Positions 1 to 64,000 of a stretch of DNA of 64,000 bases are shown here, in pieces. How positions within the stretch are numbered: the stretch's first letter is position 1; each line of letters opens with the position of its first letter. The stretch is taken from contig CAWDVW010000006.1 of assembly GCA_963805855.1 (NCBI GenBank), forward strand, positions 1 through 64,000. The letters run 5' to 3'. The notes beneath the pieces are model-generated. The model saw only the letters and a list, made by a program, of their open reading frames with translations, searched no databases and was not told where the DNA came from. A program made the translations under genes and the position numbers. The DNA is from Candidatus Dadabacteria bacterium (GTDB lineage: Bacteria > Desulfobacterota_D > UBA1144 > Nemesobacterales > CSP1-2).

Positions 1-1
1 T

Positions 2-121
2 AGAACAGAGGGATTGGGGAAACTGATGGGCAAAAGATCTCTTGAAATAATAAATACGTTCACAATAAAAGAATCAGCCAAAGGCTTCATAGAGGCCATA
101 GATTCAATCTGGAAATGTTAA
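2..121 (+). CDS. C-terminal fragment of a gene running in from the left edge, probably a GT4 glycosyltransferase
   Basis: Open frame RTEGLGKLMGKRSLEIINTFTIKESAKGFIEAIDSIWKC*; resembles the GT4 C-terminal 'MG..s.e.i..ft' pattern; EPS context. Confidence 0.5.
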   Translation, partial: RTEGLGKLMGKRSLEIINTFTIKESAKGFIEAIDSIWKC

Positions 122-360
122 AACCCTAAGAAGAAGAAAGATGATAGAGGTCTTAAGGAAAAGAGGGGTTGAAAGAAAGGATCAGCGGAAAATTTCTTGA
201 ACCGGTTATGGACTTTACTATAAAGCAATCGGCTAAGAGGCGGTTAGCAATTGGAATATTTAGTATTCCATCGGTTTATTATTTTCAGGCGCTAGACTAT
301 TACTTCCCCAAAATTCGTATAATCGTGTGTTATAGGTAATATCTTGAGATAAAATGGGAA

Positions 361-1178
361 GTGCCAAGCGAAGATATACAAGAATATCTTGATGGAAAAA
401 AATTATATGGAGATGATTTTAACTTAGATGAAATAAAAAGGTGGTTTGAAGATGAAAAAGAGGGATATGCTAATTTAGGTGCAAAAAATAAGGAAAGGTA
501 CCGATTCATATCATGCCATAAATTATAAATATGGGTTCAAATTCTTACGTCATAAGAAATTTTCAAATGTTCTCGGATTTGGAAGTGCATATGGAGATGA
601 GTTTAAGCCGATTTTAAATAAAATAGAGAGCGTAACAATAGTAGAATCATCAGACGTATTTATTGGTAAAGAAATATCTGGTTTTCCGATTAGTTATATT
701 AGGCAAAAGTTGACGGTAATTACCCTTTCCAAGAGATTTTTTTGATTTAATAACTTGTTTTGGAGTATTACATCATATTGCTAATGTTAGCAAAATAGTA
801 GGAGAGTTTTACCGCTGTTTGAACCAGGTGGATATTTATTGATTCGTGAACCAACAGTATCAATGGGAGACTGGCGAAAAAAATAGAGGAACCGGTGTAA
901 CAAGAAGGGAGAGAGGTATTCCAATAAATATCTTTCGGCAGATGATTTCTTCTACAGGATTCAAGATTATTAATGAAAAAAGGTGCATGTTTCCGCTCAC
1001 AAGTAGACTCAGATATCTCATTAAAGGCACCTATAATTTCAAGATAACTTTATATGTTGATGAAAGTTTTTGTTGGCTTTTTGCGCGGAATAACAAATAT
1101 CACCCATCTAACCTATTTGATAAGCTAAGGCCAACATCTGTATTCTATGTACTTTATAAGGCCAATGTAACCGAATAG
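361..1178 (+). pseudogene. Class I SAM-dependent methyltransferase, broken by several frameshifts
   Basis: Joining frames gives VPSEDIQEYLDGKKLYGDDF...VLGFGSAYG (motif I-like)...FDLITCFGVLHHI...EFYRCL/PGGYLLIREP...RERGIP; ORFs 479-745 and 846-1178 are pieces. Confidence 0.75.
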
Positions 1179-1572
1179 TACATGTGATAGCAAATTTGCC
1201 AAGTATATAAAGTTATTGGGTAAGTAAAGTTTGCTCGGCAATCTTCCACATACGAATAGGTGGGACATTCTAAATCCGTATCCCATTGAAATGAATATTT
1301 CTATCTTGTTTGCGCATAAAAATTAGTTAGGGTTAGAAAACCCTTGCTATTGGTATATCTAAATTCTACTTGAGAAGAACCTGAGTGGATCCCCGCTTAA
1401 AGCGTGCGGTAATGACAACGACCAAATGTACAACCGCTCCACGTTCAGCCCGTACCATTTGTCGGACTGCTTTTCGTTGCAAGAGCAAATATACGTCGTC
1501 GCCTTTGACTAAGCCGAAGTCCCTATCTTGGCTGGGAATTTCGTGAGTATGCAAGGCGTTAAATTGAGAGTT

Positions 1573-2760
1573 ATGAGAATACTCCACATTACACCAAGCC
1601 TCGATCCCGAATGGGGAGGACCAACTAAAGTCGTATTTGAATTGACCGAAGCCTTGGCAAAAAAAGGTGTACGCATCTCTATATTTGCCCCTCTTGGAAA
1701 TGGCGTGGGTAAAACACTTGAAAAGCCTGATGGTGTAGATTTAACGCTCTTCCCACAGGGATTTCTTTCAAGATTTTGGACATCTTTTTCTCCTCCTTTG
1801 GGTAGGGCTTGCCAGAGGGAAATTTTAAACTTTGATCTGGTTCATATCCATGAGATCTGGCATCACCCCCATTTTGCTGCATATAGTGCAGCAAAAAAAG
1901 CAAGAAAGCCATATATAGTTACGATTCATGGGGCGCTCGAACTGTGGTGTTTAGATCATAAAGCTTTGAAAAAGAAGATATATGCAACATTTATTCAGAA
2001 AGGGATCCTTAAACAAGCTTCAGGACTACACGCTATGACCGAAGAAGAGGTCGATGGTATTTCCAATTTTGTAGATAATAAGATGGATAATAAGAATATA
2101 TTCGTAATCCCAAGTGGTGTTGATCTAGGAAGTTTTCAAAAACTCCCGCCGCATCCAGGCATAGAAAAAGTGTACCCGGAGTTAAATGGCAAAAAGGTTA
2201 TTTTGTTCTTGGGACGTCTTCATCCGGTAAAAGGCATCGATATTCTTGCCAAGGCTTTCGGAGCAATTCTAAACACACGAAGTGACGTACATCTTATGGT
2301 ATGTGGCCCAGATAGTCATGGATATAAAAGCAGTATTGAGCGAATACTTAAGGAAGATGGTGCATTAGGCAACACCACCTTTACAGGGATGGTGAGTGGC
2401 CTCCATAAACTCGCAATCTTATTTAGGGCGGATATATTTGTCCTTCCCTCTTATTCTGAGGGTTTTAGCGTGAGTGTCTTAGAAGCAATGGCGTGCGGGC
2501 TTCCTGTGATAATTACAAGACAATGTAATTTTATAGAAGTCAGAACGAGAGGAGCAGGCGAAGTCATCGAACCAAGCGTGCCTCAGTTAGCAAGGAGTTT
2601 AAGCGATCTCCTTGCTAAACCTCAAGTTCGTAAAAAAATGGGGGAAATAGGTAGACAGCTTGTAGCAGAGAAGTTTACGTGGGATAAAATAGCAGATCAG
2701 ATGATAGAAGTGTACAAGGGAATCCTGAGCACCAGGAACGGTTTTAGAGTTATCTCTTAG
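1573..2760 (+). CDS. Glycosyltransferase family 4
   Basis: MRILHITPSLDPEWGGP N-terminus; FLGRLHPVKG; PSYSEGFSVSVLEAMACGLPVI (E-x7-E). Confidence 0.95.
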   Translation: MRILHITPSLDPEWGGPTKVVFELTEALAKKGVRISIFAPLGNGVGKTLEKPDGVDLTLFPQGFLSRFWTSFSPPLGRACQREILNFDLVHIHEIWHHPHFAAYSAAKKARKPYIVTIHGALELWCLDHKALKKKIYATFIQKGILKQASGLHAMTEEEVDGISNFVDNKMDNKNIFVIPSGVDLGSFQKLPPHPGIEKVYPELNGKKVILFLGRLHPVKGIDILAKAFGAILNTRSDVHLMVCGPDSHGYKSSIERILKEDGALGNTTFTGMVSGLHKLAILFRADIFVLPSYSEGFSVSVLEAMACGLPVIITRQCNFIEVRTRGAGEVIEPSVPQLARSLSDLLAKPQVRKKMGEIGRQLVAEKFTWDKIADQMIEVYKGILSTRNGFRVIS

Positions 2761-2840
2761 AGTTGATAATCTAAAACATATTCTAATAGAAGTAAAAAAA
2801 GATTTTCTGATAAGACGTGCTCAATAATAAGGAGGGCTAG

Positions 2841-4580
2841 ATGTATATCTTGGGTATTAATGCATACCATGGTGATTCATCAGCATGTATCATCAACGAT
2901 GGTGAAATTATCGCTGCAGTCGAGGAGGAGAGGTTCAGAAGGATAAAGCACTGGGCAGGATTTCCCTCGGAAGCAATCAACTACTGCCTTGAAGAAACAG
3001 GGATTTCACCCAGAGAAATATCGCATGTCGGTATATCCCGCAATCCGAGCGCTCATTTACATAGAAAAGTACTATTTTCCTTGTCGAAACGTCCGAGCTT
3101 TTCTATGATAAAAGACCGGATGGCTAACGTGGCTAAAGTAAAAGATATAAGAAACGAGTTCTGTAAAGCGCTAGAGCTCCCTTTCAACTATATAACGACC
3201 AGCTTCCATAACGTCGAGCATCATCGTGCCCATATGGCAAGCAGTTTTTTTCTTTCTCCTTTTGAAGATGCGGCGATATTATCTATAGATGGCTTTGGAG
3301 ATTTTGTAAGCACCATGTGGGGCGTTGGACTAGAAAACAAAATCAAAATTCTAGGCTCCGTGGGTTTCCCCCACTCTCTGGGTCTTTTTTACACGGCTGT
3401 CACTCAATATCTTGGATTTCTAAAATATGGTGATGAATATAAGGTTATGGGGCTCGCTGCTTACGGCGAGCCTGAATATGTGGACGATTTAGAAAAAATA
3501 GTGAGACTTAAAAAAAATGGAGATTTTGAACTAGAACTTGACTGTTTCCTCCACCATTCAGAGGGAGTCGATATGACATGGGAAGGGGGAGAACCTAACC
3601 TGGGAAAATTGTATTCAGATCAGTTTATAAAGAGGTTTGGACCTCCGAGAAATCGCGGGGAAGAACTCACAAAGCGACATGAAAACCTGGCTTCATCGCT
3701 CCAGGTGATATTGGAAGAAGCTTATTTTCACGTACTCAATAGCGTCTATGAGAAGACTAAAAAGAAAGCACTTTGTCTTGCCGGCGGAGTAGCATTTAAT
3801 AGTGTCGCTAATGGAAAGATATTTGATAACACACCCTTTGAGGAAGTCTATATTCAAGCAGCGGCCGGAGATGCAGGAACAGCTCTTGGAGCAGCCTACT
3901 ATATTTATCACCAGGTTCTTGGTAGACCTAGAAAATTTGAAATGAAGCACGCTTTCTGGGGGCCTGGCTTCTCCAACGGGAATATAGAAAGAGCTCTTAA
4001 AGACTCGAGATCAAATTACGAAGTCTTCGATGAAGATCTCATCCTGAAAAAAGCAGCTCAAGCAATCTCCGAGGGGAAGGTTGTGGGATGGTTCCAGGGA
4101 AGGATGGAATGGGGTCCACGAGCCTTGGGGAATAGGAGTATTCTTGTCGATCCCAGGAGAAAAGATATGAAAGACATACTAAATGCCAGAATAAAAAGAA
4201 GAGAGCCCTTCAGACCTTTTGCCCCGTCAATTCTAATCGAATCCGTAGGAGATTATTTTGAAAAAACCTATCCTGATCCTTTTATGATTAAAGTCTATCC
4301 CATTAAAAAAGATAAAAGAGGAGCAATACCCGCCGTAACTCATGTTGATGGCACAGGCAGGCTGCAAACCGTAAGTCGTGATGAAAATCCGATTTATTGG
4401 AAGTTAATAAAGGAATTCGAAAAATTGACGGGTGTTCCTGTGGTTCTTAATACCTCTTTTAACGAAAATGAGCCCATAGTTTGTACACCTCAGGAAGCAA
4501 TAGACTGCTTTTCAAGAACAAAGATGGATCTACTCGTCATTGGTAATTATTACGTAGAAAAGGATGCACAATCCAACTAG
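2841..4580 (+). CDS. Carbamoyltransferase (NodU/CmcH family)
   Basis: HGDSSAC, EEERFRRIKH, EHHRAH, DGFGD, GPRALGNRS, KRREPFRPFAP, HVDGTGRLQTV, LNTSFN; RBS AGGAGG. Confidence 0.96.
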   Translation: MYILGINAYHGDSSACIINDGEIIAAVEEERFRRIKHWAGFPSEAINYCLEETGISPREISHVGISRNPSAHLHRKVLFSLSKRPSFSMIKDRMANVAKVKDIRNEFCKALELPFNYITTSFHNVEHHRAHMASSFFLSPFEDAAILSIDGFGDFVSTMWGVGLENKIKILGSVGFPHSLGLFYTAVTQYLGFLKYGDEYKVMGLAAYGEPEYVDDLEKIVRLKKNGDFELELDCFLHHSEGVDMTWEGGEPNLGKLYSDQFIKRFGPPRNRGEELTKRHENLASSLQVILEEAYFHVLNSVYEKTKKKALCLAGGVAFNSVANGKIFDNTPFEEVYIQAAAGDAGTALGAAYYIYHQVLGRPRKFEMKHAFWGPGFSNGNIERALKDSRSNYEVFDEDLILKKAAQAISEGKVVGWFQGRMEWGPRALGNRSILVDPRRKDMKDILNARIKRREPFRPFAPSILIESVGDYFEKTYPDPFMIKVYPIKKDKRGAIPAVTHVDGTGRLQTVSRDENPIYWKLIKEFEKLTGVPVVLNTSFNENEPIVCTPQEAIDCFSRTKMDLLVIGNYYVEKDAQSN

Positions 4581-4755
4581 TAACTGCAGATTTTAAAATC
4601 CAAATATTCCGAGTCGATTAAATGGAGCTCAATTACAAAAAAAATCAAAATCTAACATAGTCGTATCTTAATCTTCTTCAAATCCTCTAAAATCTATTTT
4701 TTAGGGATTTCCAAGTCAATTTTCTTAAATTAAAGCTTAGCAATTCTGAATTAAC

Positions 4756-5505
4756 ATGATGAAAGTTTCTTTAATAACGGTTGTTCTAAATAACAGAGCG
4801 CATATAGAGGACTGTTTGAAAAGCGTATTCAGTCAGACTTATCAAGACATTGAACATATTGTTATTGATGGTGGTTCCGCCGACGGAACAATAGAAATTT
4901 TGAGAAAATATGAAAATAGGATTTCAAGGTGGATCAGTGCTTCCGATAATGGAATATACGACGCTATGAACAAAGGTATTGACCTTGCAACTGGTGATGT
5001 TATTGGTTTTTTAAATTCGGATGACATCTATGCTGATGAAAAGGTAATTGAGGATATTGTAAGTGTGTTCATGAATTATAATGTAGAAAGTTGCTACAGC
5101 GATTTAGTTTATGTAGATAAAGAAGATTTAAACAAAGTCAAAAGGTATTGGAAATCCAACAGTTTTAAAGAATCGTCATTGCAAAAGGGTTGGCATCCGC
5201 CACATCCAACTTTTTTCGTAAGAAAGGAATTGTATGATAGATATGGTAAGTTTAATCTTAATTACCAAATTGGTTCTGATTATGAATTGATGCTTAGATT
5301 TTTAGCTAAGCATAGAGCTTCAACTTACTATATATCCAGGGTCCTCGTAAAGATGCGAGTGGGAGGGAAGAGTAATGGGAGCATGTGGAGAATAGCAAAG
5401 GCGAATGTAGAATGCTATAAAGCCTGGAAGGAAAACGGCCTGGATGTATCACCATTTATAATCTTGAAAAAACCATTATCAAAACTGGTTCAATTCATCA
5501 CCTAG
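4756..5505 (+). CDS. Glycosyltransferase family 2 (WcaE/WfgS-like)
   Basis: IVIDGGSADGT, DNGIYDAMNKG, FLNSDD, PPHPTFF. Confidence 0.95.
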   Translation: MMKVSLITVVLNNRAHIEDCLKSVFSQTYQDIEHIVIDGGSADGTIEILRKYENRISRWISASDNGIYDAMNKGIDLATGDVIGFLNSDDIYADEKVIEDIVSVFMNYNVESCYSDLVYVDKEDLNKVKRYWKSNSFKESSLQKGWHPPHPTFFVRKELYDRYGKFNLNYQIGSDYELMLRFLAKHRASTYYISRVLVKMRVGGKSNGSMWRIAKANVECYKAWKENGLDVSPFIILKKPLSKLVQFIT

Positions 5506-5639
5506 TCTTTTACTAGTGAGTTCGCTGGAGCATGCGACAGGGTTTTCCCTGCCCGTCATTTGGGAACGAAGTACCCCAGAAGAAAGTTCCTGCATTCCAG
5601 GCGGTTCATCTAGTGTTACTCGCGATAAAAAAAGTTTTA

Positions 5640-5840
5640 CTGTCATTGCGAGACTGACTAGGTCAGTCGAAGCAATCTCCTCCAAACGAGGCAGTGCATT
5701 TCGCTTTACATGATCCTATCGCACCTAGGTAGCAGATTCCTTCGCGAGAGCCTGCACTGTAGCTCGACATGCTCGCAGTGACAACTGAGACTATCAGTTT
5801 CTATTGTGATGCCCTGCAGCTGGCCGCGGTGGAGATTCAT
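5640..5840. repeat. Cluster of REP/RPE-like palindromic repeats
   Basis: GTCATTGCGAG..GAAGCAATCTC ... AGATTCCTTCG..CTCGCAGTGAC arms; 5808-5839 (minus strand) resembles 41254-41284 and 63642-63672. Confidence 0.6.
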
Positions 5841-6095
5841 TTTGACGCTTAGAAGTAATTTTGGTTAATTGTTTTGGATTATTTCATGACCTATTTACTA
5901 TGACAAGGAAGTAGTTTCTACAATCAATTGTTATACCTTTCACAAGGATTAAAACATTTTTCTACATGAATAATTAAACTTCAATCCGATTGTTTTTCAG
6001 TTAAAGAAGTAGTAAAAAACTTATACTTGCAATAGTAATCAGATTCACTCTTTATATCTTCGTTGAGAGAAGCTCTGAAGGACTAAAACATAAAA

Positions 6096-7037
6096 ATGAG
6101 AACTTCATCTGAAACTTTAGAAACAGAATATGAGATAGAATCATGTGTATATCGAAGTCCGTTCTACAAAAGAGTCTTGGATGTTTCTATCATTATTCTT
6201 GCACATATCGCCTTGCTTCCTATATGGGTTATTATTTGGTTGGTTATTCCTGTGGCCATCTGGCTTGAAGACCGGGGTCCAGTATTTTTCACAGATCAGA
6301 GAGTGGGTCAATACGGAAGGAGGTTTAAAGCATACAAATTTCGATCAATGGTTGTTAATGCAGATGATGGGCTTGGCCCAAAGCAGGCTGAAGAAAACGA
6401 CAGCAGGATTACGAAGGTAGGAAAGATTCTTCGTGCGACCGCCCTGGATGAACTACCCCAGTTAATAAATATCTTGATTGGCGATATGAGCTTCGTGGGT
6501 CCCAGAGCCCTTAGAGAAAATGAGATTGAAATAAATAGTGATTTTGGACGAATAGAGCATGTACCAGGTTACCGGATAAGAACCCAGGTTTCCCCTGGTC
6601 TGACTGGCATTGCACAGGTTTATGCTCCCAGGGATATAAATAAAAAGAATAAGTTTCGGTACGATGCCGTTTATGTAAAGAAAATGAGCCCCTGGCTGGA
6701 TATAAAGCTTGTCGTCCTTTCAGTATGGGTGACATTGAGGGGAAAATGGGAATCCAGGAATGATAAAATTGGCCTGAAGCTAGGAAACATAACGTTAACG
6801 AGACGACGAGTTAAAAAGGAAGAAGTGATGGTAAGCAACAAACCAATCGGTCAAATTCTTTTGGAAGAACGGGTTATTACAAAACAGCAACTGAATGATG
6901 GGATTCAGTTTCAAAAAATGCAAGGAGGTAAACTAGGACAGAATCTTATCAGAAAGGGTTATATTTCAGAATCCAGCCTTAGACACTTTCTGGATAAGCA
7001 ACTAGCAATGAATGGCGGTAGGTACCAATCTTTGTAG
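6096..7037 (+). CDS. Priming sugar (phosphoglycosyl) transferase, Bac_transf family, with a C-terminal MshEN-like c-di-GMP-binding domain
   Basis: KRVLD, YKFRSM, RITKVGKILRATALDELPQL, GDMSFVGPR, PGLTGIAQV; C-terminal PIGQILLEERVITKQQLNDGIQFQ-x5-KLGQNLIRKGYISESSLRHFLDKQ. Confidence 0.92.
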   Translation: MRTSSETLETEYEIESCVYRSPFYKRVLDVSIIILAHIALLPIWVIIWLVIPVAIWLEDRGPVFFTDQRVGQYGRRFKAYKFRSMVVNADDGLGPKQAEENDSRITKVGKILRATALDELPQLINILIGDMSFVGPRALRENEIEINSDFGRIEHVPGYRIRTQVSPGLTGIAQVYAPRDINKKNKFRYDAVYVKKMSPWLDIKLVVLSVWVTLRGKWESRNDKIGLKLGNITLTRRRVKKEEVMVSNKPIGQILLEERVITKQQLNDGIQFQKMQGGKLGQNLIRKGYISESSLRHFLDKQLAMNGGRYQSL

Positions 7038-7126
7038 GCTCGCGTTGGAAGCTGTCCATTATCCCGTAACGATATAAATGAGTGAGAAACCACAACACGG
7101 AGTCGCGATCGATAGCTACTGACTAA

Positions 7127-10100
7127 TCATGGAACAGGGCACCCGTTTACTCCCACATTTAACCTTTCGTTTACATCAAAACAACTATCCCCTTGTATGT
7201 CATTTATCCCAGGTACAATCGCACCACACGGGAACTGACCCGTTGTCTGATTCCAAAGCTTTTCGTCTGTAAGCTCCCCATTTTCATATCTATAGACTAT
7301 ATTAGCTCCAATATCTTCGCGATTGAATCCAGCTCCAGCCATATTTGAGGATTGACCCCCTATTTTGGGGTTTGTGCCTCCATGTCCGTCGTGACCACCG
7401 GGTATATAGACGGCACATTGATTCGTTCCTGTGCCTATCAATGTTGGATTTATACTTGTCTCATGCGTAAAGTCTCCGTAAGCATCTCCTGCGGGAGGAT
7501 AGAAATTGGTGCCGTTGCTGTAGCCATTCGCATAATCAACATTCCAACCGCCCTGAAGCGGAGGTCTGGAACCACGTTTCGTAATGTCTATGCCCATTAT
7601 TACTTTATCCCGCACTAAGATATTGGAAGCGTGGAATGACGAATTGGGAGTTGTGGTCCCATCATCAGCCCTGCCGTGGGCAAGAATACCACTACCGTTG
7701 CCCCCCAAAATCGTCACATTGCTAACCTGCGTATTCACAGCCCCCGGTGATATAAGGTCGCCAAATCCACCCGGATCATAGTTATTGATGCAAACAAGAT
7801 TCTCGAATGTCGTATTCTGAACTAATTGGCTTTGAGTGCGACTGTCATTCCGAAAGCAATTGTATTTGTTACCGATCCCTATGTCTCCAAAGAATCGGTT
7901 GCCGACTGCCGTGCTGTGCGTCTGCATACCTTCGCTCGAATCAGCTCCATCGCCTTCTACTATCACATTCTCCATGATACTATTGCTAGTGCTGTAGAAA
8001 ACTATAGACCTATCCCCTACACTAGTAGTACCTCCTGGTATGGGAGAGAAATCCCTGACATTACCATAGACTCTTCTAAATGTGCATCTTTGTGACCCGT
8101 AACAATTTAACAAATGTCTAAGAGAATAATAGATTTCAGAATCTTCAACCAACATGGTATCACTAAGGGAAATATTGAACGGCGCTCCTCTTGTATACCG
8201 ATTATGCTTGGCAACCAATACTTTTCTAACGTTTATATTATTGTCATACCATAATTGAATTGTGTATATTTGGCCACTGGTGTTACCTGTATCAAAATCC
8301 CCACTTTCAAGCCACAATCCCTCTATATTCCAGTATGAACAATATTTCATCACAAGAGCCGATTGAGAACCATCTGATTGAACATAGGCCCGTCTTTCGT
8401 TTTCTGCTTTGATTGTTATGGGTTGAGTTGCAGTACCACTTTCAGCACTACCAGAACTACCACAATTTATAAAAGGCAACCCCGTGGTCGATTTAGTATA
8501 GGTACCATCTCTAAGAATCAGGGTGTCTCCCGGTAGAAGTTGAGATATTGCAAAACTGAGAGTCTTCCAAGGCCTACTAGATGTTCCCGGATTTGAATTC
8601 GATCCGGTAGGTGATATATAAAATGTGGGTCCCGATGGTTCGGGATCGGGAGTTGGCGTCGGTGTTGGAGTAGGATTTGGTGAGGGTTGGGGAGGAGAAG
8701 AAACACTGATAACTATCGAATCTGATGCGCTCATTCCATCATTGTCGACAACTTCAACTGTTGAATTGTAGGTTCCAGGAGCGGTATAAATGAATTCAAC
8801 GGGATTTGAGGTTGTAATGTCATCAACCGTTCCATTACCGTCATAATCCCATCTGTACTCTACAATATAACCATCGGGGTCATAGGCGTTTGATTCGAAA
8901 GTAACAAGAAGTGGGATTATACCGGATGAAGGACTTGCGCCTAGGTTTAAAGTTGGTGGCTGATTTTGGGAAGAAGGAGGTGAGGGGTTAGGGGTTGGTG
9001 TAGGTGTAGGCGTAGGAGTTGGAACATCATTTGTTGTTACTAAAGCTGATTTAATATAATTTAAATTAATTCCACCGCTATCCATTTCAATGCGCACCAC
9101 CTGTTCACCGGCATTTAATTCTACCCCTGCCACACTAACTGTCTGCCAGTTCTGCTCTCCACCCGTATTAGGTACTGCTATTGCCCCAGTCTTATCTACT
9201 CCATCAAATCTGATTCGAAACACCTTTCCACTCTCCTCCGATGCCACTCGTGCCTCTATCCTGTAAGTGCCAGAGTTCATGATATTCACCGTGTATTCAA
9301 GCCAATCTCCAGGTTCTGCCCCTTTGATGTTAAAACCACCTCCCACATCAGTAGAATCCTCAAGATTAAATTCAGAGGCATCTACCCGATATACTGGCCA
9401 TGCTGTAGGAAACGTATTCTTGAAAGCAAAACCTTTACCTCCCCAGTCAAAGTCTTCTGCCTCAATAACTCCTGGGATTTCTCTAGGTCCACCATTAAAA
9501 GGGGCCTGTTGTACCACGTCTCCACTATATGCCGCTGGGTCCGATAGAGCTTGCCACCATTCTTCCGTTGCTATAGATTCACTAGCGCTAGTAACTACCA
9601 ATGCACTACCATTAGGATCATCCTTAAAAGCAGGTACCTTCATGAATGGATTACCAAATGAGTTAGGTATATCTATCCAGTGACTGAATGAGACCCTTTT
9701 GGTTGTGATCAAATAATCAGGCCTCATTAAAGATATGGGAGCAGGACCATCTCCATCTATATCTCCAAGTAGACCTTGACCCTGCTGATGCTTATCAACC
9801 ATAAAACGTTTCAGCTCATTTTCGGGTATTTCTGTTCCAGCCAACCTTGATTTTGTAACCTCTGGAGGAGAATACAGGCTCGGAAATTGCACGTAGCTAA
9901 ATTTCTCAAGCACAATATAAGCAGCCCATCCGTCTAGCTGTCCGTTATAGGCATTCATATTGTCCTCTCTCCCAAGAACTGAAGCCACCACTACTTTGTC
10001 AGCAATACTGTTATCCAATAGATAGGCATCCGCCACAGCGGTCAGTGGGCCCCCGGTTACTATAACTAAGGGTTTTTCTGCGGTTGCCTTATTAGCCTCT

Positions 10101-11002
10101 TGTACGATCAAGCGACTGCCGGGGGTATCAATAGGTTCCGTATCCTCAATTACATCAGAGGCAGGATGCGCAAGTGGTCTTGCAGGACCTGGAACCGGAT
10201 CAGGAATATTAATCATCCCGCTGCGTCGGGCTTTACCCACTATATCGTTGTACATAGGAGTGTCCCATATGTCAGGATCATCCAGTTCCCCACCTCCCGC
10301 GTCGGGAACGATCCCTACTAGATTAATATCTCCAGCACTGGCCAATGCCATGAGATACTCTAATGTGTATGTATCGATATTCCCGTCATTGGTGTGTATG
10401 ACAGGACTAGTGTTATCATAGGGTAATAGCGTAGGATCTGGCGAAGCGGTCGGGGATGGCGTAGGAGTGGGTGCTAGGGTCGGAGTTGCGGTCGGCGTTG
10501 GAGATGGTCTCGGGGTTGGTGTGGGAGTAGGCGTCGGAGTTGGTATAGGACTTGGAGTCGGTGTTGGCGCGGGGGACGGTGTGGGAGTGGGAGTAGGTGG
10601 GGGATCAGGAGGTGTAAATCCCCATGCAACATACAGTTCTCCTTTAGAGCGACCTTCAATGGTACCTTTATTCTCTGAAGCATAGTTGGTATGGCTTTTA
10701 TAGAAACTATCTCTTGAATAATTAAAGGATTTGCTGTCTATTTTAAAATCGTAGGCCGATGAAGTGGTAGGGAGAAAAAGAATTGCTCCGAAGAGAATTA
10801 AAAAACTTCTAGTGAAATTTTTGCGAGAAATGAATAAAGCCTTTTTGAATAAACGACGATTTGTATAAATTTTCCCATCCTCCTCAATTTTGGTTTGTGA
10901 CAAACCGTCCTCAAGGGGATGAATCGCTAGCTTATAATTTGAAGGATTGATTGCTGGAATTATTAGGGATAGAGTGACAATTACAATACCCAACTTCGGC
11001 AA
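7127..11002 (-). CDS. Large secreted multidomain protein: signal peptide, Pro/Thr linker, nucleoside-hydrolase-like domain, CBM6, PKD, right-handed beta-helix (polysaccharide lyase-like). The true start is probably near 10878, downstream of the riboswitch
   Basis: Signal [24 protein letters not shown]; (PT)n linkers; [27 protein letters not shown] (CBM6); [16 protein letters not shown] (PKD); [35 protein letters not shown] (beta-helix start). Confidence 0.85.
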
Positions 11003-11081
11003 CTCAGCCGACCTAGGTTAATTTATAACCTTCAATCCTGTAGTTTTGCGTCCCGCTTTTCTAACGGTTTGCCTTTATCGG
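10995..11081 (-). promoter_or_regulatory. c-di-GMP-I (GEMM) riboswitch
   Basis: Minus strand CCGAUAAAGGCAAACCGUUAGAAAAGCGGGACGCAAAACUACAGG...CUAGGUCGGCUGAGUUGCCGAA matches the GGCAAA / GNRA loop / GGGACGCAAA / GUUGCCG hallmarks. Confidence 0.88.
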
Positions 11082-11248
11082 TTAGGTGTATCTACCGAGA
11101 TTTGAAATCTTTAAAGCTTTTCTTTCAAAGAGCGATATAACTTGCTCAGAATCTTACAATAAACTAATTCATGAAGTCAAGCCCTTTTTAAAATTAATCG
11201 TATTAAGTTACGTGTTTCACGGAACAGGGAGCTTGGCGATATTCTATA

Positions 11249-12091
11249 ATGATTAAAAGCTATTCAAGCAATTTGAGCTTGTCCAAAACTTTTCGAATTT
11301 TCGAACGTGCCAGATTCCCCGTAAAAAGATATTGTTTGCGTTGCAAGTATCGTGGTTTATCAAGATTATCAAATCGAAGATATTACTGCCGTCGTTGTAG
11401 TTACAAGTTTTCCGCGCTCACCAATACTCGTCTTAGCAGAAGCTTTCTTCCTCTAGATAAATGGTACGAATTGCTCTGGTGGTTTGCTTATGACCACACT
11501 GCTAACCAGACTGCAAAAGAAGTGAGGTTGCCTCAACAGAGGGTTCATAGATGTTTTTCTACTATTCGACTAGCCATTTACGATTATGAGCAACTCGAGA
11601 TGAAACATGTCCTGGGTCAGGCGAGGAAAGATGAGACGCTTGTAGATATTAAGAACGAAATAATGAAAAAGGCTGGCCTGAAATATTACGCGAAGGCAAA
11701 GGCCGTTAAACATTTTGGCGTTGCAAGAATTCAAAAGAACCCCGTTTTTTGTCTTTATGAATTAGGTGGTCGAGTATATATCGGGTCTATCAGTGAACCT
11801 GAGAAGAACACTTTCCAGGCGATAATCAATGGAACCATTCTTCTCGACGAGCCAAGAGACCAGAAAAAAGAAGAATACGAAAAGGATCAGAGGGATAAGA
11901 AACCTCATACGAATGCTATAGAAGAATTCTGCAGCTATTTAAAAGAACAAATCATTAAACATCATGGTGTATCAAAGAATAATCTTATTTACTATATCAA
12001 GGAGAAAGAATTTAGATTTAATCAAAGACAGTTAAGAAAAAAAGGATTTGTAGAAAAACTGGTTGCAATCTTGGTAAATCCCAGTCATTGA
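11249..12091 (+). mobile_element. IS1595 (ISXO2-like) family transposase, possibly degenerate
   Basis: Zn ribbon CLRC..CRRC, KDET, HTNAIEEF, KHHGVSK, YIKEKEFRFN; no clear terminal IRs seen. Confidence 0.75.
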
Positions 12092-12219
12092 ACGGCGTAG
12101 ATGCCATAACTAAATATCACATAATACATTTTCACTGCAAAAGATTATAACTTAAGTCCAATTTACTATGATTAAACAAACAATTATAGTTACATATAAA
12201 ATTAGTTAAGGAGATAAAT

Positions 12220-12402
12220 ATGGATGAGCATCACCTAAAAGATGAGGATACGAGTGTAGATAGCGTCAGAAGGAGACTATTAAAGATTGGAATCTATTCT
12301 GTTCCTGCTGTCATACTCTTAGGAAGAGTTCCCAAGGCAAGGGCAAGTAATGGAGTTTCATCTCTTTCTACTTCAACTTCTTCACCTCGTAGGCCCAGGT
12401 AA
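12220..12402 (+). CDS. Small peptide with Tat-like leader and Ser/Thr-rich tail; putative RiPP precursor
   Basis: RBS AAGGAG at 12208; SVRRRLLK..YSVPAVILL..ARA|SNGVSSLSTSTSSPRRPR; lies directly upstream of the kinase, PqqD and NTase genes. Confidence 0.75.
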   Translation: MDEHHLKDEDTSVDSVRRRLLKIGIYSVPAVILLGRVPKARASNGVSSLSTSTSSPRRPR

Positions 12403-12567
12403 AACGATTAAGAGAAAGGAATAATGACGTTTCAATGCTAGGTGAAATTCTTGAATTTAGATCCTATCGATGTACTGATTTTATACCTATTATTTCAGAA
12501 ACGGTCGGAGGCGTGATTTTCAATTACTTGCCGATTTCGCATACTCGGTATTATTTCATGATCACAA

Positions 12568-13446
12568 ATGGTTAGAGATACGCTTAGCTCAGATGTTAAA
12601 TTCTTTTACACAATAAATGTTCCGAGCCTTTTTATTAAAGCTTTGTCTAATTCCCGCGATTTCATTGATCAATTTCGAAAACTTACGTCTGGATTGCGAT
12701 TAAACAGTAAAGAACATCTGGCTGACGTTGAATATGAGATTTGTTTGACGCCAAACGGCTATGGTAAACATCATATAAAAAGAAACGGAAGCATTGTTTA
12801 CAAAACCCATGATCGTGGTGACCTTCTAATAAAGTTACTTGTATCTGTTCAGAATGATTTTATACAAACTTTCGACGATCACCTCATTCTTCATTCAGCG
12901 TTAGTTATTAAAAATGGGAAGGCCATCGTTCTCCCTGGACATAGAAAAAGCGGCAAGAGCACACTTGTTATATCTTTGCTAAAACATGGGTTTAAATATT
13001 ACTCAGATGATATCACAGCTATTAATCTGAAATCATGGGGAGCTACTGGATTTCCAAGGGCCATAATGATTAGAAATGGATCTTTATCTTTATTTCCTTC
13101 TCTTAAACCGGAATTAAGTTGTTATAGTTACAAATTCAACAATGGTCATAAGTCAAAGAAGGTCCATTTAGGAATACCTTCAAAAAGGGTATTGGCGCCT
13201 TTGAATAAATCTTTTCCCATATCATCAATAATTTTTCCTAAATATAGTGCAAATGGAAACACATCCATAAGCGATATACGAAATTCAACTGCTGCATTAA
13301 ACCTATTGGCTTGCACCATTAATCAAAATAGTTTTGTCGATAGTGGTTTCAACACAGTAGCAAGTATTGTAAGAAATATCAGGTGCTATTCTTTGCAGAT
13401 AAAAGATTTGTCGAATGCTTCTGAAATTGTTAATGGGCTAATTTAG
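12568..13446 (+). CDS. HPr-kinase-related P-loop kinase
   Basis: LILHSALVIKNGKAIVLPGHRKSGKSTL (His + Walker A) and YSDD motif. Confidence 0.85.
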   Translation: MVRDTLSSDVKFFYTINVPSLFIKALSNSRDFIDQFRKLTSGLRLNSKEHLADVEYEICLTPNGYGKHHIKRNGSIVYKTHDRGDLLIKLLVSVQNDFIQTFDDHLILHSALVIKNGKAIVLPGHRKSGKSTLVISLLKHGFKYYSDDITAINLKSWGATGFPRAIMIRNGSLSLFPSLKPELSCYSYKFNNGHKSKKVHLGIPSKRVLAPLNKSFPISSIIFPKYSANGNTSISDIRNSTAALNLLACTINQNSFVDSGFNTVASIVRNIRCYSLQIKDLSNASEIVNGLI

Positions 13447-13489
13447 GGTACTTTTTCGTTACGTCGGGAATCAGAGTTTGGAGGAATAA

Positions 13490-13807
13490 ATGTCAAATGT
13501 CAAAGCGTCAAAAAAAATGAAATCGACTAATCACAATTTAACAAGTGAGAAAATAAACAGGAAAACTGACATCTTAAGAGAACAACTTGATGATGAGACT
13601 CTTCTATTTAATCCAAAGACTAGAAACACTTATGTTTTAAACGATATGGCTGATGTGATATGGGGGCTATGTGATGGAATGCATAGTCCTGAAGAAATTG
13701 CTGATGAAATTGTATCTGTATTGGATGTAGAGCCCGATATTGTATTTAAAGATGTGTCGAAAGTTCTTGAAGAATTCATCCGCCAAAATTTGGTTGAAGT
13801 AGATTAG
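13490..13807 (+). CDS. PqqD-family RiPP recognition element (RRE)
   Basis: LDDETLLFNPKTRNTYVLNDMADVIWGLCDG..SPEEIADEI..DVSKVLEEF..NLV; RBS GGAGG. Confidence 0.92.
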   Translation: MSNVKASKKMKSTNHNLTSEKINRKTDILREQLDDETLLFNPKTRNTYVLNDMADVIWGLCDGMHSPEEIADEIVSVLDVEPDIVFKDVSKVLEEFIRQNLVEVD

Positions 13808-13908
13808 TTTTTGATGAACCTGCAACTATGAACGATGGAGTATTTCCGCTAACTAGCGAATTTTCTGTAGCTTGATGCAGGGAGTTTCATTAAATGTTTT
13901 AGCCGTTA

Positions 13909-14140
13909 TGTCATCCCCGAAGTCAGTAGTCGGGGATCCAGAGGCATTGTTATGGATTCCCAATAACTGCGTTTGGGAATGACACGAGGGGGGTGGATTA
14001 CCGCGGACTATCCGCGAACGACAGAAAGGATAGGCGGGGTTTTCCAACCCGAACGATAAAACATCAGGAATGGAAACCTAAAGGTTTCCGCTACCTTTAG
14101 TTGAAATCCTATTTTGTGTAGCGGAGGACTTTAGTCCTCC
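13909..14140. repeat. REP-like cluster: RPE-like long hairpin, GATAG-type REP, and two GTAG-type REPs
   Basis: GTCATCCCCGA..TCGGGGATCCA..TGGATTCCC..GGGAATGAC (about 13910-13983); GATAGGCGGGGTTTTCCAACCCG (14029); GGAAACCTAAAGGTTTCCGCTAC (14072); GTAGCGGAGGACTTTAGTCCTCC (14118). Confidence 0.75.
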
Positions 14141-14497
14141 ATAAAATCGATTAGGTGAAAACTGCACCGTTATTCATCGACGATCTGTTATTCATTTTTA
14201 TTCTTTCTTTGTCTTGATAGAAAGAAACAAAAATCAAGGGCTGCAAAAAATTAGGAATTAATAAATCAATTCCTTCAGCTAAAAATATTTAATCCGACCA
14301 CGACCCCAAATCTTTTTTTAACGCTTTCGGAATTGATTTTGGCAATTTTTTGAATGCCCATTTAAAACCTAGAAAACTGTCCTCGAATTACTTGACATCT
14401 ACAGCAATGACATGTGGGACTTTCAGTTTTTATTATCATCTCCTGTAGTTTCCCGAAGGGGTATTAACTTTAAACCGATATTCTAGGACGTAAGTCA

Positions 14498-15734
14498 ATG
14501 AATCGAAAAGAAAATAGCCTCCTAGTGCTCCTCTTAAAAAATGAGATTAATTCGGAGGAGAGGGAAGAAGCGGTAAATATCACAAGTCGGAAACCTGCCT
14601 GGGACTATATCTTATCAAAATCAATTGAACTCGATTTGGCTCCGATAGTATATTTCAACCTTAAGACTCTGAGCAAAAGGTACCCCGAAGTCCTTGAAGT
14701 TATACCTGAGCACATTGTAGAAGAGTTGAAAAAGAAATACTACATAAATACTGCTAAAAACAAACTTTTTTTCGAAGAACTAAATAATATCCTTAATTCC
14801 TTCAACGAGGCCGGAATCCCTATCATAGTGCTTAAAGGAGCAGCTCTCGCAGAGCTTTTTTACAACGATAGAGGCTTAAGAAAGATGGTTGATATTGATA
14901 TATTGGTCAGAAAAGAGTACTTAGGACTCTCGGAAGAAATTATGAAGAAGCTTAATTACAATCCAAGAGAAAGTAATATCCCGTCCGATCGTCATTTCAT
15001 GGAAAATCACCACCATCTTGTTCCTTATTTGTCAGAAGATAAGCTAGTCCAAGTGGAAATTCATCATAATCTTATCCCAAATTCAAACCCTCATTCAATT
15101 GACCTCTCAAGAGTTTGGAAAAGGGCAGACAGGGTCGTCATAGGCGGGACAAATAGCATTGACTCTATGTCCGGAAGATATGCTGTTGCATCTATGCCTG
15201 CATGTATCCCTTACAGATACGTTTCTTAGGGAAACTTAGGGGTCTATGCTGATATTCCAGAAATTATACAAAAATGTAAAACAAATTTGAACTGGGATCA
15301 GATTCTCAAGCGAATCTAAAGAATATAGAATTATAACCTACATGTACTACACGCTCTGGAGTTGCAAGGAATTATTAAATACTGAAATTCCTGATGAAGT
15401 ACTGGAAAAATTGAAACGGAAAAAATCAACCGGATATATTGAAGATAAAGTTTTAAAAGGTCTAATTTGTCGATATGTCTTCGTGGCAGATCAGTCTGGA
15501 AATTTTATCCCTCTTGGAATCATCAGATCATTTGCACAAAAACTTTTACAAGATACGGGGAGAAGGAATATTTTTATTACATTTGCAATTAGCATAAGAG
15601 AAACTTTTAATAGTTCGATCGTAAGTAAATATCAGGGGCGAAAATTAATGCCCCTCTACATTTTCTTACAGGTTTTTCGAGTGTTTTTTAAATATTCTTG
15701 GATTAGATTTGAAAAAGGTAACAGGTATATATAA
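14498..15734 (+). CDS. Nucleotidyltransferase (NTP_transf_5-like), frameshifted near 15150-15320
   Basis: IVLKGAALA..RKMVDIDILV, VEIHH; an alternative frame continues LCPEDMLLHLCLH; ORF 15342-15734 is the C-terminus. Confidence 0.85.
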
Positions 15735-15905
15735 GTCCGGTATAAGCCTAAGGTTTTAAATCTACATCTAAATTATAACTCTTGTTTATATTAAATAGAA
15801 TCCAAAGTCTAGTTTAAAAGATATCATAGACCTTCTATCATGATAGTAAGGGGAAAGGTTTGTTGTTAAAGCAATGTGTATAGTAGGCTAAAAATCATAA
15901 ATATT

Positions 15906-17021
15906 ATGAGATACATATTAATGCTGTCGTCTTTTTGCGTTTTAGTTGTGACGGGTTGTATAGGTGCGGCTCCAGGACCCGCGATTGCGAGACCTACCCC
16001 AGCAAGAACGCAGGCGTACAGGCCACGAATAAAGAAATAGAAAGCTTAAATAAGAAAATGATAGCCGGTAAGTCATCTAAGAGTGTCGATTCATCTTCGA
16101 ACCCGGTCAGTACGAATGAAGAAATAGACAGCTTAAATAAAGAGATAACGACTAAGCCATTTAAAACTGCATCAGTTCATCTTCGAAATCGGTCACGGAT
16201 GATTATTTAATCGGTCCGGGGGATCTTTTGGAGGTGAAGGTGTATGGTTCTGATGATTTGAATGACGAGGTTAGGGTCAATTCCTTCGGTAAAGTTTCTT
16301 ATTCCCTGGTGGGCGAAGTTGAAGTTGGCGGGCTCAGCGCCTCTCAAGCTGAAGAAAGACTTGAAGGGTCTTCTTGGTGAAAAATACATAAGAGACCCTC
16401 ATGTTAATGTTTTCATTAAAGAGTACAGAAGTAAAAGCGTTGCCGTACTTGGGGCGGTCAAAAATCCTGGAAATTTTGAGCTATTAAAAAAGGGACGACT
16501 GATCGATGCTCTTGCATTGGCTGGAGGTCTTTCTGATACCGCTAGCAAGTTGATATATTTAGCTAGGTCAGGAAAGACGAATCTGAGTGGAAATTGATCT
16601 GGAAAAGGTAGAAAAAGGCAATCTGGTATTATTGGAAATGCCAATACAAGTCGGGGATACAATTTATGTTCCTGAGGCAGGCATCTACTATGTGAATGGA
16701 GCGGTGCGAAGGCCTGGCCAATTTCCGATTACTCCTGGAATCACTTTTAGCCAGGCTATACAAATCGCTGGAGGATTAAGATCTGGTTCTCAAAACGTGA
16801 GACTCGTAAGATATGAAAATGGCCAGCAAAATGTTATACCGGTTGATATTAAAGCTATTGAAAGTGGCGCTGAACAGGATATTCCTCTTCAGGATCGAGA
16901 TATAGTTATCGTTGGCCAAAATGCAATAGTAGCATTTTTACAACAGTTTAGACTGGGATTTAATTTCTGGCCCTTCCCATTCAATATTGGGGGTAGTGGC
17001 GTACCAGATGTACCTCAGTGA
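15906..17021 (+). CDS. wza: Polysaccharide export lipoprotein (Wza/GumB-like, Poly_export + SLBB), with multiple frameshifts
   Basis: Lipobox VVTGC; DYLIGPGDLLEVKVYG; DPHVNVFIKEYRSKSVAVLGAVKNPG; DALALAGGL; QAIQIAGGL; split across several frames. Confidence 0.82.
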
Positions 17022-17069
17022 TATTTTTAAAGCGTCAATTACGATATTTCACTGTTAGAGACGTATTCG

Positions 17070-19373
17070 ATGGAACAAGACGAAAAAGGCAGAGATATTG
17101 TTGCTTATGGAAGTAAGGTTCCTAAGCAATATGCAGATGATATAGAAATTCTGGGCTCCAGTAATAACGAAGAACAGATTGACCCACACACCTATCTGCG
17201 CATTATATGGAAGCATAAAAAAATAGGTTTGATTTTCGTCTTCTTTGTGTTGATGTCGGCGCTCATAGTTTCTATTTTGACAAAGCCTATGTATTTGGCT
17301 AGATCTACTGTAGAGGTCGCGTTACAAAGGCCAAAAATAGTGGGTTTTCAAGATGTGATGGAAATCGCAACGAGGGACCCTGAATCTTTTAACACACAGA
17401 GGGATCTGATTGCTAGCCGCGCAATGGCAGAAGCAGTGCTCGCTAAATATAACCTCTGGGATTACCCTGATTTGTATATCTCTGAACCAAATCTTAATCC
17501 TGTTTCAATTGTTATGTCTTATGTAATGAGGGCTGTTAACACGGTCGTTAAGCCCTTAATGAGGCGGGCGAACAAAGACGTGGCTCAGCAAAGTGTAGCT
17601 AATAGCGCTTTTGTAGTAGAGGACGCCCCTGAAAAGATTAAACAAGACAGGATAATAAATGAATTTCTTTCAAGATTGACTGTGACGCCCTCCAAAGATT
17701 CTCGGATTTTGACAATTACTTTTGAAGCTTATAATCCGCAATTTGCTGCAAAGATGGTGGACGCGATAGCAGATACATATGTTGAATGGAGCGAGGGTCG
17801 TGTAGTCAAAGCTACTCGTGATGCGAGCAGATTTTTGCAAAAACAACTCGGGGAAGTTGAAGGCGATCTAGCGGCGTCCGAGAAGGCGTTTCATCAATAC
17901 ATGGAGGAAAACAACATCGTTTCTCTTGACCAAAATTTGAATCAGATATACGGTACGCTCGATTCACTAAACAAATCATTGGCAAATACCACGGCGGACA
18001 AAGTCGTAAAAGAATCTATTTATGAATCTGTGGCATCCGGGAATTATGACTCGTTTTTCGAAGTCGTTAGCGACCCACTCATTCAGGCGCTAAAGGGTGA
18101 ATATAATGACCTTATGATCCAATACAGTGATCTTAGTTCATTCTACAAGTCTGAGTACCCACCTCTTAAAAAGCTTCAAGCAAAGATTGAAGGGCTCCGT
18201 GAGCGCTTAAATAACGAAATAAAAACCAAGGTTAAGGCTATTGAAACGAATTATAAGACAGCCGCTCACAAAGAGGAACTTCTTAAAACGCGTGTGGACG
18301 AACAGGAGAAGCTGGCTATGGCACTCAATGAAAAGACCGTGCAATATAAAAAGCTTCAAAGAGAGGTTAAGAGCAGTCAGTCCATTTATGACTCATTGTT
18401 GCAGCGTTTAAAGGAAACTGACGTCACGCAAGGCATAAAATCTAATGGTATTCAGGTCGTAGACCATGCATCGATTCCGTTAGCTCCTTTTAGACCCAAC
18501 ATCCCCCGCAATCTCATACTTGCTTTCGTTGTGGGACTGATAGGTGCAGTAGGAATGGCCTTTTTACGAGAGTTCTTTGATAGATCTGTTAAGACTCCCG
18601 ATGAAATTAGAGAAAAGATGCATTTGCCTGTTCTCGGAGCTATATATAAGCTTAATGGTTACAAACACCAAAATGAATTGGAGTATCCGTCAGCAAAGTT
18701 ATGTATGGCTAATCCGAGGTCACCTTTCTCTGAATCTATTCGCAATATTCGTCTGTCAATCTTACTTTCAACTAACGGTAAACCAACAAATTCAATTCTT
18801 GTTACTAGTCCATGGCCGGGTGAGGGTAAGACGACGTTAGCCGGTAACCTCGCGATTTCCTTAACGTTCGGTGGTAAATCAGTTTTATTGATCGATGCTG
18901 ATTTAAGACGTCCCGGTTTGTCTAAGACTTTTGGGGTTGGAGAAGGTATACCGGGTCTCGTAAACTATCTTTTATACCTGTCCGAGATGGAAGACATAAT
19001 CCATTCTACCGATATCCCTCAGCTCTTTTTGCTCCCTCCTGGGTCAAATATTCCACACGATGCCTCAGAGTTATTGCATAGTGATGAATTTAAGCAACTT
19101 CTGCAGCATGTGAAAGAGAAGTTTGACTATATCGTGGTTGACAGCTCTCCTTCAATTGGAATCTCTGACTCTTTTTTGCTTTCAACACTAATTGATGGAA
19201 CGGTAATTGTGGCGAGTACTGGCACAACAACGCAAAAAGATCTTTCTTATGTTGTACAGAAGCTCTATGATATTGATGCGAGACTTTTAGGTGTTGTCGT
19301 AAATCGAGTTGAAGAGGGAAGAGATGCCTATTATGATCGTTATAACCACTACTACAAAAATTTGACACAGTAA
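17070..19373 (+). CDS. wzc: Polysaccharide co-polymerase / tyrosine autokinase (Wzc/GumC)
   Basis: Two TM segments and coiled coil; VTSPWPGEGKTT Walker A; LIDADLRRP; YIVVDS; C-terminal Tyr cluster YYDRYNHYY. Confidence 0.95.
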   Translation: MEQDEKGRDIVAYGSKVPKQYADDIEILGSSNNEEQIDPHTYLRIIWKHKKIGLIFVFFVLMSALIVSILTKPMYLARSTVEVALQRPKIVGFQDVMEIATRDPESFNTQRDLIASRAMAEAVLAKYNLWDYPDLYISEPNLNPVSIVMSYVMRAVNTVVKPLMRRANKDVAQQSVANSAFVVEDAPEKIKQDRIINEFLSRLTVTPSKDSRILTITFEAYNPQFAAKMVDAIADTYVEWSEGRVVKATRDASRFLQKQLGEVEGDLAASEKAFHQYMEENNIVSLDQNLNQIYGTLDSLNKSLANTTADKVVKESIYESVASGNYDSFFEVVSDPLIQALKGEYNDLMIQYSDLSSFYKSEYPPLKKLQAKIEGLRERLNNEIKTKVKAIETNYKTAAHKEELLKTRVDEQEKLAMALNEKTVQYKKLQREVKSSQSIYDSLLQRLKETDVTQGIKSNGIQVVDHASIPLAPFRPNIPRNLILAFVVGLIGAVGMAFLREFFDRSVKTPDEIREKMHLPVLGAIYKLNGYKHQNELEYPSAKLCMANPRSPFSESIRNIRLSILLSTNGKPTNSILVTSPWPGEGKTTLAGNLAISLTFGGKSVLLIDADLRRPGLSKTFGVGEGIPGLVNYLLYLSEMEDIIHSTDIPQLFLLPPGSNIPHDASELLHSDEFKQLLQHVKEKFDYIVVDSSPSIGISDSFLLSTLIDGTVIVASTGTTTQKDLSYVVQKLYDIDARLLGVVVNRVEEGRDAYYDRYNHYYKNLTQ

Positions 19374-19509
19374 AGACCGTAGAAAGGGATGAAGATGACG
19401 AAGGGATAAATGATATTTCAAATGAATTGAAAAATGTTTACCGAATCGGCTGTATGTCAAGGCGGCAAACTTAGTTTCAGCTCTTCACTTAGATTTTTTT
19501 AGCAGTTGT

Positions 19510-19710
19510 GTCATCCCCGAGGATTCCCCGATCAAGCCTGCACTCGAATGAGTTGGTCGGGTGGATTTCGAGGACAGGCGTTAATCGGGGATCCAGGGGT
19601 AAAAGCATGGATTCCCTAATCCTCCTTTCGAAAAGAAGGAAATTAAAGAAAGTTCCTCTTTTATAAAGAGCCCGGCATGAGTCCATCGAATGGGGATTTA
19701 GGGAGATTTC
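19510..19710. repeat. Nested REP/RPE-like palindromic repeats
   Basis: GTCATCCCCGA...TCGGGGATCCA..ATGGATTCCC, similar to 13910 and 30487, followed by a CCCTAATCC..GGGGATTTAGGG element. Confidence 0.55.
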
Positions 19711-20071
19711 CAGGTCCTCGTCTCAGATATTCTTAGCGCAATTTATGGAATTCCGTTAAAGTCCTTTTCGTTCTCAAAAGAATTAATGAAAATAAGTCTG
19801 TGCATGAAATTGCAAGAATTTTGCCCACGAACTATCTAACATTTAAAGCAGTGTCGAAAGAGACCTCTTCTTTATCGCTGACCCAAGTGCTGCTCAGAAC
19901 CGGTCCGAATATTATCAATCGTCTAAAGTTGGTCTCATATAACGTCTCACGATCAACATTCGGGAAACTATGAGGGGATTTCACACGCCAAGTTATCAAT
20001 ATTTCGCGTCTGTCGGACGGCTTACTTGCTTCAGGGTTGCTAAAATATGGAGGATAAAAGGAAGATCTACG

Positions 20072-21505
20072 ATGGCTAAGAGAGGACTTAAAGTATTCGC
20101 AATGTTATTGGCTGGTGGTTCTGGTTCGCGACTATGGCCACTTTCAAGAGAGCTCTACCCGAAGCAATTGCTAAGTTTAATAGGTGACGACACGTTGGTG
20201 CAATCGTCGGTTAAAAGGATTCTTCCGTTAATAACAATTGATAATATAAGAATAGTCTGTGGAAAACCCCACTATCACGAAATCGAAAAGCAACTAAAGT
20301 CGATTAGAATCCCTACCGAGAATAAAATAATAGTCGAACCCTGTGGAAGAAACACAGCGCCTGCTATACTCTTAGGCGTTTTGAGTATTTTAAAGTCTGA
20401 AGAGGATGCGCTTATCATTGTACTACCGTCCGATCATATCATTTCGAGCCTTAATGAATTTCAAAATACGTTAAAATCTGGAATTAAGTATGCGGAACGG
20501 AATTTCATACTAACCTTTGGTATCAAACCTTGCTACCCTGATACAAACTACGGGTATATAGAGGCGATCGAGGCATACGATAGCAAATCTTTATTTGTCC
20601 GAAATTTTCACGAAAAACCAGACATGCCTACGGCAGAAGAATTTGTAAAGAAAGGAAACTACTTTTGGAATAGCGGAATCTTTGTCTTTAAGGCATCAAC
20701 GATAGTGAGTGAATTTAAGAAATATCAACCAGAGATTTTCGAAACAATGAGCCGTTTATTCAATCTCGAAACAAGTATTAGTCAGGAATCCTATAAAAAA
20801 CTTCCAAATATCTCAATAGATTACGCTATTATGGAAAAAACCAACAAATGTTTAGTCATACCCTCACATTTTGGCTGGAGCGATCTCGGTTCTTGGAAAT
20901 CGCTATATGATTTCTTGCCAAAAGACGACAACAATAATGTAGCTAAAGGGGATGTTGTTGTGAGAGAGACAAGAAATTCAATGATTGCAAGTCAAGATCG
21001 ACTGGTTGTTGCCAATGGTTTGGAGGGTATGGTAATAGTCGAAACAAACGATGCAGTTCTGGTATCTGCCTTAAATAAAAGCATGGATCAAAAGTCATTA
21101 ATAGAATTATTAAAATCTAAAGGCCGAAAAGAAGTAGAGACGCATACTACAATAAATCGGCCATGGGGCTCTTTCAAGGTTTTAGAAGAAAATAATGGAA
21201 ATAAAATTAAGAGAATAATTGTTTTGCCCGGAGCGAAACTCTCGTTACAGATGCATCAACACAGAAGTGAGCATTGGGTAGTGGTTGAGGGTACGGCCAA
21301 AGTTATCAACGGGGATCGAAGATTGATTTTGAATGAGGGTCAATATACATATATACCCAAAAGAACCGTTCATCGTCTGGAAAACCCGAGTGACTCACCC
21401 TTACAAGTGATTGAGATTCAAACTGGCAATTATTTAGAAGAAGATGATATCGTGCGTTTTGAAGATGATTTCGGGAGGGTAAATGCGACGCCGGGGATTC
21501 TTTAA
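20072..21505 (+). CDS. manC: Mannose-1-phosphate guanylyltransferase / mannose-6-phosphate isomerase
   Basis: LAGGSGSRLWPLSRELYPKQ, EPCGRNTAPA, WNSGIF, SIDYAIME, WSDLGSW, RPWG, LQMHQHRSEHW. Confidence 0.96.
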   Translation: MAKRGLKVFAMLLAGGSGSRLWPLSRELYPKQLLSLIGDDTLVQSSVKRILPLITIDNIRIVCGKPHYHEIEKQLKSIRIPTENKIIVEPCGRNTAPAILLGVLSILKSEEDALIIVLPSDHIISSLNEFQNTLKSGIKYAERNFILTFGIKPCYPDTNYGYIEAIEAYDSKSLFVRNFHEKPDMPTAEEFVKKGNYFWNSGIFVFKASTIVSEFKKYQPEIFETMSRLFNLETSISQESYKKLPNISIDYAIMEKTNKCLVIPSHFGWSDLGSWKSLYDFLPKDDNNNVAKGDVVVRETRNSMIASQDRLVVANGLEGMVIVETNDAVLVSALNKSMDQKSLIELLKSKGRKEVETHTTINRPWGSFKVLEENNGNKIKRIIVLPGAKLSLQMHQHRSEHWVVVEGTAKVINGDRRLILNEGQYTYIPKRTVHRLENPSDSPLQVIEIQTGNYLEEDDIVRFEDDFGRVNATPGIL

Positions 21506-21548
21506 ACGTCCCAGCGAGTAAAACCAAACATTATCTTAAGCTTAAGAT

Positions 21549-22139
21549 TTAACTACTATTCTTTTTCGTTTTTCCATAAATCATGAGTTGATATCTATTT
21601 TTGAGGCCTAATTTAGTAAAGATATTCGTTAAGTGTGCCTTTACAGTACGCTGTGTAATCGAAAGTTTCCCAGCAATCTCTTTGTTACTGCTACCTTTGG
21701 TAATTTCTTTTATAATTTTCATTTCTTGGTCTGTTAGCTTAGGTTTGTGCTCCGGTTCGTTACTACTAAGTCGTTTTTCTATTTGACTTTCCCCTCTTAT
21801 AATTTGTAATAGATCTTCGTAATTGCTGTACTTGCTTAGATACATAATATTAGCAAAATCTTGAACATCTTCCTTTGGACCATCCATTATCATAATCTTT
21901 GTTTGGGGACTGCTTTTGTTTATTGATTTAGATAGCTTTGCGATATCTAAACCAAGCATCCGGTTATCAATCAGTATAAAGTCTGGTTTAATTTCATGAG
22001 CAATATTTACTATCTCTTTATGTTGTTCAGCTTCAACTATACGTTCAATATCGCCTTCATCATCTAAAATTTTACGGACGCCTTCCAAAAATAATCTTGA
22101 ACCTGAGGCTAACAATATCTTAATTGCCATCTCCTCCAC
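21549..22139 (-). CDS. NarL/LuxR-family response regulator with an atypical receiver domain
   Basis: C-terminal LTDQEMKII..GSSNKEIAGKLSITQRTVKAHLTNIFTKL; the receiver lacks the N-terminal acidic pair (LLASGS). Confidence 0.9.
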   Translation of the reverse strand: MEEMAIKILLASGSRLFLEGVRKILDDEGDIERIVEAEQHKEIVNIAHEIKPDFILIDNRMLGLDIAKLSKSINKSSPQTKIMIMDGPKEDVQDFANIMYLSKYSNYEDLLQIIRGESQIEKRLSSNEPEHKPKLTDQEMKIIKEITKGSSNKEIAGKLSITQRTVKAHLTNIFTKLGLKNRYQLMIYGKTKKNSS

Positions 22140-22255
22140 GAGGACTATGATACATTACCGATGTAATTGCAGTCAAGGGGAATAAGCGTAGGGGGTCACC
22201 CATAAGCCAATCCCTGTCAATTGGGTAAAGTCCACCCTCCGGTTAAGAAAAGGGT

Positions 22256-22359
22256 TTAGATGACGTGAAAGAAGGCTCCTGGGAACCGGACTCGGAGGGG
22301 GCGAGACATAATTCGAAGATTGTTGGGGAAACAACGATTTGTCAACAAACGTTTTGACC
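22256..22359 (-). pseudogene. 5' remnant of a RAYT/Y1 transposase
   Basis: ATG 22309 reads MSRPLRVRFPGAFFHVI*; the upstream region is homologous to 23810-23891 and 27510-27593. Confidence 0.7.
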
Positions 22360-22444
22360 AGTATCTCGTTTGTTTTGCAAGTTATTACAATCTTTACAGC
22401 AAGTTATGAACTTAGAATGGAAATTTTCATCGGAGGTAATGGGC

Positions 22445-23623
22445 ATGCAAATAAGAAAGGGAACATGGTTTGATGTAATTGTAGTAGGGGCTGGTCCTAG
22501 TGGTCTTTTAATTGCATCTATTCTGGCCGAATCTGGGTTTAGTGTTGCTGTATTTGAGCAAAATTCAGAAGTCGGTAAAGATGTTGTTTGCTCAGGCGTT
22601 ATGAGTAAAGAGGCCTTTTCCAGATACGATTTACCTCAGAAAGCAATTGTAGGTAGATTAAGAGAGGCGGATTTATTCTCTCCAGGAGGAAGTTGTATTT
22701 CTTATGTTCATCCGGAAGAGGCGGTAATAGTTGTCGATAGACATGTTTTTGATAAAGGGCTAGCTGAAGTTTCAATCGCAAACGGTGCAGAGATTTGGCT
22801 AAATACAAGAGTTTCTTCTCTTTCGGTAAGTGATAACTATGTCGAGGCTAGCCTCAAATCAGAAGAAGGCCAAACGAAGGTATTTGCACATATTGCAGTA
22901 ATTGCGACAGGAGTTAGATATAACCTTCAAACCACACTTGGGCTGGGTCGACCAAAAAAGATCATCAAGGGTCTTCAGTTAGAAATTTTAACCGAGGATA
23001 TTGAGCGTTTAAGAATGTACTGGGGAGGGAAATATTCAACTGGCTTTTTTGGATGGGCAATACCACTCACAGGTGGTAGAACTAAAGTTGGTGTTATGAC
23101 CGAGGGTCACGGCATGAATGGGTTAAATAGCATATTATCTGAAATTGGGAACTATACTGAAATGTGCTCGGAGAGAAATGGAGTTAAAAGAAGAGGTATA
23201 GCTTTTGGAACGATCGCACGTACTTACTCCGACAGGATTATTGTCATCGGTGAAGCAGCCGGTCAGATCAAAACAACAACTGGCGGGGGTATTTACTATG
23301 GTCTTATAAGTGCAGAATTAGCGTCAGAAGTGATAACAAAGGCTTTCAAAAATGGATCCTTGAAAGCGGAAAACCTTTCTGAGTATGAGTCGAAATGGAG
23401 AAAGATCTTAGGAAAGGAAATTGTTATCGGAGAATACCTCCACAAGTTTTATTCGAAATTGAGTGACAAGTCTTTGGATGAACTGTTTGTTGCAGCCAAA
23501 GAGGATGGCCTTCTTCCGTTTATAGCAAAGAGCGGAAAATTTGACTGGCATACGAATGCAATCATAAAGATATTTAGAAGTCCCAACTTAAGAAGCGTGC
23601 TTTGGCAGGGATTTATAGGGTAA
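22445..23623 (+). CDS. Geranylgeranyl-reductase-family FAD oxidoreductase
   Basis: DVIVVGAGPSG, CSG, VDRHVFD, FGWAIP, GEAAGQIKTTTGGGIYYG. Confidence 0.88.
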   Translation: MQIRKGTWFDVIVVGAGPSGLLIASILAESGFSVAVFEQNSEVGKDVVCSGVMSKEAFSRYDLPQKAIVGRLREADLFSPGGSCISYVHPEEAVIVVDRHVFDKGLAEVSIANGAEIWLNTRVSSLSVSDNYVEASLKSEEGQTKVFAHIAVIATGVRYNLQTTLGLGRPKKIIKGLQLEILTEDIERLRMYWGGKYSTGFFGWAIPLTGGRTKVGVMTEGHGMNGLNSILSEIGNYTEMCSERNGVKRRGIAFGTIARTYSDRIIVIGEAAGQIKTTTGGGIYYGLISAELASEVITKAFKNGSLKAENLSEYESKWRKILGKEIVIGEYLHKFYSKLSDKSLDELFVAAKEDGLLPFIAKSGKFDWHTNAIIKIFRSPNLRSVLWQGFIG

Positions 23624-23651
23624 CGATAAAATAGAGATTTTTAGAAATTTT

Positions 23652-23891
23652 TTAAAGATAATGGTTTCCCATAGGGCAATACGCGAAGACTTCTACCCGC
23701 CAGAGTTCGTGAATCTCCGACACAGTTTTTAAAAATTCCTCATGGTCACTCTTCTCAAGAAATATCTTCCTTCGCCACATTCCACGATTCATTGCGCGAT
23801 ACGTAGGCACCCGGGAACTGGATTCGCAGTGGGGAGACATAATTGGAAGGCTATGGGGAAATAACAATTTGTCAACAAAAGGTTTGACTCC
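23652..23891 (-). pseudogene. Truncated RAYT/Y1 (HUH) transposase
   Basis: YRAMNRGMWRRKIF..DHEEFLK..VEVFAYCPMGNHYL is the degraded YH..NRG..AYCLM.NHxH motif. Confidence 0.8.
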
Positions 23892-24595
23892 TATTGTATG
23901 ATGGTATAAGTTCGTTCTTCAACAGCTCTCGTTGCTTCCGGTCCTATTATTTCTTTTAGTATTGATAACGGCTTTATAAAAAGCGGCGGTCGGTTAGTTG
24001 CTGAATGGGCATCGGAAGCAATAAGGTGAATCAGTCCGTGCCTGGCGATCCAGGTAGCGCAGTCCTTAGGTTTTATTCCAAAGTGCCCAAGCAAACTCGA
24101 AGATGTGATCTGGATTAGTGCTCCGGACTCAACCATTACTTCCAATCTTTTTGGATTAGACTGTACTTCTTGACATCTTTCAGGATGAGCAAGTATTGTT
24201 GTGATACCAATTTGTTGTAATCGCACGATTAGTTCCTCAATTTTATATGGCATTGACGTGAAAGGTGATTCTAATAGAATGTGAGAGCCGCCGCCAAGGG
24301 TAAGAACACTACCGTTATTTAATAGTTCGATTAAATTATCGGTCATTCCGACTTCCATTCCAGGAAGTATTTTTAAAGGAATATTCTCAGCCTTAGTTTT
24401 CTCATTTAAGATACCTACCATTTCTATGACCTGACTAGGATCAGGTTGCCAATGGCTACCCTTTATCCAATGAGGTGTAGTTATCGCAGTGTGAATTCCC
24501 TCCCCGTCATATATTCTTGCCAATTCCAGACTTTCTTCCCATGAGCTGGGACCGTCATCAATATTCGGAAGAAGATGACAATGGATGTCAATCAT
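23891..24595 (-). CDS. PHP-family tyrosine phosphatase (CpsB/CapC/YwqE)
   Basis: MIDIHCHLLPNIDDG, TPH, GMEV, AHPER, IASDAH. Confidence 0.93.
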   Translation of the reverse strand: MIDIHCHLLPNIDDGPSSWEESLELARIYDGEGIHTAITTPHWIKGSHWQPDPSQVIEMVGILNEKTKAENIPLKILPGMEVGMTDNLIELLNNGSVLTLGGGSHILLESPFTSMPYKIEELIVRLQQIGITTILAHPERCQEVQSNPKRLEVMVESGALIQITSSSLLGHFGIKPKDCATWIARHGLIHLIASDAHSATNRPPLFIKPLSILKEIIGPEATRAVEERTYTIIQ

Positions 24596-25175
24596 AATTC
24601 AAAAAGACGTAATGCCCCGGAAATTTCACCAATTACATTCAGAAGAAGACCAAAACACTAAAGTTTCGTTCCAGTACAAACAACTGATTAATCTCGTTGC
24701 GTAATCCATAAGTAGCTGTAATGAGAAAACTCATAATGACTATTATCATCCATGATAACTCTAATTTTAAGTTATACAAAAAGTAGGAAGTCATGAAACC
24801 AAATGGGATTTGTAAGAAAAGTGGGGTACGTCATCTTGTAAAGGCAGACTTTGCAATGAAATACCTGGAATTGACGAGGGGCAAAATAAAAAACCAGAAT
24901 CTAGAATCAACCCTGTTCCGCTAAGCCAACATTGCTTAGTCATCTTATTATACTGAACTCTGAATTTTGGAAGTTTTAGATTTACGTCTTTAATAGACGC
25001 TAAAGAGGCGGGGTATCTTAGAGGAGGATGGCATAAATTTTCAAGCAAGTAAGCAAAAGATCGAGATGCACAGATTTTTCCATATAGATAGCCCCGCCTC
25101 AAGTATATATACCCTACATCAAAAAAGATTTTATTAATATTGGACAAAGGTAGTTTATTAAAACTATCGATAGTA

Positions 25176-25517
25176 TTATATTGCCGATAATTTTGCGTAA
25201 ACTTCTTTAATTTTTTCGGGCCGACTTGTTATTTTTACGCCCATTTTGGATTGATACCGTTTTAAGCTTGAATTCGACCATTTAATGATACCCTGAAGTT
25301 TCAATGTCTCTTTACCTAGAAACAAATCGCCAACTATTCTAGTTTTAGGCACTAATAGTTTTTTACCTTCTATTCCAATTCCACCTTCGGAAATATTATA
25401 CGTAAGACCATCATAAACTGGTTTGCATGTACCGTATTTAATTTTCGTTTTGAACTGTAGCCTCTTAGATAATCTCCTATCGGCCGTGTAGGCCGATGAA
25501 TTCGTCAATTTACTCAT
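25176..25517 (-). CDS. Stand-alone PilZ-domain protein
   Basis: RRLSKR (RxxxR) and NISEGG (NxSxxG). Confidence 0.88.
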   Translation of the reverse strand: MSKLTNSSAYTADRRLSKRLQFKTKIKYGTCKPVYDGLTYNISEGGIGIEGKKLLVPKTRIVGDLFLGKETLKLQGIIKWSNSSLKRYQSKMGVKITSRPEKIKEVYAKLSAI

Positions 25518-26062
25518 TGAATTAACATATGTATCGTTTTTTGGACAAAAAACATTAATACTTCCCCAGAAAGTATATTATTTACCCTTATTAATAGGGC
25601 ATAAAAATAAGAAAACATGGAATGATAAATGAGATCAATGCCAGGATCAGGCGATTCTATTGTTTTCCTATGTCTCCCTGCGATTTATTATTCTCGGTTT
25701 TTATTTTATGATCTCACAGTATCTGATTTTTGAAAATTAATATACTGGACTATTGTATTATTTTTGGTAGAAAAAAGGCTTAAAAAAAGAGTTTAATCAA
25801 GGAAAGAAATGGAATGAGTTTCTTCTAATAATCCTGTTAGTAAATCAGTCCAGGCCTTTCCGGAATGATTAGGCAACTCATCTATCAGAGCAACTTCGAG
25901 ATACTCTCTTTGAAGAAAGTGTCAAAGAGTTCTGGAGAAATTAGTAACCTTCAGCAGAAAGAATTGAAACAATTTCCTTATAAACGAAAAATTGTAAGAC
26001 TGATTATACATATAATGGGTTTATAAGAACTATTGGTTGTTTACCGCTATAAATGGTTCTTG

Positions 26063-27127
26063 CTATTGATCGATTTTTCTTACTAGCTTCTCGGATATCC
26101 ATCCTTCTTCTTCATCTTTTGTTTTGATTTTCACCCAGATACCTCTTTGCTCATTTAGGTATTCTAGTTTATCTCCTCCCTCCGCGGTAGATATAACAGT
26201 GTAATTAATTCCGGGGCCCTTTCTTAAATTGGCTCCTGGATCTTCTACTGTTAACAGTATTTTCTTACCGATGGGTTTTGTTTGCTTTCGCTCAATGTGG
26301 GATTCCTTCGTTTTTTCCGAGTTGGTCGCCTGTGGTGGTTCGTGATGGATAGCAACTTTTCCTTCAGCTTCGTGTGTATTACTATCAGTCTTTTCTGTGA
26401 GAGTGTCTGAGGAAATTTCTTGCGTTTTCTTAGGTATAACTTTTAGTGAAAACTCATTTGGAATTAAAAAATAAAACGCCGTTATTCCAATAACGAATCC
26501 GATAACCAAGGAAAATAGACTAAAAATGGCGGTTGTCCGCTTCGCGGGGGAATCCTGTTTTGCTGAGGCTCTAGAATCATCCGCAGCATCGGGTTTATAT
26601 TGCGTCCTAGAATATATTTCACTTGGTGATTTTATTTCACTTTTATCTGATTCCCCAATCTCTTTGACGTTTTCTAAAATACAACTCTCTAATCCAGAAA
26701 GTCGAGATTCGAGCTCATTTTGAGTTGTTTTGAGTTCCAGGCCATATAATCTCTCGATAGACTCAAGGTCCTTGATGTCGGCTATTCTTCTTGATTCTAA
26801 TGAGTCGTTTAGCTTTCTCGTATTTTTTATAGTTTCATCGACTAGACTGTTAAGATCATCTATATATTTTTTGAGTTCTTCATTATGCGGGATTGATTGG
26901 CCAGAATTTGCGATGAATCTGCGACTGATTTCTTTCTCCAGCTCAAATAATCTTATGCTAAATTCTACTAGGGTCTTTTGGAAATCTATTGCTTTTAAAT
27001 TAAGAGATTCAACATTCCTTAACGAAATTTCTTTGGACTGTGAAATTAGACTAACTGTTCTCATAAGTCTAATTAAGTCCAGTTCAAATTCCGAAAAGAG
27101 CCTTTTTAATCTGTCATTGGAAGCCAT
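26063..27127 (-). CDS. Coiled-coil / single-TM / C-terminal bacterial SH3 protein
   Basis: TM AIFSLFSLVIGFVIGITAFYFLI; ANLRKGPGINYTVI..WVKIK..EGWIS. Confidence 0.8.
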   Translation of the reverse strand: MASNDRLKRLFSEFELDLIRLMRTVSLISQSKEISLRNVESLNLKAIDFQKTLVEFSIRLFELEKEISRRFIANSGQSIPHNEELKKYIDDLNSLVDETIKNTRKLNDSLESRRIADIKDLESIERLYGLELKTTQNELESRLSGLESCILENVKEIGESDKSEIKSPSEIYSRTQYKPDAADDSRASAKQDSPAKRTTAIFSLFSLVIGFVIGITAFYFLIPNEFSLKVIPKKTQEISSDTLTEKTDSNTHEAEGKVAIHHEPPQATNSEKTKESHIERKQTKPIGKKILLTVEDPGANLRKGPGINYTVISTAEGGDKLEYLNEQRGIWVKIKTKDEEEGWISEKLVRKIDQ

Positions 27128-27227
27128 CGTATGGGAGTCAAATCTTTTGTCAATTAATTATATCATTTATTCTCTCCACCTGTTTTCTAAATCGTTTCTC
27201 GGTTCTCATCTTCATTCTTACTTCGTG

Positions 27228-27593
27228 TTAAGCCAAACCTACCCTCCCATAACTACTAACTTCAAACCTTTCTGCCACCTCTTTTAAACTCAGGTTACGG
27301 TGGCGCCCCACTAAATACATATCTACCTTCCTCGCTTCACTTCTCCTCCCCCTCCGCCCATTTATCACCTCCTCCAGCTTTATCCCATTTGCTTCTGCTA
27401 CCATATCTACCACCTTGTCCACTGATGGCCTTCCGCCTGTCCTGAGCCAGGTCGAAGGGCCTGTCCTCTCCGCCGTGATATTCTACGATTCGTGATGTGA
27501 TATGTAGGCAGCCGGGAACTGGATTCGCAGGGCGTGAGACATAATTATAACGTTATGGCAAAGTAATAATTGGTCGACAAAGGGTGTGACTCC
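27228..27593 (-). pseudogene. Internally deleted RAYT remnant (5' end plus C-terminal HTH)
   Basis: ATG 27542 gives MSHALRIQFP..YHITNR; C-terminal EARKVDMYL..LSLKEVAERF (DnaA_C-like HTH typical of RAYTs); a CCCTTCGAC..CTCAGG repeat lies at the junction. Confidence 0.7.
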
Positions 27594-27775
27594 TATTCCT
27601 ATTGCGAGTAACTTTTAATCCAAGTCATAGTTTAATGACAATAGAAGAGGTTTGGAAATTTACGTATAGGTATTTCGAAAATGGGCATTTGCCAGGTTGA
27701 AAATCGGTGAAGAGTTAATATACTAAGAACCAAAAATTGCCAAAAGCGAACATGCGAAGTGCAAAGAGGTGAGTT

Positions 27776-28204
27776 ATGCAGACCAAATCTTTTTATCGTA
27801 GAATGTTAATAATCTATCTCTCTGTTTTAGTATTTTGCTCGTTTAATGCATATTCGGCGGATTGGCAGCCATTGGGGGAAGCTCCAGAATCTCCAAAATT
27901 CGGCAAAACTGATTATTTTGTCGATATTGAGAGTATTAGTATAAATGGTAATATTAGGAGCGTCTGGTTAAAGTCTGTGTTTTCTAAGCCACAGGTATAT
28001 ACGCAAGGAAAGACCTATACCGATTTTTTGAGTTTTACATATTATAATTGCTCCAACAAGACTTATGGGGTAACCAGGATAGACGTCTATAGTCCGGATG
28101 GGGAACTTGTGGGATCAGAAAAACAGGATCTCAATTATGTCCCGATACCGGAGGGGAGTTTAGACGAAAAAATATATGAATTTATTTGCAAGTATAAGAA
28201 GTAG
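27776..28204 (+). CDS. Secreted surface-adhesin-E-like protein
   Basis: Signal AYSA|DW; YFVDIESI, VWLK, YNCSNK, IPEGS, FIC. Confidence 0.7.
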   Translation: MQTKSFYRRMLIIYLSVLVFCSFNAYSADWQPLGEAPESPKFGKTDYFVDIESISINGNIRSVWLKSVFSKPQVYTQGKTYTDFLSFTYYNCSNKTYGVTRIDVYSPDGELVGSEKQDLNYVPIPEGSLDEKIYEFICKYKK

Positions 28205-28284
28205 ATAAATCTTTTGACTTCATTGCATCTTCCGGTGGGGAATTCCCATCAAAATCATATTATAATCTCAAGAGAGGAGAAGAG

Positions 28285-28686
28285 ATGCGAAAAAAGATTA
28301 AGATTATGACGGTATTATCAACATTGCTATGCTCGATTCTGTTTTTTGCTTATCTGTCTAATGCGCAAGATTCTTCTGTTGGCGTATCGGAATCCACCAT
28401 AAAAGAGGTGGTTTCCTCTCCCGATGAATACGAAGGAAAAAAAATTACGGTCGAGGGAGAGGTTTCCAGGTTGAAATTTACTAAATCATTTACGGGGAAG
28501 CCGTATACTTTATTCGAATTGGCGGATCCTGCGAAGAATATGATAAATGTTTATGCTGAGGGGCACTTGGACATCGAAAAAGGTAAAAAACTCCGAATCC
28601 ACGGGAAGTTCAGCACGAAAAAGAATTATTTTCTGTTTAAGTTTAAGAATGTCGTAAAGGCGAAAACTTTTGAGATCTTGGGTTAA
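28285..28686 (+). CDS. Secreted OB-fold-like hypothetical protein
   Basis: Signal peptide; SPDEYEGKKITVEGEV..YTLFEL..INVY. Confidence 0.65.
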   Translation: MRKKIKIMTVLSTLLCSILFFAYLSNAQDSSVGVSESTIKEVVSSPDEYEGKKITVEGEVSRLKFTKSFTGKPYTLFELADPAKNMINVYAEGHLDIEKGKKLRIHGKFSTKKNYFLFKFKNVVKAKTFEILG

Positions 28687-28814
28687 CAGGCTCTTTGGGG
28701 CCATAAACAAAGCAAATATTAAATTGTTTCGTTTCCGCTAAAAGAAGGTATTCCGGGAGTTTTTTCGGGATATTCGTTTAAGACATTTCGAATTTATTTA
28801 TGTTCTTAAGTTCT

Positions 28815-29294
28815 TCATGCCTCGTGTTTTTTTCTTTCAAGCGCCCTAGTTTTTATGGCTCTTCCGATTTCCCAGTTCTCTTTATCCGTGTCGGTCAGGA
28901 CCTTTACTGAGGGTACAGGCTTCGGATTTCCGTTTTTGTCTATTGCAACGTATATGAAATATCCTTCGCAACAAAAATCTTTGTTGCCGGTGAATTTTTC
29001 GATCCTATGTACCTCAACACTCACAACCATCGATGTCTCGCCGGTGTATAGCACTCTTCCCTTTTGTTCTATAATATCCCCTAGTTTTATGGGTGTTTTA
29101 AAATCAAGCGCTTCGATGGACGCTGTGACAACCTCCTCGTTACAAAAAAGCATAGCAGCAAGCCCCCCGGTTATGTCCATAAAAGAGACAAGTGTGCCAC
29201 CAAATATGTTCCCGTAGTGATTGGTATGTGGTGGAAGAACCAGTTCGGTGTTGGTCACCTCAGTAGGTTCTTTAGCCTTCGATTCTTTTGACAT
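28815..29294 (-). CDS. Acyl-CoA thioesterase (hotdog fold, YciA-like)
   Basis: HTNHYGNIFGGTLVSFMD, VTASI, GETSMVV, YVAID..PKPVP. Confidence 0.93.
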   Translation of the reverse strand: MSKESKAKEPTEVTNTELVLPPHTNHYGNIFGGTLVSFMDITGGLAAMLFCNEEVVTASIEALDFKTPIKLGDIIEQKGRVLYTGETSMVVSVEVHRIEKFTGNKDFCCEGYFIYVAIDKNGNPKPVPSVKVLTDTDKENWEIGRAIKTRALERKKHEA

Positions 29295-29469
29295 TTGGAG
29301 TTCGCTTCTCCCCTCCTTGAATTGAATGAGTATTCAGGGATATTAGATTTTACCCACTTTGACTATTGGTTTCATTATTTAAAAGTTATGGCTCACGAAC
29401 GTCCAAAAAAAAATTTATGACGGCTTTTGTAAATTTGATTCTTTCTAGTTTGTCCCTGATAGTATTTGT

Positions 29470-30309
29470 ATGAATTCCTATCACTACAGGCGCGTTTCAT
29501 GTTTAGTAGAAGGTGTCGGTAAAGAATTTGAGTTTCTAGACTTTTCAAACATACTCCCCACAATCGTTTTATTAACAGTTCTTCTATCTTCCTATGACGA
29601 TGCATTAGCCGTAGGTGGTATTTCCAATACAAAGGTTATAGTGCCTAGCGCAGAATCGGTTCCTAAGAAGCATCTTGAGATTGAACCGTTTTTTGGTCTG
29701 GTCTTTGCCGATGATGAGGATAACTCGGTTGGATTCGATGCCGGCAGCCGTCTTACCTTTGGTTTATTGGATAACTTGGAGGCTGGTGCGAATATTGGGT
29801 ATCTGTCCATTGCGGATTCGGATGTCATAGATACAGAAGCGGATTTTGGGAATGTAGAGGCCGGAATGAAATTCAGGTTCATTGATGAAGGAGCTAACTT
29901 CCCCTTCTCGCTGGCGTACCAGGGTGGACTCACATTTCCAACCGGTGGCAGTAACGACCTCTGGGTGTTCGAGCCATTTGGATTTATTCTTACAAAAAAT
30001 TTCAGCGATTCATTCTCCATGGATGCAGATTTTGTTCTTGCCCTGGTTGAAGATAAAAGTGTCGGGTTCGTCGCTGAAATAGGTTTTGGATACTTTGTTA
30101 AACCCTGGTTTCAACCGGTCATTGAGGCTGGATATTCACTTGATAGTGCCGAAGGCGAAGATAGTATTTCCGTATTTAATGTAACCGCCGGGTTTACAGC
30201 TCCCGTATCGGAAATGCTGACGATAATTTTTGGAGTTACTCCCGATCTTCATACAAGGAATGTGGACAAAGAAATATTGATCACGGCAGCATTTACATTT
30301 CTTTTTTGA
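29470..30309 (+). CDS. Putative outer-membrane beta-barrel protein (start uncertain)
   Basis: Signal-like segment ending ALA; amphipathic strands; FGNVEAGMKFRF, GLTFPTG; C-terminal Phe. Confidence 0.7.
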   Translation: MNSYHYRRVSCLVEGVGKEFEFLDFSNILPTIVLLTVLLSSYDDALAVGGISNTKVIVPSAESVPKKHLEIEPFFGLVFADDEDNSVGFDAGSRLTFGLLDNLEAGANIGYLSIADSDVIDTEADFGNVEAGMKFRFIDEGANFPFSLAYQGGLTFPTGGSNDLWVFEPFGFILTKNFSDSFSMDADFVLALVEDKSVGFVAEIGFGYFVKPWFQPVIEAGYSLDSAEGEDSISVFNVTAGFTAPVSEMLTIIFGVTPDLHTRNVDKEILITAAFTFLF

Positions 30310-30377
30310 CGTGTTTAAAGTTATAGCGGAATTACAATTAAGCGGAATCCTGTATGTCCTCATTTCATTGATTTTCT

Positions 30378-30697
30378 GGAGGACTAAAGTCTCCTCCGCT
30401 ACAGCTTTGGCCTACTCGTGACAGAAGAGGGGTTCATTCCCATTGGTTTTCCTCGGGGCTTGTAGCAGTGCGGCGATCTCATGAACTGTCATTCCCGCGG
30501 ATTCCCCGTTAAGCTCATACGGGGACAAGCGTTGGCGGGAATCCATGTCTTTATGTCTTGATCCCCGATTACGGAATTCGGGGATGAAAATAGGGGATGG
30601 GTCGCATTTAGTCTTGCGAGGAGTGTCCCGCAAATGTAGCGGAAACCTTTAGGTTTCCATTTCATCAATTTTTAGAAGGAATAAAGTCCTCCGCTAC
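30378..30697. repeat. REP cluster containing a 62-bp heteromeric REP doublet (30636-30697) and an RPE-like hairpin (about 30487-30587)
   Basis: GTAGCGGAAACCTTTAGGTTTCC, 16-nt spacer, GAAGGAATAAAGTCCTCCGCTAC; GTCATTCCCGC..GCGGGAATCCA. Confidence 0.75.
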
Positions 30698-30706
30698 ATC
30701 CTCTCC

Positions 30707-30749
30707 TTGACATAGGAATATTTTTTCCTATAATTTAGACTAATCTAAA
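30707..30749 (+). promoter_or_regulatory. Consensus sigma70 promoter with an overlapping DtxR/MntR-type operator
   Basis: TTGACA (30707)-16 nt-TATAAT (30729), followed by the dyad TTTAGA-CTAA-TCTAAA (30734-30749). Confidence 0.75.
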
Positions 30750-30791
30750 CATTTTGATTGGTTGATCTAAAGATAAAATTAATACATTCAA

Positions 30792-31481
30792 ATGATAAGT
30801 CCGACGGTTGAAGATTATTTAAAAGCGATCTACAAGCTTCAAAAAGGGAAGGACAAGGTAACCACGTCCGCCATAGCTGAGAGGCTCCAACTATCTAACG
30901 CTACCGTGACTTCTATGATAAAGAAGCTGGCAAAGCAGAAATTTGTAAAACACATCTCCTATCATGGAGTTGTTTTGACAGATGCGGGTGAAAAGGTTGC
31001 TGTGAAGGTGATTCGTCGGCATAGGCTGGTCGAGCTTTTCTTGAAGGAGATTCTAAAGCTGGAGTGGGACAAGGTTCATGATGAAGCTGAAAAGCTCGAA
31101 CATTATATATCCGATGAAATTTTGGACAGTATAGACAGGGTCCTCGGATATCCCAAGGCCGATCCCCACGGAGATCCTATTCCGACCAAGGGTGGCGATA
31201 TCGAGAATATAGAAGATAGATATACCCTGGCCGATGCCGAAGTGGGTAAAACATTGACGATCCATAGCGTCAGTGATGGTGATCCCAATAAACTCCGCTT
31301 TATGTTTAAACTGGGATTACTTCCCGGCGTAAGTATAAGCATAAGGAGTAAGACTCCGTTTGAGGGAGATCTGGATATCAAGGTTGGCAAATCTCACTAT
31401 CACCTTCCGCTGGAGGTCGCAAAGAAGATTTATGTAACTCAGGTTGAAGAAACCCTCGATCAGGTGGACAAGAAGCATTAA
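30792..31481 (+). CDS. DtxR/MntR-family metal-dependent repressor with C-terminal FeoA/SH3 domain
   Basis: EDYLKAIYKL, RRHRLVELFL, VHDEAEKLEHYIS, DPHGDPIP. Confidence 0.96.
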   Translation: MISPTVEDYLKAIYKLQKGKDKVTTSAIAERLQLSNATVTSMIKKLAKQKFVKHISYHGVVLTDAGEKVAVKVIRRHRLVELFLKEILKLEWDKVHDEAEKLEHYISDEILDSIDRVLGYPKADPHGDPIPTKGGDIENIEDRYTLADAEVGKTLTIHSVSDGDPNKLRFMFKLGLLPGVSISIRSKTPFEGDLDIKVGKSHYHLPLEVAKKIYVTQVEETLDQVDKKH

Positions 31482-31502
31482 CTCGGAGAGGAATTAAAGA
31501 CA

Positions 31503-33407
31503 ATGAGATTTAGTCTTGAGCGAGTCAATGATAACTTGGCACGATACCTAGTAATTTTGTTGTTATTTTCCGTGCCGGCAAATGCACATATCATCAAAGA
31601 GGAGCCTTGGCATCCTATACCAGCAGCCTATCTTAGAGGTTTATTCTATGCAAATCTAAAACCGATTGACTGGGACTTGATTGAGAAGGATTTCATGACT
31701 GTTAACGAACCGGGGTATCAGTTTACCTCGGTTTATGAAGCCTTTAAGCCCTTAAAGGAATTTAGCGGCGAAGATTATGAATCCTTGATAAAAGATGCTA
31801 TTGCAAAGAAGGATAGGGTAGCACTTTACACAACCTCTACTCGGGCCGTTTCACAGTTGATAAGATTTCGTTTGGCTAAAGCACAAGAGAATCTTGGCAG
31901 ACCGGGCGTCGCGCTCGAGGAGTTGCATAACGCGAGGAGGATCTACAGGGCATTTGAAAACTTTCTCGAACAAGCCGATCAAAAGGCTTACGACAATATG
32001 GGAAAGGCCTGGCTGGAGATGTCAAGCAGCACGGGAAGCTCCGGTATCCTTGGAGTGGGTGGGATGGATGCCGATCCAAACAGGTTTGAAAATGCGAGGA
32101 ACGTTGTAGAGGATTATTTAATCGATAATTACGAGTCCGAAGAAAAGGCGGGCTCGAGTGAGATAATTCCTCTGCCAAAAAAGGTTATCGCTGCAAATGG
32201 CAATTTAGAGATCGCTCCTTGGTTACCTCCCGGAACCGATTTAAACGATCAGGATCCCCTGCCGCGTCTTGTACTTAATTTCGAGGAGAGGGGTCTGGAT
32301 GAAAAGGATTTATTCTTGGTTGCCTATGGTGATATGTTGTTTGACTCCCCTGAAATATTTGGAGAACCTGCAAGGAACCTGGGTATAGCTTGTTCTACCT
32401 GTCATAATCGGGGTGACATTAATAAACGGTTCCTAATTCCGGGTATAAGCCAAGAACAGGGTTCAGTGGATGTAGATGGCCACTTTTTTAATCATCGGTT
32501 TAATGATCACAGGAGCGATGCTCTTGATATACCAAGTCTAAGGGGTTTGCGCTTTACGGCTCCATACGGTAGGGACGGCAGATTCACAAGCCTCAGGGAT
32601 TTTGTACGAAACGTTATTGTGAACGAATTCAGTGGTGACGAGCCGACACCATTGATGCTAGATGCCATGGTGGCATATATGTTCGAATTCGACTGGCTTC
32701 CCTCAACTTATTTGAATCCGGACGGCACATTGAATGACAATGCATCGGTCGAATCTAAACGAGGGGAAGTAATCTTCAATACGCCCTTTAAAGGAATGGG
32801 TGGTCGAGCATGCAGTACATGCCATATACCTAGCGCTAATTTCATGGATGGTTTGAGGCACGATATTGAATCAGGGAAACCCGCCAGTCCAGGCGCTCGT
32901 GACAGTTTTTTCGATACCCCCACACTTATAAACATTAAATATACCTCTCCTTATTTTCATGACGGGTCTTTAGAATCGCTTTCGGACGTTGTGGATTGGT
33001 TTGACGAGCATCATCATCTCGGGCTTTCAAAAAAGCAGAAATCGGATTTAGCTTCATACCTTGAATCTGTCGGGACGGGAGGAGAACCATTTGAGGTATT
33101 CGACGAAAAGAACACGCGCTTTTTGATGGACTGGAAGGAACTTTCTACCTTTGTAAGCACGTTAAATACACTAATACCAGCCCAAGATAAGTTTCACACC
33201 GAGCTTCTCCTAAAAACGGTATCGAGCGATCTGAGAGTCGATGCAATTGGCTTGCAAGACCTTGGTCAGGCCCCAAAGGTGTATGCCCTGTCTGAAAAAT
33301 TAGAAGAAATACTCGATGCCGTAGAAGCAAACGATTGGAATAGTTGTACAGGACTTTGGACCGAATATCAGGAAATGGAAAAAGAGTACGGTTCTCAACT
33401 TAAGTGA
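31503..33407 (+). CDS. Secreted di-heme cytochrome c, CcP/MauG superfamily, with long N- and C-terminal helical extensions
   Basis: Signal ANA|H; two CSTCH motifs; IPSLRG, TAPYGRDGR, DTPTL..TSPYFHDGS. Confidence 0.88.
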   Translation: MRFSLERVNDNLARYLVILLLFSVPANAHIIKEEPWHPIPAAYLRGLFYANLKPIDWDLIEKDFMTVNEPGYQFTSVYEAFKPLKEFSGEDYESLIKDAIAKKDRVALYTTSTRAVSQLIRFRLAKAQENLGRPGVALEELHNARRIYRAFENFLEQADQKAYDNMGKAWLEMSSSTGSSGILGVGGMDADPNRFENARNVVEDYLIDNYESEEKAGSSEIIPLPKKVIAANGNLEIAPWLPPGTDLNDQDPLPRLVLNFEERGLDEKDLFLVAYGDMLFDSPEIFGEPARNLGIACSTCHNRGDINKRFLIPGISQEQGSVDVDGHFFNHRFNDHRSDALDIPSLRGLRFTAPYGRDGRFTSLRDFVRNVIVNEFSGDEPTPLMLDAMVAYMFEFDWLPSTYLNPDGTLNDNASVESKRGEVIFNTPFKGMGGRACSTCHIPSANFMDGLRHDIESGKPASPGARDSFFDTPTLINIKYTSPYFHDGSLESLSDVVDWFDEHHHLGLSKKQKSDLASYLESVGTGGEPFEVFDEKNTRFLMDWKELSTFVSTLNTLIPAQDKFHTELLLKTVSSDLRVDAIGLQDLGQAPKVYALSEKLEEILDAVEANDWNSCTGLWTEYQEMEKEYGSQLK

Positions 33408-33425
33408 TTAAATGGAGAGAAAGAG

Positions 33426-34319
33426 ATGAAAAGAGCGATGAAGATTTCATGGTGTTGTCTTTTATTTTTATTCGCTTTCTATTTTTGTTTCTCAAAGGCT
33501 GACGCTGTGTCTGATTTGGAAAAGGGAAAGCCCTTGGTGCTTGCGTTTATACCGCAGGAAAATCCTGAAAAACTGATTGGAGACATCAAGATTATTACTG
33601 AGTATCTTAAAAAAGAGATTGGTATACCGGTTAAGGGGTTTGTGACCCAGGATCACGCAGCGGCTGTGGAAGCCCTTAGGAACGGTGACGCAGATATATC
33701 CTTTATGGGTGGATTACCCTATGTCCTTGCTCATGACCAGATCGGGGCAGAGGTTATTCTATCCGAGTTGTACAGGGGAAGTCCCACATATCGGGGTCGG
33801 ATCTTCGTCAGAAGAGATAGCGGCATAAAAAAACTAGATGATCTTCGCGGCAAGAGCATTGCCTTTGCGGATCCCATATCCGAGTCCGGCTACATCTATC
33901 CGCTTGACGTGTTTGTGCAGGCCGGGCTTTTCAAACCCACTGATGACCCTCAGAAATTCTTCGGGACTGTGTATTTTGCGGGCGGTTATCAGCAGGCGAT
34001 TCAGGCTGTGGCGAATGGTTTGGTGGATGCAGCGGGATCCAGTCAATTTGCCGACTTGCTTTTAACTCCCAATCAACTGGAAAAGGTCACCTGGATAGCC
34101 GAGTCAAAGCCGATACCTTCTCACCTGGTCTGCGCCCGAAAGGATTTGGATGAGCGGAAAAAAGAGGCTTTTAAGAAAGCTATGTTGAAACTCAATCTGC
34201 CAGAATATAAACATCTTCTCAGGCATGTCTATAGCCCCGACGGTTACATCGAGGCTAATCACGGGGATTACGAGTCGGTTGAGGAGATGGCCAGGCTATA
34301 TGGATTCCTTAATAAATAG
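33426..34319 (+). CDS. PhnD/PtxB-like ABC substrate-binding protein with a non-canonical ligand pocket
   Basis: FIPQEN, DLRGKSIAFADPISESGY..P, AVANGLVDAA, ESKPIP; signal peptide. Confidence 0.88.
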   Translation: MKRAMKISWCCLLFLFAFYFCFSKADAVSDLEKGKPLVLAFIPQENPEKLIGDIKIITEYLKKEIGIPVKGFVTQDHAAAVEALRNGDADISFMGGLPYVLAHDQIGAEVILSELYRGSPTYRGRIFVRRDSGIKKLDDLRGKSIAFADPISESGYIYPLDVFVQAGLFKPTDDPQKFFGTVYFAGGYQQAIQAVANGLVDAAGSSQFADLLLTPNQLEKVTWIAESKPIPSHLVCARKDLDERKKEAFKKAMLKLNLPEYKHLLRHVYSPDGYIEANHGDYESVEEMARLYGFLNK

Positions 34320-34330
34320 AGGAGCTTTAG

Positions 34331-35182
34331 ATGGAAGTAATCATAAATGCAGAGGGTACAATAGAAAGTTCTCAGGATAAAAAGGCCTCAAATGCAGTTT
34401 CGATGAAGGATATAAAGGTTCGCTATACCCGAAGCGGTCCTGTAGTACTAGACATAGAGCGGCTGGATATACATAAAGGGGAGCGAGTTTCTATAATTGG
34501 TCCGAGTGGTGCGGGCAAGACGACACTTTTGCGGTTGATCAATGGTTATGTTAACCCAGAATCCGGCCACATAAAGATTTTTGAATACAATAACGATATG
34601 GGATCAATCCGACAGGGAAATCTCAGGCGCAGGATAGGCTTTATCTTTCAGCATTTTAATTTAATCGACCGCGCTACAGTTTTTGAAAACGTATTGTGGG
34701 GCAGATTGGGGATCGTTAACCCCTTTCTAAGTGTATTCGGATGGTTTCCGCAGCGGGATAAGAAAGCGGCTATGAGAGCGATAAAGGAGGTAAATCTCGA
34801 AGAACAGGCAGGTCAGCGAACCGATACCCTGAGCGGAGGGCAGTTGCAAAGGGTTGCGATCGCAAGGGTATTGGCTCAGGAGGCTGAGATCATCTTGGCA
34901 GATGAACCTGTCAGCAATCTCGATCCCTCATTGGCTGATGATATTCTTGGATTGCTTGGAGAGGTTAGTAGCAGGCATGGGGTTACGCTGATAATGAATC
35001 TTCATCAACCCGCCCTTGCACAGCACTATGCCGACCGCATCATTGGATTGAGGGAAGGAAGGATCGTCTACGATAATGAAGCAAGGTTTCTACAAGCTGT
35101 TTCCCTTCGCTCTATCTTTGACCCCGGGATAAACATATCTCAAATGTTTAGTTCAAATGTACAAGAAAAACCTTCCTATTGA
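34331..35182 (+). CDS. PhnC-like ABC ATPase
   Basis: GPSGAGKTT, IGFIFQHFNL, LSGGQLQRVAIAR, ILADEPVSNLDP, NLHQ. Confidence 0.93.
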   Translation: MEVIINAEGTIESSQDKKASNAVSMKDIKVRYTRSGPVVLDIERLDIHKGERVSIIGPSGAGKTTLLRLINGYVNPESGHIKIFEYNNDMGSIRQGNLRRRIGFIFQHFNLIDRATVFENVLWGRLGIVNPFLSVFGWFPQRDKKAAMRAIKEVNLEEQAGQRTDTLSGGQLQRVAIARVLAQEAEIILADEPVSNLDPSLADDILGLLGEVSSRHGVTLIMNLHQPALAQHYADRIIGLREGRIVYDNEARFLQAVSLRSIFDPGINISQMFSSNVQEKPSY

Positions 35183-35975
35183 AGGTGGAATCCAGGGACT
35201 GGATTATCCGCGCCCAAGACTAATCGATAGTATCTGGCGTGCAGGCGGTATATTATTCTTGGTAATTCTTATAGCCTGGGCATGGTCAGGTACGGATTTT
35301 AATGTTAAAAAGCTTCTCAGCAGTATGCCACGCATGGCGGATTTTTTCGGCCGGATGGTTCCACCCGATATGAGCGTTGCAAAAACGGTATTTGTTTCAA
35401 CTGGTGAGACGGTGCAGATAGCGTTGTTTGGAACCTTCATCAGCGCTGTAGTATCATTCTTCTTCGGCCTTCTTGCGGCAGAGAATATTTCGCCGCGCTG
35501 GGTTAGTCAACCGATCAAGTGGTTTTTGGCAGTCCTTAGGGGTATTCCAGTAATCCTGTTGGCTCTTATGTTTGTCAGTACAGTAGGGTTGGGACCCTTT
35601 CCGGGTGTGTTAGCGATAGCTTTCCATTCCACCGGCATGTTAGGCAAGTTCTATGCTGAGGCGATTGAGAACGCCAGGAGTGGGCCTCTGGAGGCCCTTG
35701 ATAGCGTCGGTGCAAACCTCTGGCAGAGGATGCGTTTCGGAATTCTGACACAGGTCGGCCCCGATCTGGCAAGAGACACTTTGTTTAGGTTTGAATTAAA
35801 CCTTCGTGAGTCGTTAGTCCTGGGGCTTGTTGGAGCAGGCGGAATTGGTTTCTATATTTTACTCTACATACGTGCATTTCAATATGAGAAGGTCGCAACG
35901 CTTACGGTTGTAGTTCTTCTGATGGTAGTTATTGTTGAGCAAATAAGCGTTGCTGTGCGGAGGAGTCTGAGATAG
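35157..35975 (+). CDS. PhnE-like ABC permease
   Basis: ETVQIA, GLGPFPGVLAI, GMLGKFYAEAIE, RFELNLRESLVLGLVGAGGIG. Confidence 0.93.
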   Translation: MYKKNLPIEGGIQGLDYPRPRLIDSIWRAGGILFLVILIAWAWSGTDFNVKKLLSSMPRMADFFGRMVPPDMSVAKTVFVSTGETVQIALFGTFISAVVSFFFGLLAAENISPRWVSQPIKWFLAVLRGIPVILLALMFVSTVGLGPFPGVLAIAFHSTGMLGKFYAEAIENARSGPLEALDSVGANLWQRMRFGILTQVGPDLARDTLFRFELNLRESLVLGLVGAGGIGFYILLYIRAFQYEKVATLTVVVLLMVVIVEQISVAVRRSLR

Positions 35976-36100
35976 CTTGAATCTTACCAATTCTCATCAG
36001 GACTCCTTTTCTGGTATTGTTATATGCTAATCTAAATATATATCTCTAATCTTAGGTTTGAGGAATGAAGTAAATTATCTTTGATCAGGTTTTTAAGTTA

Positions 36101-36718
36101 ATGATTGATGATAAAACCAAGCTTAAAAGTTACAGTTACCTCAGTAAGTTGTACGCTAGAACAGGAGCATCTGTTCTAAATCCGGTTAGGGGCGTATATA
36201 GACTGGGTCAAGAATTGGGCTTCGAAAACGGAGAGATCGACGATATTCTTAATTACATTAGTAATGAAGGTCTAGCAATCGTGTATTTAAGCGAAGAAAA
36301 GGTAACAATCACAAATAAGGGAATCGGTGCAGTAGAGGAGGCGGAGTTAAATCCGGTGGCCACTACCAAATATTTCCCGGCTATCATAGGGGTTAGGAGT
36401 TTTGGTGGATCAGATGAATCGCAGTTACCAAAAAAGTCTTATGAAGCAAGGCGTGACACTGAAATAAGGTCAATTAAATTCAAGGAATTAAAAAAATCAA
36501 CGGAGCTGATAAAAGGCTCAATGGATAAACTGCAAATGACACCGGAACTTAAATCCAAGCTAAAGGCTGAATTAATCACGATAGATGTTCAAATCTCTCA
36601 ACCTAAACCGGATGTAGATGTAATCAGAGAATGCGTAGGTTCTATCAGGAGTATTCTTGAAAATGCCACCGATAGCCTGTTAGTCAGAAGATTGATGAGC
36701 CAGTTAATGAACCTCTGA
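36101..36718 (+). CDS. Hypothetical protein, N-terminal winged-helix-like
   Basis: 205-aa ORF; LGQELGF..ILNYISNEGL..ITNKGI. Confidence 0.6.
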   Translation: MIDDKTKLKSYSYLSKLYARTGASVLNPVRGVYRLGQELGFENGEIDDILNYISNEGLAIVYLSEEKVTITNKGIGAVEEAELNPVATTKYFPAIIGVRSFGGSDESQLPKKSYEARRDTEIRSIKFKELKKSTELIKGSMDKLQMTPELKSKLKAELITIDVQISQPKPDVDVIRECVGSIRSILENATDSLLVRRLMSQLMNL

Positions 36719-36753
36719 GCTAATGAAACGTTGCCCTTTCATGCGAGTTATTA

Positions 36754-37179
36754 TTATTCACCCTTAATTATTTCTTCTACTTTAATTCTAAATACCAGAT
36801 TCTTTCCAGCAAGTGGGTGATTGTAATCAACCTCTACTTCTTTTCCGGAGATGGATATTATTGTACAGTCCCCATTTATTGTCCTGATCCTAATGCCTAC
36901 CCGCGGTTCAATCTTGTTATTTTTAAAATATTCAATCGGGATTGTTCTGATAAAGTTATCATCAATATTGCCGTAGGCTTCTGCAGGTTTGACACTAAAT
37001 GACTTTTCTTCTCCTAGTGTCATTCCCATTATGGCGCTATCAAGGCACCTTATCAATTCCCCAGTGCCAATCCTCTTTGAAATAGGTTTATCTGATTTCT
37101 GAACAGGTGTGCCATCGTCGAGCATTGTTTCACAGAAAAATTTAACTGTGTCTCCAGCTTTAACTTTTCCTTCTCCCAT
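36754..37179 (-). CDS. FKBP-type peptidyl-prolyl isomerase (SlyD-like)
   Basis: VKAGDTV, GMTLGEEK, PAEAYG, VDYNHPLAGKNLVF. Confidence 0.93.
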   Translation of the reverse strand: MGEGKVKAGDTVKFFCETMLDDGTPVQKSDKPISKRIGTGELIRCLDSAIMGMTLGEEKSFSVKPAEAYGNIDDNFIRTIPIEYFKNNKIEPRVGIRIRTINGDCTIISISGKEVEVDYNHPLAGKNLVFRIKVEEIIKGE

Positions 37180-37310
37180 TTATCACTCCAATTTCGCTTG
37201 GATGTTGATATTATGGAATCCATTGATTTTATTTTCAATACTATGAGATACAAGTAGTTTTTGTTGCTGCATATCGGTTGTCTAAAAGCAACGCGGTAAA
37301 TTTGATTGAG

Positions 37311-38192
37311 TTATACTAAATGTCTTTTCCTCCTCTGAGTCCTCGAAACTTGATAGATCCCAAATAATATCAGGATACCTCCAATTACAATTCCGATATC
37401 CAATCTTGTGCCCAGAATAATCCAATCGAATAGCAATCCGAATACAGGTACGAGCATCGACGAGAAGGTTGCCGTGTTTATGTCCATATTTTTTAATAGA
37501 TAAAACCAGATTGTGAAGTCTAAAGTAGAAGCTACGATTGCCGTGAAAAGGATTGCAAATATGGATTCCGCCGTCCACTTTATATTAAAAACGCCCTCCG
37601 TTGGAATTGCGAGCAGAGCAAGTCCTACAGAACCGATTATTAGCTGTAATCCGCTTAACATGTATGTGTTTTCGTTTACCATGCGTTTTTTTACCCAGAT
37701 GTTTGATATGGCCCATGAAATCGCCCCAATGATAATCAGCGATTCACCGAATAAAATTAATAGGTTTTGATGCACCAAGGTATCCCAACCCAGTATACAT
37801 AGAATGCCAAGGCATCCGCTGGCTATCCCTCCCCAATGGGACCGATTTAGTTCTTCTTTCAAATAATAGTGGACGAGCAGTATGGTCCAAATGGGCATGG
37901 TGTACAGGAGAACCGCTGATTTCCCGGCGGTTACGAATTTCATGCCATATAGCATTACCCCAAACATTATGGTTGTCTGGAATAATCCAACGAATACGTA
38001 GTCGGGCAATTTTTCTATTCTGGGAAAAGCTATACCCTTCATGTACAAAAATGGGATTATTGCAAGGCCCGCTATAGCACATCTCCATGTAGCAAAGGTA
38101 AAGGGCCCTGCATACTTAAGACCTATCTTCATTAACACCCAGGAGTATCCCCAGGTTAAAATAACGAATGTGAGGAGGGCGGTATTTAACAA
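37311..38192 (-). CDS. EamA/DMT-family transporter
   Basis: About 10 TM segments; WGYSW..K.GL, SAVLLYTMPIW, LVPVFG. Confidence 0.92.
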   Translation of the reverse strand: MLNTALLTFVILTWGYSWVLMKIGLKYAGPFTFATWRCAIAGLAIIPFLYMKGIAFPRIEKLPDYVFVGLFQTTIMFGVMLYGMKFVTAGKSAVLLYTMPIWTILLVHYYLKEELNRSHWGGIASGCLGILCILGWDTLVHQNLLILFGESLIIIGAISWAISNIWVKKRMVNENTYMLSGLQLIIGSVGLALLAIPTEGVFNIKWTAESIFAILFTAIVASTLDFTIWFYLLKNMDINTATFSSMLVPVFGLLFDWIILGTRLDIGIVIGGILILFGIYQVSRTQRRKRHLV

Positions 38193-38221
38193 TGGTTTCC
38201 CAATAAGAAAGGTTCTTTAAA

Positions 38222-39016
38222 TTAAGATGATGGATTCTCTTCGCCAAGAAGCTTGGATGGCGTAGGTATCCTTCTTAGATCCAGAGAAAATTTATCCACC
38301 GCATGTTTTTGTATGTGAGACATAGCCTCTTCTACCGAATCGGTTAGGAGTATCAGTTTAAGTTCATTTGCATTAATCGTTCCTTCTTCAATCATAGTTT
38401 TAAGAAATTCCATCAACGGTTCAAAGTATTCTTTCCCGATAAGCACCACGGGAAAGCTGAGTATCTTATTTGTCTGGATAAGCGTAATTGCTTCGAAGAA
38501 TTCATCCATCGTGCCTGCGCCGCCGGGTAAAACAACAAACGCGTAGGAGTACTTAAAAAGCAAAACCTTTCTTACGAAGAAATAATCAAACGTAACAAAA
38601 ACATCCAAGTATGGATTCTGCTTCTGTTCAACTGGTAGAGTAATATTGCACCCTACTGATCTTCCCCCTGCCTCCTTAGCACCCCGGTTAGCCGCTTCCA
38701 TGACTCCAGGTCCACCGCCTGTCATTACGGTGAGGCCTAATTTTGCCAGTTTATTTCCTAGATGTCGCGCCACGCTATAATAAGGATGATTTTCATCAAA
38801 GCGAGCAGAGCCAAAAACGGTTACACACGGTCCAACGAAATGAAGTTTTCGAAATCCTTTTATAAACTCGGCCATGACTCGTATAATGAACCACAACTCC
38901 TGTAATCTTGAATGGGGGCCCTCGATGAATCTACGATCCTCAAAGAATGACACGAATTTGCTTTTGTTTTCTGATTTCTCGTTCGTTTTTTCTCTGTTCA
39001 TTTGGTTCTCATGCAT
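38222..39016 (-). CDS. LOG-family nucleotide phosphoribohydrolase (start uncertain)
   Basis: VTVFGSAR, TGGGPGVMEAAN, YFFVRK, PGGAGTMDE. Confidence 0.92.
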   Translation of the reverse strand: MHENQMNREKTNEKSENKSKFVSFFEDRRFIEGPHSRLQELWFIIRVMAEFIKGFRKLHFVGPCVTVFGSARFDENHPYYSVARHLGNKLAKLGLTVMTGGGPGVMEAANRGAKEAGGRSVGCNITLPVEQKQNPYLDVFVTFDYFFVRKVLLFKYSYAFVVLPGGAGTMDEFFEAITLIQTNKILSFPVVLIGKEYFEPLMEFLKTMIEEGTINANELKLILLTDSVEEAMSHIQKHAVDKFSLDLRRIPTPSKLLGEENPSS

Positions 39017-39364
39017 TTTTTGCCTTTCCTTTCTGAATGAGATTTTGCCAACAAATTGGTTTGACAAAACAGGTCAAATGGTTATTCTATAGGCCTTTCA
39101 ATTAACCTGGCGCCCCTGGGTTATTGCTTTGGAATTCTCAACAAGGTTTATCGGTAGCGTATTTTATTTTTAATTGCCAAAGCCAGAAATTATAAATTGT
39201 ACAGTCGTAGTTCTTTGGTTTTGATAAGTAATATACAACTTTTTGTTGAAAAGCATAGGATGGATGATAAACTTATGCTCGCTTTGTACCTACGTGAGTT
39301 GTGTTTTAGCAATGTTCCTAGTAGGTCAAAGCGCTTCTACATATAACGAAGGGAGGCGCAAAAA

Positions 39365-40204
39365 ATGAAAATCATAGTCGTTATCAGTCAGACTCAGGAC
39401 ACAGAGGCGAAGATTGGTGTTGCCTCAAGCGGGGATGCTATCGACACCTCGGCCATGAAATGGATTCTAAACCCTTATGACGAATTTGCGATTGAAGAAG
39501 CCCTCAGGACAAAGGAGAAATTTGGTGGAGAGGTAATACTCGTCACTATGGGACCAGCTCGGGCTTTGGAGGCGCTTCGCACCGGACTTGCCATGGGTGC
39601 GGACAGCGCGGTGCATATAAAAGACGATAGTTTTGGATTGTCTGATAATTATGCTATTGGTAAAGTTCTAGGCAGTGAGATTAGGAAACTTGGCGAATAC
39701 GATTTGATATTGACCGGATTTAAAATTATAGATCAAGAGTCGGTACAGGTTGGAATTCATGTTGCAGAGGAGTTAGGTATACCGCATGTCGCCCTTGTAA
39801 GTAAGATAATCCAGATTGATCCGGATCAAAAGAAGGTTACATGCCAAAAGGAAATCGATGGGGGTCATGTTGTAGTTGAGGTCCCACTGCCAGCGCTTAT
39901 CACATGTCCGGATGGTATGAACGAGCCCAGGTATGCTTCACTCCCCGGGATTATGAAGGCAAAGAAGAAGCCATTGAAAGAGGTTGGCATGGATGATATC
40001 AACCTGTCTGAACTTGGTTTAACCAGGGAAGCGCTGGGAAAAGACGGGTCTCGCGTCAAGACAACTAGTATTCGTGTTCCACAGATAGAAAGGAAATTAA
40101 AGATTATAACCGGTAAAGATAATCCAACGGTCAGGGGCGATGAAGTCAGAGAGTCTGCCGACGAGCTTCTCAGGCTTCTGAGGGAAGAAGCTAAAGTGAT
40201 TTGA
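39365..40204 (+). CDS. etfB: Electron transfer flavoprotein beta subunit
   Basis: NPYDEFAIEEA, LAMGAD, NEPRYASLPGIMKAKKK. Confidence 0.96.
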   Translation: MKIIVVISQTQDTEAKIGVASSGDAIDTSAMKWILNPYDEFAIEEALRTKEKFGGEVILVTMGPARALEALRTGLAMGADSAVHIKDDSFGLSDNYAIGKVLGSEIRKLGEYDLILTGFKIIDQESVQVGIHVAEELGIPHVALVSKIIQIDPDQKKVTCQKEIDGGHVVVEVPLPALITCPDGMNEPRYASLPGIMKAKKKPLKEVGMDDINLSELGLTREALGKDGSRVKTTSIRVPQIERKLKIITGKDNPTVRGDEVRESADELLRLLREEAKVI

Positions 40205-40237
40205 TAATAGAAACTCTCACTCGATAGGAGGAAGAAA

Positions 40238-41233
40238 ATGAGCAATGGCGTTTGGGTGGTTGCAGATCTTAAATTAGATGGAACGATCAGGAAGGTCACC
40301 TTTGAGGCATTATCAGAGGCGAGGAGAAAGCTTGTTGGGAAATTGAACGGGACACTTTGCGGTGTTCTCCTCGGCTCCAGAGTCTCGGGACTTGCGCCTG
40401 AGTTAGGGAAGTACGGAGCCGAAAAGGTGTTTGTGGTCGAAAACGACATCTTAAAAGATTCGAATCCCGATGGGTACACTAAGGCACTTACAGAATTAAT
40501 TAAAAAATATGAACCAGATATTGTGATTGCGGGTAATACTAATTTTACTGAGGATTACTTTCCAAGGGTTGCTGGAAGTGTTCAGGCAGGGTTGACCATG
40601 GATGCCATTGACATCGACCTGACGGATGATCTTAGATTAAAAATCCAGCGTTATTCACACTCCAGCAAGGTGATCAGTACTCAGGAATTTCTGGATCACA
40701 AACCCATGATGACAACTGTAAGGCCAAACTCCTTCAAGCCGGAGGAAGATCCAAAGACCCCTGAGATTATAAATGAATCGATAGCAATAAATCCTGACGA
40801 AATTCCGACCCGGGTTGTTGAGATAAAAACGAAGAAGTCTGATCTTCCGGCCCTTACGGAGGCTGATAGGGTAGTCGCAGGTGGCAGGGGTCTGGGGAGC
40901 GAGGAAAACTTTAAACATATCTATGAGCTCGCTGAGGCCTTTCGTGCTGCTCCTGGGGCGACACGTGCTGCTGTCGATGCGGGTTATTGCCCTTACGATA
41001 TGCAGATTGGCCAAACAGGAAAAGCTATTTCGCCTTCCTTATACGTAGGGGTGGCAGTCTCAGGTGCGATCCAACATTTTTCGGGTATGGGCTCGTCGAA
41101 GGTGATAGTTGCGATAAATAAGGATCCGGATGCTCCGATCTTTAAGAAATGCGATTACGGAATATGTGGAGACTTGTTTGATGTGCTTCCTCCGCTTACT
41201 GAAGAAGTTAAGAAACTAATGGCGCAGGACTGA
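40238..41233 (+). CDS. etfA: Electron transfer flavoprotein alpha subunit
   Basis: VVAGGRG, GATRAAVDAG, QIGQTG, SGAIQH, AINKDPDAPIF. Confidence 0.96.
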   Translation: MSNGVWVVADLKLDGTIRKVTFEALSEARRKLVGKLNGTLCGVLLGSRVSGLAPELGKYGAEKVFVVENDILKDSNPDGYTKALTELIKKYEPDIVIAGNTNFTEDYFPRVAGSVQAGLTMDAIDIDLTDDLRLKIQRYSHSSKVISTQEFLDHKPMMTTVRPNSFKPEEDPKTPEIINESIAINPDEIPTRVVEIKTKKSDLPALTEADRVVAGGRGLGSEENFKHIYELAEAFRAAPGATRAAVDAGYCPYDMQIGQTGKAISPSLYVGVAVSGAIQHFSGMGSSKVIVAINKDPDAPIFKKCDYGICGDLFDVLPPLTEEVKKLMAQD

Positions 41234-41253
41234 GCTTTTATGATTCCGAAAAA

Positions 41254-41284
41254 TGAATCTTCCTGCGGGAAGCTACAGGGAATT
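41254..41284 (+). repeat. Short palindromic repeat, with related copies at 5808-5839 and 63642-63672
   Basis: TGAATCTTCCTGCGGGAAGCTACAGGGAATT vs TGAACAACCCTGCAGCAAGCTGCAGCGTATC. Confidence 0.45.
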
Positions 41285-41326
41285 TGAAAGTTAAAGTAAT
41301 TGATCTAACATCGTCCTTTCATTATC

Positions 41327-42148
41327 CTACTGTTCCTCTTTCAAATCAATCTGATGAATACAATCTATTTCGCCACCGAGAAATCTTCCGGCTATATTTA
41401 TGAAGGATTCTGAGACATCGGTAAGGTAGAATTCCTGTTGAGTTTGTGAGGGATCACTATTTAGCGAATTTCTGTCGTTTAAGATTCTCTCTATTTCTAT
41501 CGCTGTTTCCTCGGCTGAGTCTATTAATTTGACACTATTACCAACTTCCTTTTGGATCGTAGTTTTTAGAAGAGGGTAATGGGTGCAGCCGAGTATCAAC
41601 ACATCGATTCCCGATTCCTTTAATGGCCCGAGGTAGCTTTTTGCTGCTAATTCTGCAATTTTGCCCTCAGTCCAGCCCTCCTCGGCCAATGGGACAAACA
41701 GCGGACATGCTTTGGAAACTACTTCTATATCGGGTGATATGTTCTCAATAGCCTTTGTATATGCATCGCTCTTTATGGTTGAAGGTGTTCCAATCACGCC
41801 CACAATCCCTGTTTTTGTAATGCTGACTGCCTTTCTGGCACCGGGGTCAATAACGCCAATGATTGGGATTTCAAGATCCCATCTAAGACTGGGGAGAGCG
41901 ACAGCGGAGGCGGTGTTGCAAGCTACAACCAATAGTTTAATCCCTTTTGATACGAGAAATTTGGAATTGATTTGCGAATAGGTTATTACGGTCTTGCTTG
42001 ATTTTGTACCGTACGGAACCCTGGCTGTATCGCCTAAGTAAACAAAATTTTCATTTGGTAATAGTTTCTTTATTTCGCCGAGTACCGTCAGACCACCTAT
42101 CCCCGAATCGAATACGCCGATAGGTGAAGTATTCGTGTATTTTGTCAT
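41327..42148 (-). CDS. murI: Glutamate racemase
   Basis: FDSGIGGLTV, PYGTKS, ACNTAS, LGCTHYP. Confidence 0.98.
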   Translation of the reverse strand: MTKYTNTSPIGVFDSGIGGLTVLGEIKKLLPNENFVYLGDTARVPYGTKSSKTVITYSQINSKFLVSKGIKLLVVACNTASAVALPSLRWDLEIPIIGVIDPGARKAVSITKTGIVGVIGTPSTIKSDAYTKAIENISPDIEVVSKACPLFVPLAEEGWTEGKIAELAAKSYLGPLKESGIDVLILGCTHYPLLKTTIQKEVGNSVKLIDSAEETAIEIERILNDRNSLNSDPSQTQQEFYLTDVSESFINIAGRFLGGEIDCIHQIDLKEEQ

Positions 42149-42236
42149 CGAGCTTTATCATAGCAGTAAGGGTTTACATGTCAAAGGGGAGATTAATTGC
42201 GGATTTTATGTTTTGGGGATTTAAATAAATTGATAT

Positions 42237-42312
42237 GCGGGGTTGGAAAGCCCCGCCTATCTACGGAGTATCCATTGACATATCTCGACAAGCGCGACTT
42301 TCCGGTCGCGCG
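42237..42312. repeat. GATAG-type REP-like palindromes
   Basis: GCGGGGTTGGAAAGCCCCGCCTATC and GCGCGACTTTCCGGTCGCGC; related to 14029 and 48779. Confidence 0.55.
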
Positions 42313-42343
42313 TTTAAAAAAATTACATTACGTGAGTTACCTC

Positions 42344-43708
42344 CTAAAAGATTGCCTCAATCGCGTTTTCAATGGAGGTTACGCCCACGAGGGATAGGGA
42401 ATTGCCCCGAGATTTTATTCTTTCAACATTTATCCGTGGTAGAATACATTTCTTGAAACCTAGTTTCTCAGCCTCTTTTAATCTTTGTTCGACATGCGAG
42501 ACACCCCTTACTTCACCTGATAATCCGACTTCGCCAAAGACAACTAAAGCGTGCTGTATGGGCCGATTCAAGAAGCTTGAAACAAGTGCAACGCTCACCC
42601 CGAGGTCTATCGCAGGTTCCACGATTCTTATTCCCCCCGCGACATTCATGAAAATATCCTGTGCTAATATATTTAGACCCGCTCTCTTCTCAAGGACCGC
42701 CACTAGTAGAGATACACGGTTATAATCGATTCCTATGGTTGTTCTTCGCGGGACGCCGAAATTGCATGGTGATACCAGGGCCTGAATCTCAACCAGTATG
42801 GGCCGTGTTCCCTCAATGCTTGGGGTTACGACCGATCCAGAAGCCCCAGTGGGACGTTCTGACAAAAATATCTCAGACGGGTTGTTTACTTCTTTAAGTC
42901 CCGATTCCTGCATTTCAAATACACCAATCTCATTTGTAGAACCATATCTATTTTTTACAGCCCTTAATATCCTGTAGGGATGATCCCTCTCGCCTTCGAA
43001 GTAAAGTACTGTATCCACAAGGTGCTCTAGGACCCTTGGACCTGCAATGGTTCCCTCCTTAGTGACATGACCGACGAGAAAAATGGACGTGCCTTTCGAT
43101 TTAGCATAATGCATTAGTCTTGCCGCGCATTCTCGAATCTGACCTACGCTTCCAGGCGCAGAAGGGAAATCCTCGGTGTAAACAGTTTGGATTGAATCGA
43201 CAACGACGACATGCGGCGAAAGTTTTGTCAATTCTTCCATAATATGCTCGACCGAGTTTTCCGCAAGCACGAAGAGTGATTCAGACCCCGATCCGGTTCT
43301 TTTTGCCCTGAGTTTTACCTGTTCAGGAGATTCCTCGCCTGTCACATATAGAACCTTTAACTTTGACGTGGCTATGTTGGCAAGCATTTGGAGTGCAAGT
43401 GTTGATTTGCCGATTCCCGGATCGCCACCAACTAGTACAACCGAACCCGGGACAAACCCACCTCCGAGCACCCTGTCAAGCTCACCTATACGGGTTGGCA
43501 ACCTTTCCTCCTTCCCGCCTTCTATATCGGTGATAGGAATTGGTGTTGGTCTAAAGGCTTGCTTAATATTATTAGCTCGACTCTTCTCAATCCTTTCTTC
43601 GACGTAGGAGTTCCATTCGTCACATGAAGGACATCTGCCAATCCACCTTGGCGATGTGTTGCCACAATGCTGACATACGAATTGATATATAGCTTTTGAT
43701 TTTTTCAT
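42344..43708 (-). CDS. radA: DNA repair protein RadA/Sms
   Basis: CxxC..GRCPSC zinc finger, GDPGIGKST, KNRYG. Confidence 0.98.
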   Translation of the reverse strand: MKKSKAIYQFVCQHCGNTSPRWIGRCPSCDEWNSYVEERIEKSRANNIKQAFRPTPIPITDIEGGKEERLPTRIGELDRVLGGGFVPGSVVLVGGDPGIGKSTLALQMLANIATSKLKVLYVTGEESPEQVKLRAKRTGSGSESLFVLAENSVEHIMEELTKLSPHVVVVDSIQTVYTEDFPSAPGSVGQIRECAARLMHYAKSKGTSIFLVGHVTKEGTIAGPRVLEHLVDTVLYFEGERDHPYRILRAVKNRYGSTNEIGVFEMQESGLKEVNNPSEIFLSERPTGASGSVVTPSIEGTRPILVEIQALVSPCNFGVPRRTTIGIDYNRVSLLVAVLEKRAGLNILAQDIFMNVAGGIRIVEPAIDLGVSVALVSSFLNRPIQHALVVFGEVGLSGEVRGVSHVEQRLKEAEKLGFKKCILPRINVERIKSRGNSLSLVGVTSIENAIEAIF

Positions 43709-43739
43709 CCGCTGATAAATTAGAAGTTAACGAACTGTA

Positions 43740-46166
43740 TCAGGTTTTATTGCGGGGTTTTCTCTGGTTTCGCCTTGCAAATTTTCTGTATTCCTCGGCA
43801 AGTTCCATCAGACGTTTGTCGACAAGGTAATTAACCGTTCCTTTTTTGAACTTCCCATCGGGCCTCCTTTTGCCCGCCTCAACACCGGTAAGAACCTCTA
43901 TAGCGTCATCAACCGTCTTTACGGGATATATGTGAAATTTCCGAGCTTCTATTGCTTCCACGACCTCCTTTTTTAGCATGAGATTTCTTACATTTTGCTG
44001 GGGAATTATGACACCATGCTGACCTGATAAGCCATTTGCCTTGCATACATGAAAGAAACCCTCCACTTTTTCATTGACGCCCCCGATTGGTTGAATCTGC
44101 CCTTTCTGATTTACTGATCCCGTAATGGCAAAGCACTGTTTTATTGGGATGTCTGACAAGCTTGAGATGAGGGCTACGAGTTCTGCTGCGGAGGCGCTAT
44201 CCCCGTCGATCATTTCGTAGCTCTGCTCAAACGCCAGGGTTGCTGACAGACTTAGCGGTTTTTTCTGAGCGTATTTCGTTCCTAAATAGCCACTTAGTAT
44301 AAGGACACCCTTATCGTGTATACTCCCACTTAGCTTAGCCTGTCTTTCTATGTTCACAACACCTTCCATCCCCATGTATGTCTCACAGGTTATTCTAGAG
44401 GGTTTTCCGAAGGAGTAATCACCCAAATTGTATACGGAAAGACCATTAATCTGTCCTATAACGTCTCCCTTGGTATCTACGAGAATTATTCCCTTGTTTA
44501 TCAGATCTTGAATCTTTTCTTCAATCATATTCGATCTATGTACCTTTTCTTCTATCGCTTTTTCCACATGCCTTCTAGAAACATATTTATTTTTGTTATC
44601 TAAGCTCGACCAGTAACTCGCCTCCTTAACGATCTTAGAGATTGAACCGAAGTCTACCGATAATTTATTTTGATCACCGGCGAGCCTGGACGAATATTCG
44701 ATTACGGCTTCTACCCCGCTTCTGTCAAACTGCTTTAGGCTATCGCTGTCACAAATTGTCTTGATACTGCGTGCGTATTGTGATAGCGTGGTATTCTCAA
44801 TATCAACAACAGAGTCGAAATCGGCTTTGACCTTAAATAATTTTTTGAAGTCTTCATCATATGCATATAAGAGGTGATAAAGATATGGACTTCCTAACAT
44901 TATGACTTTCAAATTTAGCTTTATCGGTTCTGGCCTTATACCTACTGTGGTAATCAATCCATACTGCTGATAGACATCTTCTATGCGTAATTCTTGATTT
45001 TCTAAGACCTTTTTCAGAGTGTCCCACACAAAAGGATACTTCAGGATATCCATCGCGTCTGTGACGAGATATCCTCCATTCGCCTTTGCAATAGAGCCCG
45101 GATGGATCATCGTAAAATCAGTCAGTAGTACACCAAACCTCGACTCTCTTTCGATTATCCCGAATAGGTTTGTATAAGTTGGATTTGACTCAAAAATCAA
45201 TGGCGCACCTTCTGTTTTTGAGTTATCAATAAATACATTGACCTTATACTCCGTAAAGGTAGGTTGTTGCTGGGGAATCCTGAAGGGTAGTGCCCCGCCG
45301 GCGTCCCGACCGCTATCAGGGAGGAAATTGTCTATGTTTTCAAGCATATGCTTTTGAACCATATCCAGATAGTCAATCACATCTGGATGTGAACTGTATT
45401 TCTCCCTGATGTTATCGAGGATATCTCTAACAGAGAAGAGTGCGACTTTATTCTCGAGTTCCTTAACCTTATCCATGGCCTCTTTTTCAAGTTTCCTAGC
45501 CTGTTTTATCGATTTACCAATTTCTTCTTCGACTCTTTCTTTTCTTCGTCTGATATCCTCTTTTTGATTGTCATTCAGCTTATTATACTCTTCCTGTGAT
45601 AATGGCTTTTCTCTAAATAGGGGTATTGTTAAAATGCCTGTCGGGGTAAACTGTAACTGCATGTCTTCTTTCAAGGCCTTCTTATGAAGCTCATCAAAAA
45701 TGATGTTCTTATTTCTCTGGAACTCGCTCGTGATATTCATTTTCTGCTCTTCAAATTCCTTTTTCTCAAAAGCCTTGGGTATTTCCGACTTCATTAACTC
45801 CAGGAGTTCTTCCATGTCCTTTCTGAAGACCTTTCCCATGCCGGTTGGGAAGCGAATTGCCTTTGGTTCATTCGGCTCGTGCATGTTAAAGACATAGCAC
45901 CAATCGGGGGGGGTTGGCTTTTCTTTAGCCAGCTTTGTCAGTATTTCATTTATGACGCTCTTTTTTCCCACTCCGGGCGGGCCTGCCAGGTAGAGATTGT
46001 AGCCCCCGTGTTCCATACCTAGTCCAAATTGTATTGCCTTATAAGATCTCTCCTGTCCGATAAACTCTTTACAGGGCAAGAGCTCGTCTGTCGTTTTAAA
46101 TCCGAGTTTTTTTAATTCGAACCTCCGGTAGACTTCATGTCCCGATAGTCCTTTGATTTTTTTCAT
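43740..46166 (-). CDS. Lon-like (LonB/LonC-type) AAA protease
   Basis: GPPGVGK, KANGGYL, FEQSY..DGDSAS, GGVNEKVEG (Ser-Lys dyad). Confidence 0.93.
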   Translation of the reverse strand: MKKIKGLSGHEVYRRFELKKLGFKTTDELLPCKEFIGQERSYKAIQFGLGMEHGGYNLYLAGPPGVGKKSVINEILTKLAKEKPTPPDWCYVFNMHEPNEPKAIRFPTGMGKVFRKDMEELLELMKSEIPKAFEKKEFEEQKMNITSEFQRNKNIIFDELHKKALKEDMQLQFTPTGILTIPLFREKPLSQEEYNKLNDNQKEDIRRRKERVEEEIGKSIKQARKLEKEAMDKVKELENKVALFSVRDILDNIREKYSSHPDVIDYLDMVQKHMLENIDNFLPDSGRDAGGALPFRIPQQQPTFTEYKVNVFIDNSKTEGAPLIFESNPTYTNLFGIIERESRFGVLLTDFTMIHPGSIAKANGGYLVTDAMDILKYPFVWDTLKKVLENQELRIEDVYQQYGLITTVGIRPEPIKLNLKVIMLGSPYLYHLLYAYDEDFKKLFKVKADFDSVVDIENTTLSQYARSIKTICDSDSLKQFDRSGVEAVIEYSSRLAGDQNKLSVDFGSISKIVKEASYWSSLDNKNKYVSRRHVEKAIEEKVHRSNMIEEKIQDLINKGIILVDTKGDVIGQINGLSVYNLGDYSFGKPSRITCETYMGMEGVVNIERQAKLSGSIHDKGVLILSGYLGTKYAQKKPLSLSATLAFEQSYEMIDGDSASAAELVALISSLSDIPIKQCFAITGSVNQKGQIQPIGGVNEKVEGFFHVCKANGLSGQHGVIIPQQNVRNLMLKKEVVEAIEARKFHIYPVKTVDDAIEVLTGVEAGKRRPDGKFKKGTVNYLVDKRLMELAEEYRKFARRNQRKPRNKT

Positions 46167-46372
46167 CTGTCAGGTCCTATGATCATGATTTGTTTATCTT
46201 TTATCACGATACGTTGGTTTTGAATTGATTGAATATAATATGAGAAATAGACTAAAGTTACAAATTATAAGAGATACGCAACAGATATAAAAATATATAA
46301 TTATTATGTTGACAACAGACGTATACTATTCAATATTATAAATATTAAATTCAAATCGGAGGTGAAGTATAA

Positions 46373-47176
46373 ATGAAATCGAAAGAAACCTTAAGGACCG
46401 CTGGATGTCTAGCGATTGTTGTATTGATCGCTACCGTAACATGTCTCCTGGGGAACCTTAGAAATGCGGCAGCGGAAGAGAAACCATTACCAGCCCCTCA
46501 GCTTGTCACAGATGCGTGGATGTTTATAGCGGCTTTTAAAGCCGATCCTCTGGTTCTAAAATCACTTCTTCCCAAGGGATTAGAGCCAAACCCTGAAAAT
46601 CAGGTAGTTATAAATATGTACAACATTCCTGATCCGAATCAAACCTCTGGCTTCGGCGCATATAGTCTTACCTATCTTGCTGTGGAGCTTAAGGGTCAGG
46701 ATGGTTATAACATGGGTCAACCTACGGGTTATCCCGGAAGATATTTTGTGTATTACTTTAATAGCTCGCCCTCGATGCGAGAATTCGCTAGAAAGGCGGG
46801 AATACCAGCCCAGGCTGGAAATACAACGACAACTGTCGAGAATGGGAAGCTGAAGGCGGTATTAACGGTTGATGGAAAACCGTTTATTGAATCAACAGCG
46901 GACGTAGGAGACACCCTTGGTGGTTTCGGGGGCGGGCATCTCAATTATTTTGGCCAGATTCACACTGAAAAGGATGGTAAGAAGATAAACCAGGTTGTTA
47001 AATATCCGATTGCCTATAACGGCGGTGTAGTAAAAACGGAAAATGCAAAGATTACCTTCAAGGTTCCAGAAAATCATCCTTTGTATAAGCTTAAGCCGCT
47101 TGCAGATCCTACATGGGCAGTGTGGACGAAGGGCGCATTCGTATATCCTCAGTATCAAGTGATCAATGAGTATTGA
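46373..47176 (+). CDS. Secreted protein, acetoacetate-decarboxylase-like fold (tentative)
   Basis: Signal AAA|EE; FKADP..LKSLLPKGLEP, FGAYSLTYLAV, AGIPA; RBS GGAGGT. Confidence 0.6.
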   Translation: MKSKETLRTAGCLAIVVLIATVTCLLGNLRNAAAEEKPLPAPQLVTDAWMFIAAFKADPLVLKSLLPKGLEPNPENQVVINMYNIPDPNQTSGFGAYSLTYLAVELKGQDGYNMGQPTGYPGRYFVYYFNSSPSMREFARKAGIPAQAGNTTTTVENGKLKAVLTVDGKPFIESTADVGDTLGGFGGGHLNYFGQIHTEKDGKKINQVVKYPIAYNGGVVKTENAKITFKVPENHPLYKLKPLADPTWAVWTKGAFVYPQYQVINEY

Positions 47177-47218
47177 ACTGAATCGAACAAGATTCTAAAT
47201 TTCTATTGAAAATAAATG

Positions 47219-47258
47219 AAAGGTGCTTTACCAAATTTCTGGTTTAGCACCTTTTTTT
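47219..47258 (+). terminator. Intrinsic terminator
   Basis: AAAGGTGCT..ACCA..TGGT..AGCACC followed by a T7 run. Confidence 0.75.
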
Positions 47259-47280
47259 AATCGGATAAAACTATTGATTC

Positions 47281-47907
47281 ATGTTTGAAGTTACCCCAAG
47301 AATCAAACTCTACTGGCTTGGACATGCGAGTTTCAAACTCGATGCCGATGGAAAGTTAATTTATTTTGATCCCTGGAAGGTTGAAAAAGACAAAGCGAAT
47401 TTGATCCTTATTACACATTCACACTTCGATCATCTTTCACTCGACGATGTGAGGAAGATTCAAACCAAAGAAACTACGATTGTCGCAACTAAGGATTCCG
47501 CCTCAAAACTGAGCGGTGATGTGAGGATCGTTAGTGCGGGTGATAAAATTGAAATTGAAGGAGTCGGAATAGAGGTAGTCCCGTCTTATAATATAGGCAA
47601 AAACTATCATCCCAAGACAAGTGGCTGGGTTGGTTATGTCGTTACTGTCGACGGTATGCGTATCTATCATGCCGGTGATACCGATGCCATAGGGGAGATG
47701 ACTAAGCTTAAGGTCGATATTGCTTTGATTCCTGTGGGGGGAACATATACCATGACTGCGGATGAGGCTGCCGGCATCGCAAATAAGTTCAAGCCCAAGA
47801 TTTCGATTCCGATGCATTGGGGTTCTATCGTTGGTTCCGAGGAAGACGCACATAGGTTTCGGGACCTGTTTGAAGGGGAGACAGTTATTTTGAAACCTGA
47901 GGGTTAA
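47281..47907 (+). CDS. MBL-fold metallohydrolase
   Basis: WLGHASF, THSHFDH, YHAGDT, IPMHWG. Confidence 0.93.
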   Translation: MFEVTPRIKLYWLGHASFKLDADGKLIYFDPWKVEKDKANLILITHSHFDHLSLDDVRKIQTKETTIVATKDSASKLSGDVRIVSAGDKIEIEGVGIEVVPSYNIGKNYHPKTSGWVGYVVTVDGMRIYHAGDTDAIGEMTKLKVDIALIPVGGTYTMTADEAAGIANKFKPKISIPMHWGSIVGSEEDAHRFRDLFEGETVILKPEG

Positions 47908-47979
47908 TTAATCAGAATATTTATTGTGCCAGAGTATATATAATTAAAGCATGAAAAATTCATCGCTTCCTTTAAAATC

Positions 47980-48510
47980 ATGGCGAACAGTGCGCATCTA
48001 AAGTTAATAAAGCAGGGTGCCGATGTATGGAACCGGGAAAGGAATACGGATCCCAATCTAACCCCTGATCTTACCTGGGCGTCGTTAAGTAAAGCTGATC
48101 TAAATGGGGCAATCTTAAGTAAGGCCAATTTAAGAGGGGCTTTTCTGAGGGGAGCAGTTCTGAGCGAGGCTGACCTGACAGAAGCTAATCTCATGGGTAC
48201 CAATCTCAACGAGGCTGATCTTAGCGGTGCTATTCTTGCTGGTGCAAACCTTACCAGGGCCAACCTAATTGGCACTAAGCTTGAGTCTGCCAATCTTGAT
48301 AATGCGATACTTACTGAAGCGGACCTGAGCAATGCTAATTTAAAAGGGGCTGATTTAAGAAGCACCAAGAATCTTACTCTAAAACAGCTTTCCAGCGTGG
48401 AGACTTTAGTCGGGGCTAAAATCGATTCAGATCTTTTACCGCAAATTAAGGAAGGTTACCCACATCTTTTAGAGGAATCGAAGTTCGGAAAAGAAGAGAT
48501 TAGTCCATGA
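47980..48510 (+). CDS. Pentapeptide-repeat protein
   Basis: Tandem A(D/N)Lxx repeats; HLKLIKQGADVWN N-terminus. Confidence 0.93.
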   Translation: MANSAHLKLIKQGADVWNRERNTDPNLTPDLTWASLSKADLNGAILSKANLRGAFLRGAVLSEADLTEANLMGTNLNEADLSGAILAGANLTRANLIGTKLESANLDNAILTEADLSNANLKGADLRSTKNLTLKQLSSVETLVGAKIDSDLLPQIKEGYPHLLEESKFGKEEISP

Positions 48511-48584
48511 CTTTCGAGTATAAAAAAATTTCTCCAAAATACCTCATGCACTATTGAACTCTCTTTAGATGAGGATGAATTTAT

Positions 48585-48806
48585 CCCTTCCCCTTTGTTA
48601 AAGGGGGAAGGCTAGGATGGGGGTATGTCTTTTAAAACAATCGGTAACCGCATGCTGATACCTCGAAACCTAGATAATCCTCATGACTAAGGAATCTTCG
48701 CTCATAACAGCTCGGGTCGCCAATTGAAAAGGGAAAGACCTTCTGTCCTTACTGAATATTTCATTACATAACATAATTGATAGTCGGGACTTTCCAGTCC
48801 CGACTA
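48585..48806. repeat. REP-like palindromes
   Basis: CCTTCCCCTTT..AAAGGGGGAAGG; TAGTCGGGACT-TTCC-AGTCCCGACTA (48781-48806). Confidence 0.55.
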
Positions 48807-49151
48807 AGTCCCGCAGAAGGAACAACTGTTATTTGGTGGACTCGTTTCCTCTGTTATGGCTGATTTTGAAGGTATAAGGCTTTAAAATACTTTTCGACGC
48901 CCGCGGTCTGAGGATTGGTTGTTTTAGTTGAGTATCCCTTGTAATAGAAAAGAAACTAATATAGGTCTACAAAATTTTGAGTGCCAGAATTATTAGTTGA
49001 AAATTCGTGGGGCTAGTGTTAAATATTAAGTCTATTCCTTGTTGTCGTTTTAGGTTTTTTGGAATTTGATATTTGTAATTTTAGAACCGTACTACTCAGA
49101 GCAGTTAGGTTTTGGTTATTGTAATTTGAGATTTGTGATTTTCTAATGATG

Positions 49152-49227
49152 CGGGGTGTGGCTCAGTTGGTAGAGCGCTGCGTTCGGGACGCAGAGGTCG
49201 GCGGTTCAAGTCCGCCCACCCCGACCA
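49152..49227 (+). tRNA. tRNA-Pro(CGG)
   Basis: CGGGGTG/CACCCCG acceptor stem, anticodon arm CTGCG-TTCGGGA-CGCAG, GTTCAAG T-loop, encoded CCA. Confidence 0.97.
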
Positions 49228-49233
49228 GATGTA

Positions 49234-49335
49234 TTAAGAGCAAATTGTTATCTCATCGTCGATGAAGAAGAACCGCGCTCCCGCCATTACGTTCCCGTTA
49301 GATTCGACCTGGCCATATATTGTCCTTGTTGCCAT
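49234..49335 (-). CDS. 33-aa small ORF or gene remnant
   Basis: Strong RBS AAGGAGGAG; MATRTIYGQVESNGNVMAGARFFFIDDEITICS. Confidence 0.4.
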   Translation of the reverse strand: MATRTIYGQVESNGNVMAGARFFFIDDEITICS

Positions 49336-50319
49336 AAAATACTCCTCCTTTTTTTATCTACACCATCAATTTATTCCCGTTACATTCTGGGAAGGCTGCC
49401 TGATTAGCAGTTCCTCGAACATATACAATAACATACAGCTATTGGTAGATTAAAGAGATTAACATAATTAGGACTAGAAAAGAAAAAAGCACGAAAAGGT
49501 AAGAATAGTGGGAGGTGCAACGCTTTTGTGATGCCTGTGATCCCTGCCTCAGGCGAAAGGTTCTGAAATCAGTTCTGGAGGATTTAGGTTAGCAATCACA
49601 GATAAGAGAACCCAGAGACTCCCCTAAGAAGCCTCTGAATAACGCGGTGAGGAGAATGTGGCAACAACCAACAATGAATATAGAAAAGCATTGTTGAACA
49701 AGAAAAAAGGACAAGTTAATTTATTTTTAATTCCGCCCTCGCAATTTATTAATGGCTTTCGTTTTCCCGATTGACTGACTTCGGCCCTAATAACGAGATT
49801 TCACCAAATATAAGGGATGCACTCCGCGATTCTATATTATTCTAATTATTCTAATTTTTGCGGCACCTAATTCATCTGAGATCCGAAACAAAAACATTAA
49901 ATCCTGGTTAAATATTATTGAATGATACCCCATCATAAGTTAGGGCCCTAGGTATCTCTCCATACCTCAAATGCTGCCACCTCCATGAGGGATAAGAGCC
50001 TAGGGCTCTAATTATTTCAGCATAATTCAAGTAACTTAAGGCCTTGAATTCCGGCAGCTTTTTTAAAGGCTCTTAAATTCCCCGGTGCAACCCGCCTGTA
50101 ATACCATTCATGAGGATTATACGTGAAAGGACAAGATCGGTAGTGCTGGCGGCATAGTGGTTAGGTCGTCACTAAGAATGAAATTTAGTTAACAAAAACC
50201 ACAGCCTAAGATTGCGGTAATTGAATTAAAAGGGTTGGAAATCTTGAATGAATTCGTTATGTTATTGTGTAGTCTTCACATTTTCTGTTAAAATTTGTTC
50301 TGGATTCTTTCACAAGTCG

Positions 50320-50685
50320 ATGAGGAACCTTTTATTTTTTGCGATAGTTTTTATTTTGCCAACCATCGCTCCGGCAGGGATGAGTGAAATTGTTACCAAT
50401 GATGGGTTTTATGCTTGTAAGAATGACCGCCTTCTAATCGAAGCTGAGAGATATTTCGATGACGGTGACGAGGAAGCATTGAATAAGATGTACTCAAGTG
50501 GGGATTGTTTTACGACCGACCCGGGCACCGAAATATATATAGTTCAGGGTTCTTTCCTGGATTGCACACAGGGCGACAGGTCCGATTGCGCTTACCTTGT
50601 TTTTCATCCGATAGAGGTTAGGGTGAAGGGTTCAAGGATGGCCTGGTGGACTTACCGGTCCTTTTTAAAGAGATTGAACAAGTAG
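50320..50685 (+). CDS. Hypothetical secreted protein
   Basis: Signal MRNLLFFAIVFILPTIAPA; four Cys. Confidence 0.6.
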   Translation: MRNLLFFAIVFILPTIAPAGMSEIVTNDGFYACKNDRLLIEAERYFDDGDEEALNKMYSSGDCFTTDPGTEIYIVQGSFLDCTQGDRSDCAYLVFHPIEVRVKGSRMAWWTYRSFLKRLNK

Positions 50686-50805
50686 CAAGTCTTAAAGTGT
50701 TGTTCGTTTCCTGTTTGCGAAAATAAAATTTAATTGAATTACGATAGTTCTCTATTTGCGAGGGTTGCAGAAAATCATATTTAGGGGAAGTGATAAAATT
50801 GGTTG

Positions 50806-50841
50806 AAATAAGAGGGAGTTTGTTTTACTCCCTCTTATTTT
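50806..50841. terminator. Bidirectional intrinsic terminator
   Basis: AAATAAGAGGGAGT-loop-ACTCCCTCTTATTT between convergent genes. Confidence 0.8.
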
Positions 50842-50907
50842 CTAAATGTTGCCTTAGCCTTCTTTTTTCCTGTCTCTGTGAATTCGTCTGCGGCTTTTTT
50901 ACTCCAT

Positions 50908-51069
50908 TTATCTGAAATTGCTTTCCATTTCAGGAGATGGTGTTGGAGTAGGAGCAGGTTCAGTCTCTTGAGCTGTAGCAATTGTGCTCCCATATCGTGC
51001 AACGGCGCTACTTAGGTCGCTAAAGACGGAAACCAGCGAAATGCCAAGTATCAGCATCCAAATTCTCAT
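50908..51069 (-). CDS. 53-aa secreted Pro/Thr-rich small protein
   Basis: RBS AGGAGGTG; hydrophobic N-terminus; [11 protein letters not shown]; sigma-54 promoter upstream. Confidence 0.65.
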   Translation of the reverse strand: MRIWMLILGISLVSVFSDLSSAVARYGSTIATAQETEPAPTPTPSPEMESNFR

Positions 51070-51139
51070 ATACTTTTCACCTCCTAGGTCCCAAGTTGAA
51101 ACCCGACGAGAGCCTGTTAGGGATCTTGAAAGTGATGGT

Positions 51140-51155
51140 AGCAAACATTATGCCA
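51140..51155 (-). promoter_or_regulatory. Sigma-54 -24/-12 promoter for the small protein
   Basis: Minus strand TGGCATAATGTTTGCT. Confidence 0.7.
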
Positions 51156-51226
51156 AATCCACTTTATCAAAAATTGTTACTGGTTTCTGATGGATATGGA
51201 TTAGAATATAATTTTATCTCAATAAT

Positions 51227-51269
51227 TGCGCAAGGTTACACAGTTTTCACTGTGCAGATTTACACAGTT
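51227..51269. promoter_or_regulatory. Tandem putative enhancer (UAS) sites
   Basis: TGC-N10-ACA (51227) and TGT-N10-ACA (51251), each including TTACACAGTT, 24 bp apart. Confidence 0.5.
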
Positions 51270-51335
51270 GCCTGTAAGCGTTTATAATTGATCAGATATA
51301 TAGGATATATTATTTGATATATTCATTATTAATAA

Positions 51336-51351
51336 TGGCACAGGAATTGCG
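51336..51351 (+). promoter_or_regulatory. Sigma-54 -24/-12 promoter for the two-component operon
   Basis: TGGCACAGGAATTGCG. Confidence 0.7.
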
Positions 51352-51353
51352 AG

Positions 51354-52697
51354 ATGAACTTTAAGGATTTTGAAAAGTCCAAGGTCTATTTAATAAGTTT
51401 TTCCGAGCATATCAGGGATAGAATGTCTGCTTTGAGGTTAAACAGACAGATAACAATAGGTTTTGCAATGATGTTGCTTCTGATGTTGCTGATAGGGGGG
51501 TTTTCAATATTTAGTATATTCAAGCTCAGTGAGGCGGCTTCAAATATCGAGGGAAGATACAAAACCCTGTCGAGCCTTTTCGCATATGATCAAGATAGCT
51601 CTCAGGGATATCTTGCAAACGAACTGTTTGTAGACGCAATAAAAATTTCAGATGATCAGCTAAAGTTTGCTTACATCAATATCTTTACGATGGTAGGAAT
51701 AGCCCTGCTATTTGGAGGCCTACTTACGTTGATTGTTCCCAGAATAATAACAAAGCCAATATTTCATCTGGTGAATGCTGCCAAGGCGGTTGCTTCGGGG
51801 GATTATTCTTACAGGGTGAGAAATCTAATGGGAAGTGTCGAAATCTCAACTCTCATTGATGCGTTTAACAACATGCTTATGAATATTGAACAGAATAAGA
51901 ATGAGCTCGAAAAGAAAAACGAGGAAAATCTAGAGCTACTCCAATCTATCGTGAAATTTAACGAAATTCTAGAGGAGAGGATAGAAGAAGCGACTACGGA
52001 AATTCGGGAAAAACAAGAAGAGCTGATAAAAACTGAGAAGCTTGCTACAATTGGTGAGCTTGCAACAGGAATAGCGCACGAAGTTAGAAACCCGCTTTCC
52101 GGCATTGCAATAGCGCTTGAGATGATGAGGGACGATACAACAAACCCTGAACATAAACAGACTTGCACGGATATATTGCAGGAGATAGACAGGTTAGACC
52201 GCATAATAAGGGAACTGCTAAAGCTTGGGCGCCCCAGCAGGTTGAATCTCATTGAGTGCTCTCCGAATGAGATTGTAGACAGGGCACTCAGCTTGGTTAG
52301 TTTCAGGGCGCGAGAGAAGGGGATAGTCGTTGAGAAAAGGCTAGGCTGCCGTGAACTCTTTTTCGTGGATTACGAGCAGATAGAGCAGGTAGTGCTCAAC
52401 CTGTTAATAAACGGGATAGAAGCGATAAATGGGTTCCCTGCGACATTGACCGTTGAAACAGCGTCGTCCAATGGCTACGTAAGGATAAGCGTGTCCGACA
52501 CGGGATCAGGTATTTCCGAGGAAGATATGGAAAAAATTTTTCGCCCATATTACTCAACAAAGGACATAGGGACAGGCCTTGGACTTTCGATTACTAGTAA
52601 CATCGTTGAGACCCATAAGGGGAAGGTCCGAGTTTCAAGTGACAAAGAAAAGGGTTCTACCTTTACTATCTTGATCCCTTCGGATTTAAAGGTTTAA
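51354..52697 (+). CDS. HAMP sensor histidine kinase (NtrB/AtoS-like); true start may be ATG 51423
   Basis: Two TM segments, HAMP, IAHEVRNPL, NLLING, DTGSGI, GTGLGL. Confidence 0.95.
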   Translation: MNFKDFEKSKVYLISFSEHIRDRMSALRLNRQITIGFAMMLLLMLLIGGFSIFSIFKLSEAASNIEGRYKTLSSLFAYDQDSSQGYLANELFVDAIKISDDQLKFAYINIFTMVGIALLFGGLLTLIVPRIITKPIFHLVNAAKAVASGDYSYRVRNLMGSVEISTLIDAFNNMLMNIEQNKNELEKKNEENLELLQSIVKFNEILEERIEEATTEIREKQEELIKTEKLATIGELATGIAHEVRNPLSGIAIALEMMRDDTTNPEHKQTCTDILQEIDRLDRIIRELLKLGRPSRLNLIECSPNEIVDRALSLVSFRAREKGIVVEKRLGCRELFFVDYEQIEQVVLNLLINGIEAINGFPATLTVETASSNGYVRISVSDTGSGISEEDMEKIFRPYYSTKDIGTGLGLSITSNIVETHKGKVRVSSDKEKGSTFTILIPSDLKV

Positions 52698-52773
52698 ACC
52701 TTATTTGATTTAGATACTCGTAACTCTGATTTAAAGATAAATTATGTCAATTTAAGCGCCCTGGGAGGAAGCA

Positions 52774-54153
52774 TTGACTGATCTTGTTCTAATAATCGAT
52801 GATGAAAGGCTATTGTGCAAACAGCTGGAAAAGGCCCTGTCTCATGAAGGGCACGAAGTTGTTACTGCGTTTACTGGAAAAGATGGGATCGAGATAGCCA
52901 AAAGAGAAAATCCGGATGTGGTTCTTCTAGACCTGAGACTTCCCGATGTGGATGGTCTTGAAGTTCTTGGCAACCTTACCGGTCTTGAGCCGGTACCTAA
53001 CACTATAATGATGACCGCGCATGGCAACATTGAAGTGGCAGTGGCGGCCATTAAAAAGGGCGCGTATGATTTTATAGAAAAACCCTTTTCAGTCGATAAG
53101 CTAAGAATAATGGTTCGCAATGCCCTGAGTGCCCACGTCCTAAAGACCAATCTGAGTGCTGTAACGATGAGGGAGCAGTTGAAGTATGATTTGAGCTCCT
53201 TTGTAGGTCGAAGCGAAGCGATTAAAGAGATTATCCAGTTGTTATTAAAATTAGCCAATACGGATCCTCGAATGATTCTTATTACAGGAGAAAGTGGAAC
53301 GGGAAAAGGTCTGGCTGCGAGGGTACTACATTTTAATGGGGTGAGGGCCCAAAAACCTATATTGGAATTAAATTGTGCGGCCATACCAGAAACACTTCTC
53401 GAAACAGAACTTTTCGGACATGAAGCAGGAGCGTTTACAGATGCGAAGAAAATGAAAAAGGGCATTTTTGAGATTGCGGATGGAGGAACTATTTTCCTCG
53501 ATGAAATCGCGGATATGAGCTTGTCGACCCAGGCAAAGCTTGTAAAGGTCATTGAGGAAAGAACATTCAGGAGAATAGGAGGTACGAGGGATATTAGCGT
53601 AGACGTGAGGATAATTGCGGCCACGAACCGTTCTCTTAAGGAACTTGTGAGCAAAAAGCTTTTCAGGGAAGATCTGTATCATCGTCTAAATGTTATAAGT
53701 TTTGAGATGCCACCACTGAGGTCGAGGAGAAACGATATCCCTATGCTCACGGACTATTTTGTAGAATATTTCAACAATGAACTTCATAAAAATATTAGGG
53801 TCGTGCCTGAAGGGGTAAGAGAAAATTTCTTGGACTACGCATGGCCTGGTAATGTTAGGGAGCTTAGAAGTACAATAGAGAGAGCGATTCTTCTCAGTGA
53901 TGGTGTTATTCTTAATCCGACTTATATTAAGCTTGAGGGGCAATTACAGAATGACGTGAGGGTTAACGAGAGTCAAGAGAAGATAGTTTTGGAGATGTCC
54001 TTAAATGATATGTCACTCTCAAAAATTGAGGAGAAGGTAATAAGAGAAGCATTGACGATGAATGATTGGAACCAAACGAGGACCGCCGAAAAGCTAGGGG
54101 TCACCAGAGAAGTCCTCAGATATAGAATGAAAAAAATGGGACTTCTCGAATAA
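52774..54153 (+). CDS. Sigma-54-dependent response regulator (NtrC/AtoC family)
   Basis: IIDDE, LLDLRLP, GESGTGK, GAFTDA, FLDEI, WPGNVREL, Fis-type HTH. Confidence 0.96.
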   Translation: MTDLVLIIDDERLLCKQLEKALSHEGHEVVTAFTGKDGIEIAKRENPDVVLLDLRLPDVDGLEVLGNLTGLEPVPNTIMMTAHGNIEVAVAAIKKGAYDFIEKPFSVDKLRIMVRNALSAHVLKTNLSAVTMREQLKYDLSSFVGRSEAIKEIIQLLLKLANTDPRMILITGESGTGKGLAARVLHFNGVRAQKPILELNCAAIPETLLETELFGHEAGAFTDAKKMKKGIFEIADGGTIFLDEIADMSLSTQAKLVKVIEERTFRRIGGTRDISVDVRIIAATNRSLKELVSKKLFREDLYHRLNVISFEMPPLRSRRNDIPMLTDYFVEYFNNELHKNIRVVPEGVRENFLDYAWPGNVRELRSTIERAILLSDGVILNPTYIKLEGQLQNDVRVNESQEKIVLEMSLNDMSLSKIEEKVIREALTMNDWNQTRTAEKLGVTREVLRYRMKKMGLLE

Positions 54154-54177
54154 ATAAACATATAATAAGACTAGAGA

Positions 54178-55872
54178 ATGCAAATGAACTCGGCAGTAAT
54201 TGCTGTAGTCGTACTGATACTTTATTTTTTTGGATATCGCTTCTATTCGAGATATATCTCAAGAAAGGTGTTTCAGGTCTCAGATGATGAATTAACCCCG
54301 TCTCATGAGCTTAAAGACGACTTGGACTTTGTGCCGACAAATAAACACGTGCTCTTTGGTCACCACTTCGCCTCTATAGCCGGTGCGGCACCAATTATCG
54401 GACCTGCGATAGCTGTTTTTTGGGGTTGGCTCCCCGCGATAATTTGGATAGTGGTGGGTACCATTTTTATGGGTGCCGTGCATGATTACAGTGCGCTGGT
54501 AATCTCGGCAAGACGAAAGGGAAGATCTATCGTTGATATTACAGGAGTGCTGTTAAATTCGCGCTCTAGGACATTATTTCTCTTGATTGTCTATTTCCTG
54601 ATCTTCTTCGTGTTAGCGGTATTCGCCTATGCAATCGCAGCCCTTTTCGTTAAGTTTCCTACTAGCGTGTTGCCAATAAATTTTCAGATAGTTATCGCTG
54701 TTGCTATTGGGTTATTGTTTTATAAGAAGGGTGTATCGATTCTGTGGCCATCCATCATTTCGCTTGTCTTAATCTATATGATGATATGGGCCGGGACAAA
54801 GCTACCTGTTCATGTCCCGCCGGTCATGGGCAGTGAAATCGTTACTTGGATTATCTTATTGTTATTATATTCCTTTGTTGCCTCTGTGCTTCCCGTCTGG
54901 TTATTGTTACAGCCTCGCGACTACATAAATAGCCACATGCTGTTTTTTGGTCTTGGTATTCTTATAATCGGATTGCTTTTCGCTCATCCAACAATGCAGG
55001 CACCGGCACTTAATCTCAACAAAGTCGGTGCCCTACCAATATTCCCATTCATTTTTATAACAATCGCATGTGGGGCGATCAGCGGTTTTCACGGACTTGT
55101 ATCAAGCGGAACTACATCAAAGCAAATGGACAAGATGTCGCACGCAAGATTCATAGGCTATGGAGGAATGCTAGGCGAGGGAACTCTTGCAATGATCGCT
55201 ACTCTAGCGGTTGCTGCGGGTATTAAGCACAGCGAGTGGCTGAAGCACTACGATTCCTGGCAAGCCGCAAGCAGCGGTGGTCTTAGTAACTTTGTTATTG
55301 GAGCTTCGAGTTTCTTACAGGCGTTGAAGATTCCTGACCTGATAGGCAGCACCTTGATAAGCGTGCTAGTCATTAGCTTTGCCGCTACCTCACTTGATAC
55401 CGCAGCCAGAATACAGAGGTTGATAATAAGCGAACTAGGGTCTGCTTATAACGTAAGAACCTTGGAAAGCAGATATGTGGGTGCGGCTTTGGCGGTAGTA
55501 CCGAGTCTTTTGCTGGCAATACTGGCAGAGGCCCCCGGTCAAGGACCCGGTTCTGGCGGATTTCTTCTCTGGCCTCTATTTGGGGCTACCAACCAGCTAG
55601 TCGGGGGTTTGACCCTTCTTGCTGTAACAATCTTCCTTTGGAAAACGGGAAGGCCTGTGATTTACACGTTGATTCCTATGGTGTTCCTAATACTCATGAC
55701 CACAGCATCCATGATTCTGAACTTTAAGGAATTTGCTTATAACCCCTTGTTATTGGTGCTATCGGCTATCATACTGGCACTGGCCGTCTGGCTTATACTT
55801 GAAGCTGCTTTTGTTTACAATAGACAAAGAAACTCAGAAGGCGTAGTTACGAAATTGCCTGAAATGGATTAA
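54178..55872 (+). CDS. cstA: Carbon starvation protein A family transporter
   Basis: GHHFASIAGAAPIIGP, LLQPRDY, TIACGAISGFH, WPLFGATNQL. Confidence 0.95.
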   Translation: MQMNSAVIAVVVLILYFFGYRFYSRYISRKVFQVSDDELTPSHELKDDLDFVPTNKHVLFGHHFASIAGAAPIIGPAIAVFWGWLPAIIWIVVGTIFMGAVHDYSALVISARRKGRSIVDITGVLLNSRSRTLFLLIVYFLIFFVLAVFAYAIAALFVKFPTSVLPINFQIVIAVAIGLLFYKKGVSILWPSIISLVLIYMMIWAGTKLPVHVPPVMGSEIVTWIILLLLYSFVASVLPVWLLLQPRDYINSHMLFFGLGILIIGLLFAHPTMQAPALNLNKVGALPIFPFIFITIACGAISGFHGLVSSGTTSKQMDKMSHARFIGYGGMLGEGTLAMIATLAVAAGIKHSEWLKHYDSWQAASSGGLSNFVIGASSFLQALKIPDLIGSTLISVLVISFAATSLDTAARIQRLIISELGSAYNVRTLESRYVGAALAVVPSLLLAILAEAPGQGPGSGGFLLWPLFGATNQLVGGLTLLAVTIFLWKTGRPVIYTLIPMVFLILMTTASMILNFKEFAYNPLLLVLSAIILALAVWLILEAAFVYNRQRNSEGVVTKLPEMD

Positions 55873-55885
55873 GAGAGTCTTATAC

Positions 55886-56332
55886 TCACTCAAATATTGT
55901 TTTATTTGAGACAAGAATTCTTGCTTCGGCAGTAGCGGCAATAATTCCCTGTTGATTTTTTACCTCCCCTGATAGATCGACAAGACCTCCGTCGATCTTC
56001 GGTTTTTCCTCGAGCATCTTAACCTCCCATTCCATTTGAATCGTATCGTCAATATAGATGGGTGCAGTGAACTTTATAGAGGCTTCGACTGTGGATATAT
56101 CAGTATCGTGAAACACGTTGCTGTAAACTCCGACCATCAAGCTGAATGTGAGTGCCCCATGTAGGACCCGCTTTCCGAATCTTGATTTTCTCATGTTTGG
56201 TTCGTTTGTGTGAAGCGCATTAAAGTCTCGAAACAGGCCGGCCGCTTTGACGAGATGGGCCTCCGTTATGGTAATACTCTCTGAGAATTTATCCCCGATT
56301 TTCAACTCACTAAACGCTCTTCCTATTCTCAT
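55886..56332 (-). CDS. MaoC-family dehydratase
   Basis: DFNALH, FGKRVLHG, FTAPIYIDDT. Confidence 0.88.
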   Translation of the reverse strand: MRIGRAFSELKIGDKFSESITITEAHLVKAAGLFRDFNALHTNEPNMRKSRFGKRVLHGALTFSLMVGVYSNVFHDTDISTVEASIKFTAPIYIDDTIQMEWEVKMLEEKPKIDGGLVDLSGEVKNQQGIIAATAEARILVSNKTIFE

Positions 56333-56383
56333 GATGTTTGGCTCCTCATGGCATCGATTTAGCCCTCAGTAAATATTGTAGAC

Positions 56384-56986
56384 CTAGATTTTCTTTCTAT
56401 CCTTCAGTGCCTTTCCCAAAGTGATCTCGTCAACGTATCCAATATCACCGCCAACCGGGATTCCATAGGCAATTCTAGTTGTCTCAATTCCAATCGGCTT
56501 TATTATTTTCGCAAGGTATAAAGCTGTGGCTTCGCCTTCCACACTCGGGTTTGTGGCTATTATAACTTCAGTTATTGGTTCTGTCTTCAGTCTATCGATC
56601 AGTTCTTTGATCTTTAAATCGTCGGGTCCCACACCTTCTATTGGAGATATGACACCATTTAATACGTGGTATTGTCCCCTGTGCTCCCTGCTTCTTTCGA
56701 TTGCGAGCAGGTCAAAAGGTTCTTCGACAACGCAGATCACAGCCTTATCTCTTTTTTGATCTGTGCAAATTGAGCAATTATCTCCAGCCATAAAACTGAA
56801 GCAAATCGGGCAGATAGAAACCTTCGTTTTAGCATCTACGATGGCTTTTGCTATGTCTTCGGCAAATTCCTTGGGAGATCTCAGTAGATGAAAGGCTAAT
56901 CTCGTAGCGTTCTTTTCACCGATTCCCGGAAGTTTCGATAGAGATTCGATGAGCCTGGAGATCGGATCTGGCAAACCGTAGTGCAT
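56384..56986 (-). CDS. recR: Recombination protein RecR
   Basis: LPGIGEK, C4 zinc finger, YHVLNGVISP, ATNPSVEGEATA. Confidence 0.98.
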   Translation of the reverse strand: MHYGLPDPISRLIESLSKLPGIGEKNATRLAFHLLRSPKEFAEDIAKAIVDAKTKVSICPICFSFMAGDNCSICTDQKRDKAVICVVEEPFDLLAIERSREHRGQYHVLNGVISPIEGVGPDDLKIKELIDRLKTEPITEVIIATNPSVEGEATALYLAKIIKPIGIETTRIAYGIPVGGDIGYVDEITLGKALKDRKKI

Positions 56987-56988
56987 TT

Positions 56989-57312
56989 TCAAATAAGACC
57001 GGGTGGCAGACCAAAACCGGTCGCCGCCTTGGCTAGTTCCTCTTTCATGATCTCTCTTCCTCTATTTAGAACCTCATTTACAGCCGCGGTTATTAAGTCT
57101 TGGAGCATCTCAATATCGCCCTCCTGTATGATTGCTGGCTCAATCTTTATTGAGAGTAATTCGCCGTTGGCTTTGGCGACAGCGGTTACCATTCCTCCAC
57201 CTGCCGATGCCTCAATAACCTTTTCTCCGGCTTCGGCCTGTAGTTTTTCCATCTGCTCTTTTACCTTCTCGGCTTGCTTTAGCATATTCTTAATATTTCC
57301 ACCGAATTTCAT
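56989..57312 (-). CDS. ybaB: Nucleoid-associated protein YbaB/EbfC
   Basis: ASAGGGMV, DIEMLQDLITAAVN; position between dnaX and recR. Confidence 0.96.
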   Translation of the reverse strand: MKFGGNIKNMLKQAEKVKEQMEKLQAEAGEKVIEASAGGGMVTAVAKANGELLSIKIEPAIIQEGDIEMLQDLITAAVNEVLNRGREIMKEELAKAATGFGLPPGLI

Positions 57313-57317
57313 ATAAC

Positions 57318-58979
57318 CTACTCCTTTTCTCTGATTTTAATATTAACTATTCTTCCCCTGAAGATTTCCATTGCATCTTTAACAGCTTGAGTGTTTTGTA
57401 TTTGTGATCTGATCTTAGAATTTTTATCACTCAAACTCGTATTATCGGCATCGGATGAAGTCGCTATAGCCACTATCTTGTAATCTCTTCCAAAATATTC
57501 TTTTGATAATTTCCGAATTGTGTCTTGGGTCTCTTTACGAATTATGTAATCGTAATGGATTGACTGAGACGGAAACTCTATGTTTATAATCGAATCGCCG
57601 ATTCTCAGAGACTCAGCGTGTTCTAGTTGCATTGCAATAACGGGTTTTTTTTCTTTCAAAAACCGAATGAAGTCTTGACCTTCTACAATTTTTGTTTTGT
57701 CTTCTTTTATTTTTTCTGATCTCTTTGTGTCATCCCTCGATTCGACGTTTGGCGACTTGTCTTTTTGTGTTTTCGCCGCTTGTTTAAGGCCCTGAGTCTG
57801 AGGAACTTCTTTATCATATGACCGTGTAGTAGCATTTACCAGCTTATCTTTAAGCCTTTCAATACTTTTTAAAATATCGTCTATGGCAATTGAAGTATCC
57901 AAAATAGTTAGTTTAACTAAAGCAACCTCAAGTGCCATTTGAGGATAGAACGATTGTTGTATTTCTTCCGCTCCTTTCAGCATGAGATTAAATAGCAACT
58001 CAAGGCTTTCAATACTGTGATCACTAGATAATAGCTCAATTTCCCTTTTCTCTTCCTTAGATATATTAGATAATATTTCCCCCCCAGATGCTCGGATTAT
58101 GAGTGCGTTCCTCAAAGTTTTTAGCAAATCTTCTGCAAATCGCTTTGGACTTACACCCTTAAGGCTTGCTTCATTTAGCGTTTCGAGACACATCTTGGTA
58201 TCTTTTCTGAAAATTGCCGAAACCGCCTTTCTTAAAAGTTGCTTGTCCAGTAAACCCAAGATTCTGGTTGCTTCTTCGCGTTTTATATCTGTGCCGAAGG
58301 TTGCAACAAGCTGGTCTAAAAGGCTCAAAGCATCACGCAGGCTTCCGTCGGATTCCTGGGCTATCAAATAGATTGTTTCTTCTTTGATGTTTATGTTCTC
58401 AGTAGAAGTTACCAGCTTTATCCTATCCTTTATCTTATCCGTTGAGACCTTTTTAAAATCGTATCTTTGACAGCGTGAGAGGATGGTAACAGGGATCTTT
58501 TGAACCTCCGTGGTAGCAAGTATAAAAAGTACGTGCGGAGGAGGCTCTTCCAATGTTTTAAGTAAAGCATTAAAAGCGGATTGAGAGAGCATATGAGCTT
58601 CGTCGATTATATATATCTTTGTTTTTCCTGACGAAGGTAAGTATTTGACGTTCTCAATAATTTCCCTTATGTCTTTTACCCCTGTGTGAGAAGCTGCGTC
58701 GATTTCAATAACATCGAGAGAATTCCCTTCAGATATTTCTTGGCAGTTCGTGCACTCTGAGCATGGAAGATTCGTAGGCCCGTCTTTGCAGTTAAGTGCT
58801 TTTGCGACTATCCTTGCGGTGGAGGTTTTTCCCACACCCCTGGGTCCCGAAAATATAAACGCATGAGCCGTCTTTCCGCTTGATATGGCGTTTTTCAGGG
58901 TTTGGATTATATACTCCTGCCCAATTACATCATCAAAGACTTTTGGTCTCCATTTTCTTGCAAGTACAAGGTATGACAT
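57318..58979 (-). CDS. dnaX: DNA polymerase III subunit gamma/tau
   Basis: LARKWRP, GPRGVGKT, IDEAHML, SRCQ, GSLRDA. Confidence 0.98.
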   Translation of the reverse strand: MSYLVLARKWRPKVFDDVIGQEYIIQTLKNAISSGKTAHAFIFSGPRGVGKTSTARIVAKALNCKDGPTNLPCSECTNCQEISEGNSLDVIEIDAASHTGVKDIREIIENVKYLPSSGKTKIYIIDEAHMLSQSAFNALLKTLEEPPPHVLFILATTEVQKIPVTILSRCQRYDFKKVSTDKIKDRIKLVTSTENINIKEETIYLIAQESDGSLRDALSLLDQLVATFGTDIKREEATRILGLLDKQLLRKAVSAIFRKDTKMCLETLNEASLKGVSPKRFAEDLLKTLRNALIIRASGGEILSNISKEEKREIELLSSDHSIESLELLFNLMLKGAEEIQQSFYPQMALEVALVKLTILDTSIAIDDILKSIERLKDKLVNATTRSYDKEVPQTQGLKQAAKTQKDKSPNVESRDDTKRSEKIKEDKTKIVEGQDFIRFLKEKKPVIAMQLEHAESLRIGDSIINIEFPSQSIHYDYIIRKETQDTIRKLSKEYFGRDYKIVAIATSSDADNTSLSDKNSKIRSQIQNTQAVKDAMEIFRGRIVNIKIREKE

Positions 58980-58992
58980 GATTATTTCAAAA

Positions 58993-59098
<106 letters not shown>

Positions 59099-59116
59099 AA
59101 CTCTATTTTTCATTCA

Positions 59117-59211
<95 letters not shown>

Positions 59212-59588
59212 CAAATAATACATTTTTCGAAATTCTAACATCGGGAATTTAAATGTTCAAAAAACGAGTTGAATGTTTTCTTAATATATTAATGGAATGA
59301 TGACCTTACCCTAAAGTTCTGCGTGTGTGGTTGAAAAGATAAATCCTGTTATATGATCCCAACGCTATCTCCCAGAATGCTAGACACAAAGCAAAAATTG
59401 GGAATATTTTCCTTTAAATTTCTTGCAATCGATAGTCGCTACGAAGAGACCGTCTTCTTCAGTAGGTGAGAGTAGAGCCAATGGACCTTCTTTGAATAAA
59501 AATTGGTACAATGGTACAAAACGCGGAGAATAAGAGTGTTATAAAGAAAATATCCCTTAAATTTTTGTAAGCTATTTCAACCCGCCGG

Positions 59589-60053
59589 TCATTTCCCTTT
59601 ATATTCACACTTACAAATGTCCTTTCTAACATAAGCGATTACATTCAAGATATCATTCTCTGATAGTATACTACCCCATGCGGCCATCATTGGGGACTTT
59701 CCGACGGATGCTCCACCCTCGGTTATTACTTTGACTAAATGCTCATTGCTGAGTGTTGACACATAGTCTGCATCACTCAGGTTCCTAGGTTTGGGATCTA
59801 ACGCTGCTGCCGCGGGTCCATTCCCCTTGCCTTCAGGCCCATGGCAGGCCGCGCAATTGGCCTGGAAAACCTCCTTCCCCTTTGCGGGATCGCCCTCGGG
59901 TTGAGCTTTTGCGAGTACTGCTCCTATTGACTCCTGAGAGTTTTTATAGAGTTTTACCTCATCGTTACTACTTCTTGCGGAGATACTGATGGGCACTAGT
60001 AGTACGACGGTCGTTGCCATCAAGGCAAAAAATGCAGATGTGATTTTGGACAT
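59589..60053 (-). CDS. Monoheme class I cytochrome c
   Basis: Signal peptide; CAACHGPEGKGNGP; PRNL; distal Met in PMMAAW. Confidence 0.93.
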   Translation of the reverse strand: MSKITSAFFALMATTVVLLVPISISARSSNDEVKLYKNSQESIGAVLAKAQPEGDPAKGKEVFQANCAACHGPEGKGNGPAAAALDPKPRNLSDADYVSTLSNEHLVKVITEGGASVGKSPMMAAWGSILSENDILNVIAYVRKDICKCEYKGK

Positions 60054-60469
60054 CGATGACCCTCCTTGGTTTGTTGCATGATCTTCAATACCGTGCTTCG
60101 ATTAATGCATATTTTAACTGTATATTTAGTTTTGTTAAGCATCGATGTATTTTCAATATTAATATCCAGGTTTTATTTTTTTTAGGTAAGAAATAGAGGA
60201 ATTGGTCGGTTCTTAATGATTGTTATGAGTGTTTTTGCTTATAGGCTAATTCATTTCTGACAAAATGTTATTTAACGAAATCATCAAACGATCATCGAAG
60301 CTTAACATGAAATTCAGCTTGGATATCTAATCCTTATGGGATATGGTTAATAGCAATTTCTTTTAATGATAAATTGATTTGCTTGACTTTCCAGGCAACT
60401 TTCTGAAGATTTACGTGGTGTAATAATCGAAGTATCAGGAGATAAAATTACTATAACAGGATCATAATC

Positions 60470-61222
60470 ATGCACTTTGTAAACGTCGATATCAGGGGGG
60501 GAGTGGCGGAAATTACTTTAAACAGACCAAAGGTGAATGCGATAAACGAGCGAGTGGTTCTCGAACTTGCACAATGTCTTAACGAAATTCGACGGGATGA
60601 CACGGCAAAGGCTTTAATTCTGACGGGTGAAGGCAGCTTCTTCTCCTTCGGGTTTGATGTCCCTGAATTATATCAATATGAAAAGAAGGATTTTACCGAA
60701 TTCATGTTGAATTTTTCAGACATGCTAAGAAACGTTTTTCTATTTCCGAAGCCGGTCGTAGCGGCATTGAATGGGCACACCATCGCGGGTGCCTGTATCC
60801 TAGCCCTGGCGTGTGATTACAGATTAATGGTCGCTGAAAAGGCAAAGATTTCATTAAATGAAATAACATTTGGGTCAACCCTTTTTTCTTCGGCCGTCGA
60901 GATGCTCAGATTCTTGGTTGGATCAAGAAATGCTTCGACAATTCTTTATTCCGGGCGAATGTATTCTGCTGACGAAGCGGTTCGGTTAGGATTAATCGAT
61001 AAAGCGGTGGAGAGGGGGGACCTTCTGAATTCTGCCCGTAGTATTGCCGAAGATTACATGAATACAGACGCTCCGGCATTTAGGGGAATCAAGCATCTTT
61101 TGAGACAGCAGGCTGCCGATTACATAAAGGGTATTGAGAAAGACTCTGTCAGAGAGTTTGTAGATATTTGGTATTCTGAAAGCGTTCGTGCCAGTCTTAG
61201 GAAGGTTGTTATCAAAGACTAG
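60470..61222 (+). CDS. Enoyl-CoA hydratase/isomerase
   Basis: LNRPKVNA, FSFGFD, PKPVVAALNGHTIAGAC, LNE. Confidence 0.93.
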   Translation: MHFVNVDIRGGVAEITLNRPKVNAINERVVLELAQCLNEIRRDDTAKALILTGEGSFFSFGFDVPELYQYEKKDFTEFMLNFSDMLRNVFLFPKPVVAALNGHTIAGACILALACDYRLMVAEKAKISLNEITFGSTLFSSAVEMLRFLVGSRNASTILYSGRMYSADEAVRLGLIDKAVERGDLLNSARSIAEDYMNTDAPAFRGIKHLLRQQAADYIKGIEKDSVREFVDIWYSESVRASLRKVVIKD

Positions 61223-61300
61223 AATTCAATACTACTTGTTTGATTATCATGTTTAACTTTTATGTTGGCGAAATCATGGAGAAAGCGAGGAGTCAATGCG

Positions 61301-61879
61301 ATGATTAAGGATTGGGATATCATCAAATCCAAGAGGTTGAACTCTTATAGGATATTTTCAACTAGAATGGATATAGGCAAATCACCTGTCACTGGCAAGG
61401 AGCACGATTTTTATATAATCGAAGCACCGGCATGGGTTAACGTGGTTGCAATTAGTGCCGATGACGAGATTCTTTTAATTAAGCAATATCGTCATGGAAT
61501 CAGGTCTGTAACATTTGAAATACCGGGGGGTATGGTAGATCCAGGAGAGTCGCCGCTTGACGCAGCTAGAAGAGAATTAATGGAGGAGACTGGTTTTATT
61601 TCAAATGACTGGGCATTGATTGGTCATGTTCATCCAAATCCCGCAATTCAAGACAACATATGCTTTACCTATTTGGCAAGGAATGTTGAACAGATAGGGA
61701 AGCCGAAACCTGAGGGGACTGAAGATATAGCTTCCTTTTTGATTCCCACCAGCGAAATAATAAATTTGGTATCCAACGGGGAAATTACTCACGCCCTCGT
61801 CATTTCGGCATTTTATTGGTATTTGTTACATGCTAAAGGTGGAAGACTCCCTAAGGATCTAGAATCTCGTTCAAAATAA
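61301..61879 (+). CDS. NUDIX hydrolase (ADP-ribose pyrophosphatase-like)
   Basis: QYRH, EIPGGMVDPGESPLDAARRELMEETG. Confidence 0.93.
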   Translation: MIKDWDIIKSKRLNSYRIFSTRMDIGKSPVTGKEHDFYIIEAPAWVNVVAISADDEILLIKQYRHGIRSVTFEIPGGMVDPGESPLDAARRELMEETGFISNDWALIGHVHPNPAIQDNICFTYLARNVEQIGKPKPEGTEDIASFLIPTSEIINLVSNGEITHALVISAFYWYLLHAKGGRLPKDLESRSK

Positions 61880-61924
61880 CTAATCAGAGCTTTAGTTAAC
61901 TACGTTAGTATTTAACGTGATAGG

Positions 61925-62143
61925 TTATTGTTGGTCACTTCCTGCCCTGACGACCTTACTAGCCTGAGGTCCTTTTGGACCCTCGACGGCTTCGTACTCC
62001 ACAACTTCACCATCCGAAAGGACTTTGTATCCCTGTCCTTCAATAACGCTGTAATGGACAAATACATCTTTGCCCCCATCATCTGGCTCTAAGAATCCAT
62101 AACCCTTAGAGCTATTAAACCATTTTACTTTACCCTTTAACAA
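61925..62143 (-). CDS. Cold-shock protein (CspA family), TTG start
   Basis: [36 protein letters not shown] before TTG 62143. Confidence 0.95.
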
Positions 62144-62437
62144 ATGAAAACACCTCCTGACTAAACGTGCATTTAATATCTCACAGTTTAAATCATTTGT
62201 CAATCAGTTTTTTTCAATAAACTAAGTTTATTGCATAACATAGAAATGTGTATAGGTGTCAGACTCCCGGGGCTCGATAGTCAGCGTAAAATATCTATTA
62301 TTTAATGATCGAGGTAAATGTTCCTATCTCCGTCAAAATTTGTCAGTCAGATTCTAATGCCAGGAGTGTCCGATGGGTATAACGCGAATTTTTCAAGTCT
62401 GTAACTTGATTATTTAAGTCTAAAACATGGGGACAGT

Positions 62438-63461
62438 TGTAGATGCTCAGTAATTAGGTAACTCTTTTGGTAAAATGAATTAATCAAAGGAGGCCTAATG
62501 AGACATCGAGATATTGTTATTGTAAAGAGAGGGATTCCTATTCTTGAGGAATACGAAAGAACAAGGGCCAAAGTAACCCCAAGACCATTTAGATTTGTAA
62601 AAGACCTTTGCGAAGCCCACCATATAAAGAAAAAAGAGCTGCGTCGTTACTATTGCAAATGGATAGAAGGCGGCCGAAAACAAGAGAGCCTTTTACCGGA
62701 TAAGCGGGGTCCAAAACCAGGGAGTCGTAGAACACCTAAGGAGATGGAAAGAAACATAGTAAAGGCATACAGGCGATTCGGATCCAATAGATATGAGTTA
62801 GTTCTATTATTTAAACCATATTACTTAGATAAGACACCTTCACCAGCCACGATGGATAGAATAAAGGCACGTTATCCATTAAACGGGTCTGCAAAGAAGA
62901 TTATCAAGCGTTACGAGAAGCAAGCCCCAGGAGAATTGGCTCACATTGATTTAAGCAAGGTACCGAGCGACATAAGATATTCTCTTAAGATAAAAGGGCT
63001 CTACATTGCAGCTTTGTGTGATGACTGTACACGCATTAGCTATGCTGAGATACTTAGGGATAAGAAAGCTTCAACATTAACGTATTTCATGGCACGTTCA
63101 TTGTCTTGGTTTAAACAAATATACAACTTTGAATTTGAGTCAATCATGTCAGATAATGGACCTGAATTTAGGGGCAAGCTGCGATATGAACATCCATTCG
63201 AGACGATGTGCCAGGAGTTAGGGATAAAGCATATTTATACAAGAACGAACAGGCCGCAAACAAATGGGAAGATAGAAGCATTTTTCAAGATAGCTAAGAA
63301 GGAGTTCTTTTATCCAAATAAATTTGAATCTGAAGAGGATCTAATCTTAAATTTAGGGAATTTCCTATTTGAATATAATCACCTTAGAAGACATGGGGGA
63401 TTGAATTATGAAACGCCATTTGATAAGTTACAAAAAGTTACCGAATTAGTGAGCTAGTACA
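62438..63461 (+). mobile_element. Complete IS481-family insertion sequence (1024 bp) with 5-bp target-site duplication ACAGT
   Basis: IRL TGTAGATGCTCAGTAATTAGGTAACT; IRR (reverse complement) TGTACTAGCTCACTAATTCGGTAACT; ACAGT at 62433-62437 and 63462-63466. Confidence 0.9.
62498..63457 (+). CDS. IS481-family transposase (rve DDE core)
   Basis: RYEKQAPGELAHID, SDNGPEF, RPQTNGKIE, YNHLRRH. Confidence 0.93.
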   Translation: MRHRDIVIVKRGIPILEEYERTRAKVTPRPFRFVKDLCEAHHIKKKELRRYYCKWIEGGRKQESLLPDKRGPKPGSRRTPKEMERNIVKAYRRFGSNRYELVLLFKPYYLDKTPSPATMDRIKARYPLNGSAKKIIKRYEKQAPGELAHIDLSKVPSDIRYSLKIKGLYIAALCDDCTRISYAEILRDKKASTLTYFMARSLSWFKQIYNFEFESIMSDNGPEFRGKLRYEHPFETMCQELGIKHIYTRTNRPQTNGKIEAFFKIAKKEFFYPNKFESEEDLILNLGNFLFEYNHLRRHGGLNYETPFDKLQKVTELVS

Positions 63462-63577
63462 ACAGTCCCCATATTTTTCTGATCTTCTTAACGCAATTTT
63501 TGGAAGGCTCTTCAAGTCCTTTTCATTCTGAAAAGGATTAATGAAGATAAATCTATTCGCTAAATCGTAGGATATTT

Positions 63578-64000
63578 GTCCTCGAATTACCTAACATCTA
63601 CGATCGCGAGGATATCGAAGCGATCTCCTATCTGCATTGGGTGAACAACCCTGCAGCAAGCTGCAGCGTATCAGCACGTAACAAACAGTCTCATACGCCA
63701 TTCCGAGGAGCCATGAGATAGGTCGAAGGGGACGAAGGAATCCCTTCTGTCATGAGCAAGCCTGTCACGAGCCGTTCGACAGGGCTCACGACAGGTCTTG
63801 TCGAGGGAACTCGTGACCTTTCGATATTGTCTAGTCAAAGATGTAGCGGAGGACTTTAGTCCTCCATAAAATAAAATTGATGGAAACCTAAAGGTTTCCT
63901 CTACATTTAGGATAAGACGGCCAGTCCGTTCGACAAACTGGGCAGTCTTGCCGGCGGGAAAAAGAGGAGATTGCTTCGGGATAAAACTCCTCGCACAGAC
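63578..64000. repeat. Dense cluster of REP-like repeats, including a 62-bp REP doublet (63843-63904)
   Basis: GTCCTCGAATTAC..ACATCTAC (also near 14379); GTAGCGGAGGACTTTAGTCCTCC, 16-nt spacer, GGAAACCTAAAGGTTTCCTCTAC; TTCGAC..GCTCA motifs; GAGATTGCTTCG..CTCGCA. Confidence 0.7.

Follow-up and report, generated by a model that had tools for sequence, protein, structure and literature searches.

A conserved leader peptide as the probable substrate of a cyclase-free kinase, RRE and nucleotidyltransferase cassette beside wza and wzc

Cassettes that combine an HPr-kinase-like kinase, a PqqD-type RiPP recognition element (RRE) and a nucleotidyltransferase (NTase) are common, and the literature searched assigns them no substrate. 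One such cassette lies upstream of the polysaccharide genes wza and wzc in the window, the 64,000-nucleotide stretch of DNA analyzed here, and raises the question of what these proteins act on in a setting that holds no RiPP cyclase. A 60-aa peptide encoded just ahead of the kinase is very probably the answer, being a conserved, cassette-linked precursor of the leader-plus-core type and the substrate of the cassette. This peptide had been proposed as the likely substrate in an earlier, sequence-only reading of the locus, and the proposal is supported by the combination of a fixed leader with a variable core and by the linkage of leader and kinase across genomes.

The precursor gene (12220..12402, + strand) encodes a conserved 42-aa leader and a variable 18-aa core, and its ATG follows a ribosome-binding site, AAGGAG (12208..12213, + strand), with a spacing of 6 nt. 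The ORF is covered piecewise by short-read contigs with 0–1 differences and lies as a whole inside one contig. Within SVRRRLLK, the leader carries a twin-arginine-type motif, R17-R18-R19-L20-L21-K22 (12268..12285, + strand). It continues with YSVP, part of an RRE-binding-type motif, Y26-x-x-P29-x-V31...G35 (12295..12324, + strand), that lies in an uncharged 13-residue hydrophobic stretch and is assigned from conservation, from the register known in lasso peptides and, weakly, from modelling. The leader ends in A40-R41-A42|S43 (12337..12348, + strand), where conservation points to a putative signal-peptidase site followed by a presumed phospho-acceptor Ser, and 9 of the 18 tail residues are Ser or Thr. 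The ribosome-binding site, SVRRRLLK, YSVP, the hydrophobic stretch, the AxA site and the Ser/Thr-rich tail had been listed in the sequence-only reading and are present. Most differences from nine homologs in the leader codons are third-position changes (70/38/133 for the first, second and third codon positions), and the combination of RR..LL with [YFW]xxPx[VIL] occurs in only 2 of 1,160 short ORFs of the genome that bear a ribosome-binding site, the precursor and one poor match. At E ≤ 10 the peptide has no match among the Pfam and NCBIfam models, those for Tat signals among them, so that the Tat call is motif-based; one homolog matches PF10518 at E 0.08. Family scans of 12 homologs together with the window peptide assigned no family to the latter, and the clusters returned by the ESM Atlas at 0.94 are all unnamed, with recognition below the Atlas mark; its named neighbors, below 0.9, serve as leads only. 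Matches to promoters and terminators were no more frequent than chance predicts (18 versus 14.1 ± 4.1).

The peptide kinase (292 aa; 12568..13446, + strand) matches TIGR04352 at 110 bits against a cut-off of 200 and retains all six residues important for BsfK catalysis (H109, G124, K130, S131, D147 and D148) at the same spacing; PF27840 is also listed for it. The PqqD-type RRE (105 aa; 13490..13807, + strand; PF05402) is the sole discrete RRE found in the genome, and its profile matches TbiB1, TfuB1, 9x8z and 9x90. The genes for the peptide, the kinase and the RRE are real and intact, as expected for the proposed four-gene cassette upstream of wza and wzc, whereas the fourth gene, a PF14907 NTase of PsmN/LppN-like type with D132-x-D134 (14498..15734, + strand), is not a single ORF and is set off from the RRE by 690 bp. 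This non-coding gap (13808..14497) is full of repeats that occur at many sites of the genome by blastn and that show high depth in short-read contigs. The NTase is broken into 14498–15229, a short middle piece and 15342–15734 by extra single bases relative to an intact 428-aa ORF in the relative G002, and the wza-type export gene that follows (15876..17021, + strand; family match) is split in the same manner, ahead of a wzc-type chain-length and tyrosine kinase gene (17070..19373, + strand; family match). The claim that the window holds no cyclase, B2 peptidase or radical SAM gene stands for 41 of its 45 ORFs of at least 150 aa, the other four of which overlap longer genes.

The frameshifts in the NTase and wza, together with the repeat-filled gap, could be taken to mean that the cassette is decaying, with two pseudogenes and a relic peptide, and one short-read piece does share some of the window letters in the frameshift stretch, with gaps of its own. 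The first extra base is absent from three short-read runs, however, and four extra bases are absent from the contig of one run, for which reason the NTase frameshifts are probably an assembly error. With the peptide, kinase and RRE intact, catalytic residues included, and with intact orthologs in G002 and in a second relative, G005, decay is highly improbable. In G005 the kinase, RRE and NTase are arranged as in the window, and in G002 and G009 the NTase lies away from the kinase. The RRE of G002 is followed by an IS110 transposase, and the NTase, wza and wzc of this genome are on a different contig; in G009 the RRE, kinase, wza and wzc are kept together, with the peptide and NTase elsewhere. 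The window kinase clusters with those of G002 and G009, and separately from the canonical and B2-type kinases, in a tree without characterized kinases from which a motif filter removed 9 of 43 rows, in which deep branches are unresolved and the B2 label of G013 is provisional.

Conservation of the leader beside homologous kinase/PqqD/NTase loci had been put forward as a check on the substrate assignment. Among 27 distinct clade peptides the leader is fixed as RRxLLK-YxxPxV-G-AxA and the core is hypervariable: RR, L20, Tyr, Gly and A40 are each present in all 27, Pro in 26 and A42 in 22. The one conserved core residue is that at the position of Ser43 (Y+17), which is Ser in 25 peptides and Thr in one. 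Since the remainder of the core varies, we rejected the idea that the Ser/Thr-rich tail matters; such a tail is present in the window copy, but it is no family trait, as Ser and Thr make up at least 50% of the tail in only 2 of the 27 peptides and 3–24% in the others. In a sister family, arrays of up to five precursors keep ANA-x-S with cores of only 4–15 residues and stand beside NTase and glycosyltransferase-like genes, and two proteobacterial precursors end no more than 2 residues from an AxA-like site, at S or SP. Zetaproteobacteria-like precursors often lack the conserved Ser, and not all leaders have the Tyr: those of the canonical proteobacterial type carry xVP without it. The relative G010 (94% complete) encodes two such peptides and has a housekeeping HPr kinase as its only kinase match. 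In G008 (99% complete), which has no kinase, NTase or discrete RRE match, a degenerate leader stands in frame with superoxide dismutase.

The link between leader and kinase extends well beyond this clade. A profile of 22 proteobacterial leaders places the window peptide at the top of the 89,732 six-frame segments in its own genome (E 0.015; 17.1 bits versus 13.9 for the next segment), as did, weakly, a first profile of 8 canonical leaders (E 0.15 versus 0.25). Of 401 Proteobacteria sampled, 62 of which pass the TIGR04352 cut-off, 85 have kinase and leader, 19 the kinase only, 30 the leader only and 267 neither; with the seed genomes excluded, the leader is found in 61 of 80 kinase-positive versus 30 of 297 kinase-negative genomes, counts that overstate independence because the genomes are related. 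Kinase and leader lie within 5 kb of each other in 71 of the 85 genomes that have both, and the NTase adjoins the kinase in 19 of 20 long loci. In the window's own phylum, where no kinase exceeds the TIGR04352 cut-off in 120 genomes, the leader lies within 5 kb of the kinase in 21 of 23 examined loci; of the other two, one is cut inside the leader and one has copies elsewhere. A narrow kinase alignment retrieved 80 loci, nearly all Sphingomonadales by title, and a crude partner rule flagged 69 of the 75 that were evaluable, a count taken qualitatively only because about nine of the picks are wrong-frame ORFs; an alignment of more diverse kinases varied too much to be used for scanning genomes.

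These surveys also bear on a simpler account, by which a small secreted protein simply carries an ordinary Tat signal, the RRE serves only as a chaperone that times export, and the kinase and NTase act on another substrate, be it an exopolysaccharide (EPS) sugar or a protein. When 20 of the 30 leader-only genomes were opened, 7 of the matches proved to be ordinary Tat proteins at weak E-values and one was an orphan leader, which, like other orphan leaders without a detected kinase, fits this account, as do Sphingomonadales partners that carry a plain Tat signal without YxxP. The other 12 genomes hold an RRE and NTase cassette, in 11 of them with a kinase below the cut-off. The strong co-occurrence of leader and kinase argues against an unconnected Tat protein, as do the retention of one Ser in an otherwise free core, the presence of a YxxP-type motif in none of the six long Tat-like ORFs of the genome, and the precedent of close analogues that phosphorylate their own precursor with the aid of an RRE, which together make this account quite unlikely.

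A lasso ring needs an Asp or Glu at core position 7–9, and the core of the window peptide contains neither. By a further account the cassette serves to tailor a lasso peptide, with the cyclase and B2 peptidase encoded elsewhere in the genome. The three tailoring families are those of the phosphorylated and phosphoglycosylated lasso peptides of the BsfA/B1/K/N system (PMC10368454) and of pseudomycoidin, with PsmK and PsmN (PMC6993621). BsfK phosphorylates a Ser just after the leader, the acceptor S3 of BsfA standing at Y+19 (PMC10368454), and PsmN is required for the addition of hexoses to phospho-Ser (PMC6993621). The likeness extends to the spacing of the kinase residues, the DxD of the NTase, the core start at Y+17 and the leader register, since the lasso motif YxxPxL occupies positions −17 to −12 (PMC10368454) and Y26-P29-V31 falls in this register with Ser43 at +1. 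In contrast to both systems, the window system has no cyclase, B2 peptidase, ABC exporter, Thr or Ile at −2, or ring-forming acid; position −2 is Arg or Lys in 25 of the 27 clade peptides rather than the lasso Thr (or Ile/Val). No macrolactam cyclase is present in the window or linked to it elsewhere, and no B2 leader peptidase was found in the genome (93.8% complete), in which the only PF13471 match is a 473-aa transglutaminase. Three asnB-like genes lie elsewhere in the genome, without a nearby RRE, B2 gene or convincing precursor, and one of these asparagine-synthase-like genes (C2:201858-203582) lacks an N-terminal Cys, as the lasso account would favor. The sequence-only reading saw no lasso cyclase or B2 peptidase gene in the window and named a cognate lasso cyclase elsewhere, with a different precursor, as what would overturn it; the genome search found no lasso cluster, so that the lasso account is largely refuted and keeps next to no probability. 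The asnB-like genes beside four canonical cassettes were considered as lasso cyclases and rejected, as their products begin with MCG and are of the amidotransferase type. The 20 long canonical loci contain no B2 match, and B2 matches occur only in loci whose precursors have no RR.

A closer parallel is provided by the linear polyphosphorylated peptides (LPP) made by lppA-K-B-S-D-N of Paenibacillus alginolyticus (Popov et al. 2026, PMC13381572), and the description of kinase, PqqD and NTase trios as being of unknown function is thus partly outdated, cyclase-less RRE, kinase and NTase genes in capsule loci having now been reported. Both systems lack a cyclase and combine a discrete RRE with an HprK-like kinase and an uncharacterized NTP transferase in a capsular-polysaccharide setting, and both precursors have a YxxPxV leader, a variable C-terminus and a conserved Ser just after the leader. 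LppK phosphorylates such a Ser, the acceptor S3 of LppA standing at Y+18, and LppN was without effect in a heterologous host (PMC13381572). The LPP leader is removed by a signal-peptidase-type enzyme, as is putatively the case here, but that enzyme is a dedicated SipW-like, archaeal-type peptidase that works with an MsbA-like pump, and the window system has neither gene: the genome has no match to the SipW-type model TIGR02228, and no ABC gene lies within 18 kb of the cassette, the nearest being a phosphonate-type importer at 33–36 kb. With the LPP consensus YxxPxVLxHQxIxFETxxS the window leader agrees only in YxxPxV and the terminal Ser, which comes one position earlier, and unlike the LPP leader it carries RR, a hydrophobic stretch and AxA. 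The main text of PMC13381572 does not contain the terms “Tat”, “twin-arginine”, “signal peptide” or “Pseudomonadota”, and supplements might list Gram-negative members; as far as that main text goes, the window system is an undescribed Gram-negative variant of this Bacillota phosphopeptide system. The HPr-rel-A systems (TIGR04352 kinase and TIGR04353 PqqD chaperone) likewise have a kinase, RRE and NTase and, upstream, a twin-Arg partner whose leader is related, whereas the window kinase (110 of 200 bits) lies on its own branch, the window RRE scores 18.6 bits against the TIGR04353 cut-off of 35, and a 60-aa peptide takes the place of canonical partners that are proteins of 130–290 aa without the Tyr. 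Our literature search found no paper that names the HPr-rel-A system and nothing that describes a Tat-leader kinase/RRE/NTase system, and the RRE-Finder paper (PMC7470986), searched for five terms, gave no match.

Bufferins are RiPPs whose leader is an export signal. As proposed here, they rely on a signal peptide where other pathways have a leader peptidase and exporter of their own, but they are Sec-dependent and modified by non-haem iron enzymes rather than by a kinase and an NTase. The window leader has Tat-like features, namely RRRLLK, 13 uncharged residues, basic R36, K39 and R41, and ARA; its best 12-residue hydropathy is 2.27, versus 1.5–2.7 in six Tat-like ORFs, and the genome has a TatC gene. 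We put Tat export of the peptide at slightly better than even. The peptide could instead be modified without Tat export, with the RR and hydrophobic stretch only binding the RRE or tethering the peptide to the inner membrane, as a cytoplasmic phosphopeptide that, for example, tunes Wzc. No Tat HMM matches the peptide, a Pro lies within the hydrophobic stretch, cores of one or two residues leave little to export, and in 5 of the 27 clade peptides the Ser is preceded by Pro, Thr or Asn, which are poor for signal peptidase at that place; Ser at +1, for its part, is common after signal-peptidase sites anyway. Against such a cytoplasmic fate, RR is retained in 31 of 31 leader-profile matches (a profile that itself favors RR), B2/ABC-type precursors of the same family lack RR, and the same leader type heads folded passengers (Hint domains, an S8 peptidase and proteins of 130–290 aa), and we judge it rather unlikely. 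Complex modelling of the peptide with the RRE, another check proposed from the sequence, came out above its controls (0.53 versus 0.01 for the best of three, with contacts agreeing to at least 94% and partner pLDDT of at least 64) and lends weak support only. Of 157 solved pairs 116 reach the same mark, as do 2 of 215 mismatched ones, but only 18 of the 157 solved pairs, and both mismatches, do so at scores of 0.60 or lower. The score may reflect memorized structures, similar RRE-leader complexes having already been solved.

We therefore favor, with moderate confidence, a cyclase-free, leader-directed modification of the 60-aa peptide followed by Tat export. As the leader resembles both an export signal and an RRE dock, the kinase and transferase probably tag one conserved Ser before export. 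The RRE would bind Y26-x-x-P29-x-V31, as in solved lasso and LPP complexes, and the kinase, by analogy with BsfK and LppK, would add one or more phosphates to Ser43, a phosphorylation that we consider likely. In the least certain step the NTase, like PsmN, might cap or glycosylate phospho-Ser43, and by this analogy the addition of a sugar or NMP is a little short of an even prospect. The leader would then act as a Tat signal and housekeeping signal peptidase would cut at A-x-A, which would explain the lack of a dedicated peptidase or pump, and the outcome would be a phospho(glyco)peptide of the periplasm or cell surface that is produced together with the exopolysaccharide. If the leader does dock the RRE and drive Tat export, modification is coupled to general export without a pathway-specific protease or pump, and the roles of PsmN/LppN-type enzymes and of capsule-locus placement become directly testable. 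The locus offers a minimal system for such tests, consisting of a peptide of 60 aa, an RRE of 105 aa and a kinase of 292 aa, with Ser43 as the one predicted residue. An unlikely but broader possibility is a widespread system in which one N-terminal peptide is both RRE bait and Tat signal, a phospho-glycan is placed on a single Ser, passengers from one residue to self-cleaving Hint domains or proteases are exported, and the modified Ser serves as EPS primer or surface anchor.

The cassettes are enriched next to EPS genes, which lie nearby in 10 of 20 long canonical loci versus 1 of 20 control windows, with wza, wzc or wbaP near 6 loci and no controls, and all four of the closest loci stand at, or are split from, wza-wzc. 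The phospho-Ser peptide might on this ground be a primer, carrier or anchor that starts or retains a Wzy/Wza/Wzc polysaccharide, a role with which the near-empty cores that keep their Ser beside glycosyltransferase-like genes and the need for PsmN in hexose addition would agree. An NTase fold search, which gave generic nucleotidyltransferase matches at TM about 0.3 and indicated no reaction, had FKRP among its weak matches (E 9e-3, rank 27). We consider this role very unlikely, since an undecaprenyl-phosphate sugar transferase is already encoded in the locus (6096-7037; family match), kinase matches are missing from several relatives (any match in 7 of 14 family genomes) and no direct link between peptide and polymer was found. 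None of the six EPS probes has a match within about 10 kb of the other 10 long canonical loci. This, with the arrangement in G009, also counts against strict EPS coupling. The family also includes orphan precursors, cores shared with B2-type precursors and leader-Hint fusions.

The 60-aa precursor peptide ORF at 12220–12402 bears all the features ascribed to it in the sequence-only reading: an RBS, the twin-arginine motif SVRRRLLK, a YSVP motif, 13 uncharged residues, an ARA|S site, and a tail in which 9 of 18 residues are Ser/Thr. The kinase (12568–13446; TIGR04352, 110 bits against a cut-off of 200) and the RRE (13490–13807) follow. The family assignments of these two genes and of the nucleotidyltransferase (NTase) were upheld, but the NTase frame is broken, and 690 bp of genome-wide repeats lie between RRE and NTase (13808–14497, built of short repeats present in dozens of copies on most contigs). 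Compared with the intact orthologs of genome G002, both NTase and wza have lost their reading frame through extra single bases. The first extra base is absent from three short-read runs and four are absent from one contig, while short-read contigs across the peptide, kinase, and RRE show 0–1 differences from the window; assembly error is therefore the likelier cause. Decay of the cassette in its own genome we hold to be highly improbable. The stretch in which both genes are broken, 15144–16600, carries dense single-base insertions and substitutions relative to the short-read contigs. Directly 5′ of the precursor lies an IS1595-like ORF (11249–12091), possibly domesticated, since G002 retains it in this position with 70% identity. 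Divergent from the cassette is a gene (7127–11002, minus strand) for a 1291-aa secreted-type protein with Pro-Thr linkers and CBM6/35, PKD, and pectate-lyase-like domains; genomes G005 and G009 and locus L066 have comparable genes upstream.

Seven homologs besides the window peptide were recovered by word search and 31 matches by profile search; in relatives, 6 of 119 other genomes contained one at E ≤ 0.01, one of them false. Across the closest clade, represented by 27 distinct peptides, the twin arginine, Leu20, Tyr26, Gly35, and Ala40 are invariant and Pro29 is present in 26. Codon differences in the leader number 70, 38, and 133 at the first, second, and third positions, a third-position bias that supports a genuine gene. 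The clade cores differ widely, being Pro-rich, Lys/Arg-rich, acidic, or Cys-bearing, and the residue before the Ser is not Ala in five peptides. Because Ser is found at Tyr+17 in 25 of 27 peptides (Thr in one) and only two cores reach 50% Ser/Thr, the conserved trait is one Ser and not the Ser/Thr-rich tail. Judged by sequence, the window peptide is a leader-plus-core precursor.

Of the 25 top-ranking kinase loci in the phylum, we examined 23, leaving out one B2-type locus (B2, lasso leader peptidase) and one hit without a locus. The leader lies inside the short locus in 16 and 3.5–4.5 kb away in 5; one locus is truncated inside the leader, and G009 has two leader copies elsewhere. A profile made exclusively from 22 proteobacterial leaders ranked the window peptide first among 89,732 segments of its own genome. 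When a second, broader profile (45 rows, window peptide included) was run on 401 Proteobacteria, both genes were present in 85, the kinase alone in 19, the leader alone in 30, and neither in 267, counts that overstate independence because the sampled genomes are related. Without the 24 seed genomes, the leader occurs in 61 of 80 kinase-positive versus 30 of 297 kinase-negative genomes. Kinase and leader are at most 5 kb apart in 71 of the 85 pairs. The leader co-travels with the cassette enzymes. Twenty of the 30 leader-only genomes were opened, revealing Zetaproteobacteria-like cassettes in 12, an orphan leader in one, and ordinary Tat proteins in seven. Zetaproteobacteria-like cassettes (L257–L263, L294–L305, L313) combine an RR-type leader and Cys-rich cores with an NTase, a kinase, and an RRE-bearing protein, a radical SAM/SPASM enzyme in the one scanned. 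L009 (G000:C7, about 389,000) also encodes a radical SAM/SPASM protein fused to an RRE, and look-alikes of it exist throughout the family.

Of 20 long loci of canonical (HPr-rel-A) type, 19 have a twin-Arg ORF upstream (nine by profile at E < 1e-3, versus 0 of 20 controls, the others by rule or eye) and 19 an NTase downstream; B2 gave no match in these loci. The canonical leaders lack Tyr, and Sphingomonadales partners bear a plain Tat signal. That the window peptide is a plain Tat protein, its neighboring enzymes acting on another substrate, strikes us as distinctly unlikely. EPS probes hit 10 of the 20 loci versus 1 of 20 controls, as would suit a peptide that primes or anchors the polysaccharide. 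However, the probes hit nothing near the other half, and the window encodes its own undecaprenyl-phosphate priming transferase, so a peptide primer is not needed, and we hold this role to be very unlikely.

In the kinase, H109, G124, K130, S131, D147, and D148 match the spacing of the six residues required by BsfK, and the sole mismatch falls on a Gly position dispensable there; phosphorylation of Ser3 by BsfK is RRE-aided (PMC10368454). LppK acts on a linear peptide, which it phosphorylates at Ser3, and lppN deletion caused no change (PMC13381572). Profile comparison links the RRE to TbiB1, TfuB1, and the two structures from the latter study. The modelling proposed earlier lends weak support to RRE–leader binding: the predicted complex scored 0.53 versus 0.01 for the best control (contact agreement at least 94%, partner pLDDT at least 64), a mark attained by 116 of the 157 solved pairs and by 2 of the 215 mismatched ones; 18 of the 157 and both mismatches score 0.60 or under, and the score may mirror likeness to solved complexes. 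The NTase retains D132-x-D134; PsmN needs D134/D136 to add hexose to phospho-Ser (PMC6993621). A model of the G002 NTase ortholog (pLDDT 80) gave generic NTase fold matches only.

We consider a four-step route, each biochemical step of which we infer, rather probable as a whole: the RRE would bind the leader YxxPxV, the kinase would phosphorylate Ser43, the NTase would cap or glycosylate that phosphate, and the leader would subsequently serve as a Tat signal and be cleaved by a housekeeping peptidase. The genome encodes TatC, and Tat signal models gave no match to the window peptide; a precursor that is modified yet not exported is an unlikely variant. RR-leader peptides also occur in G010 (two) and, degenerate, in G008 (one), with a cognate kinase match in neither; nor did the G008 genome yield a match for a cognate NTase or discrete RRE. 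At L080:844–1614, the G008 leader is in frame with a superoxide-dismutase-like gene that retains its own RBS.

The cassette lacks defining traits of lasso peptides and of linear polyphosphorylated peptides (LPP; lppA-K-B-S-D-N of Paenibacillus alginolyticus, PMC13381572), and it falls below the HPr-rel-A cut-offs. Lasso leaders carry YxxPxL at −17 to −12 (PMC10368454), a register equal to that of the window clade, but the clade differs in having Arg/Lys at −2 in 25 of 27 peptides. A search of the window's genome (3.1 Mb, 9 contigs, 93.8% complete) found no SipW-type peptidase, B2, or lasso cluster; a lasso pathway completed in trans has next to no probability. In its presumed working the cassette is most like LPP, given the lack of a cyclase, three shared tailoring families, a Ser right behind a YxxPxV leader, a capsule locus, and a signal-peptidase-type cut (predicted for the window cassette). 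LPP has a dedicated peptidase and pump, in whose stead the window cassette has RR, h-region, and AxA, a form of which we found no description in the main texts of the open-access literature searched.

Relatives also carry RRE–precursor–kinase–B2 clusters with no adjacent cyclase, accompanied by NTase and ABC genes in G004 and G005 and by ABC genes only in G011. The leaders of these precursors are of FxxPxL or WxxPxL type and lack RR; in RR-leader cassettes, B2 and exporter are both absent. Clusters L204, L205, L206, and L213 (G004, G005, G011, G084), with an RRE and/or lasso-type precursor, kinase, B2, and NTase and/or ABC genes but no adjacent cyclase, appear to form a second kind of linear phosphopeptide system within the same order. 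The G011 B2-type precursor and four orphan RR-leader peptides end in one CxxxExIITxGxC-like core, more generally Cys-x-x-x-[EK]-x-I-I-[TS]-x-x-x-Cys-like (L097:685–897 with the B2-type leader; L077, L078, L079, and L084 with orphan RR-type leaders). This similarity suggests that the two leader types share one precursor pool. Beside a B2-type cluster, L205:184–1773 encodes a PGA_cap domain with a fused RRE.

In sister family f2, 14 precursors have an RR leader, ANA-x-SN, and 2–7 residues fused to a Hint domain (L014:2266–2853 and 2905–3489; also L017–L020, L024, L044–L046, L053, L058). Because Cys1 and His-Pro are invariant, Ser-Thr replaces the terminal His-Asn, and the domain matches an intein CatC profile (E 1e-8) and, in a low-confidence model, intein folds, we suggest N-terminal self-cleavage, a step that might free the modified peptide or ligate it. 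Single or arrayed precursors, up to five near-identical RR-leader copies with cores of 4–15 residues, adjoin glycosyltransferase-like genes and an NTase in L358, L360, L355, L354, L356, and L361 (G053, G043, G089, G093, G059). On a Shinella plasmid (L072:4022–5717), a related leader is borne by an 86-aa Gly/Ser/Arg-rich peptide and by an S8 peptidase, alongside a kinase–RRE fusion.

Follow-up and report, generated by a model that had tools for sequence, protein, structure and literature searches.

The locus and the conserved cassette

The window, that is, the whole stretch of DNA analyzed here, comprises 64,000 nt of a Candidatus Dadabacteria bacterium (GCA_963805855.1 CAWDVW010000006.1:1-64000). 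Five ORFs, all on the plus strand, form a single operon between positions 30792 and 35975, with the order DtxR-family regulator, secreted 634-aa di-heme protein and PhnD/C/E-type ABC parts. The features of the locus are the following:

29470..30309, plus strand: candidate beta-barrel channel of the outer membrane, called at 279 aa (Pfam Phenol_MetA_deg, 27.2 bits, cut-off 22)
30707..30734, plus strand: sigma-70-type promoter TTGACA-16-TATAAT (12/12 consensus match)
30734..30749, no strand assigned: operator dyad TTTAGActaaTCTAAA (core TTAG-N6-CTAA), 16 bp, abutting the -10 hexamer
30792..31481, plus strand: DtxR-family regulator carrying Mn-type metal residues and, at its C terminus, an SH3-like (FeoA) domain (Pfam Fe_dep_repress, Fe_dep_repr_C, FeoA)
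31503..33407, plus strand: secreted 634-aa di-heme protein (two CXXCH motifs, CCP_MauG match)
33426..34319, plus strand: PhnD-fold periplasmic binding protein of a distinct clade (Phosphonate-bd, 211.5 bits)
34331..35182, plus strand: PhnC-like ABC ATPase (ABC_tran, 117.2 bits)
35157..35975, plus strand: PhnE-like ABC permease (TIGR01097 PhnE, 275.8 bits, above the cut-off of 216.7)

A previous sequence-only reading had proposed a tight operon, and the ORF coordinates agree with it: the intergenic gaps measure 21, 18 and 11 bp and are followed by a 26-bp overlap between the ATPase and permease genes. The gene-neighbourhood survey that the same reading called for found the cassette to be conserved and linked to metal regulators. 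The full ordered set di-heme > PhnD > PhnC > PhnE was present in 69 of 80 fetched loci, and nine of the 11 loci without it were interrupted by contig ends. In the phylum of the window, 12 of 120 genomes carry the di-heme gene and the identical 12 carry the binding-protein clade, with the two genes adjacent; in a Rhodobacteraceae-family sample both were found in the same five of 201 genomes, where all remaining PhnD-like matches were ≤37% identical. The two genes were thus never found apart (17/17 carrier genomes). The di-heme/PhnD/PhnC/PhnE cassette is a conserved unit, and we found no description of it in the literature.

The window's own genome encodes few alternative importers: no Nramp, only one ZnuABC-type system, whose operon, located elsewhere, holds the sole PF01297 gene of the genome, and only one PhnD-family protein. 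Nramp was found in 2 of 12 cassette genomes versus 30 of 108 others, a depletion that is not telling.

The candidate barrel gene lies upstream of the operon, outside the segment singled out by the sequence-only reading; its true start may be an ATG near 29501, and its product ends in ...FTFLF. Homologues are located directly upstream of the cassette and co-directional with it in loci L001 (87%), L005, L006 and L009 (51-53%), and a barrel from this Pfam family also lies directly 5' of the di-heme gene in two Acidobacteriota loci, L013 and L026. In L001, L005 and L006 the barrel gene has its own promoter and the same dyad; the upstream stretch of the window's barrel gene, which differs from that of L001, contains no dyad.

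Operator and regulators

The consensus promoter with a DtxR-type dyad that had been noticed from the sequence was recovered here as a 12/12 match, the only one among 17 promoter-like sites in the region 30000-37300, followed directly by a perfect dyad. TTTAGActaaTCTAAA has one perfect copy in the whole 3.11-Mb genome and lies at the same place, with 0-1 mismatch, in L001, L005, L006 and L009; the promoter-then-dyad layout is observed in these four loci and also in the Roseobacter-type loci. Of 79 loci, 47 have the core TTAG-N6-CTAA upstream of the di-heme gene, versus 0 of 79 control stretches. Alone this core is not rare (two copies in the window versus 1.57 expected), and it is its fixed position after the -10 hexamer and its recurrence upstream of homologous cassettes that set the dyad above chance. 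The dyad also precedes cassettes without a neighbouring regulator, in genomes that encode Mn-type DtxR proteins elsewhere. Neither this motif nor a Mur-box motif was found in 13 of the 31 loci lacking an adjacent regulator.

The operon's regulator scored above the cut-offs of both DtxR/MntR family domains (PF01325, 66.2 bits; PF02742, 105.9 bits). Its top NCBIfam model is the Thermus-type MntR, under the cut-off at 174.7 versus 350 bits, and its nearest solved chains are 5zr4, 8pvt, ScaR and SloR. Asp8 and Glu100 align with DtxR Met10 and Cys102, and H77, E81, H96, E103 and H104 are kept; we class the protein as Mn-type on the assumption that Met10 and Cys102 are metal positions in DtxR. The other DtxR paralogue of this genome adjoins feoB and has a Cys at the position of Glu100. 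Judged by its residues and nearest relatives, the regulator belongs to the Mn-sensing branch (MntR, ScaR, SloR). Mn-type residues are not exclusive to Mn sensors, which counts against the Mn reading: other DtxR relatives with such residues, TroR among them, are reported to answer to Fe or Zn. TroR-type relatives are described as answering to both Mn and Fe (PMC2628430).

Across the surveyed loci we observed regulators of three types. DtxR-family genes lie upstream and co-directional in six loci, and short MntR genes are divergent from the cassette in 42 Roseobacter-type loci, in 39 of which the shared intergenic stretch contains TTAG-N6-CTAA; the one regulator tested from this group scored 194.2, above the MntR equivalog cut-off of 153 (NCBI). 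The third type is found in Hyphomicrobiales. Mur-box-like sites, defined by at least 13 of 17 matches, were found in 11 loci versus 0 of 79 controls and closely resemble the listed sitA and mntH sites. Fur-family genes adjoin the cassette in four loci and mntH does so in two Bosea loci (635.8 versus a cut-off of 430); a search of that Bosea genome found no DtxR-family gene. Together, DtxR-family regulators with their operator, divergent MntR and the Mur/Fur-family/mntH associations point to Mn. The sequence-only reading had suggested a transporter repurposed for Fe or Mn. The linkage to Mn-type regulators, along with the rebuilt pocket described below, lends this partial support, and Mn is preferred over Fe as the metal on account of the Asp/Glu residues, the MntR equivalog, the Mur boxes and the adjacent Bosea mntH.

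The di-heme enzyme and its binding-protein partner

Both CXXCH motifs of the di-heme protein (C297/C300/H301 and C437/C440/H441) are invariant across 50 homologues; at E ≤0.001 the family has 1478. With these two heme motifs and a match to CCP_MauG (PF03150, 41.9 bits, cut-off 25.6) that covers only residues 433-497, the protein falls into the CCP/MauG superfamily. Only about residues 378-527 align with CCP, MauG or hydrazine synthase gamma. The first heme domain has no detectable family match, and the N-terminal (about 29-290) and C-terminal (about 531-634) domains that flank the two c-type heme domains gave no Pfam match at a threshold as loose as E ≤10. The best NCBIfam models, MbnH-family (50.8 bits), His-Xaa-Ser-system MauG-like (47.6) and MauG (41.7), stay far below their cut-offs of 340-444 (MbnH 362.85, MauG 443.85).

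Like CcpA, the protein has two c-type hemes and a 'PYFHDG' motif in the C-terminal heme domain, but only about 150 of its 634 residues align, the flanking domains are unmatched and Trp499-Phe500 takes the place of the 'NTM' of Shewanella CcpA, which presumably holds the heme Met ligand. Specific CcpA, MauG or MbnH membership was rejected on these scores and on the Trp-Phe pair. His29, which is nearly invariant, is the first residue of the mature enzyme; an N-terminal His is a feature of some Cu sites.

The binding protein scored above the cut-off of the broad subfamily TIGR01098 (187.1 versus 112.05) but below that of the PhnD equivalog TIGR03431 (175.2 versus 261.1). Its best solved relatives are PtxB, HtxB and PhnD (E 1e-25 to 1e-15). 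In Te_PtxB the ligand residues are Tyr55, Tyr100, Ser130-Thr131-Ser132 and His160, together with the cap residue Tyr208 and with Asp22 (PMC5700983). At the positions D22/Y55/T131/H160/Y208 the operon's protein has Q44/H77/E153/Y188/H233, so that it reads Ser-Glu-Ser where phosph(on)ate binders read Ser-Thr-Ser and the "STS-H" site is absent; three oxyanion-binding residues, Y122, S152 and S154, are kept. The pocket residues are conserved in 71-74 of the 74 sequences of the clade, and His77 and Glu153 occur in none of 37 more distant family representatives. The substitutions support a loss of the phosph(on)ate-binding residues and a rebuilt pocket. That His77, Glu153, Tyr188 and His233 resemble a metal site is suggestive; Tyr188 and His233 are common to sister clades with no assigned ligand, which counts against a metal-site reading, as do the three oxyanion-binding residues that are kept.

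The pocket may be compared with that of FbpABC, whose type II binding protein likewise descended from an oxyanion binder. The Fbp site uses His, Glu and Tyr ligands and an anion held at a helix N-terminus; in the cassette, His77, Glu153, His233, Tyr122 and Tyr188 would lie beside the kept Ser152 and Ser154. These residues are candidate ligands; no sequence relation to Fbp was detected, and the regulators argue for Mn instead of Fe.

The di-heme enzyme and the binding protein were also submitted to complex prediction. The pair reached an ipSAE of 0.68 versus 0.00 for the best control, a mark attained by 116 of 157 solved complexes and 2 of 215 mismatched pairs in a calibration set that differed from our prediction in its alignments and in the inclusion of heme. 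The runs shared at least 74% of contacts, with a partner pLDDT of at least 83. On the enzyme the predicted interface comprises residues 31-34, 133-188 and 575-594, in the N- and C-terminal domains and not the heme domains, and on the binding protein the cleft residues 43, 75-79, 149-151 and 182-190. Conservation at the enzyme's interface positions is lower than elsewhere in the protein (17% versus 40% of positions conserved at ≥90%), a point against the function proposed below. The family-specific N- and C-terminal domains are predicted by the model to dock on the cleft of the binding protein.

Proposed function and alternative explanations

The cassette seems to lie under Mn-sensing regulators in several bacterial phyla and is probably an undescribed route for Mn acquisition. 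We favour, with a probability of roughly 0.55, a Mn-starvation uptake system of an undescribed kind. Under Mn(2+) sufficiency, the Mn-type repressor of the DtxR family would bind the dyad abutting the -10 hexamer and keep the operon off. When Mn is scarce, the di-heme enzyme, the PhnD-fold binding protein and the PhnC/PhnE ABC importer would be made, together with, in the window's lineage, the outer-membrane barrel encoded next door. Through its N- and C-terminal domains the enzyme would dock on the binding protein at its open cleft; the oxyanion site of the binding protein would have been rebuilt into a His/Glu/His/Tyr site. The enzyme would convert an environmental Mn species by a redox step: either Mn(II) may be oxidised to Mn(III), allowing tight and selective capture, or Mn(III)/Mn(IV) species may be reduced to Mn(II). 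The Mn product would then be handed to the binding protein and on to the permease.

Such a system would differ from the known Mn importers. It appears to share with MntABC, PsaBCA and SitABCD a binding-protein-dependent ABC importer and MntR/DtxR-family or Mur repression at a promoter operator, and its Mur boxes resemble those of SitABCD and mntH. In contrast, its binding protein has another fold, with no ZnuA/TroA (PF01297) match in the Pfam scan, and so stands outside the cluster A-I metal binders (PsaA, MntC, SitA, ZnuA), its permease is of the BPD_transp_1 and not the ABC-3 type, and a dedicated redox enzyme belongs to the operon. The comparison with EfeUOB made by the sequence-only reading survives as an analogy in idea, which can be extended to Fet3-Ftr1: a periplasmic heme or redox enzyme would be coupled to metal import under the control of a metal regulator. 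It does not survive as homology, since no Pfam family of EfeU/FTR1 permease, DyP peroxidase or EfeO cupredoxin/M75 was found in the operon or its flanks.

Ordinary import of phosphonate, phosphite or hypophosphite is what automatic annotation would assign, as had been anticipated, with the TIGR01098 (187.1 versus 112) and PhnE cut-offs exceeded and the ATPase just under the PhnC one (TIGR02315, 257.5 versus 266.1 bits). The Phosphonate-bd fold, the PhnE-type permease and the PhnC-like ATPase are indeed common to the cassette and to PhnCDE, PtxABC and HtxBCDE, and the nearest solved relatives and the kept Y122, S152 and S154 fit this explanation too. We nevertheless regard it as very improbable. 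The PhnD equivalog score falls short; four ligand or cap positions are altered, the STS-H motif becoming S-E-S...Y, with a Glu within the anion motif, and the pocket and cap Tyr becoming His; and the cassette has a di-heme enzyme as partner and Mn regulators attached in three lineages. No C-P lyase, phnWX, ptxD or htxA family was found among the 54 window ORFs of at least 100 aa that were scanned, and PhnJ is missing from the genome (93.8% complete), in keeping with the absence of phosphorus-catabolic genes claimed earlier. The claim that there is no Pho box also held near the operon, although the use of an E. coli consensus makes this a weak test; one match with three mismatches lies at 41305.

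Uptake of Fe, or of Zn or Cu, with regulators that answer to that metal or to Fe plus Mn, is an improbable alternative, though less so than phosphorus import. The DtxR family includes Fe sensors besides the TroR-type members with their dual response, SCO1, PCuAC, MerR/MerT and YtkA with CusB-like genes flank some alphaproteobacterial loci, and His29 begins the mature enzyme. Against these stand the Asp/Glu instead of Met/Cys in the regulator, with the Fe-type paralogue next to feoB, the MntR equivalog score in Roseobacter-type loci, and the sitA/mntH-like Mur boxes and adjacent mntH; only in a few loci do copper genes lie next to the cassette, in convergent or divergent orientation. It is unlikely, but less strongly so, that the di-heme protein acts as a peroxidase in the periplasm, offsetting the loss of Mn-dependent antioxidant defence, while the ABC parts import a non-metal solute needed under Mn limitation. 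Membership in the CCP/MauG superfamily is compatible with this, Mn as cargo is something we infer, and a review describes Mn shortage as a cause of oxidative stress (PMC9334652). A stress module would leave unexplained, however, why the enzyme and one binding-protein clade are inseparable, what purpose is served by the ~370 extra enzyme residues predicted to dock, and why acidic and His substitutions appear in the pocket.

A further explanation, also rather unlikely, keeps Mn uptake but not an enzyme acting on the metal: a MauG/MbnH-like enzyme would dock once and oxidise a residue of the binding protein (an invariant Tyr or Trp, for example), and the ligand site would arise in this way. As in MauG-preMADH and MbnH-MbnP, a di-heme CCP/MauG-superfamily core has a constant periplasmic partner, the two genes occurring 1:1 and never separately; the top NCBIfam models belong to this group, Trp499-Phe500 occupies the presumed Met-ligand position, and the cleft on which docking is predicted carries the invariant Tyr188, Tyr122 and His77. 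Yet the scores are far beneath the cut-offs, the partner is an ABC binding protein, the N- and C-terminal domains are unique to the family and form the whole predicted interface to the exclusion of the heme domains, the sequence reveals no modified residue, and the nearest solved matches include hydrazine synthase gamma and true peroxidases no less than MauG.

Finally, Mn-starvation uptake may take a more specific form, which we hold as tentative and doubtful, if somewhat more probable than any of these alternatives: the cassette could import manganese in oxidised form, as the first pathway to do so, with the docked enzyme loading Mn(III) into the binding protein. Mn(III) would come either from Mn(II) that the enzyme oxidises or from environmental Mn(III)-ligand complexes that it captures, and a transferrin-like His/Glu/Tyr site of the PhnD-fold protein would take the ion, perhaps with an anion held at the helix end by the kept Ser152/Ser154. 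If true, this pathway would be the manganese counterpart of Fet3-Ftr1, EfeUOB or FbpABC, would favour Mn over Zn and Fe at nanomolar concentrations, and would have spread through at least six phyla by gene transfer.

Organization and distribution of the cassette

The region holds five plus-strand ORFs, classed by profile matches, with successive gaps of 21, 18 and 11 bp and then a 26-bp overlap, which bears out the tight operon described in the sequence-only reading. Its consensus promoter and dyad were recovered as well. The operon and the gene upstream of it comprise the following features:

29470-30309, plus strand, candidate outer-membrane barrel gene of the Phenol_MetA_deg family, whose protein ends ...FTFLF
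30707-30734, plus strand, promoter TTGACA-16-TATAAT, the sole 12/12 match in 30000-37300
30734-30749, abutting the promoter, perfect dyad TTTAGActaaTCTAAA, the sole perfect copy in the 3.11-Mb genome
30792-31481, plus strand, ORF 1, DtxR-family regulator with an SH3-like FeoA domain
31503-33407, plus strand, ORF 2, 634-aa di-heme protein whose sole Pfam match is CCP_MauG (residues 433-497)
33426-34319, plus strand, ORF 3, Phosphonate-bd binding protein
34331-35182, plus strand, ORF 4, ABC ATPase
35157-35975, plus strand, ORF 5, PhnE-type permease

The earlier claims that phosphorus-catabolic genes and a Pho box are missing also held: a family scan of the window's ORFs returned no phosphonate or phosphite catabolic family, PhnJ was not found in the genome (93.8% complete), and a scan with an E. 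coli consensus gave no Pho-box-like site near the operon. In one salt-marsh metatranscriptome library, four 151-nt contigs matched the regulator and binding-protein genes with 0-4 differences each, and may be DNA carry-over. We rejected orf205 (36101-36718, 205 aa) as a sixth operon gene: it starts 125 bp after PhnE, has neither a family nor a signal peptide, and is conserved (90%) in L001, the locus of the closest relative, and nowhere else. Between the barrel gene and the promoter of the operon, an 18-nt inverted repeat occupies 30634-30699 (83% complementary, arms separated by 30 nt); L001 carries a similar element, and the repeat does not recur genome-wide.

To place the cassette among other bacteria, we searched with the di-heme protein and found 1478 relatives at E <= 0.001 among 7998 scored candidates, the best 120 of them being 55-93% identical and 577-752 aa long. 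A genome scan confirmed 229 places, from which 80 loci were kept. These came from Thermodesulfobacteriota, Dadabacteria, Acidobacteriota, Caldilineaceae/Anaerolineae (Chloroflexota), Spirochaetia and many Alphaproteobacteria, many of them marine, including Roseovarius, Sulfitobacter, Marinovum, Paracoccus, Bosea and Hoeflea; Methylomirabilales are also among the carriers. The order di-heme protein, PhnD, PhnC, PhnE on one strand is kept in 69 of the 80 loci; in nine of the remaining 11 a contig end truncates the cassette, and L032 and L057 hold fragments only. The binding protein is the best conserved component (median identity across loci 66%), followed by PhnE (52%), the enzyme (51%) and PhnC (44%). 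The neighborhood survey proposed in the sequence-only reading found the enzyme and the binding protein always together: in the window's phylum the binding protein occurs in 12 of 120 genomes, with the enzyme adjacent in the same 12, and in a 201-genome sample of the Paracoccus isoporae family a 63-66% identical binding protein occurs in 5 genomes, again the same 5 as the enzyme, the remaining PhnD-like matches being at most 37% identical. The cassette is a conserved unit. A metagenome scan with the binding protein returned only 6 short loci. A complementary distribution with Nramp was considered and dropped as uninformative (2 of 12 cassette genomes vs 30 of 108 others).

Homologs of the barrel gene lie directly upstream of the cassette operon in L001, L005, L006 and L009, and the homologs in the first three of these loci are equipped with a separate promoter and the same dyad. 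The window's own stretch upstream of the barrel gene, which differs from that of L001, holds no dyad. L013 and L026, both from Acidobacteriota, have a barrel gene of this family immediately before the enzyme gene.

Elsewhere in the window, 1528-24595 is a large exopolysaccharide region with glycosyltransferases, a carbamoyltransferase, a sugar transferase, SLBB/Wza-like ORFs, a GNVR tyrosine-kinase-like protein, mannose-1-phosphate guanylyltransferase and CpsB, interrupted by an ISXO2-like transposase fragment (11249-12091). Within 12568-15229 a PqqD-like small protein (13490-13807) adjoins an ORF of unknown family and an 'uncharacterised nucleotidyltransferase' (NTP_transf_5), and this may be a small peptide-modification cluster. 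A small ORF at 27776-28204 matches Surface-adhesin protein E (Adhesin_E, 60.7 bits), which is unusual for the lineage, and an rve integrase lies at 62498-63457.

Regulators and putative operator sites

Across the loci, the predicted regulation of the cassette points to manganese by three routes, involving DtxR-family, MntR and Mur-type control. A co-directional DtxR-family gene, as in the window, occurs in six loci, and the dyad directly follows the -10 box with 0-1 mismatch in L001, L005, L006 and L009 and in a weaker form in L003. Reading the translated regulator through an ungapped match to DtxR chains (query 4-132 on chain 6-134), we found that it retains H77, E81, H96, E103 and H104, and that Asp8 and Glu100 replace Met10 and Cys102 of DtxR, two positions which we take to separate Fe-type from Mn-type members. 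Among solved structures, 5zr4, 8pvt, ScaR and SloR are the nearest to it, with IdeR and DtxR behind them. The sole other DtxR paralog in the genome, encoded immediately after feoB, carries Cys at the position of DtxR Cys102. That paralog (G000:C7:558000-570000, L089) precedes an operon for multi-heme cytochromes (c7/c3-like), a 4Fe-4S protein and NrfD, and looks like an Fe-type paralog that has a redox module of its own.

The dyad core TTAG-N6-CTAA also precedes 8 cassettes without a neighboring regulator, and two genomes with such an arrangement encode Mn-type DtxR proteins elsewhere. A wider dyad regulon in the window's genome was rejected: the 16 further one-mismatch dyads were fewer than the 30 of a reversed-pattern control and thus do not point to further targets. 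The Irr ICE box (TTTAGAA-N3-TTCTAAA) resembles the dyad, but its half-sites are one base further apart.

The second route is seen in 42 Roseobacter-type loci, in which a short regulator gene is divergent from the cassette. The one such regulator that was scored exceeded the MntR equivalog cut-off (194.2 vs 153) and carries the Asp/Glu residues. Dyads like TTAGCCatGGCTAA directly follow a TTGACA-17-TAGATA promoter in 39 of the 42 loci and are close to the MntR boxes listed in Table S5 of PMC1698941. The part of that article dealing with Mesorhizobium sp. BNC1 calls its mntR 'enigmatic' and self-regulated, the sole MntR box lying upstream of mntR itself. A divergent cassette of this kind would explain the lone box, and the BNC1 mntR may be a candidate member.

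The third route involves Mur-box-like sites, defined by at least 13 matches to a 17-nt consensus and present in 11 loci, mostly of Hyphomicrobiales; one of the 11, L048, is of Roseobacter type with a divergent MntR gene. An example from Bosea, ATTGCAAATCAGTTGCAAC, is almost identical to a Bradyrhizobium mntH site in Table S4 of PMC1698941. Four loci have an adjacent Fur-family gene, and in two Bosea loci this gene lies between the cassette and mntH (635.8 vs a cut-off of 430), the order being mntH (minus strand), Fur-family gene, Mur box and cassette (L019:4973-6838 and L023). No DtxR-family gene was found in that Bosea genome. Neither motif appeared in any of 79 control stretches taken from within the di-heme gene. 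Among the loci with no regulator next to the cassette, 13 of 31 show neither dyad core nor Mur box. The sequence-only reading had proposed uptake of Fe or Mn: metal-type regulators are indeed tied to the cassette, and of the two metals their evidence favors Mn.

Some loci have further metal-related neighbors. In the Roseobacter-type L061 (11234-14164) and L037 (11323-14250), PhnE is closely followed by convergent genes for a YkuD-type L,D-transpeptidase and a heavy-metal P1B-type ATPase. The latter reaches 582 bits on TIGR01525 and stays under the ZntA and CopA equivalog cut-offs; a link to metal balance is possible. Copper-related genes flank the cassette in some alphaproteobacterial loci, namely L041, L071 and L019 (SCO1/SenC, PCuAC, MerR with MerT, and YtkA-like with CusB-like), and are not conserved across loci.

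Binding-protein pocket and predicted docking of the enzyme

The binding protein falls short of the PhnD equivalog (175.2 vs a cut-off of 261.1). We mapped its pocket on Te_PtxB (5jvb), using the ligand-residue roles given in PMC5700983 and settling a +/-1 ambiguity at the His position by family alignment.

Pocket residues of the binding protein, with the Te_PtxB counterpart and conservation among clade members
Q44, for D22: 74/74
H77, for Y55: 71/74
Y122, for Y100: 72/74
S152-E153-S154, for S130-T131-S132: 74/74
G187-Y188, with Y188 for H160: 74/74
H233, for Y208: 74/74

A search of 1.84 billion representatives returned 6949 relatives at E <= 0.001. His77 and Glu153 are absent from all 37 full-length representatives that are 28-47% identical, in which position 77 is Tyr in 33, Phe in 2, and Ala and Ser in 1 each; Tyr188 and His233 are common to some sister clades. 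From the equivalog score and the pocket residues, we predict that the protein does not bind phosph(on)ate. Having acquired two His and a Glu while retaining two Tyr and two helix-end Ser, the pocket resembles a metal or metal-plus-anion site.

The enzyme has two CXXCH motifs (C297/C300/H301 and C437/C440/H441) and, by our own reading, a predicted N-terminal signal peptide ending ...ANA|H. Its likeness to known di-heme proteins (hydrazine synthase gamma, CcpA, BthA and MauG) is confined to about residues 378-527, and no Pfam family was matched by either residues 29-290 or residues 531-634, even at E <= 10. In the ESM Atlas, residues 29-290 gave no usable match, and the homolog P0104 gave scores of at most 0.86 and no common family. 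Conservation within the enzyme is highest in the first heme domain (64% of positions at least 90% conserved), which contains many invariant Asp and Asn.

Complex prediction of the enzyme (29-634, with two hemes) and the binding protein (28-297) gave an ipSAE of 0.68 (runs 0.66-0.69; best control 0.00), with at least 74% contact agreement between runs and a partner pLDDT of at least 83. In the calibration, from which the present runs differ in using our own alignments and a riding heme, 116 of the 157 solved complexes and 2 of the 215 mismatched pairs attained this mark. The predicted interface joins residues 31-34, 133-188 and 575-594 of the enzyme, from its two unique domains, to the mouth of the binding-protein cleft (43, 75-79, 149-151, 182-190 and 194-222); its conservation is mixed, the binding-protein side being more and the enzyme side less conserved than the rest. 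The model, as a prediction, supports binding of the two proteins. Gene fusions lend no support to docking, because only 27 short proteins match the N domain, mostly contig-end fragments, and the single longer protein that matches the binding protein has no di-heme part.

Proposed manganese uptake and other explanations

Our preferred explanation, to which we give a probability of about 0.55, is uptake of a Mn species that the enzyme first processes and then delivers to the docked binding protein. The position of the dyad over the transcription start fits repression by a metal-bound regulator, with expression of the operon expected under Mn scarcity. The enzyme would then process Mn species, in either redox direction, and pass the product on to its partner. 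The window's genome has no Nramp, one ZnuABC-type system and, as its sole PhnD-family gene, ORF 3; there the cassette, should it import Mn, may be the principal dedicated Mn route.

The other explanations follow in falling order of probability. Maturation of the binding protein by the enzyme, in the manner of MauG/MbnH, would draw on the same predicted docking and on the likeness to MauG, which is confined to one stretch of the enzyme; we regard it as unlikely. A stress module for Mn limitation with a cargo other than Mn would leave the pocket changes unexplained; this, too, seems rather improbable. Uptake of another metal is doubtful; the regulator evidence favors Mn over Fe. Ordinary phosph(on)ate uptake would agree with the fold and the transporter families; given the equivalog score and the altered pocket, it is very improbable.

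The passages on Mn import in a 2022 review (PMC9334652) list NRAMP, PsaBCA-type ABC transporters, ZIP, a few porins and T6SS. Full-text literature searches, with subscription journals outside their coverage, returned no description of the cassette. If Mn uptake is true, this widespread cassette, controlled by MntR or Mur, would represent a new class of Mn importer. It would also put right the names 'phosphonate ABC transporter' and 'cytochrome c peroxidase', a systematic labeling error by which phosphonate-uptake gene counts in marine and soil metagenomes are inflated. For protein biochemistry, the cassette offers two testable cases: a redox enzyme predicted to dock on the binding protein of an ABC transporter, and an oxyanion-binding fold whose pocket has been remodeled into a probable metal site. 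Should Mn(III) take part, the cassette would tie cellular Mn nutrition to the environmental pool of Mn(III)-ligand complexes.

Follow-up and report, generated by a model that had tools for sequence, protein, structure and literature searches.

Among the closest described relatives of the protein considered here are the PF12974 binding proteins PtxB, HtxB and PhnD (PDB 5o2j, 5lv1, 5me4 and 3p7i). In the PtxB study (PMC5700983), the direct ligand contacts are the STS-H motif, a hinge Tyr, a capping Tyr and, in HtxB, W52. The binding protein that we examine, encoded in a 64,000-nucleotide stretch of DNA (the window; Table 1), resembles these proteins in sequence family, fold, hinge Tyr and PhnC/PhnE-type partners. 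It differs from them in carrying SES-Y for STS-H, His for the capping Tyr (Asp in PhnD-type proteins) and His for the Tyr of the ‘DY’ motif, in standing under apparent MntR control and not that of a phosphorus signal, and in having an obligate di-haem partner.

Metal-uptake systems offer a second comparison. FbpA, FutA, HitA and transferrin share the type II binding-protein fold; however, our protein lies outside their sequence families, its regulation points towards manganese over iron, and a haem protein is encoded in its operon. Control by MntR or Mur is a feature in common with MntABC, SitABCD, PsaBCA and MntH (PMC9334652 and PMC1698941), and the cassette holds the place beside mntR that mntH has in other alphaproteobacteria. 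Compared with the cluster A-I Mn/Zn binders, the protein has no PF01297 match (Pfam, E ≤0.01), another fold, a type I permease (PF00528) and Tyr among its candidate ligands, and no PhnD-type system is listed in the accessible sections of a 2022 review of manganese importers (PMC9334652). Our literature search, whose coverage left out most subscription journals, returned no paper tying a PhnD-like protein to metal binding, MntR or a di-haem partner.

In EfeUOB, in Fet3-Ftr1 and in ceruloplasmin with transferrin, a redox enzyme is teamed with a binder of an oxidised hard metal ion. The present locus likewise encodes a putative redox enzyme together with a candidate metal binder, but here a relative of the di-haem bCCP/MauG proteins would take the part of the enzyme, and the binding protein of an ABC system that of the acceptor. 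MauG with pre-methylamine dehydrogenase, and MbnH, which acts as a maturase on the copper protein MbnP, are also di-haem bCCP-like proteins with a specific periplasmic partner encoded adjacent; here, the sequence similarity to them is weak, the di-haem protein has two additional helical domains (about 230 and 100 residues), and the partner belongs to an ABC importer.

Our analysis leads us to propose, with moderate confidence, that the protein is the periplasmic binder of an ABC system for metal uptake which responds to manganese and has its evolutionary origin among the phosphonate/phosphite transporters. Pocket residues suited to gripping a metal, a manganese-regulated operon and a two-haem partner together point to a probably novel type of metal uptake system, whose ligand would probably be a metal cation, most likely manganese.

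Table 1. Features of the cassette and its surroundings, with positions in the window
Feature	Position	Strand	Characteristics
Phenol_MetA_deg-family outer-membrane protein	29470..30309	+	PF13557 27.2 bits vs cut-off 22
Sigma-70 promoter	30707..30734	+	TTGACA, 16 nt, TATAAT; 12/12 consensus matches
Operator palindrome	30734..30749	.	TTTAGA-N4-TCTAAA; overlaps the -10 box; predicted target of an MntR-like regulator
DtxR/MntR-family repressor	30792..31481	+	C-terminal FeoA/SH3-like domain; Mn-type site EDY..., EAEKLEH
Di-haem bCCP/MauG-superfamily protein	31503..33407	+	634 aa, secreted; extra N- and C-terminal helical domains
PhnD/PtxB-fold binding protein	33426..34319	+	297 aa; pocket H77, Y122, E153, Y188, H233
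PhnC-type ABC ATPase	34331..35182	+	TIGR02315 257.5 bits, just below cut-off 266.1; Pfam ABC_tran
PhnE-type permease	35157..35975	+	TIGR01097 275.8 bits vs cut-off 216.7; 26-nt overlap with ATPase gene

Family, fold and pocket of the binding protein

The databases name these genes ‘phosphonate ABC transporter’ throughout. The binding protein is a member of PF12974 (Pfam, 211.5 bits against a cut-off of 27) and of TIGR01098 (NCBIfam, 187.1 bits against 112.05), and misses the PhnD equivalog TIGR03431 (175.2 bits, below the cut-off of 261.1); HMMER against solved chains gives its similarity to PtxB as E 4e-25. Its AlphaFold2 model (pLDDT 87.1, pTM 0.79) matches PtxB/PhnD-type structures in Foldseek at E 1e-23 to 1e-25 and closed, ligand-bound PtxB and ArrX at Z 26.2-26.3 (rmsd 2.7-3.1 over 251-252 residues). 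The superposition on PtxB for which the first-pass annotation had called (5o2j; Z 26.2, rmsd 3.1, 252 residues) bears out the two-lobe type II fold. Outside the family, a transferrin lobe comes nearest in structure (Z 20.0, rmsd 4.1, 256 residues), with FbpA, FutA and HitA at Z about 13, and in sequence the only match to a ferric-binder family is to SBP_bac_11, which at 17.5 bits (E 0.0036) falls short of the cut-off of 25.

The five residues that the first-pass annotation had assigned to a metal pocket, H77, Y122, E153, Y188 and H233, are all present, and HMMER alignments to the solved PtxB and HtxB chains provide their equivalences. H77 aligns with the Tyr of ‘DY’ in PtxB and with W52 of HtxB, Y122 with the hinge Tyr, S-E-S (E153) with S-T-S, G-G-Y (Y188) with G-x-H, and IPSH (H233) with IPQY, a position that reads P-N-D in canonical PhnD-type representatives. 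The STS-H motif and the capping Tyr/Asp of oxyanion binders are thus absent, with SES, Tyr188 and His233 in their place, while the hinge Tyr122 is kept. The exchange of Thr for Glu in the STS loop is, going by the alignment, an anion-repelling change. Homology to the solved, closed PtxB complexes suggests that the five side chains would converge on one site.

Conservation was assessed in a clade alignment of 81 sequences, made up of the window protein and 80 relatives from other genomes that are 60-96% identical to it (median 68%). Y122, E153, Y188 and H233 are each found in 81/81, and H77 in 77/81, its place being taken by Gln in three Spirochaetota loci and by Ser in one. Neither H77 nor Glu153 occurs in any of 27 more distant PF12974 representatives; among these, Y188 and H233 are common to some sister clades. 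The conserved pocket pattern is far beyond chance. The clade also keeps S152, S154 and G155 at the helix N-terminus, so that an anion might still bind, alone or with a metal. One sister clade (DY / S-S/T-S / GGY / PxH), represented by 14 metagenome loci, has the binding protein, PhnC and PhnE; these 14 loci contain no di-haem gene, and the archaeal-type housekeeping genes adjacent to them give no functional clue.

The five-residue site of 2 His, 2 Tyr and Glu survives in part: four of its members are invariant, and H77 appears dispensable. The invariant His, carboxylate and two Tyr (H233, E153, Y122 and Y188) stand at ligand-contact positions of PtxB, and we take this core to have the composition of the FbpA/transferrin ligand set. 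Along the chain, the candidate ligands would follow the transferrin order Asp, Tyr, anion helix, Tyr, His. The broader reading of the pocket as a metal site gains from the clade-specific swap of the oxyanion residues and their strict conservation, from the composition of the core, from the transferrin lobe as nearest fold outside the family, and from gene surroundings that concern metal homeostasis and not phosphorus; its choice of iron fares less well, as discussed below.

Operon, regulator and genomic context

The binding-protein gene is the third of five, in the order MntR-like repressor, di-haem protein, binding protein, PhnC and PhnE, with gaps of 21, 18 and 11 nt before the final overlap. 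The operon promoter is the best of 15 promoter-like sites between 29200 and 36800. Perfect TTTAGA-N4-TCTAAA occurs as a single copy in the 3.11-Mb genome, the position of the palindrome is conserved in five related loci (L001, L002, L003, L014, L018), and the published alphaproteobacterial MntR boxes (PMC1698941, Table S5) resemble it.

The regulator carries the Pfam domains Fe_dep_repress, Fe_dep_repr_C and FeoA, and in NCBIfam it scores highest with the Thermus-type MntR (174.7 bits, short of the cut-off of 350). Its best PDB relatives are 5zr4 (8e-44), 8pvt, ScaR and SloR, which we take to be manganese sensors; DtxR/IdeR are weaker (1e-19 to 1e-21). Under the definition of the MntR metal site in PMC4805248, Asp fills the D8 position in all 31 linked regulators, the residue at E99 is always a carboxylate (30 Glu, 1 Asp), and Met or Cys occupies the site in none of the 31. 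The curated MntR equivalog NF008273 is passed by 6/6 alphaproteobacterial regulators tested, at 194-207 bits against a cut-off of 153. The sole other DtxR paralogue in the genome has Cys in its site (TACELEH) and adjoins feoB. Some MntR-like regulators of other species answer to iron too, TroR being one example by the title of PMC2628430.

Operators were surveyed in 70 loci with enough upstream DNA, using TTAG-N6-CTAA with at most one mismatch (background 0.055 per kb). The motif is present in 42/70, distributed as 24/24 loci with a divergent regulator gene, 6/7 with a same-strand one and 12/39 with none adjacent. In 27/70, we recognised no MntR-type operator within the stretch searched: 23 have neither motif, and 4 have only a weak match to the fuzzy Mur-box (MRS) pattern, which is noisy at a background of 0.19 per kb. 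Judged by eye against Table S4 of PMC1698941, Mur-box-like sites are found in L042 and L044, with weaker ones in L019, L025, L028 and L069. In Bosea, Fur homologues act as manganese regulators (PMC1698941), and in the Bosea locus L042 the Nramp gene mntH is a divergent neighbour of the cassette.

The loci come from about 7 phyla. The cassette is carried by 258 species; its carriers include Roseobacter-group bacteria, Dadabacteria, Acidobacteriota and Chloroflexota, with cultured strains of Ruegeria, Roseovarius and Bosea among them. PhnC and PhnE lie downstream of the binding-protein gene in 73/74 loci and upstream in one (L017). The di-haem gene is immediately 5′ of the binding-protein gene in 76/76 loci with upstream sequence, a count that adds to the 74 scripted cases L020 and L067, flagged solely through stop-to-stop extension of the reading frame. 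Invariant residues specific to the clade also occur in PhnE (H157, M161, D207, Y233 and Y237), where they differ from 9 canonical PhnE sequences. The MetA-like protein upstream of the window operon probably provides the system with its entry channel in the outer membrane. Homologues of its gene precede the cassette in L001, L002, L003, L014, L018, L020, L021 and L023, and the operator motif precedes the MetA-like gene in 8/8 such loci and is absent ahead of it in the window itself.

The carrier genomes provide a setting for these observations. Our genome, which is 93.8% complete, has the present gene as its only PF12974 member, and a search of it found neither PhnJ of C-P lyase nor any Nramp gene. 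None of 5 cassette-bearing Rhodobacterales genomes has a full Nramp match, the only match above cut-off being a 52.6-bit partial one in G003, and two of the 5 have only a ZnuA-like TroA-family protein. The single TroA-family protein of our genome scores 88.6 bits with AztC and 76.3 bits with MntC, both far below cut-off; as it fits neither model well, it might itself be the manganese importer. Sorting the TroA-family proteins into Zn and Mn types by NCBIfam gave ambiguous results, all below cut-off, and was set aside. Next to the cassette, L029 and L033 have Fur-family genes, and L028 and L038 have CDF genes. In alphaproteobacteria, SCO1/SenC genes lie nearby in L028, L052, L064, L068 and L070, PCuAC genes in L019, L062 and L064, and CtaG with a P-type ATPase in L063; copper genes of this kind were seen only in alphaproteobacteria and are mostly outside the operon, and no Cu sensor stands beside the cassette in the surveyed loci.

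The di-haem partner and its predicted complex

The di-haem protein went unnoticed in the first-pass annotation. Its CxxCH motifs are invariant (C297/C300/H301 and C437/C440/H441), and its match to Pfam CCP_MauG (PF03150; 41.9 bits, cut-off 25.6) is confined to residues 433-497. In fold, residues 257-575 correspond to bCCP 3o5c (Z 11.9, 237 residues) and the haem core to MauG and an MbnH-like protein (Z 10.9-11.5, with the MbnH-like protein at 11.5); the core is similar to the MbnH family (TIGR04039, 1.3e-13; PDB 6e1c). In the HMMER alignment, ‘WF’ (W499, F500) stands opposite the peroxidase ‘TM’ of 3o5c, whose Met we take to be the sixth ligand of the second haem, with Tyr presumably at that position in MauG. 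For the N-terminal domain, a search of the ESM Atlas gave no usable match. The structural matches listed are dominated by its C-terminal four-helix bundle, with Z of at most 13, a likeness that is non-specific for helical bundles.

We modelled residues 29-634 of this protein, with two haems and one Mn riding along, together with residues 28-297 of the binding protein. The ipSAE values were 0.67, 0.66 and 0.68, and the best of 3 controls reached 0.00; the mark that we applied is passed by 116/157 solved complexes and 2/215 mismatched pairs, a calibration that is only rough, since the alignments were ours and ligands rode along. At least 83% of contacts recur between runs, with partner pLDDT of at least 84. 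On the binding protein, the interface residues (43, 75-79, 149-151, 182-186 and 189-190) form a ring around the pocket; on the partner, they include G167, W170, L171 and G181, which are among the few invariant residues of a poorly conserved N-terminal domain. The di-haem protein is thus predicted to be a docking partner over the mouth of the binding cleft, and the predicted interface is formed by its helical domains, not by the haem core. We know of no solved complex of these two families. As a target for a MauG-like modification we considered W223, which is invariant in a 19-row alignment, yet it is present in fewer than 80 of the 81 clade members, and no Trp is invariant across the clade.

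Proposed mechanism and alternative readings

In the mechanism that we propose, scarcity of manganese would release the MntR-like repressor from its operator over the -10 box, and the operon would then be transcribed from the regulator gene through the genes for the di-haem protein, binding protein, ATPase and permease. The di-haem protein, with its helical domains capping the mouth of the cleft of the binding protein, would handle the metal once this had passed the outer membrane, probably via the MetA-like channel. The former oxyanion pocket may then bind the metal through H233, E153, Y122 and Y188, with help from H77 in most lineages, before it would be handed on to the PhnE/PhnC-type translocator.

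Tyr ligands are, to our knowledge, not known among Mn(II) binding proteins, and His, Glu and two Tyr make up the classical Fe(III) ligand set. The chemistry of the invariant core would therefore suit iron or Mn(III) better than Mn(II). For the oxidation state of the metal and the role of the haems, we infer, tentatively and as a somewhat unlikely extension of the proposal, a redox-assisted manganese uptake in which the docked di-haem enzyme would alter the oxidation state of manganese and pass the ion to the His/Glu/Tyr/Tyr site for PhnCE-type import. Most plausibly, the enzyme would use peroxide or oxygen to oxidise Mn(II) to Mn(III), the alternative being reduction of environmental Mn(III)/Mn(IV), and the ion would be received by a transferrin-like site that arose within the phosphonate-binding fold. 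Such a route would sidestep the poor selectivity of Mn(II) binding, since only manganese and iron could be captured as trivalent ions, and, if true, would give bacteria an equivalent of the pairing of ceruloplasmin with transferrin.

The same ligand set can be read for iron, as the first-pass annotation did. His233, Glu153, Tyr122 and Tyr188 would then hold Fe(III) in the manner of FbpA and transferrin, and the di-haem protein would be a periplasmic ferroxidase following the logic of EfeUOB. The invariant core and the closeness of the transferrin, FbpA, FutA and HitA folds are consistent with this, a regulator of the DtxR family with a FeoA-type domain suits a metal system, Fur-family genes neighbour two cassettes, and the dual response of certain MntR-like regulators would accommodate it. 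However, the site of every linked regulator is of the Mn type, the MntR equivalog recognises each one tested, the Cys-type (Fe-type) paralogue of the same genome pairs with feoB, and a neighbouring mntH and Mur-box-like sites occur in Bosea, where Fur homologues are manganese regulators. We regard iron as an unlikely answer.

Less probable still is that the di-haem protein is a maturase of the MauG/MbnH type, which would oxidise Tyr or His of the binding protein into the real ligand site, the metal then perhaps being copper or another ion. In NCBIfam and the PDB, the MbnH family and MauG are among the strongest matches to the haem core, the pairing of the two genes is obligate, and the predicted complex passes our mark, yet the interface falls on the helical domains and not on the haem core, and the clade lacks an invariant Trp. 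For copper in particular, galactose oxidase is known to bind Cu(II) at a site of 2 His and 2 Tyr, and copper-chaperone genes recur near alphaproteobacterial cassettes; against this stand the Mn-type regulation, a neighbourhood devoid of Cu sensors in the surveyed loci, and copper genes of restricted taxonomic range and mostly extra-operonic position.

The least probable reading is that the system still transports an anion, a phosphorus compound or another small non-metal ligand, with the regulator and haem protein serving, for example, peroxide defence: family membership by sequence and fold, the retained S152, S154, G155 and hinge Tyr, a PhnE model above its cut-off and a family that shifts ligands (arsenite/arsenate, sterol and glycerol phosphate, from PDB titles) fit it, whereas the Glu in the anion loop, the loss of the His of STS-H and of the capping residue, the missed PhnD equivalog, a genome in which PhnJ was not found, a tight operon behind an MntR-type operator and a strictly paired haem protein with predicted docking on the cleft all argue against it.

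If confirmed, a manganese-responsive metal-uptake system of this kind would add a third family of manganese/metal ABC binding proteins, containing the first metal-cation binder of the phosphonate-binding family, and, among ABC importers, would be the first to have a haem protein as its obligate partner. It would also mean that a site of the transferrin type had evolved twice, here on the fold that comes closest to transferrin. Since the cassette genes are annotated as phosphonate transporters, surveys of the phosphorus cycle that rely on phnD, phnC and phnE count genes that are probably unrelated to phosphorus. For bacteria without MntH and SitABCD, the cassette is a candidate manganese importer.

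The substrate pocket of the binding protein

In profile searches the secreted binding protein belongs to PF12974 (211.5 bits) and TIGR01098 (187.1 bits) and falls short of the PhnD equivalog, scoring 175.2 bits where 261.1 are required. The first-pass annotation had proposed a PhnD-like protein with a transferrin- or FbpA-like pocket built from H77, Y122, E153, Y188 and H233, and all five residues are indeed found at these positions. HMMER alignments to the solved PtxB and HtxB chains equate H77 with the Tyr of 'DY' in PtxB and with W52 of HtxB, Y122 with the hinge Tyr, S-E-S (E153) with S-T-S and G-G-Y (Y188) with G-x-H of the solved relatives, and H233 with the capping Tyr of PtxB; the latch Asp of PtxB/HtxB aligns to Q44. 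In the available part of the paper on these structures, which also describes the latch Asp, exactly the residues equivalent to our five touch the bound oxyanion (PMC5700983). By homology, rather than by distances in our model, the five side chains would meet in the cleft. The superposition on PtxB that had been suggested as a check bears out the family fold, as the AlphaFold2 model (pLDDT 87.1, pTM 0.79, built on 19 homologues) comes closest to members in the closed, ligand-bound state, namely ArrX at Z 26.3 and PtxB at Z 26.2 (251-252 residues aligned, rmsd 2.7-3.1). Foldseek TM-scores are 0.80-0.86 against liganded forms versus 0.68 against apo PtxB. Outside the family, transferrin is the nearest fold (Z 20.0, rmsd 4.1, 256 residues), and FbpA, FutA and HitA score about Z 13.

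A search of 5.8 billion proteins gave 1364 hits at E <= 1e-10 among 3061 candidates, the best 120 of which are all 68-98% identical despite coming from several phyla, and the five pocket residues are invariant in 19 diverse clade members. Scanning one genome per species yielded 258 loci with a relative, and the best 80 were kept: 47 from Alphaproteobacteria or Proteobacteria (including cultured Ruegeria, Roseovarius, Bosea and Hoeflea), 10 from Thermodesulfobacteriota, Dadabacteria and similar, 10 from Acidobacteriota, 6 from Chloroflexota, 3 from Spirochaetota, 2 from Trueperaceae, 1 from Methylomirabilales and 1 unclassified. Across the window protein and these 80 relatives (60-96% identical, median 68%), Y122, E153, Y188 and H233 are present in 81/81, as are Q44, Y116, D149, Q189 and Q190, while H77 is present in 77/81, with Gln in three Spirochaetota loci and Ser in L071. 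Beyond the clade, scores in an exhaustive search of 50%-identity representatives drop steeply, from 417 to 300 bits and lower; His at position 77 and Glu at 153 occur in 0/27 more distant family representatives, whose canonical pattern is DY / STS / GGH / PND, and GGY and PxH are already present in some sister clades. By these counts across 81 sequences and 27 distant representatives, the invariant core that defines the clade consists of two Tyr plus one His and one Glu, and H77 often joins them as a fifth residue. One sister clade on metagenome contigs (L110-L123; DY, S-S/T-S, GGY, PxH) carries the binding protein with PhnC and PhnE and no di-haem gene, adjoining archaeal-type genes (SecY, Cbf5-like, plastocyanin-like).

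The operon, its operator and its neighbours

Five genes are packed closely together, with gaps of 21, 18 and 11 nt and then a 26-nt overlap, and the third of them encodes the binding protein. When the window proteins were mapped onto the best 80 of 258 loci, the di-haem gene lay directly upstream of the binding-protein gene in 76/76 loci with upstream sequence. This includes L020 and L067 (the automatic count was 74), where stop-to-stop ORFs overrun the start and the di-haem ORFs end at 5870 and 5923, ahead of the match at 6001. Downstream come PhnC and PhnE in 73/74 loci, counting L063, whose initial flag was a stop-to-stop ORF artefact; in the exception, L017, both lie upstream of the di-haem gene. 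In the Methylomirabilales and one unclassified relative (L006:6810-8507; L008) ATPase and permease are fused into one protein of ~565 aa. Residues H157, M161, Y166, R206-D207-T208, Y233, Y237 and R239 are invariant in 76 cassette permeases and differ from nine canonical PhnE of the same Rhodobacterales genomes; the His, Met and Asp among them would be in keeping with a passage for cations.

Features in and around the operon
Feature	Position	Strand	Remarks
Sequence break before outer-membrane gene	29440-29475		~150 nt of L001 absent
Outer-membrane protein	29470-30309		Phenol_MetA_deg family; upstream of operon
Hairpin-like elements	30360-30700		GC-rich, repeated; in 480-nt spacer
Inverted repeat	30634-30665		within the spacer elements
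Sigma-70 promoter	ends at 30734		12/12 consensus
Palindrome	30734-30749		TTTAGA-N4-TCTAAA
DtxR/MntR-family regulator	30792-31481		first gene; FeoA-type domain
Di-haem protein	31503-33407		second gene; 634 aa, secreted; two CxxCH motifs; CCP_MauG match
Start of mature di-haem chain	31587-31610		predicted; His first in most non-alphaproteobacterial relatives
Binding protein	33426-34319	+	third gene; 297 aa, secreted
PhnC-type ATPase	34331-35182		fourth gene
PhnE-type permease	35157-35975		fifth gene
205-aa ORF	36101-36718		after operon

The operon palindrome overlaps the promoter and is the sole perfect copy in the 3.11-Mb genome. The spacer elements before this promoter also include a unit like GGAGGACTAAAGTC..CTCCGCTACA in two copies, and part of these elements is found in L001; the ORF after the operon has no family match, and its conservation is limited to L001 and L018, the two closest relatives. 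A DtxR-family gene adjoins the cassette in 31 loci (7 same strand, 24 divergent). We scanned the promoter region (1150 nt in the same-strand class, otherwise 450 nt) of the 70 loci with enough upstream DNA for TTAG-N6-CTAA with at most one mismatch, and found it in 24/24 loci with a divergent regulator gene, 6/7 with a same-strand one and 12/39 with no adjacent one, against a background of 0.055 per kb elsewhere in the loci; 23/70 had no scanned motif of any kind. In alphaproteobacterial loci the operator comes after a TTGACA-17-GATAAA promoter, and it resembles alphaproteobacterial MntR boxes such as AATaTAGCCAaGGCTACAcT in the available part of Table S5 (PMC1698941). Relatives with the outer-membrane protein gene have the motif ahead of it as well (8/8), and in the three Acidobacteriota loci, with tandem operators, this gene opens the operon. 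In the window it is missing there because ~150 nt present in the 94%-identical L001 are absent; as that stretch holds promoter and operator motif, the window's outer-membrane protein gene may have left the regulon.

Neighbouring genes were surveyed through 49 ORFs from 8 loci and 126/182 candidate flanking ORFs from 43 loci, with L071-L080 outside the survey. In alphaproteobacteria, genes for copper chaperones and copper efflux turn up repeatedly a few kb or less from the cassette: SCO1/SenC (L028, L052, L064, L068, L070), PCuAC (L019, L062, L064), CtaG with a P-type ATPase (L063), and YtkA-like with CusB-like genes (L042); in L064 and L070 such genes come right after the permease gene and share its strand. 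These may reflect a metal island or a functional link.

The di-haem partner and a predicted complex

Conservation of the di-haem protein is very strong in its core (about residues 240-560), and 73 sequences all keep both CxxCH motifs. In its model (pLDDT 79.2, pTM 0.73), residues 257-575 match bacterial di-haem peroxidases (Z 11.9 over 237 residues), an MbnH-like protein (Z 11.5) and MauG (Z 10.9); a helical N-terminal domain of ~200 residues and a C-terminal four-helix bundle are additional, and no specific structural match was found for either. Predicting the di-haem protein (residues 29-634) together with two haems, one Mn and residues 28-297 of the binding protein gave ipSAE of 0.67, 0.66 and 0.68, the best of three controls reaching 0.00; the mark used is attained by 116/157 solved complexes and 2/215 mismatched pairs, counts that are only a rough guide here because our own alignments and riding ligands were used. 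The runs share at least 83% of contacts, with partner pLDDT of at least 84, and since these families have, to our knowledge, no solved complex, a memorised structure is unlikely to account for the score. The prediction supports binding between the two proteins. On the binding protein, the predicted interface (43, 75-79, 149-151, 182-186, 189-190) rings the pocket entrance, with further residues on both lobes. On the di-haem protein it takes in 31 and 33-34 at the start of the mature chain, 133-142, 164-188 and the C-terminal bundle at 578-594. The otherwise variable N-terminal domain has few invariant residues, and of these G167, W170, L171 and G181 fall in the interface. His is the first residue of the predicted mature chain in most non-alphaproteobacterial relatives (A|HI(V/I)xE(E)PWHP), and such an N-terminal His could share in metal handling.

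The probable metal ligand, and alternative readings

The closest solved relatives of the window regulator are 5zr4 (8e-44) and 8pvt (6e-35), which we take to be manganese sensors of Mycobacterium and Deinococcus, respectively (a preprint title supports this for the second), together with ScaR, SloR and 6o5c; DtxR and IdeR follow at 1e-19 to 1e-21. The DtxR iron site is described as Met10, Cys102, Glu105 and His106, and the B. subtilis MntR manganese site as Asp8, Glu99, Glu102 and His103, in the accessible portion of one study (PMC4805248). The first position is Asp in 31/31 linked regulators and the window's own, the second is a carboxylate in all of these (Glu in 30 linked regulators, Asp in L041), and neither Met nor Cys occurs at the metal site among them. 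Six of the 24 divergent alphaproteobacterial regulators were tested against the MntR equivalog NF008273, and 6/6 passed (194-207 bits, cut-off 153). The one other DtxR-family member of the genome has Cys in its site (TACELEH), adjoins feoB and is probably the organism's iron sensor. An iron-type and a manganese-type sensor thus contrast inside one genome. This 218-aa regulator lies directly downstream of feoB outside the window (contig C7:561570-564372), followed by multi-haem cytochrome-like and 4Fe-4S genes. Loci lacking an adjacent MntR gene have other manganese links: a divergent Nramp neighbour in Bosea L042, and sequences in L042 and L044 that come near published Mur boxes (Table S4; TTGCAAATCAGTTGCAAC against AaTGCAAATaAgTcGCAAc). 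For Rhizobiales and Rhodobacteraceae the available text describes the Fur homologue as a regulator responding to manganese (PMC1698941). Next to the cassette stand Fur-family genes in L029 and L033 and CDF genes in L028 and L038.

In the window's own genome (9 contigs, 93.8% complete), Nramp and PhnJ were not found, the binding-protein gene is the single PF12974 gene, and one TroA/ZnuA-family protein has ambiguous specificity by NCBIfam. A full Nramp is encoded in 0/5 cassette-bearing Rhodobacterales genomes, G003 giving a partial match of 52.6 bits. Their TroA-family complement is limited to a ZnuA-like protein in two genomes, and in the other three it includes a second, ambiguous protein. 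This scarcity of alternative importers fits a manganese importer, and is no proof of it.

The pocket chemistry is in tension with the manganese reading. FbpA and transferrin hold Fe(III) with His, a carboxylate and two Tyr, and the Mn(II) binding proteins known so far use His and carboxylates. The strongest rival is the iron system of the first-pass annotation, favoured by the Fe(III)-type ligand set and the transferrin-like fold, with the regulators pointing to manganese. Given this chemistry, the fold and the predicted docking of a haem protein, a trivalent ion is plausible, which would be Mn(III) for those who trust the regulators and Fe(III) otherwise. Next comes a MauG/MbnH-like maturation of the binding protein, possibly involving copper, a reading kept in play by the SCO1/SenC, PCuAC and CtaG genes close to the cassette at no fewer than nine alphaproteobacterial loci. 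Least favoured is a ligand that is still an anion, for which the retained S152, S154 and G155 speak; by the same residues an anion could bind alongside a metal too.

Searching the literature accessible to us for the cassette returned nothing, and we found no metal-cation binder in the phosphonate-binding family, whose known ligands are phosphonates, phosphite, hypophosphite and phosphate and, by PDB titles, arsenite or arsenate (AioX, ArrX), glycerol phosphates (GpxB) and a sterol. The importers given in the available part of a 2022 review of manganese homeostasis are NRAMP, PsaBCA-type ABC, ZIP, outer-membrane proteins such as MnoP and a type VI route, with no PhnD-type system among them (PMC9334652). 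For this clade we consider a metal cation the likely ligand. With manganese as that metal, the best-supported explanation, to which we give slightly better than even chances, is an uptake system in five parts (outer-membrane channel, periplasmic di-haem protein, binding protein and PhnCE-type translocator) that manganese would repress, going by the metal preference read from the regulators' sequences, and in which the former oxyanion pocket would hold the cation. For the clade, 'phosphonate transporter' is very probably a wrong annotation.
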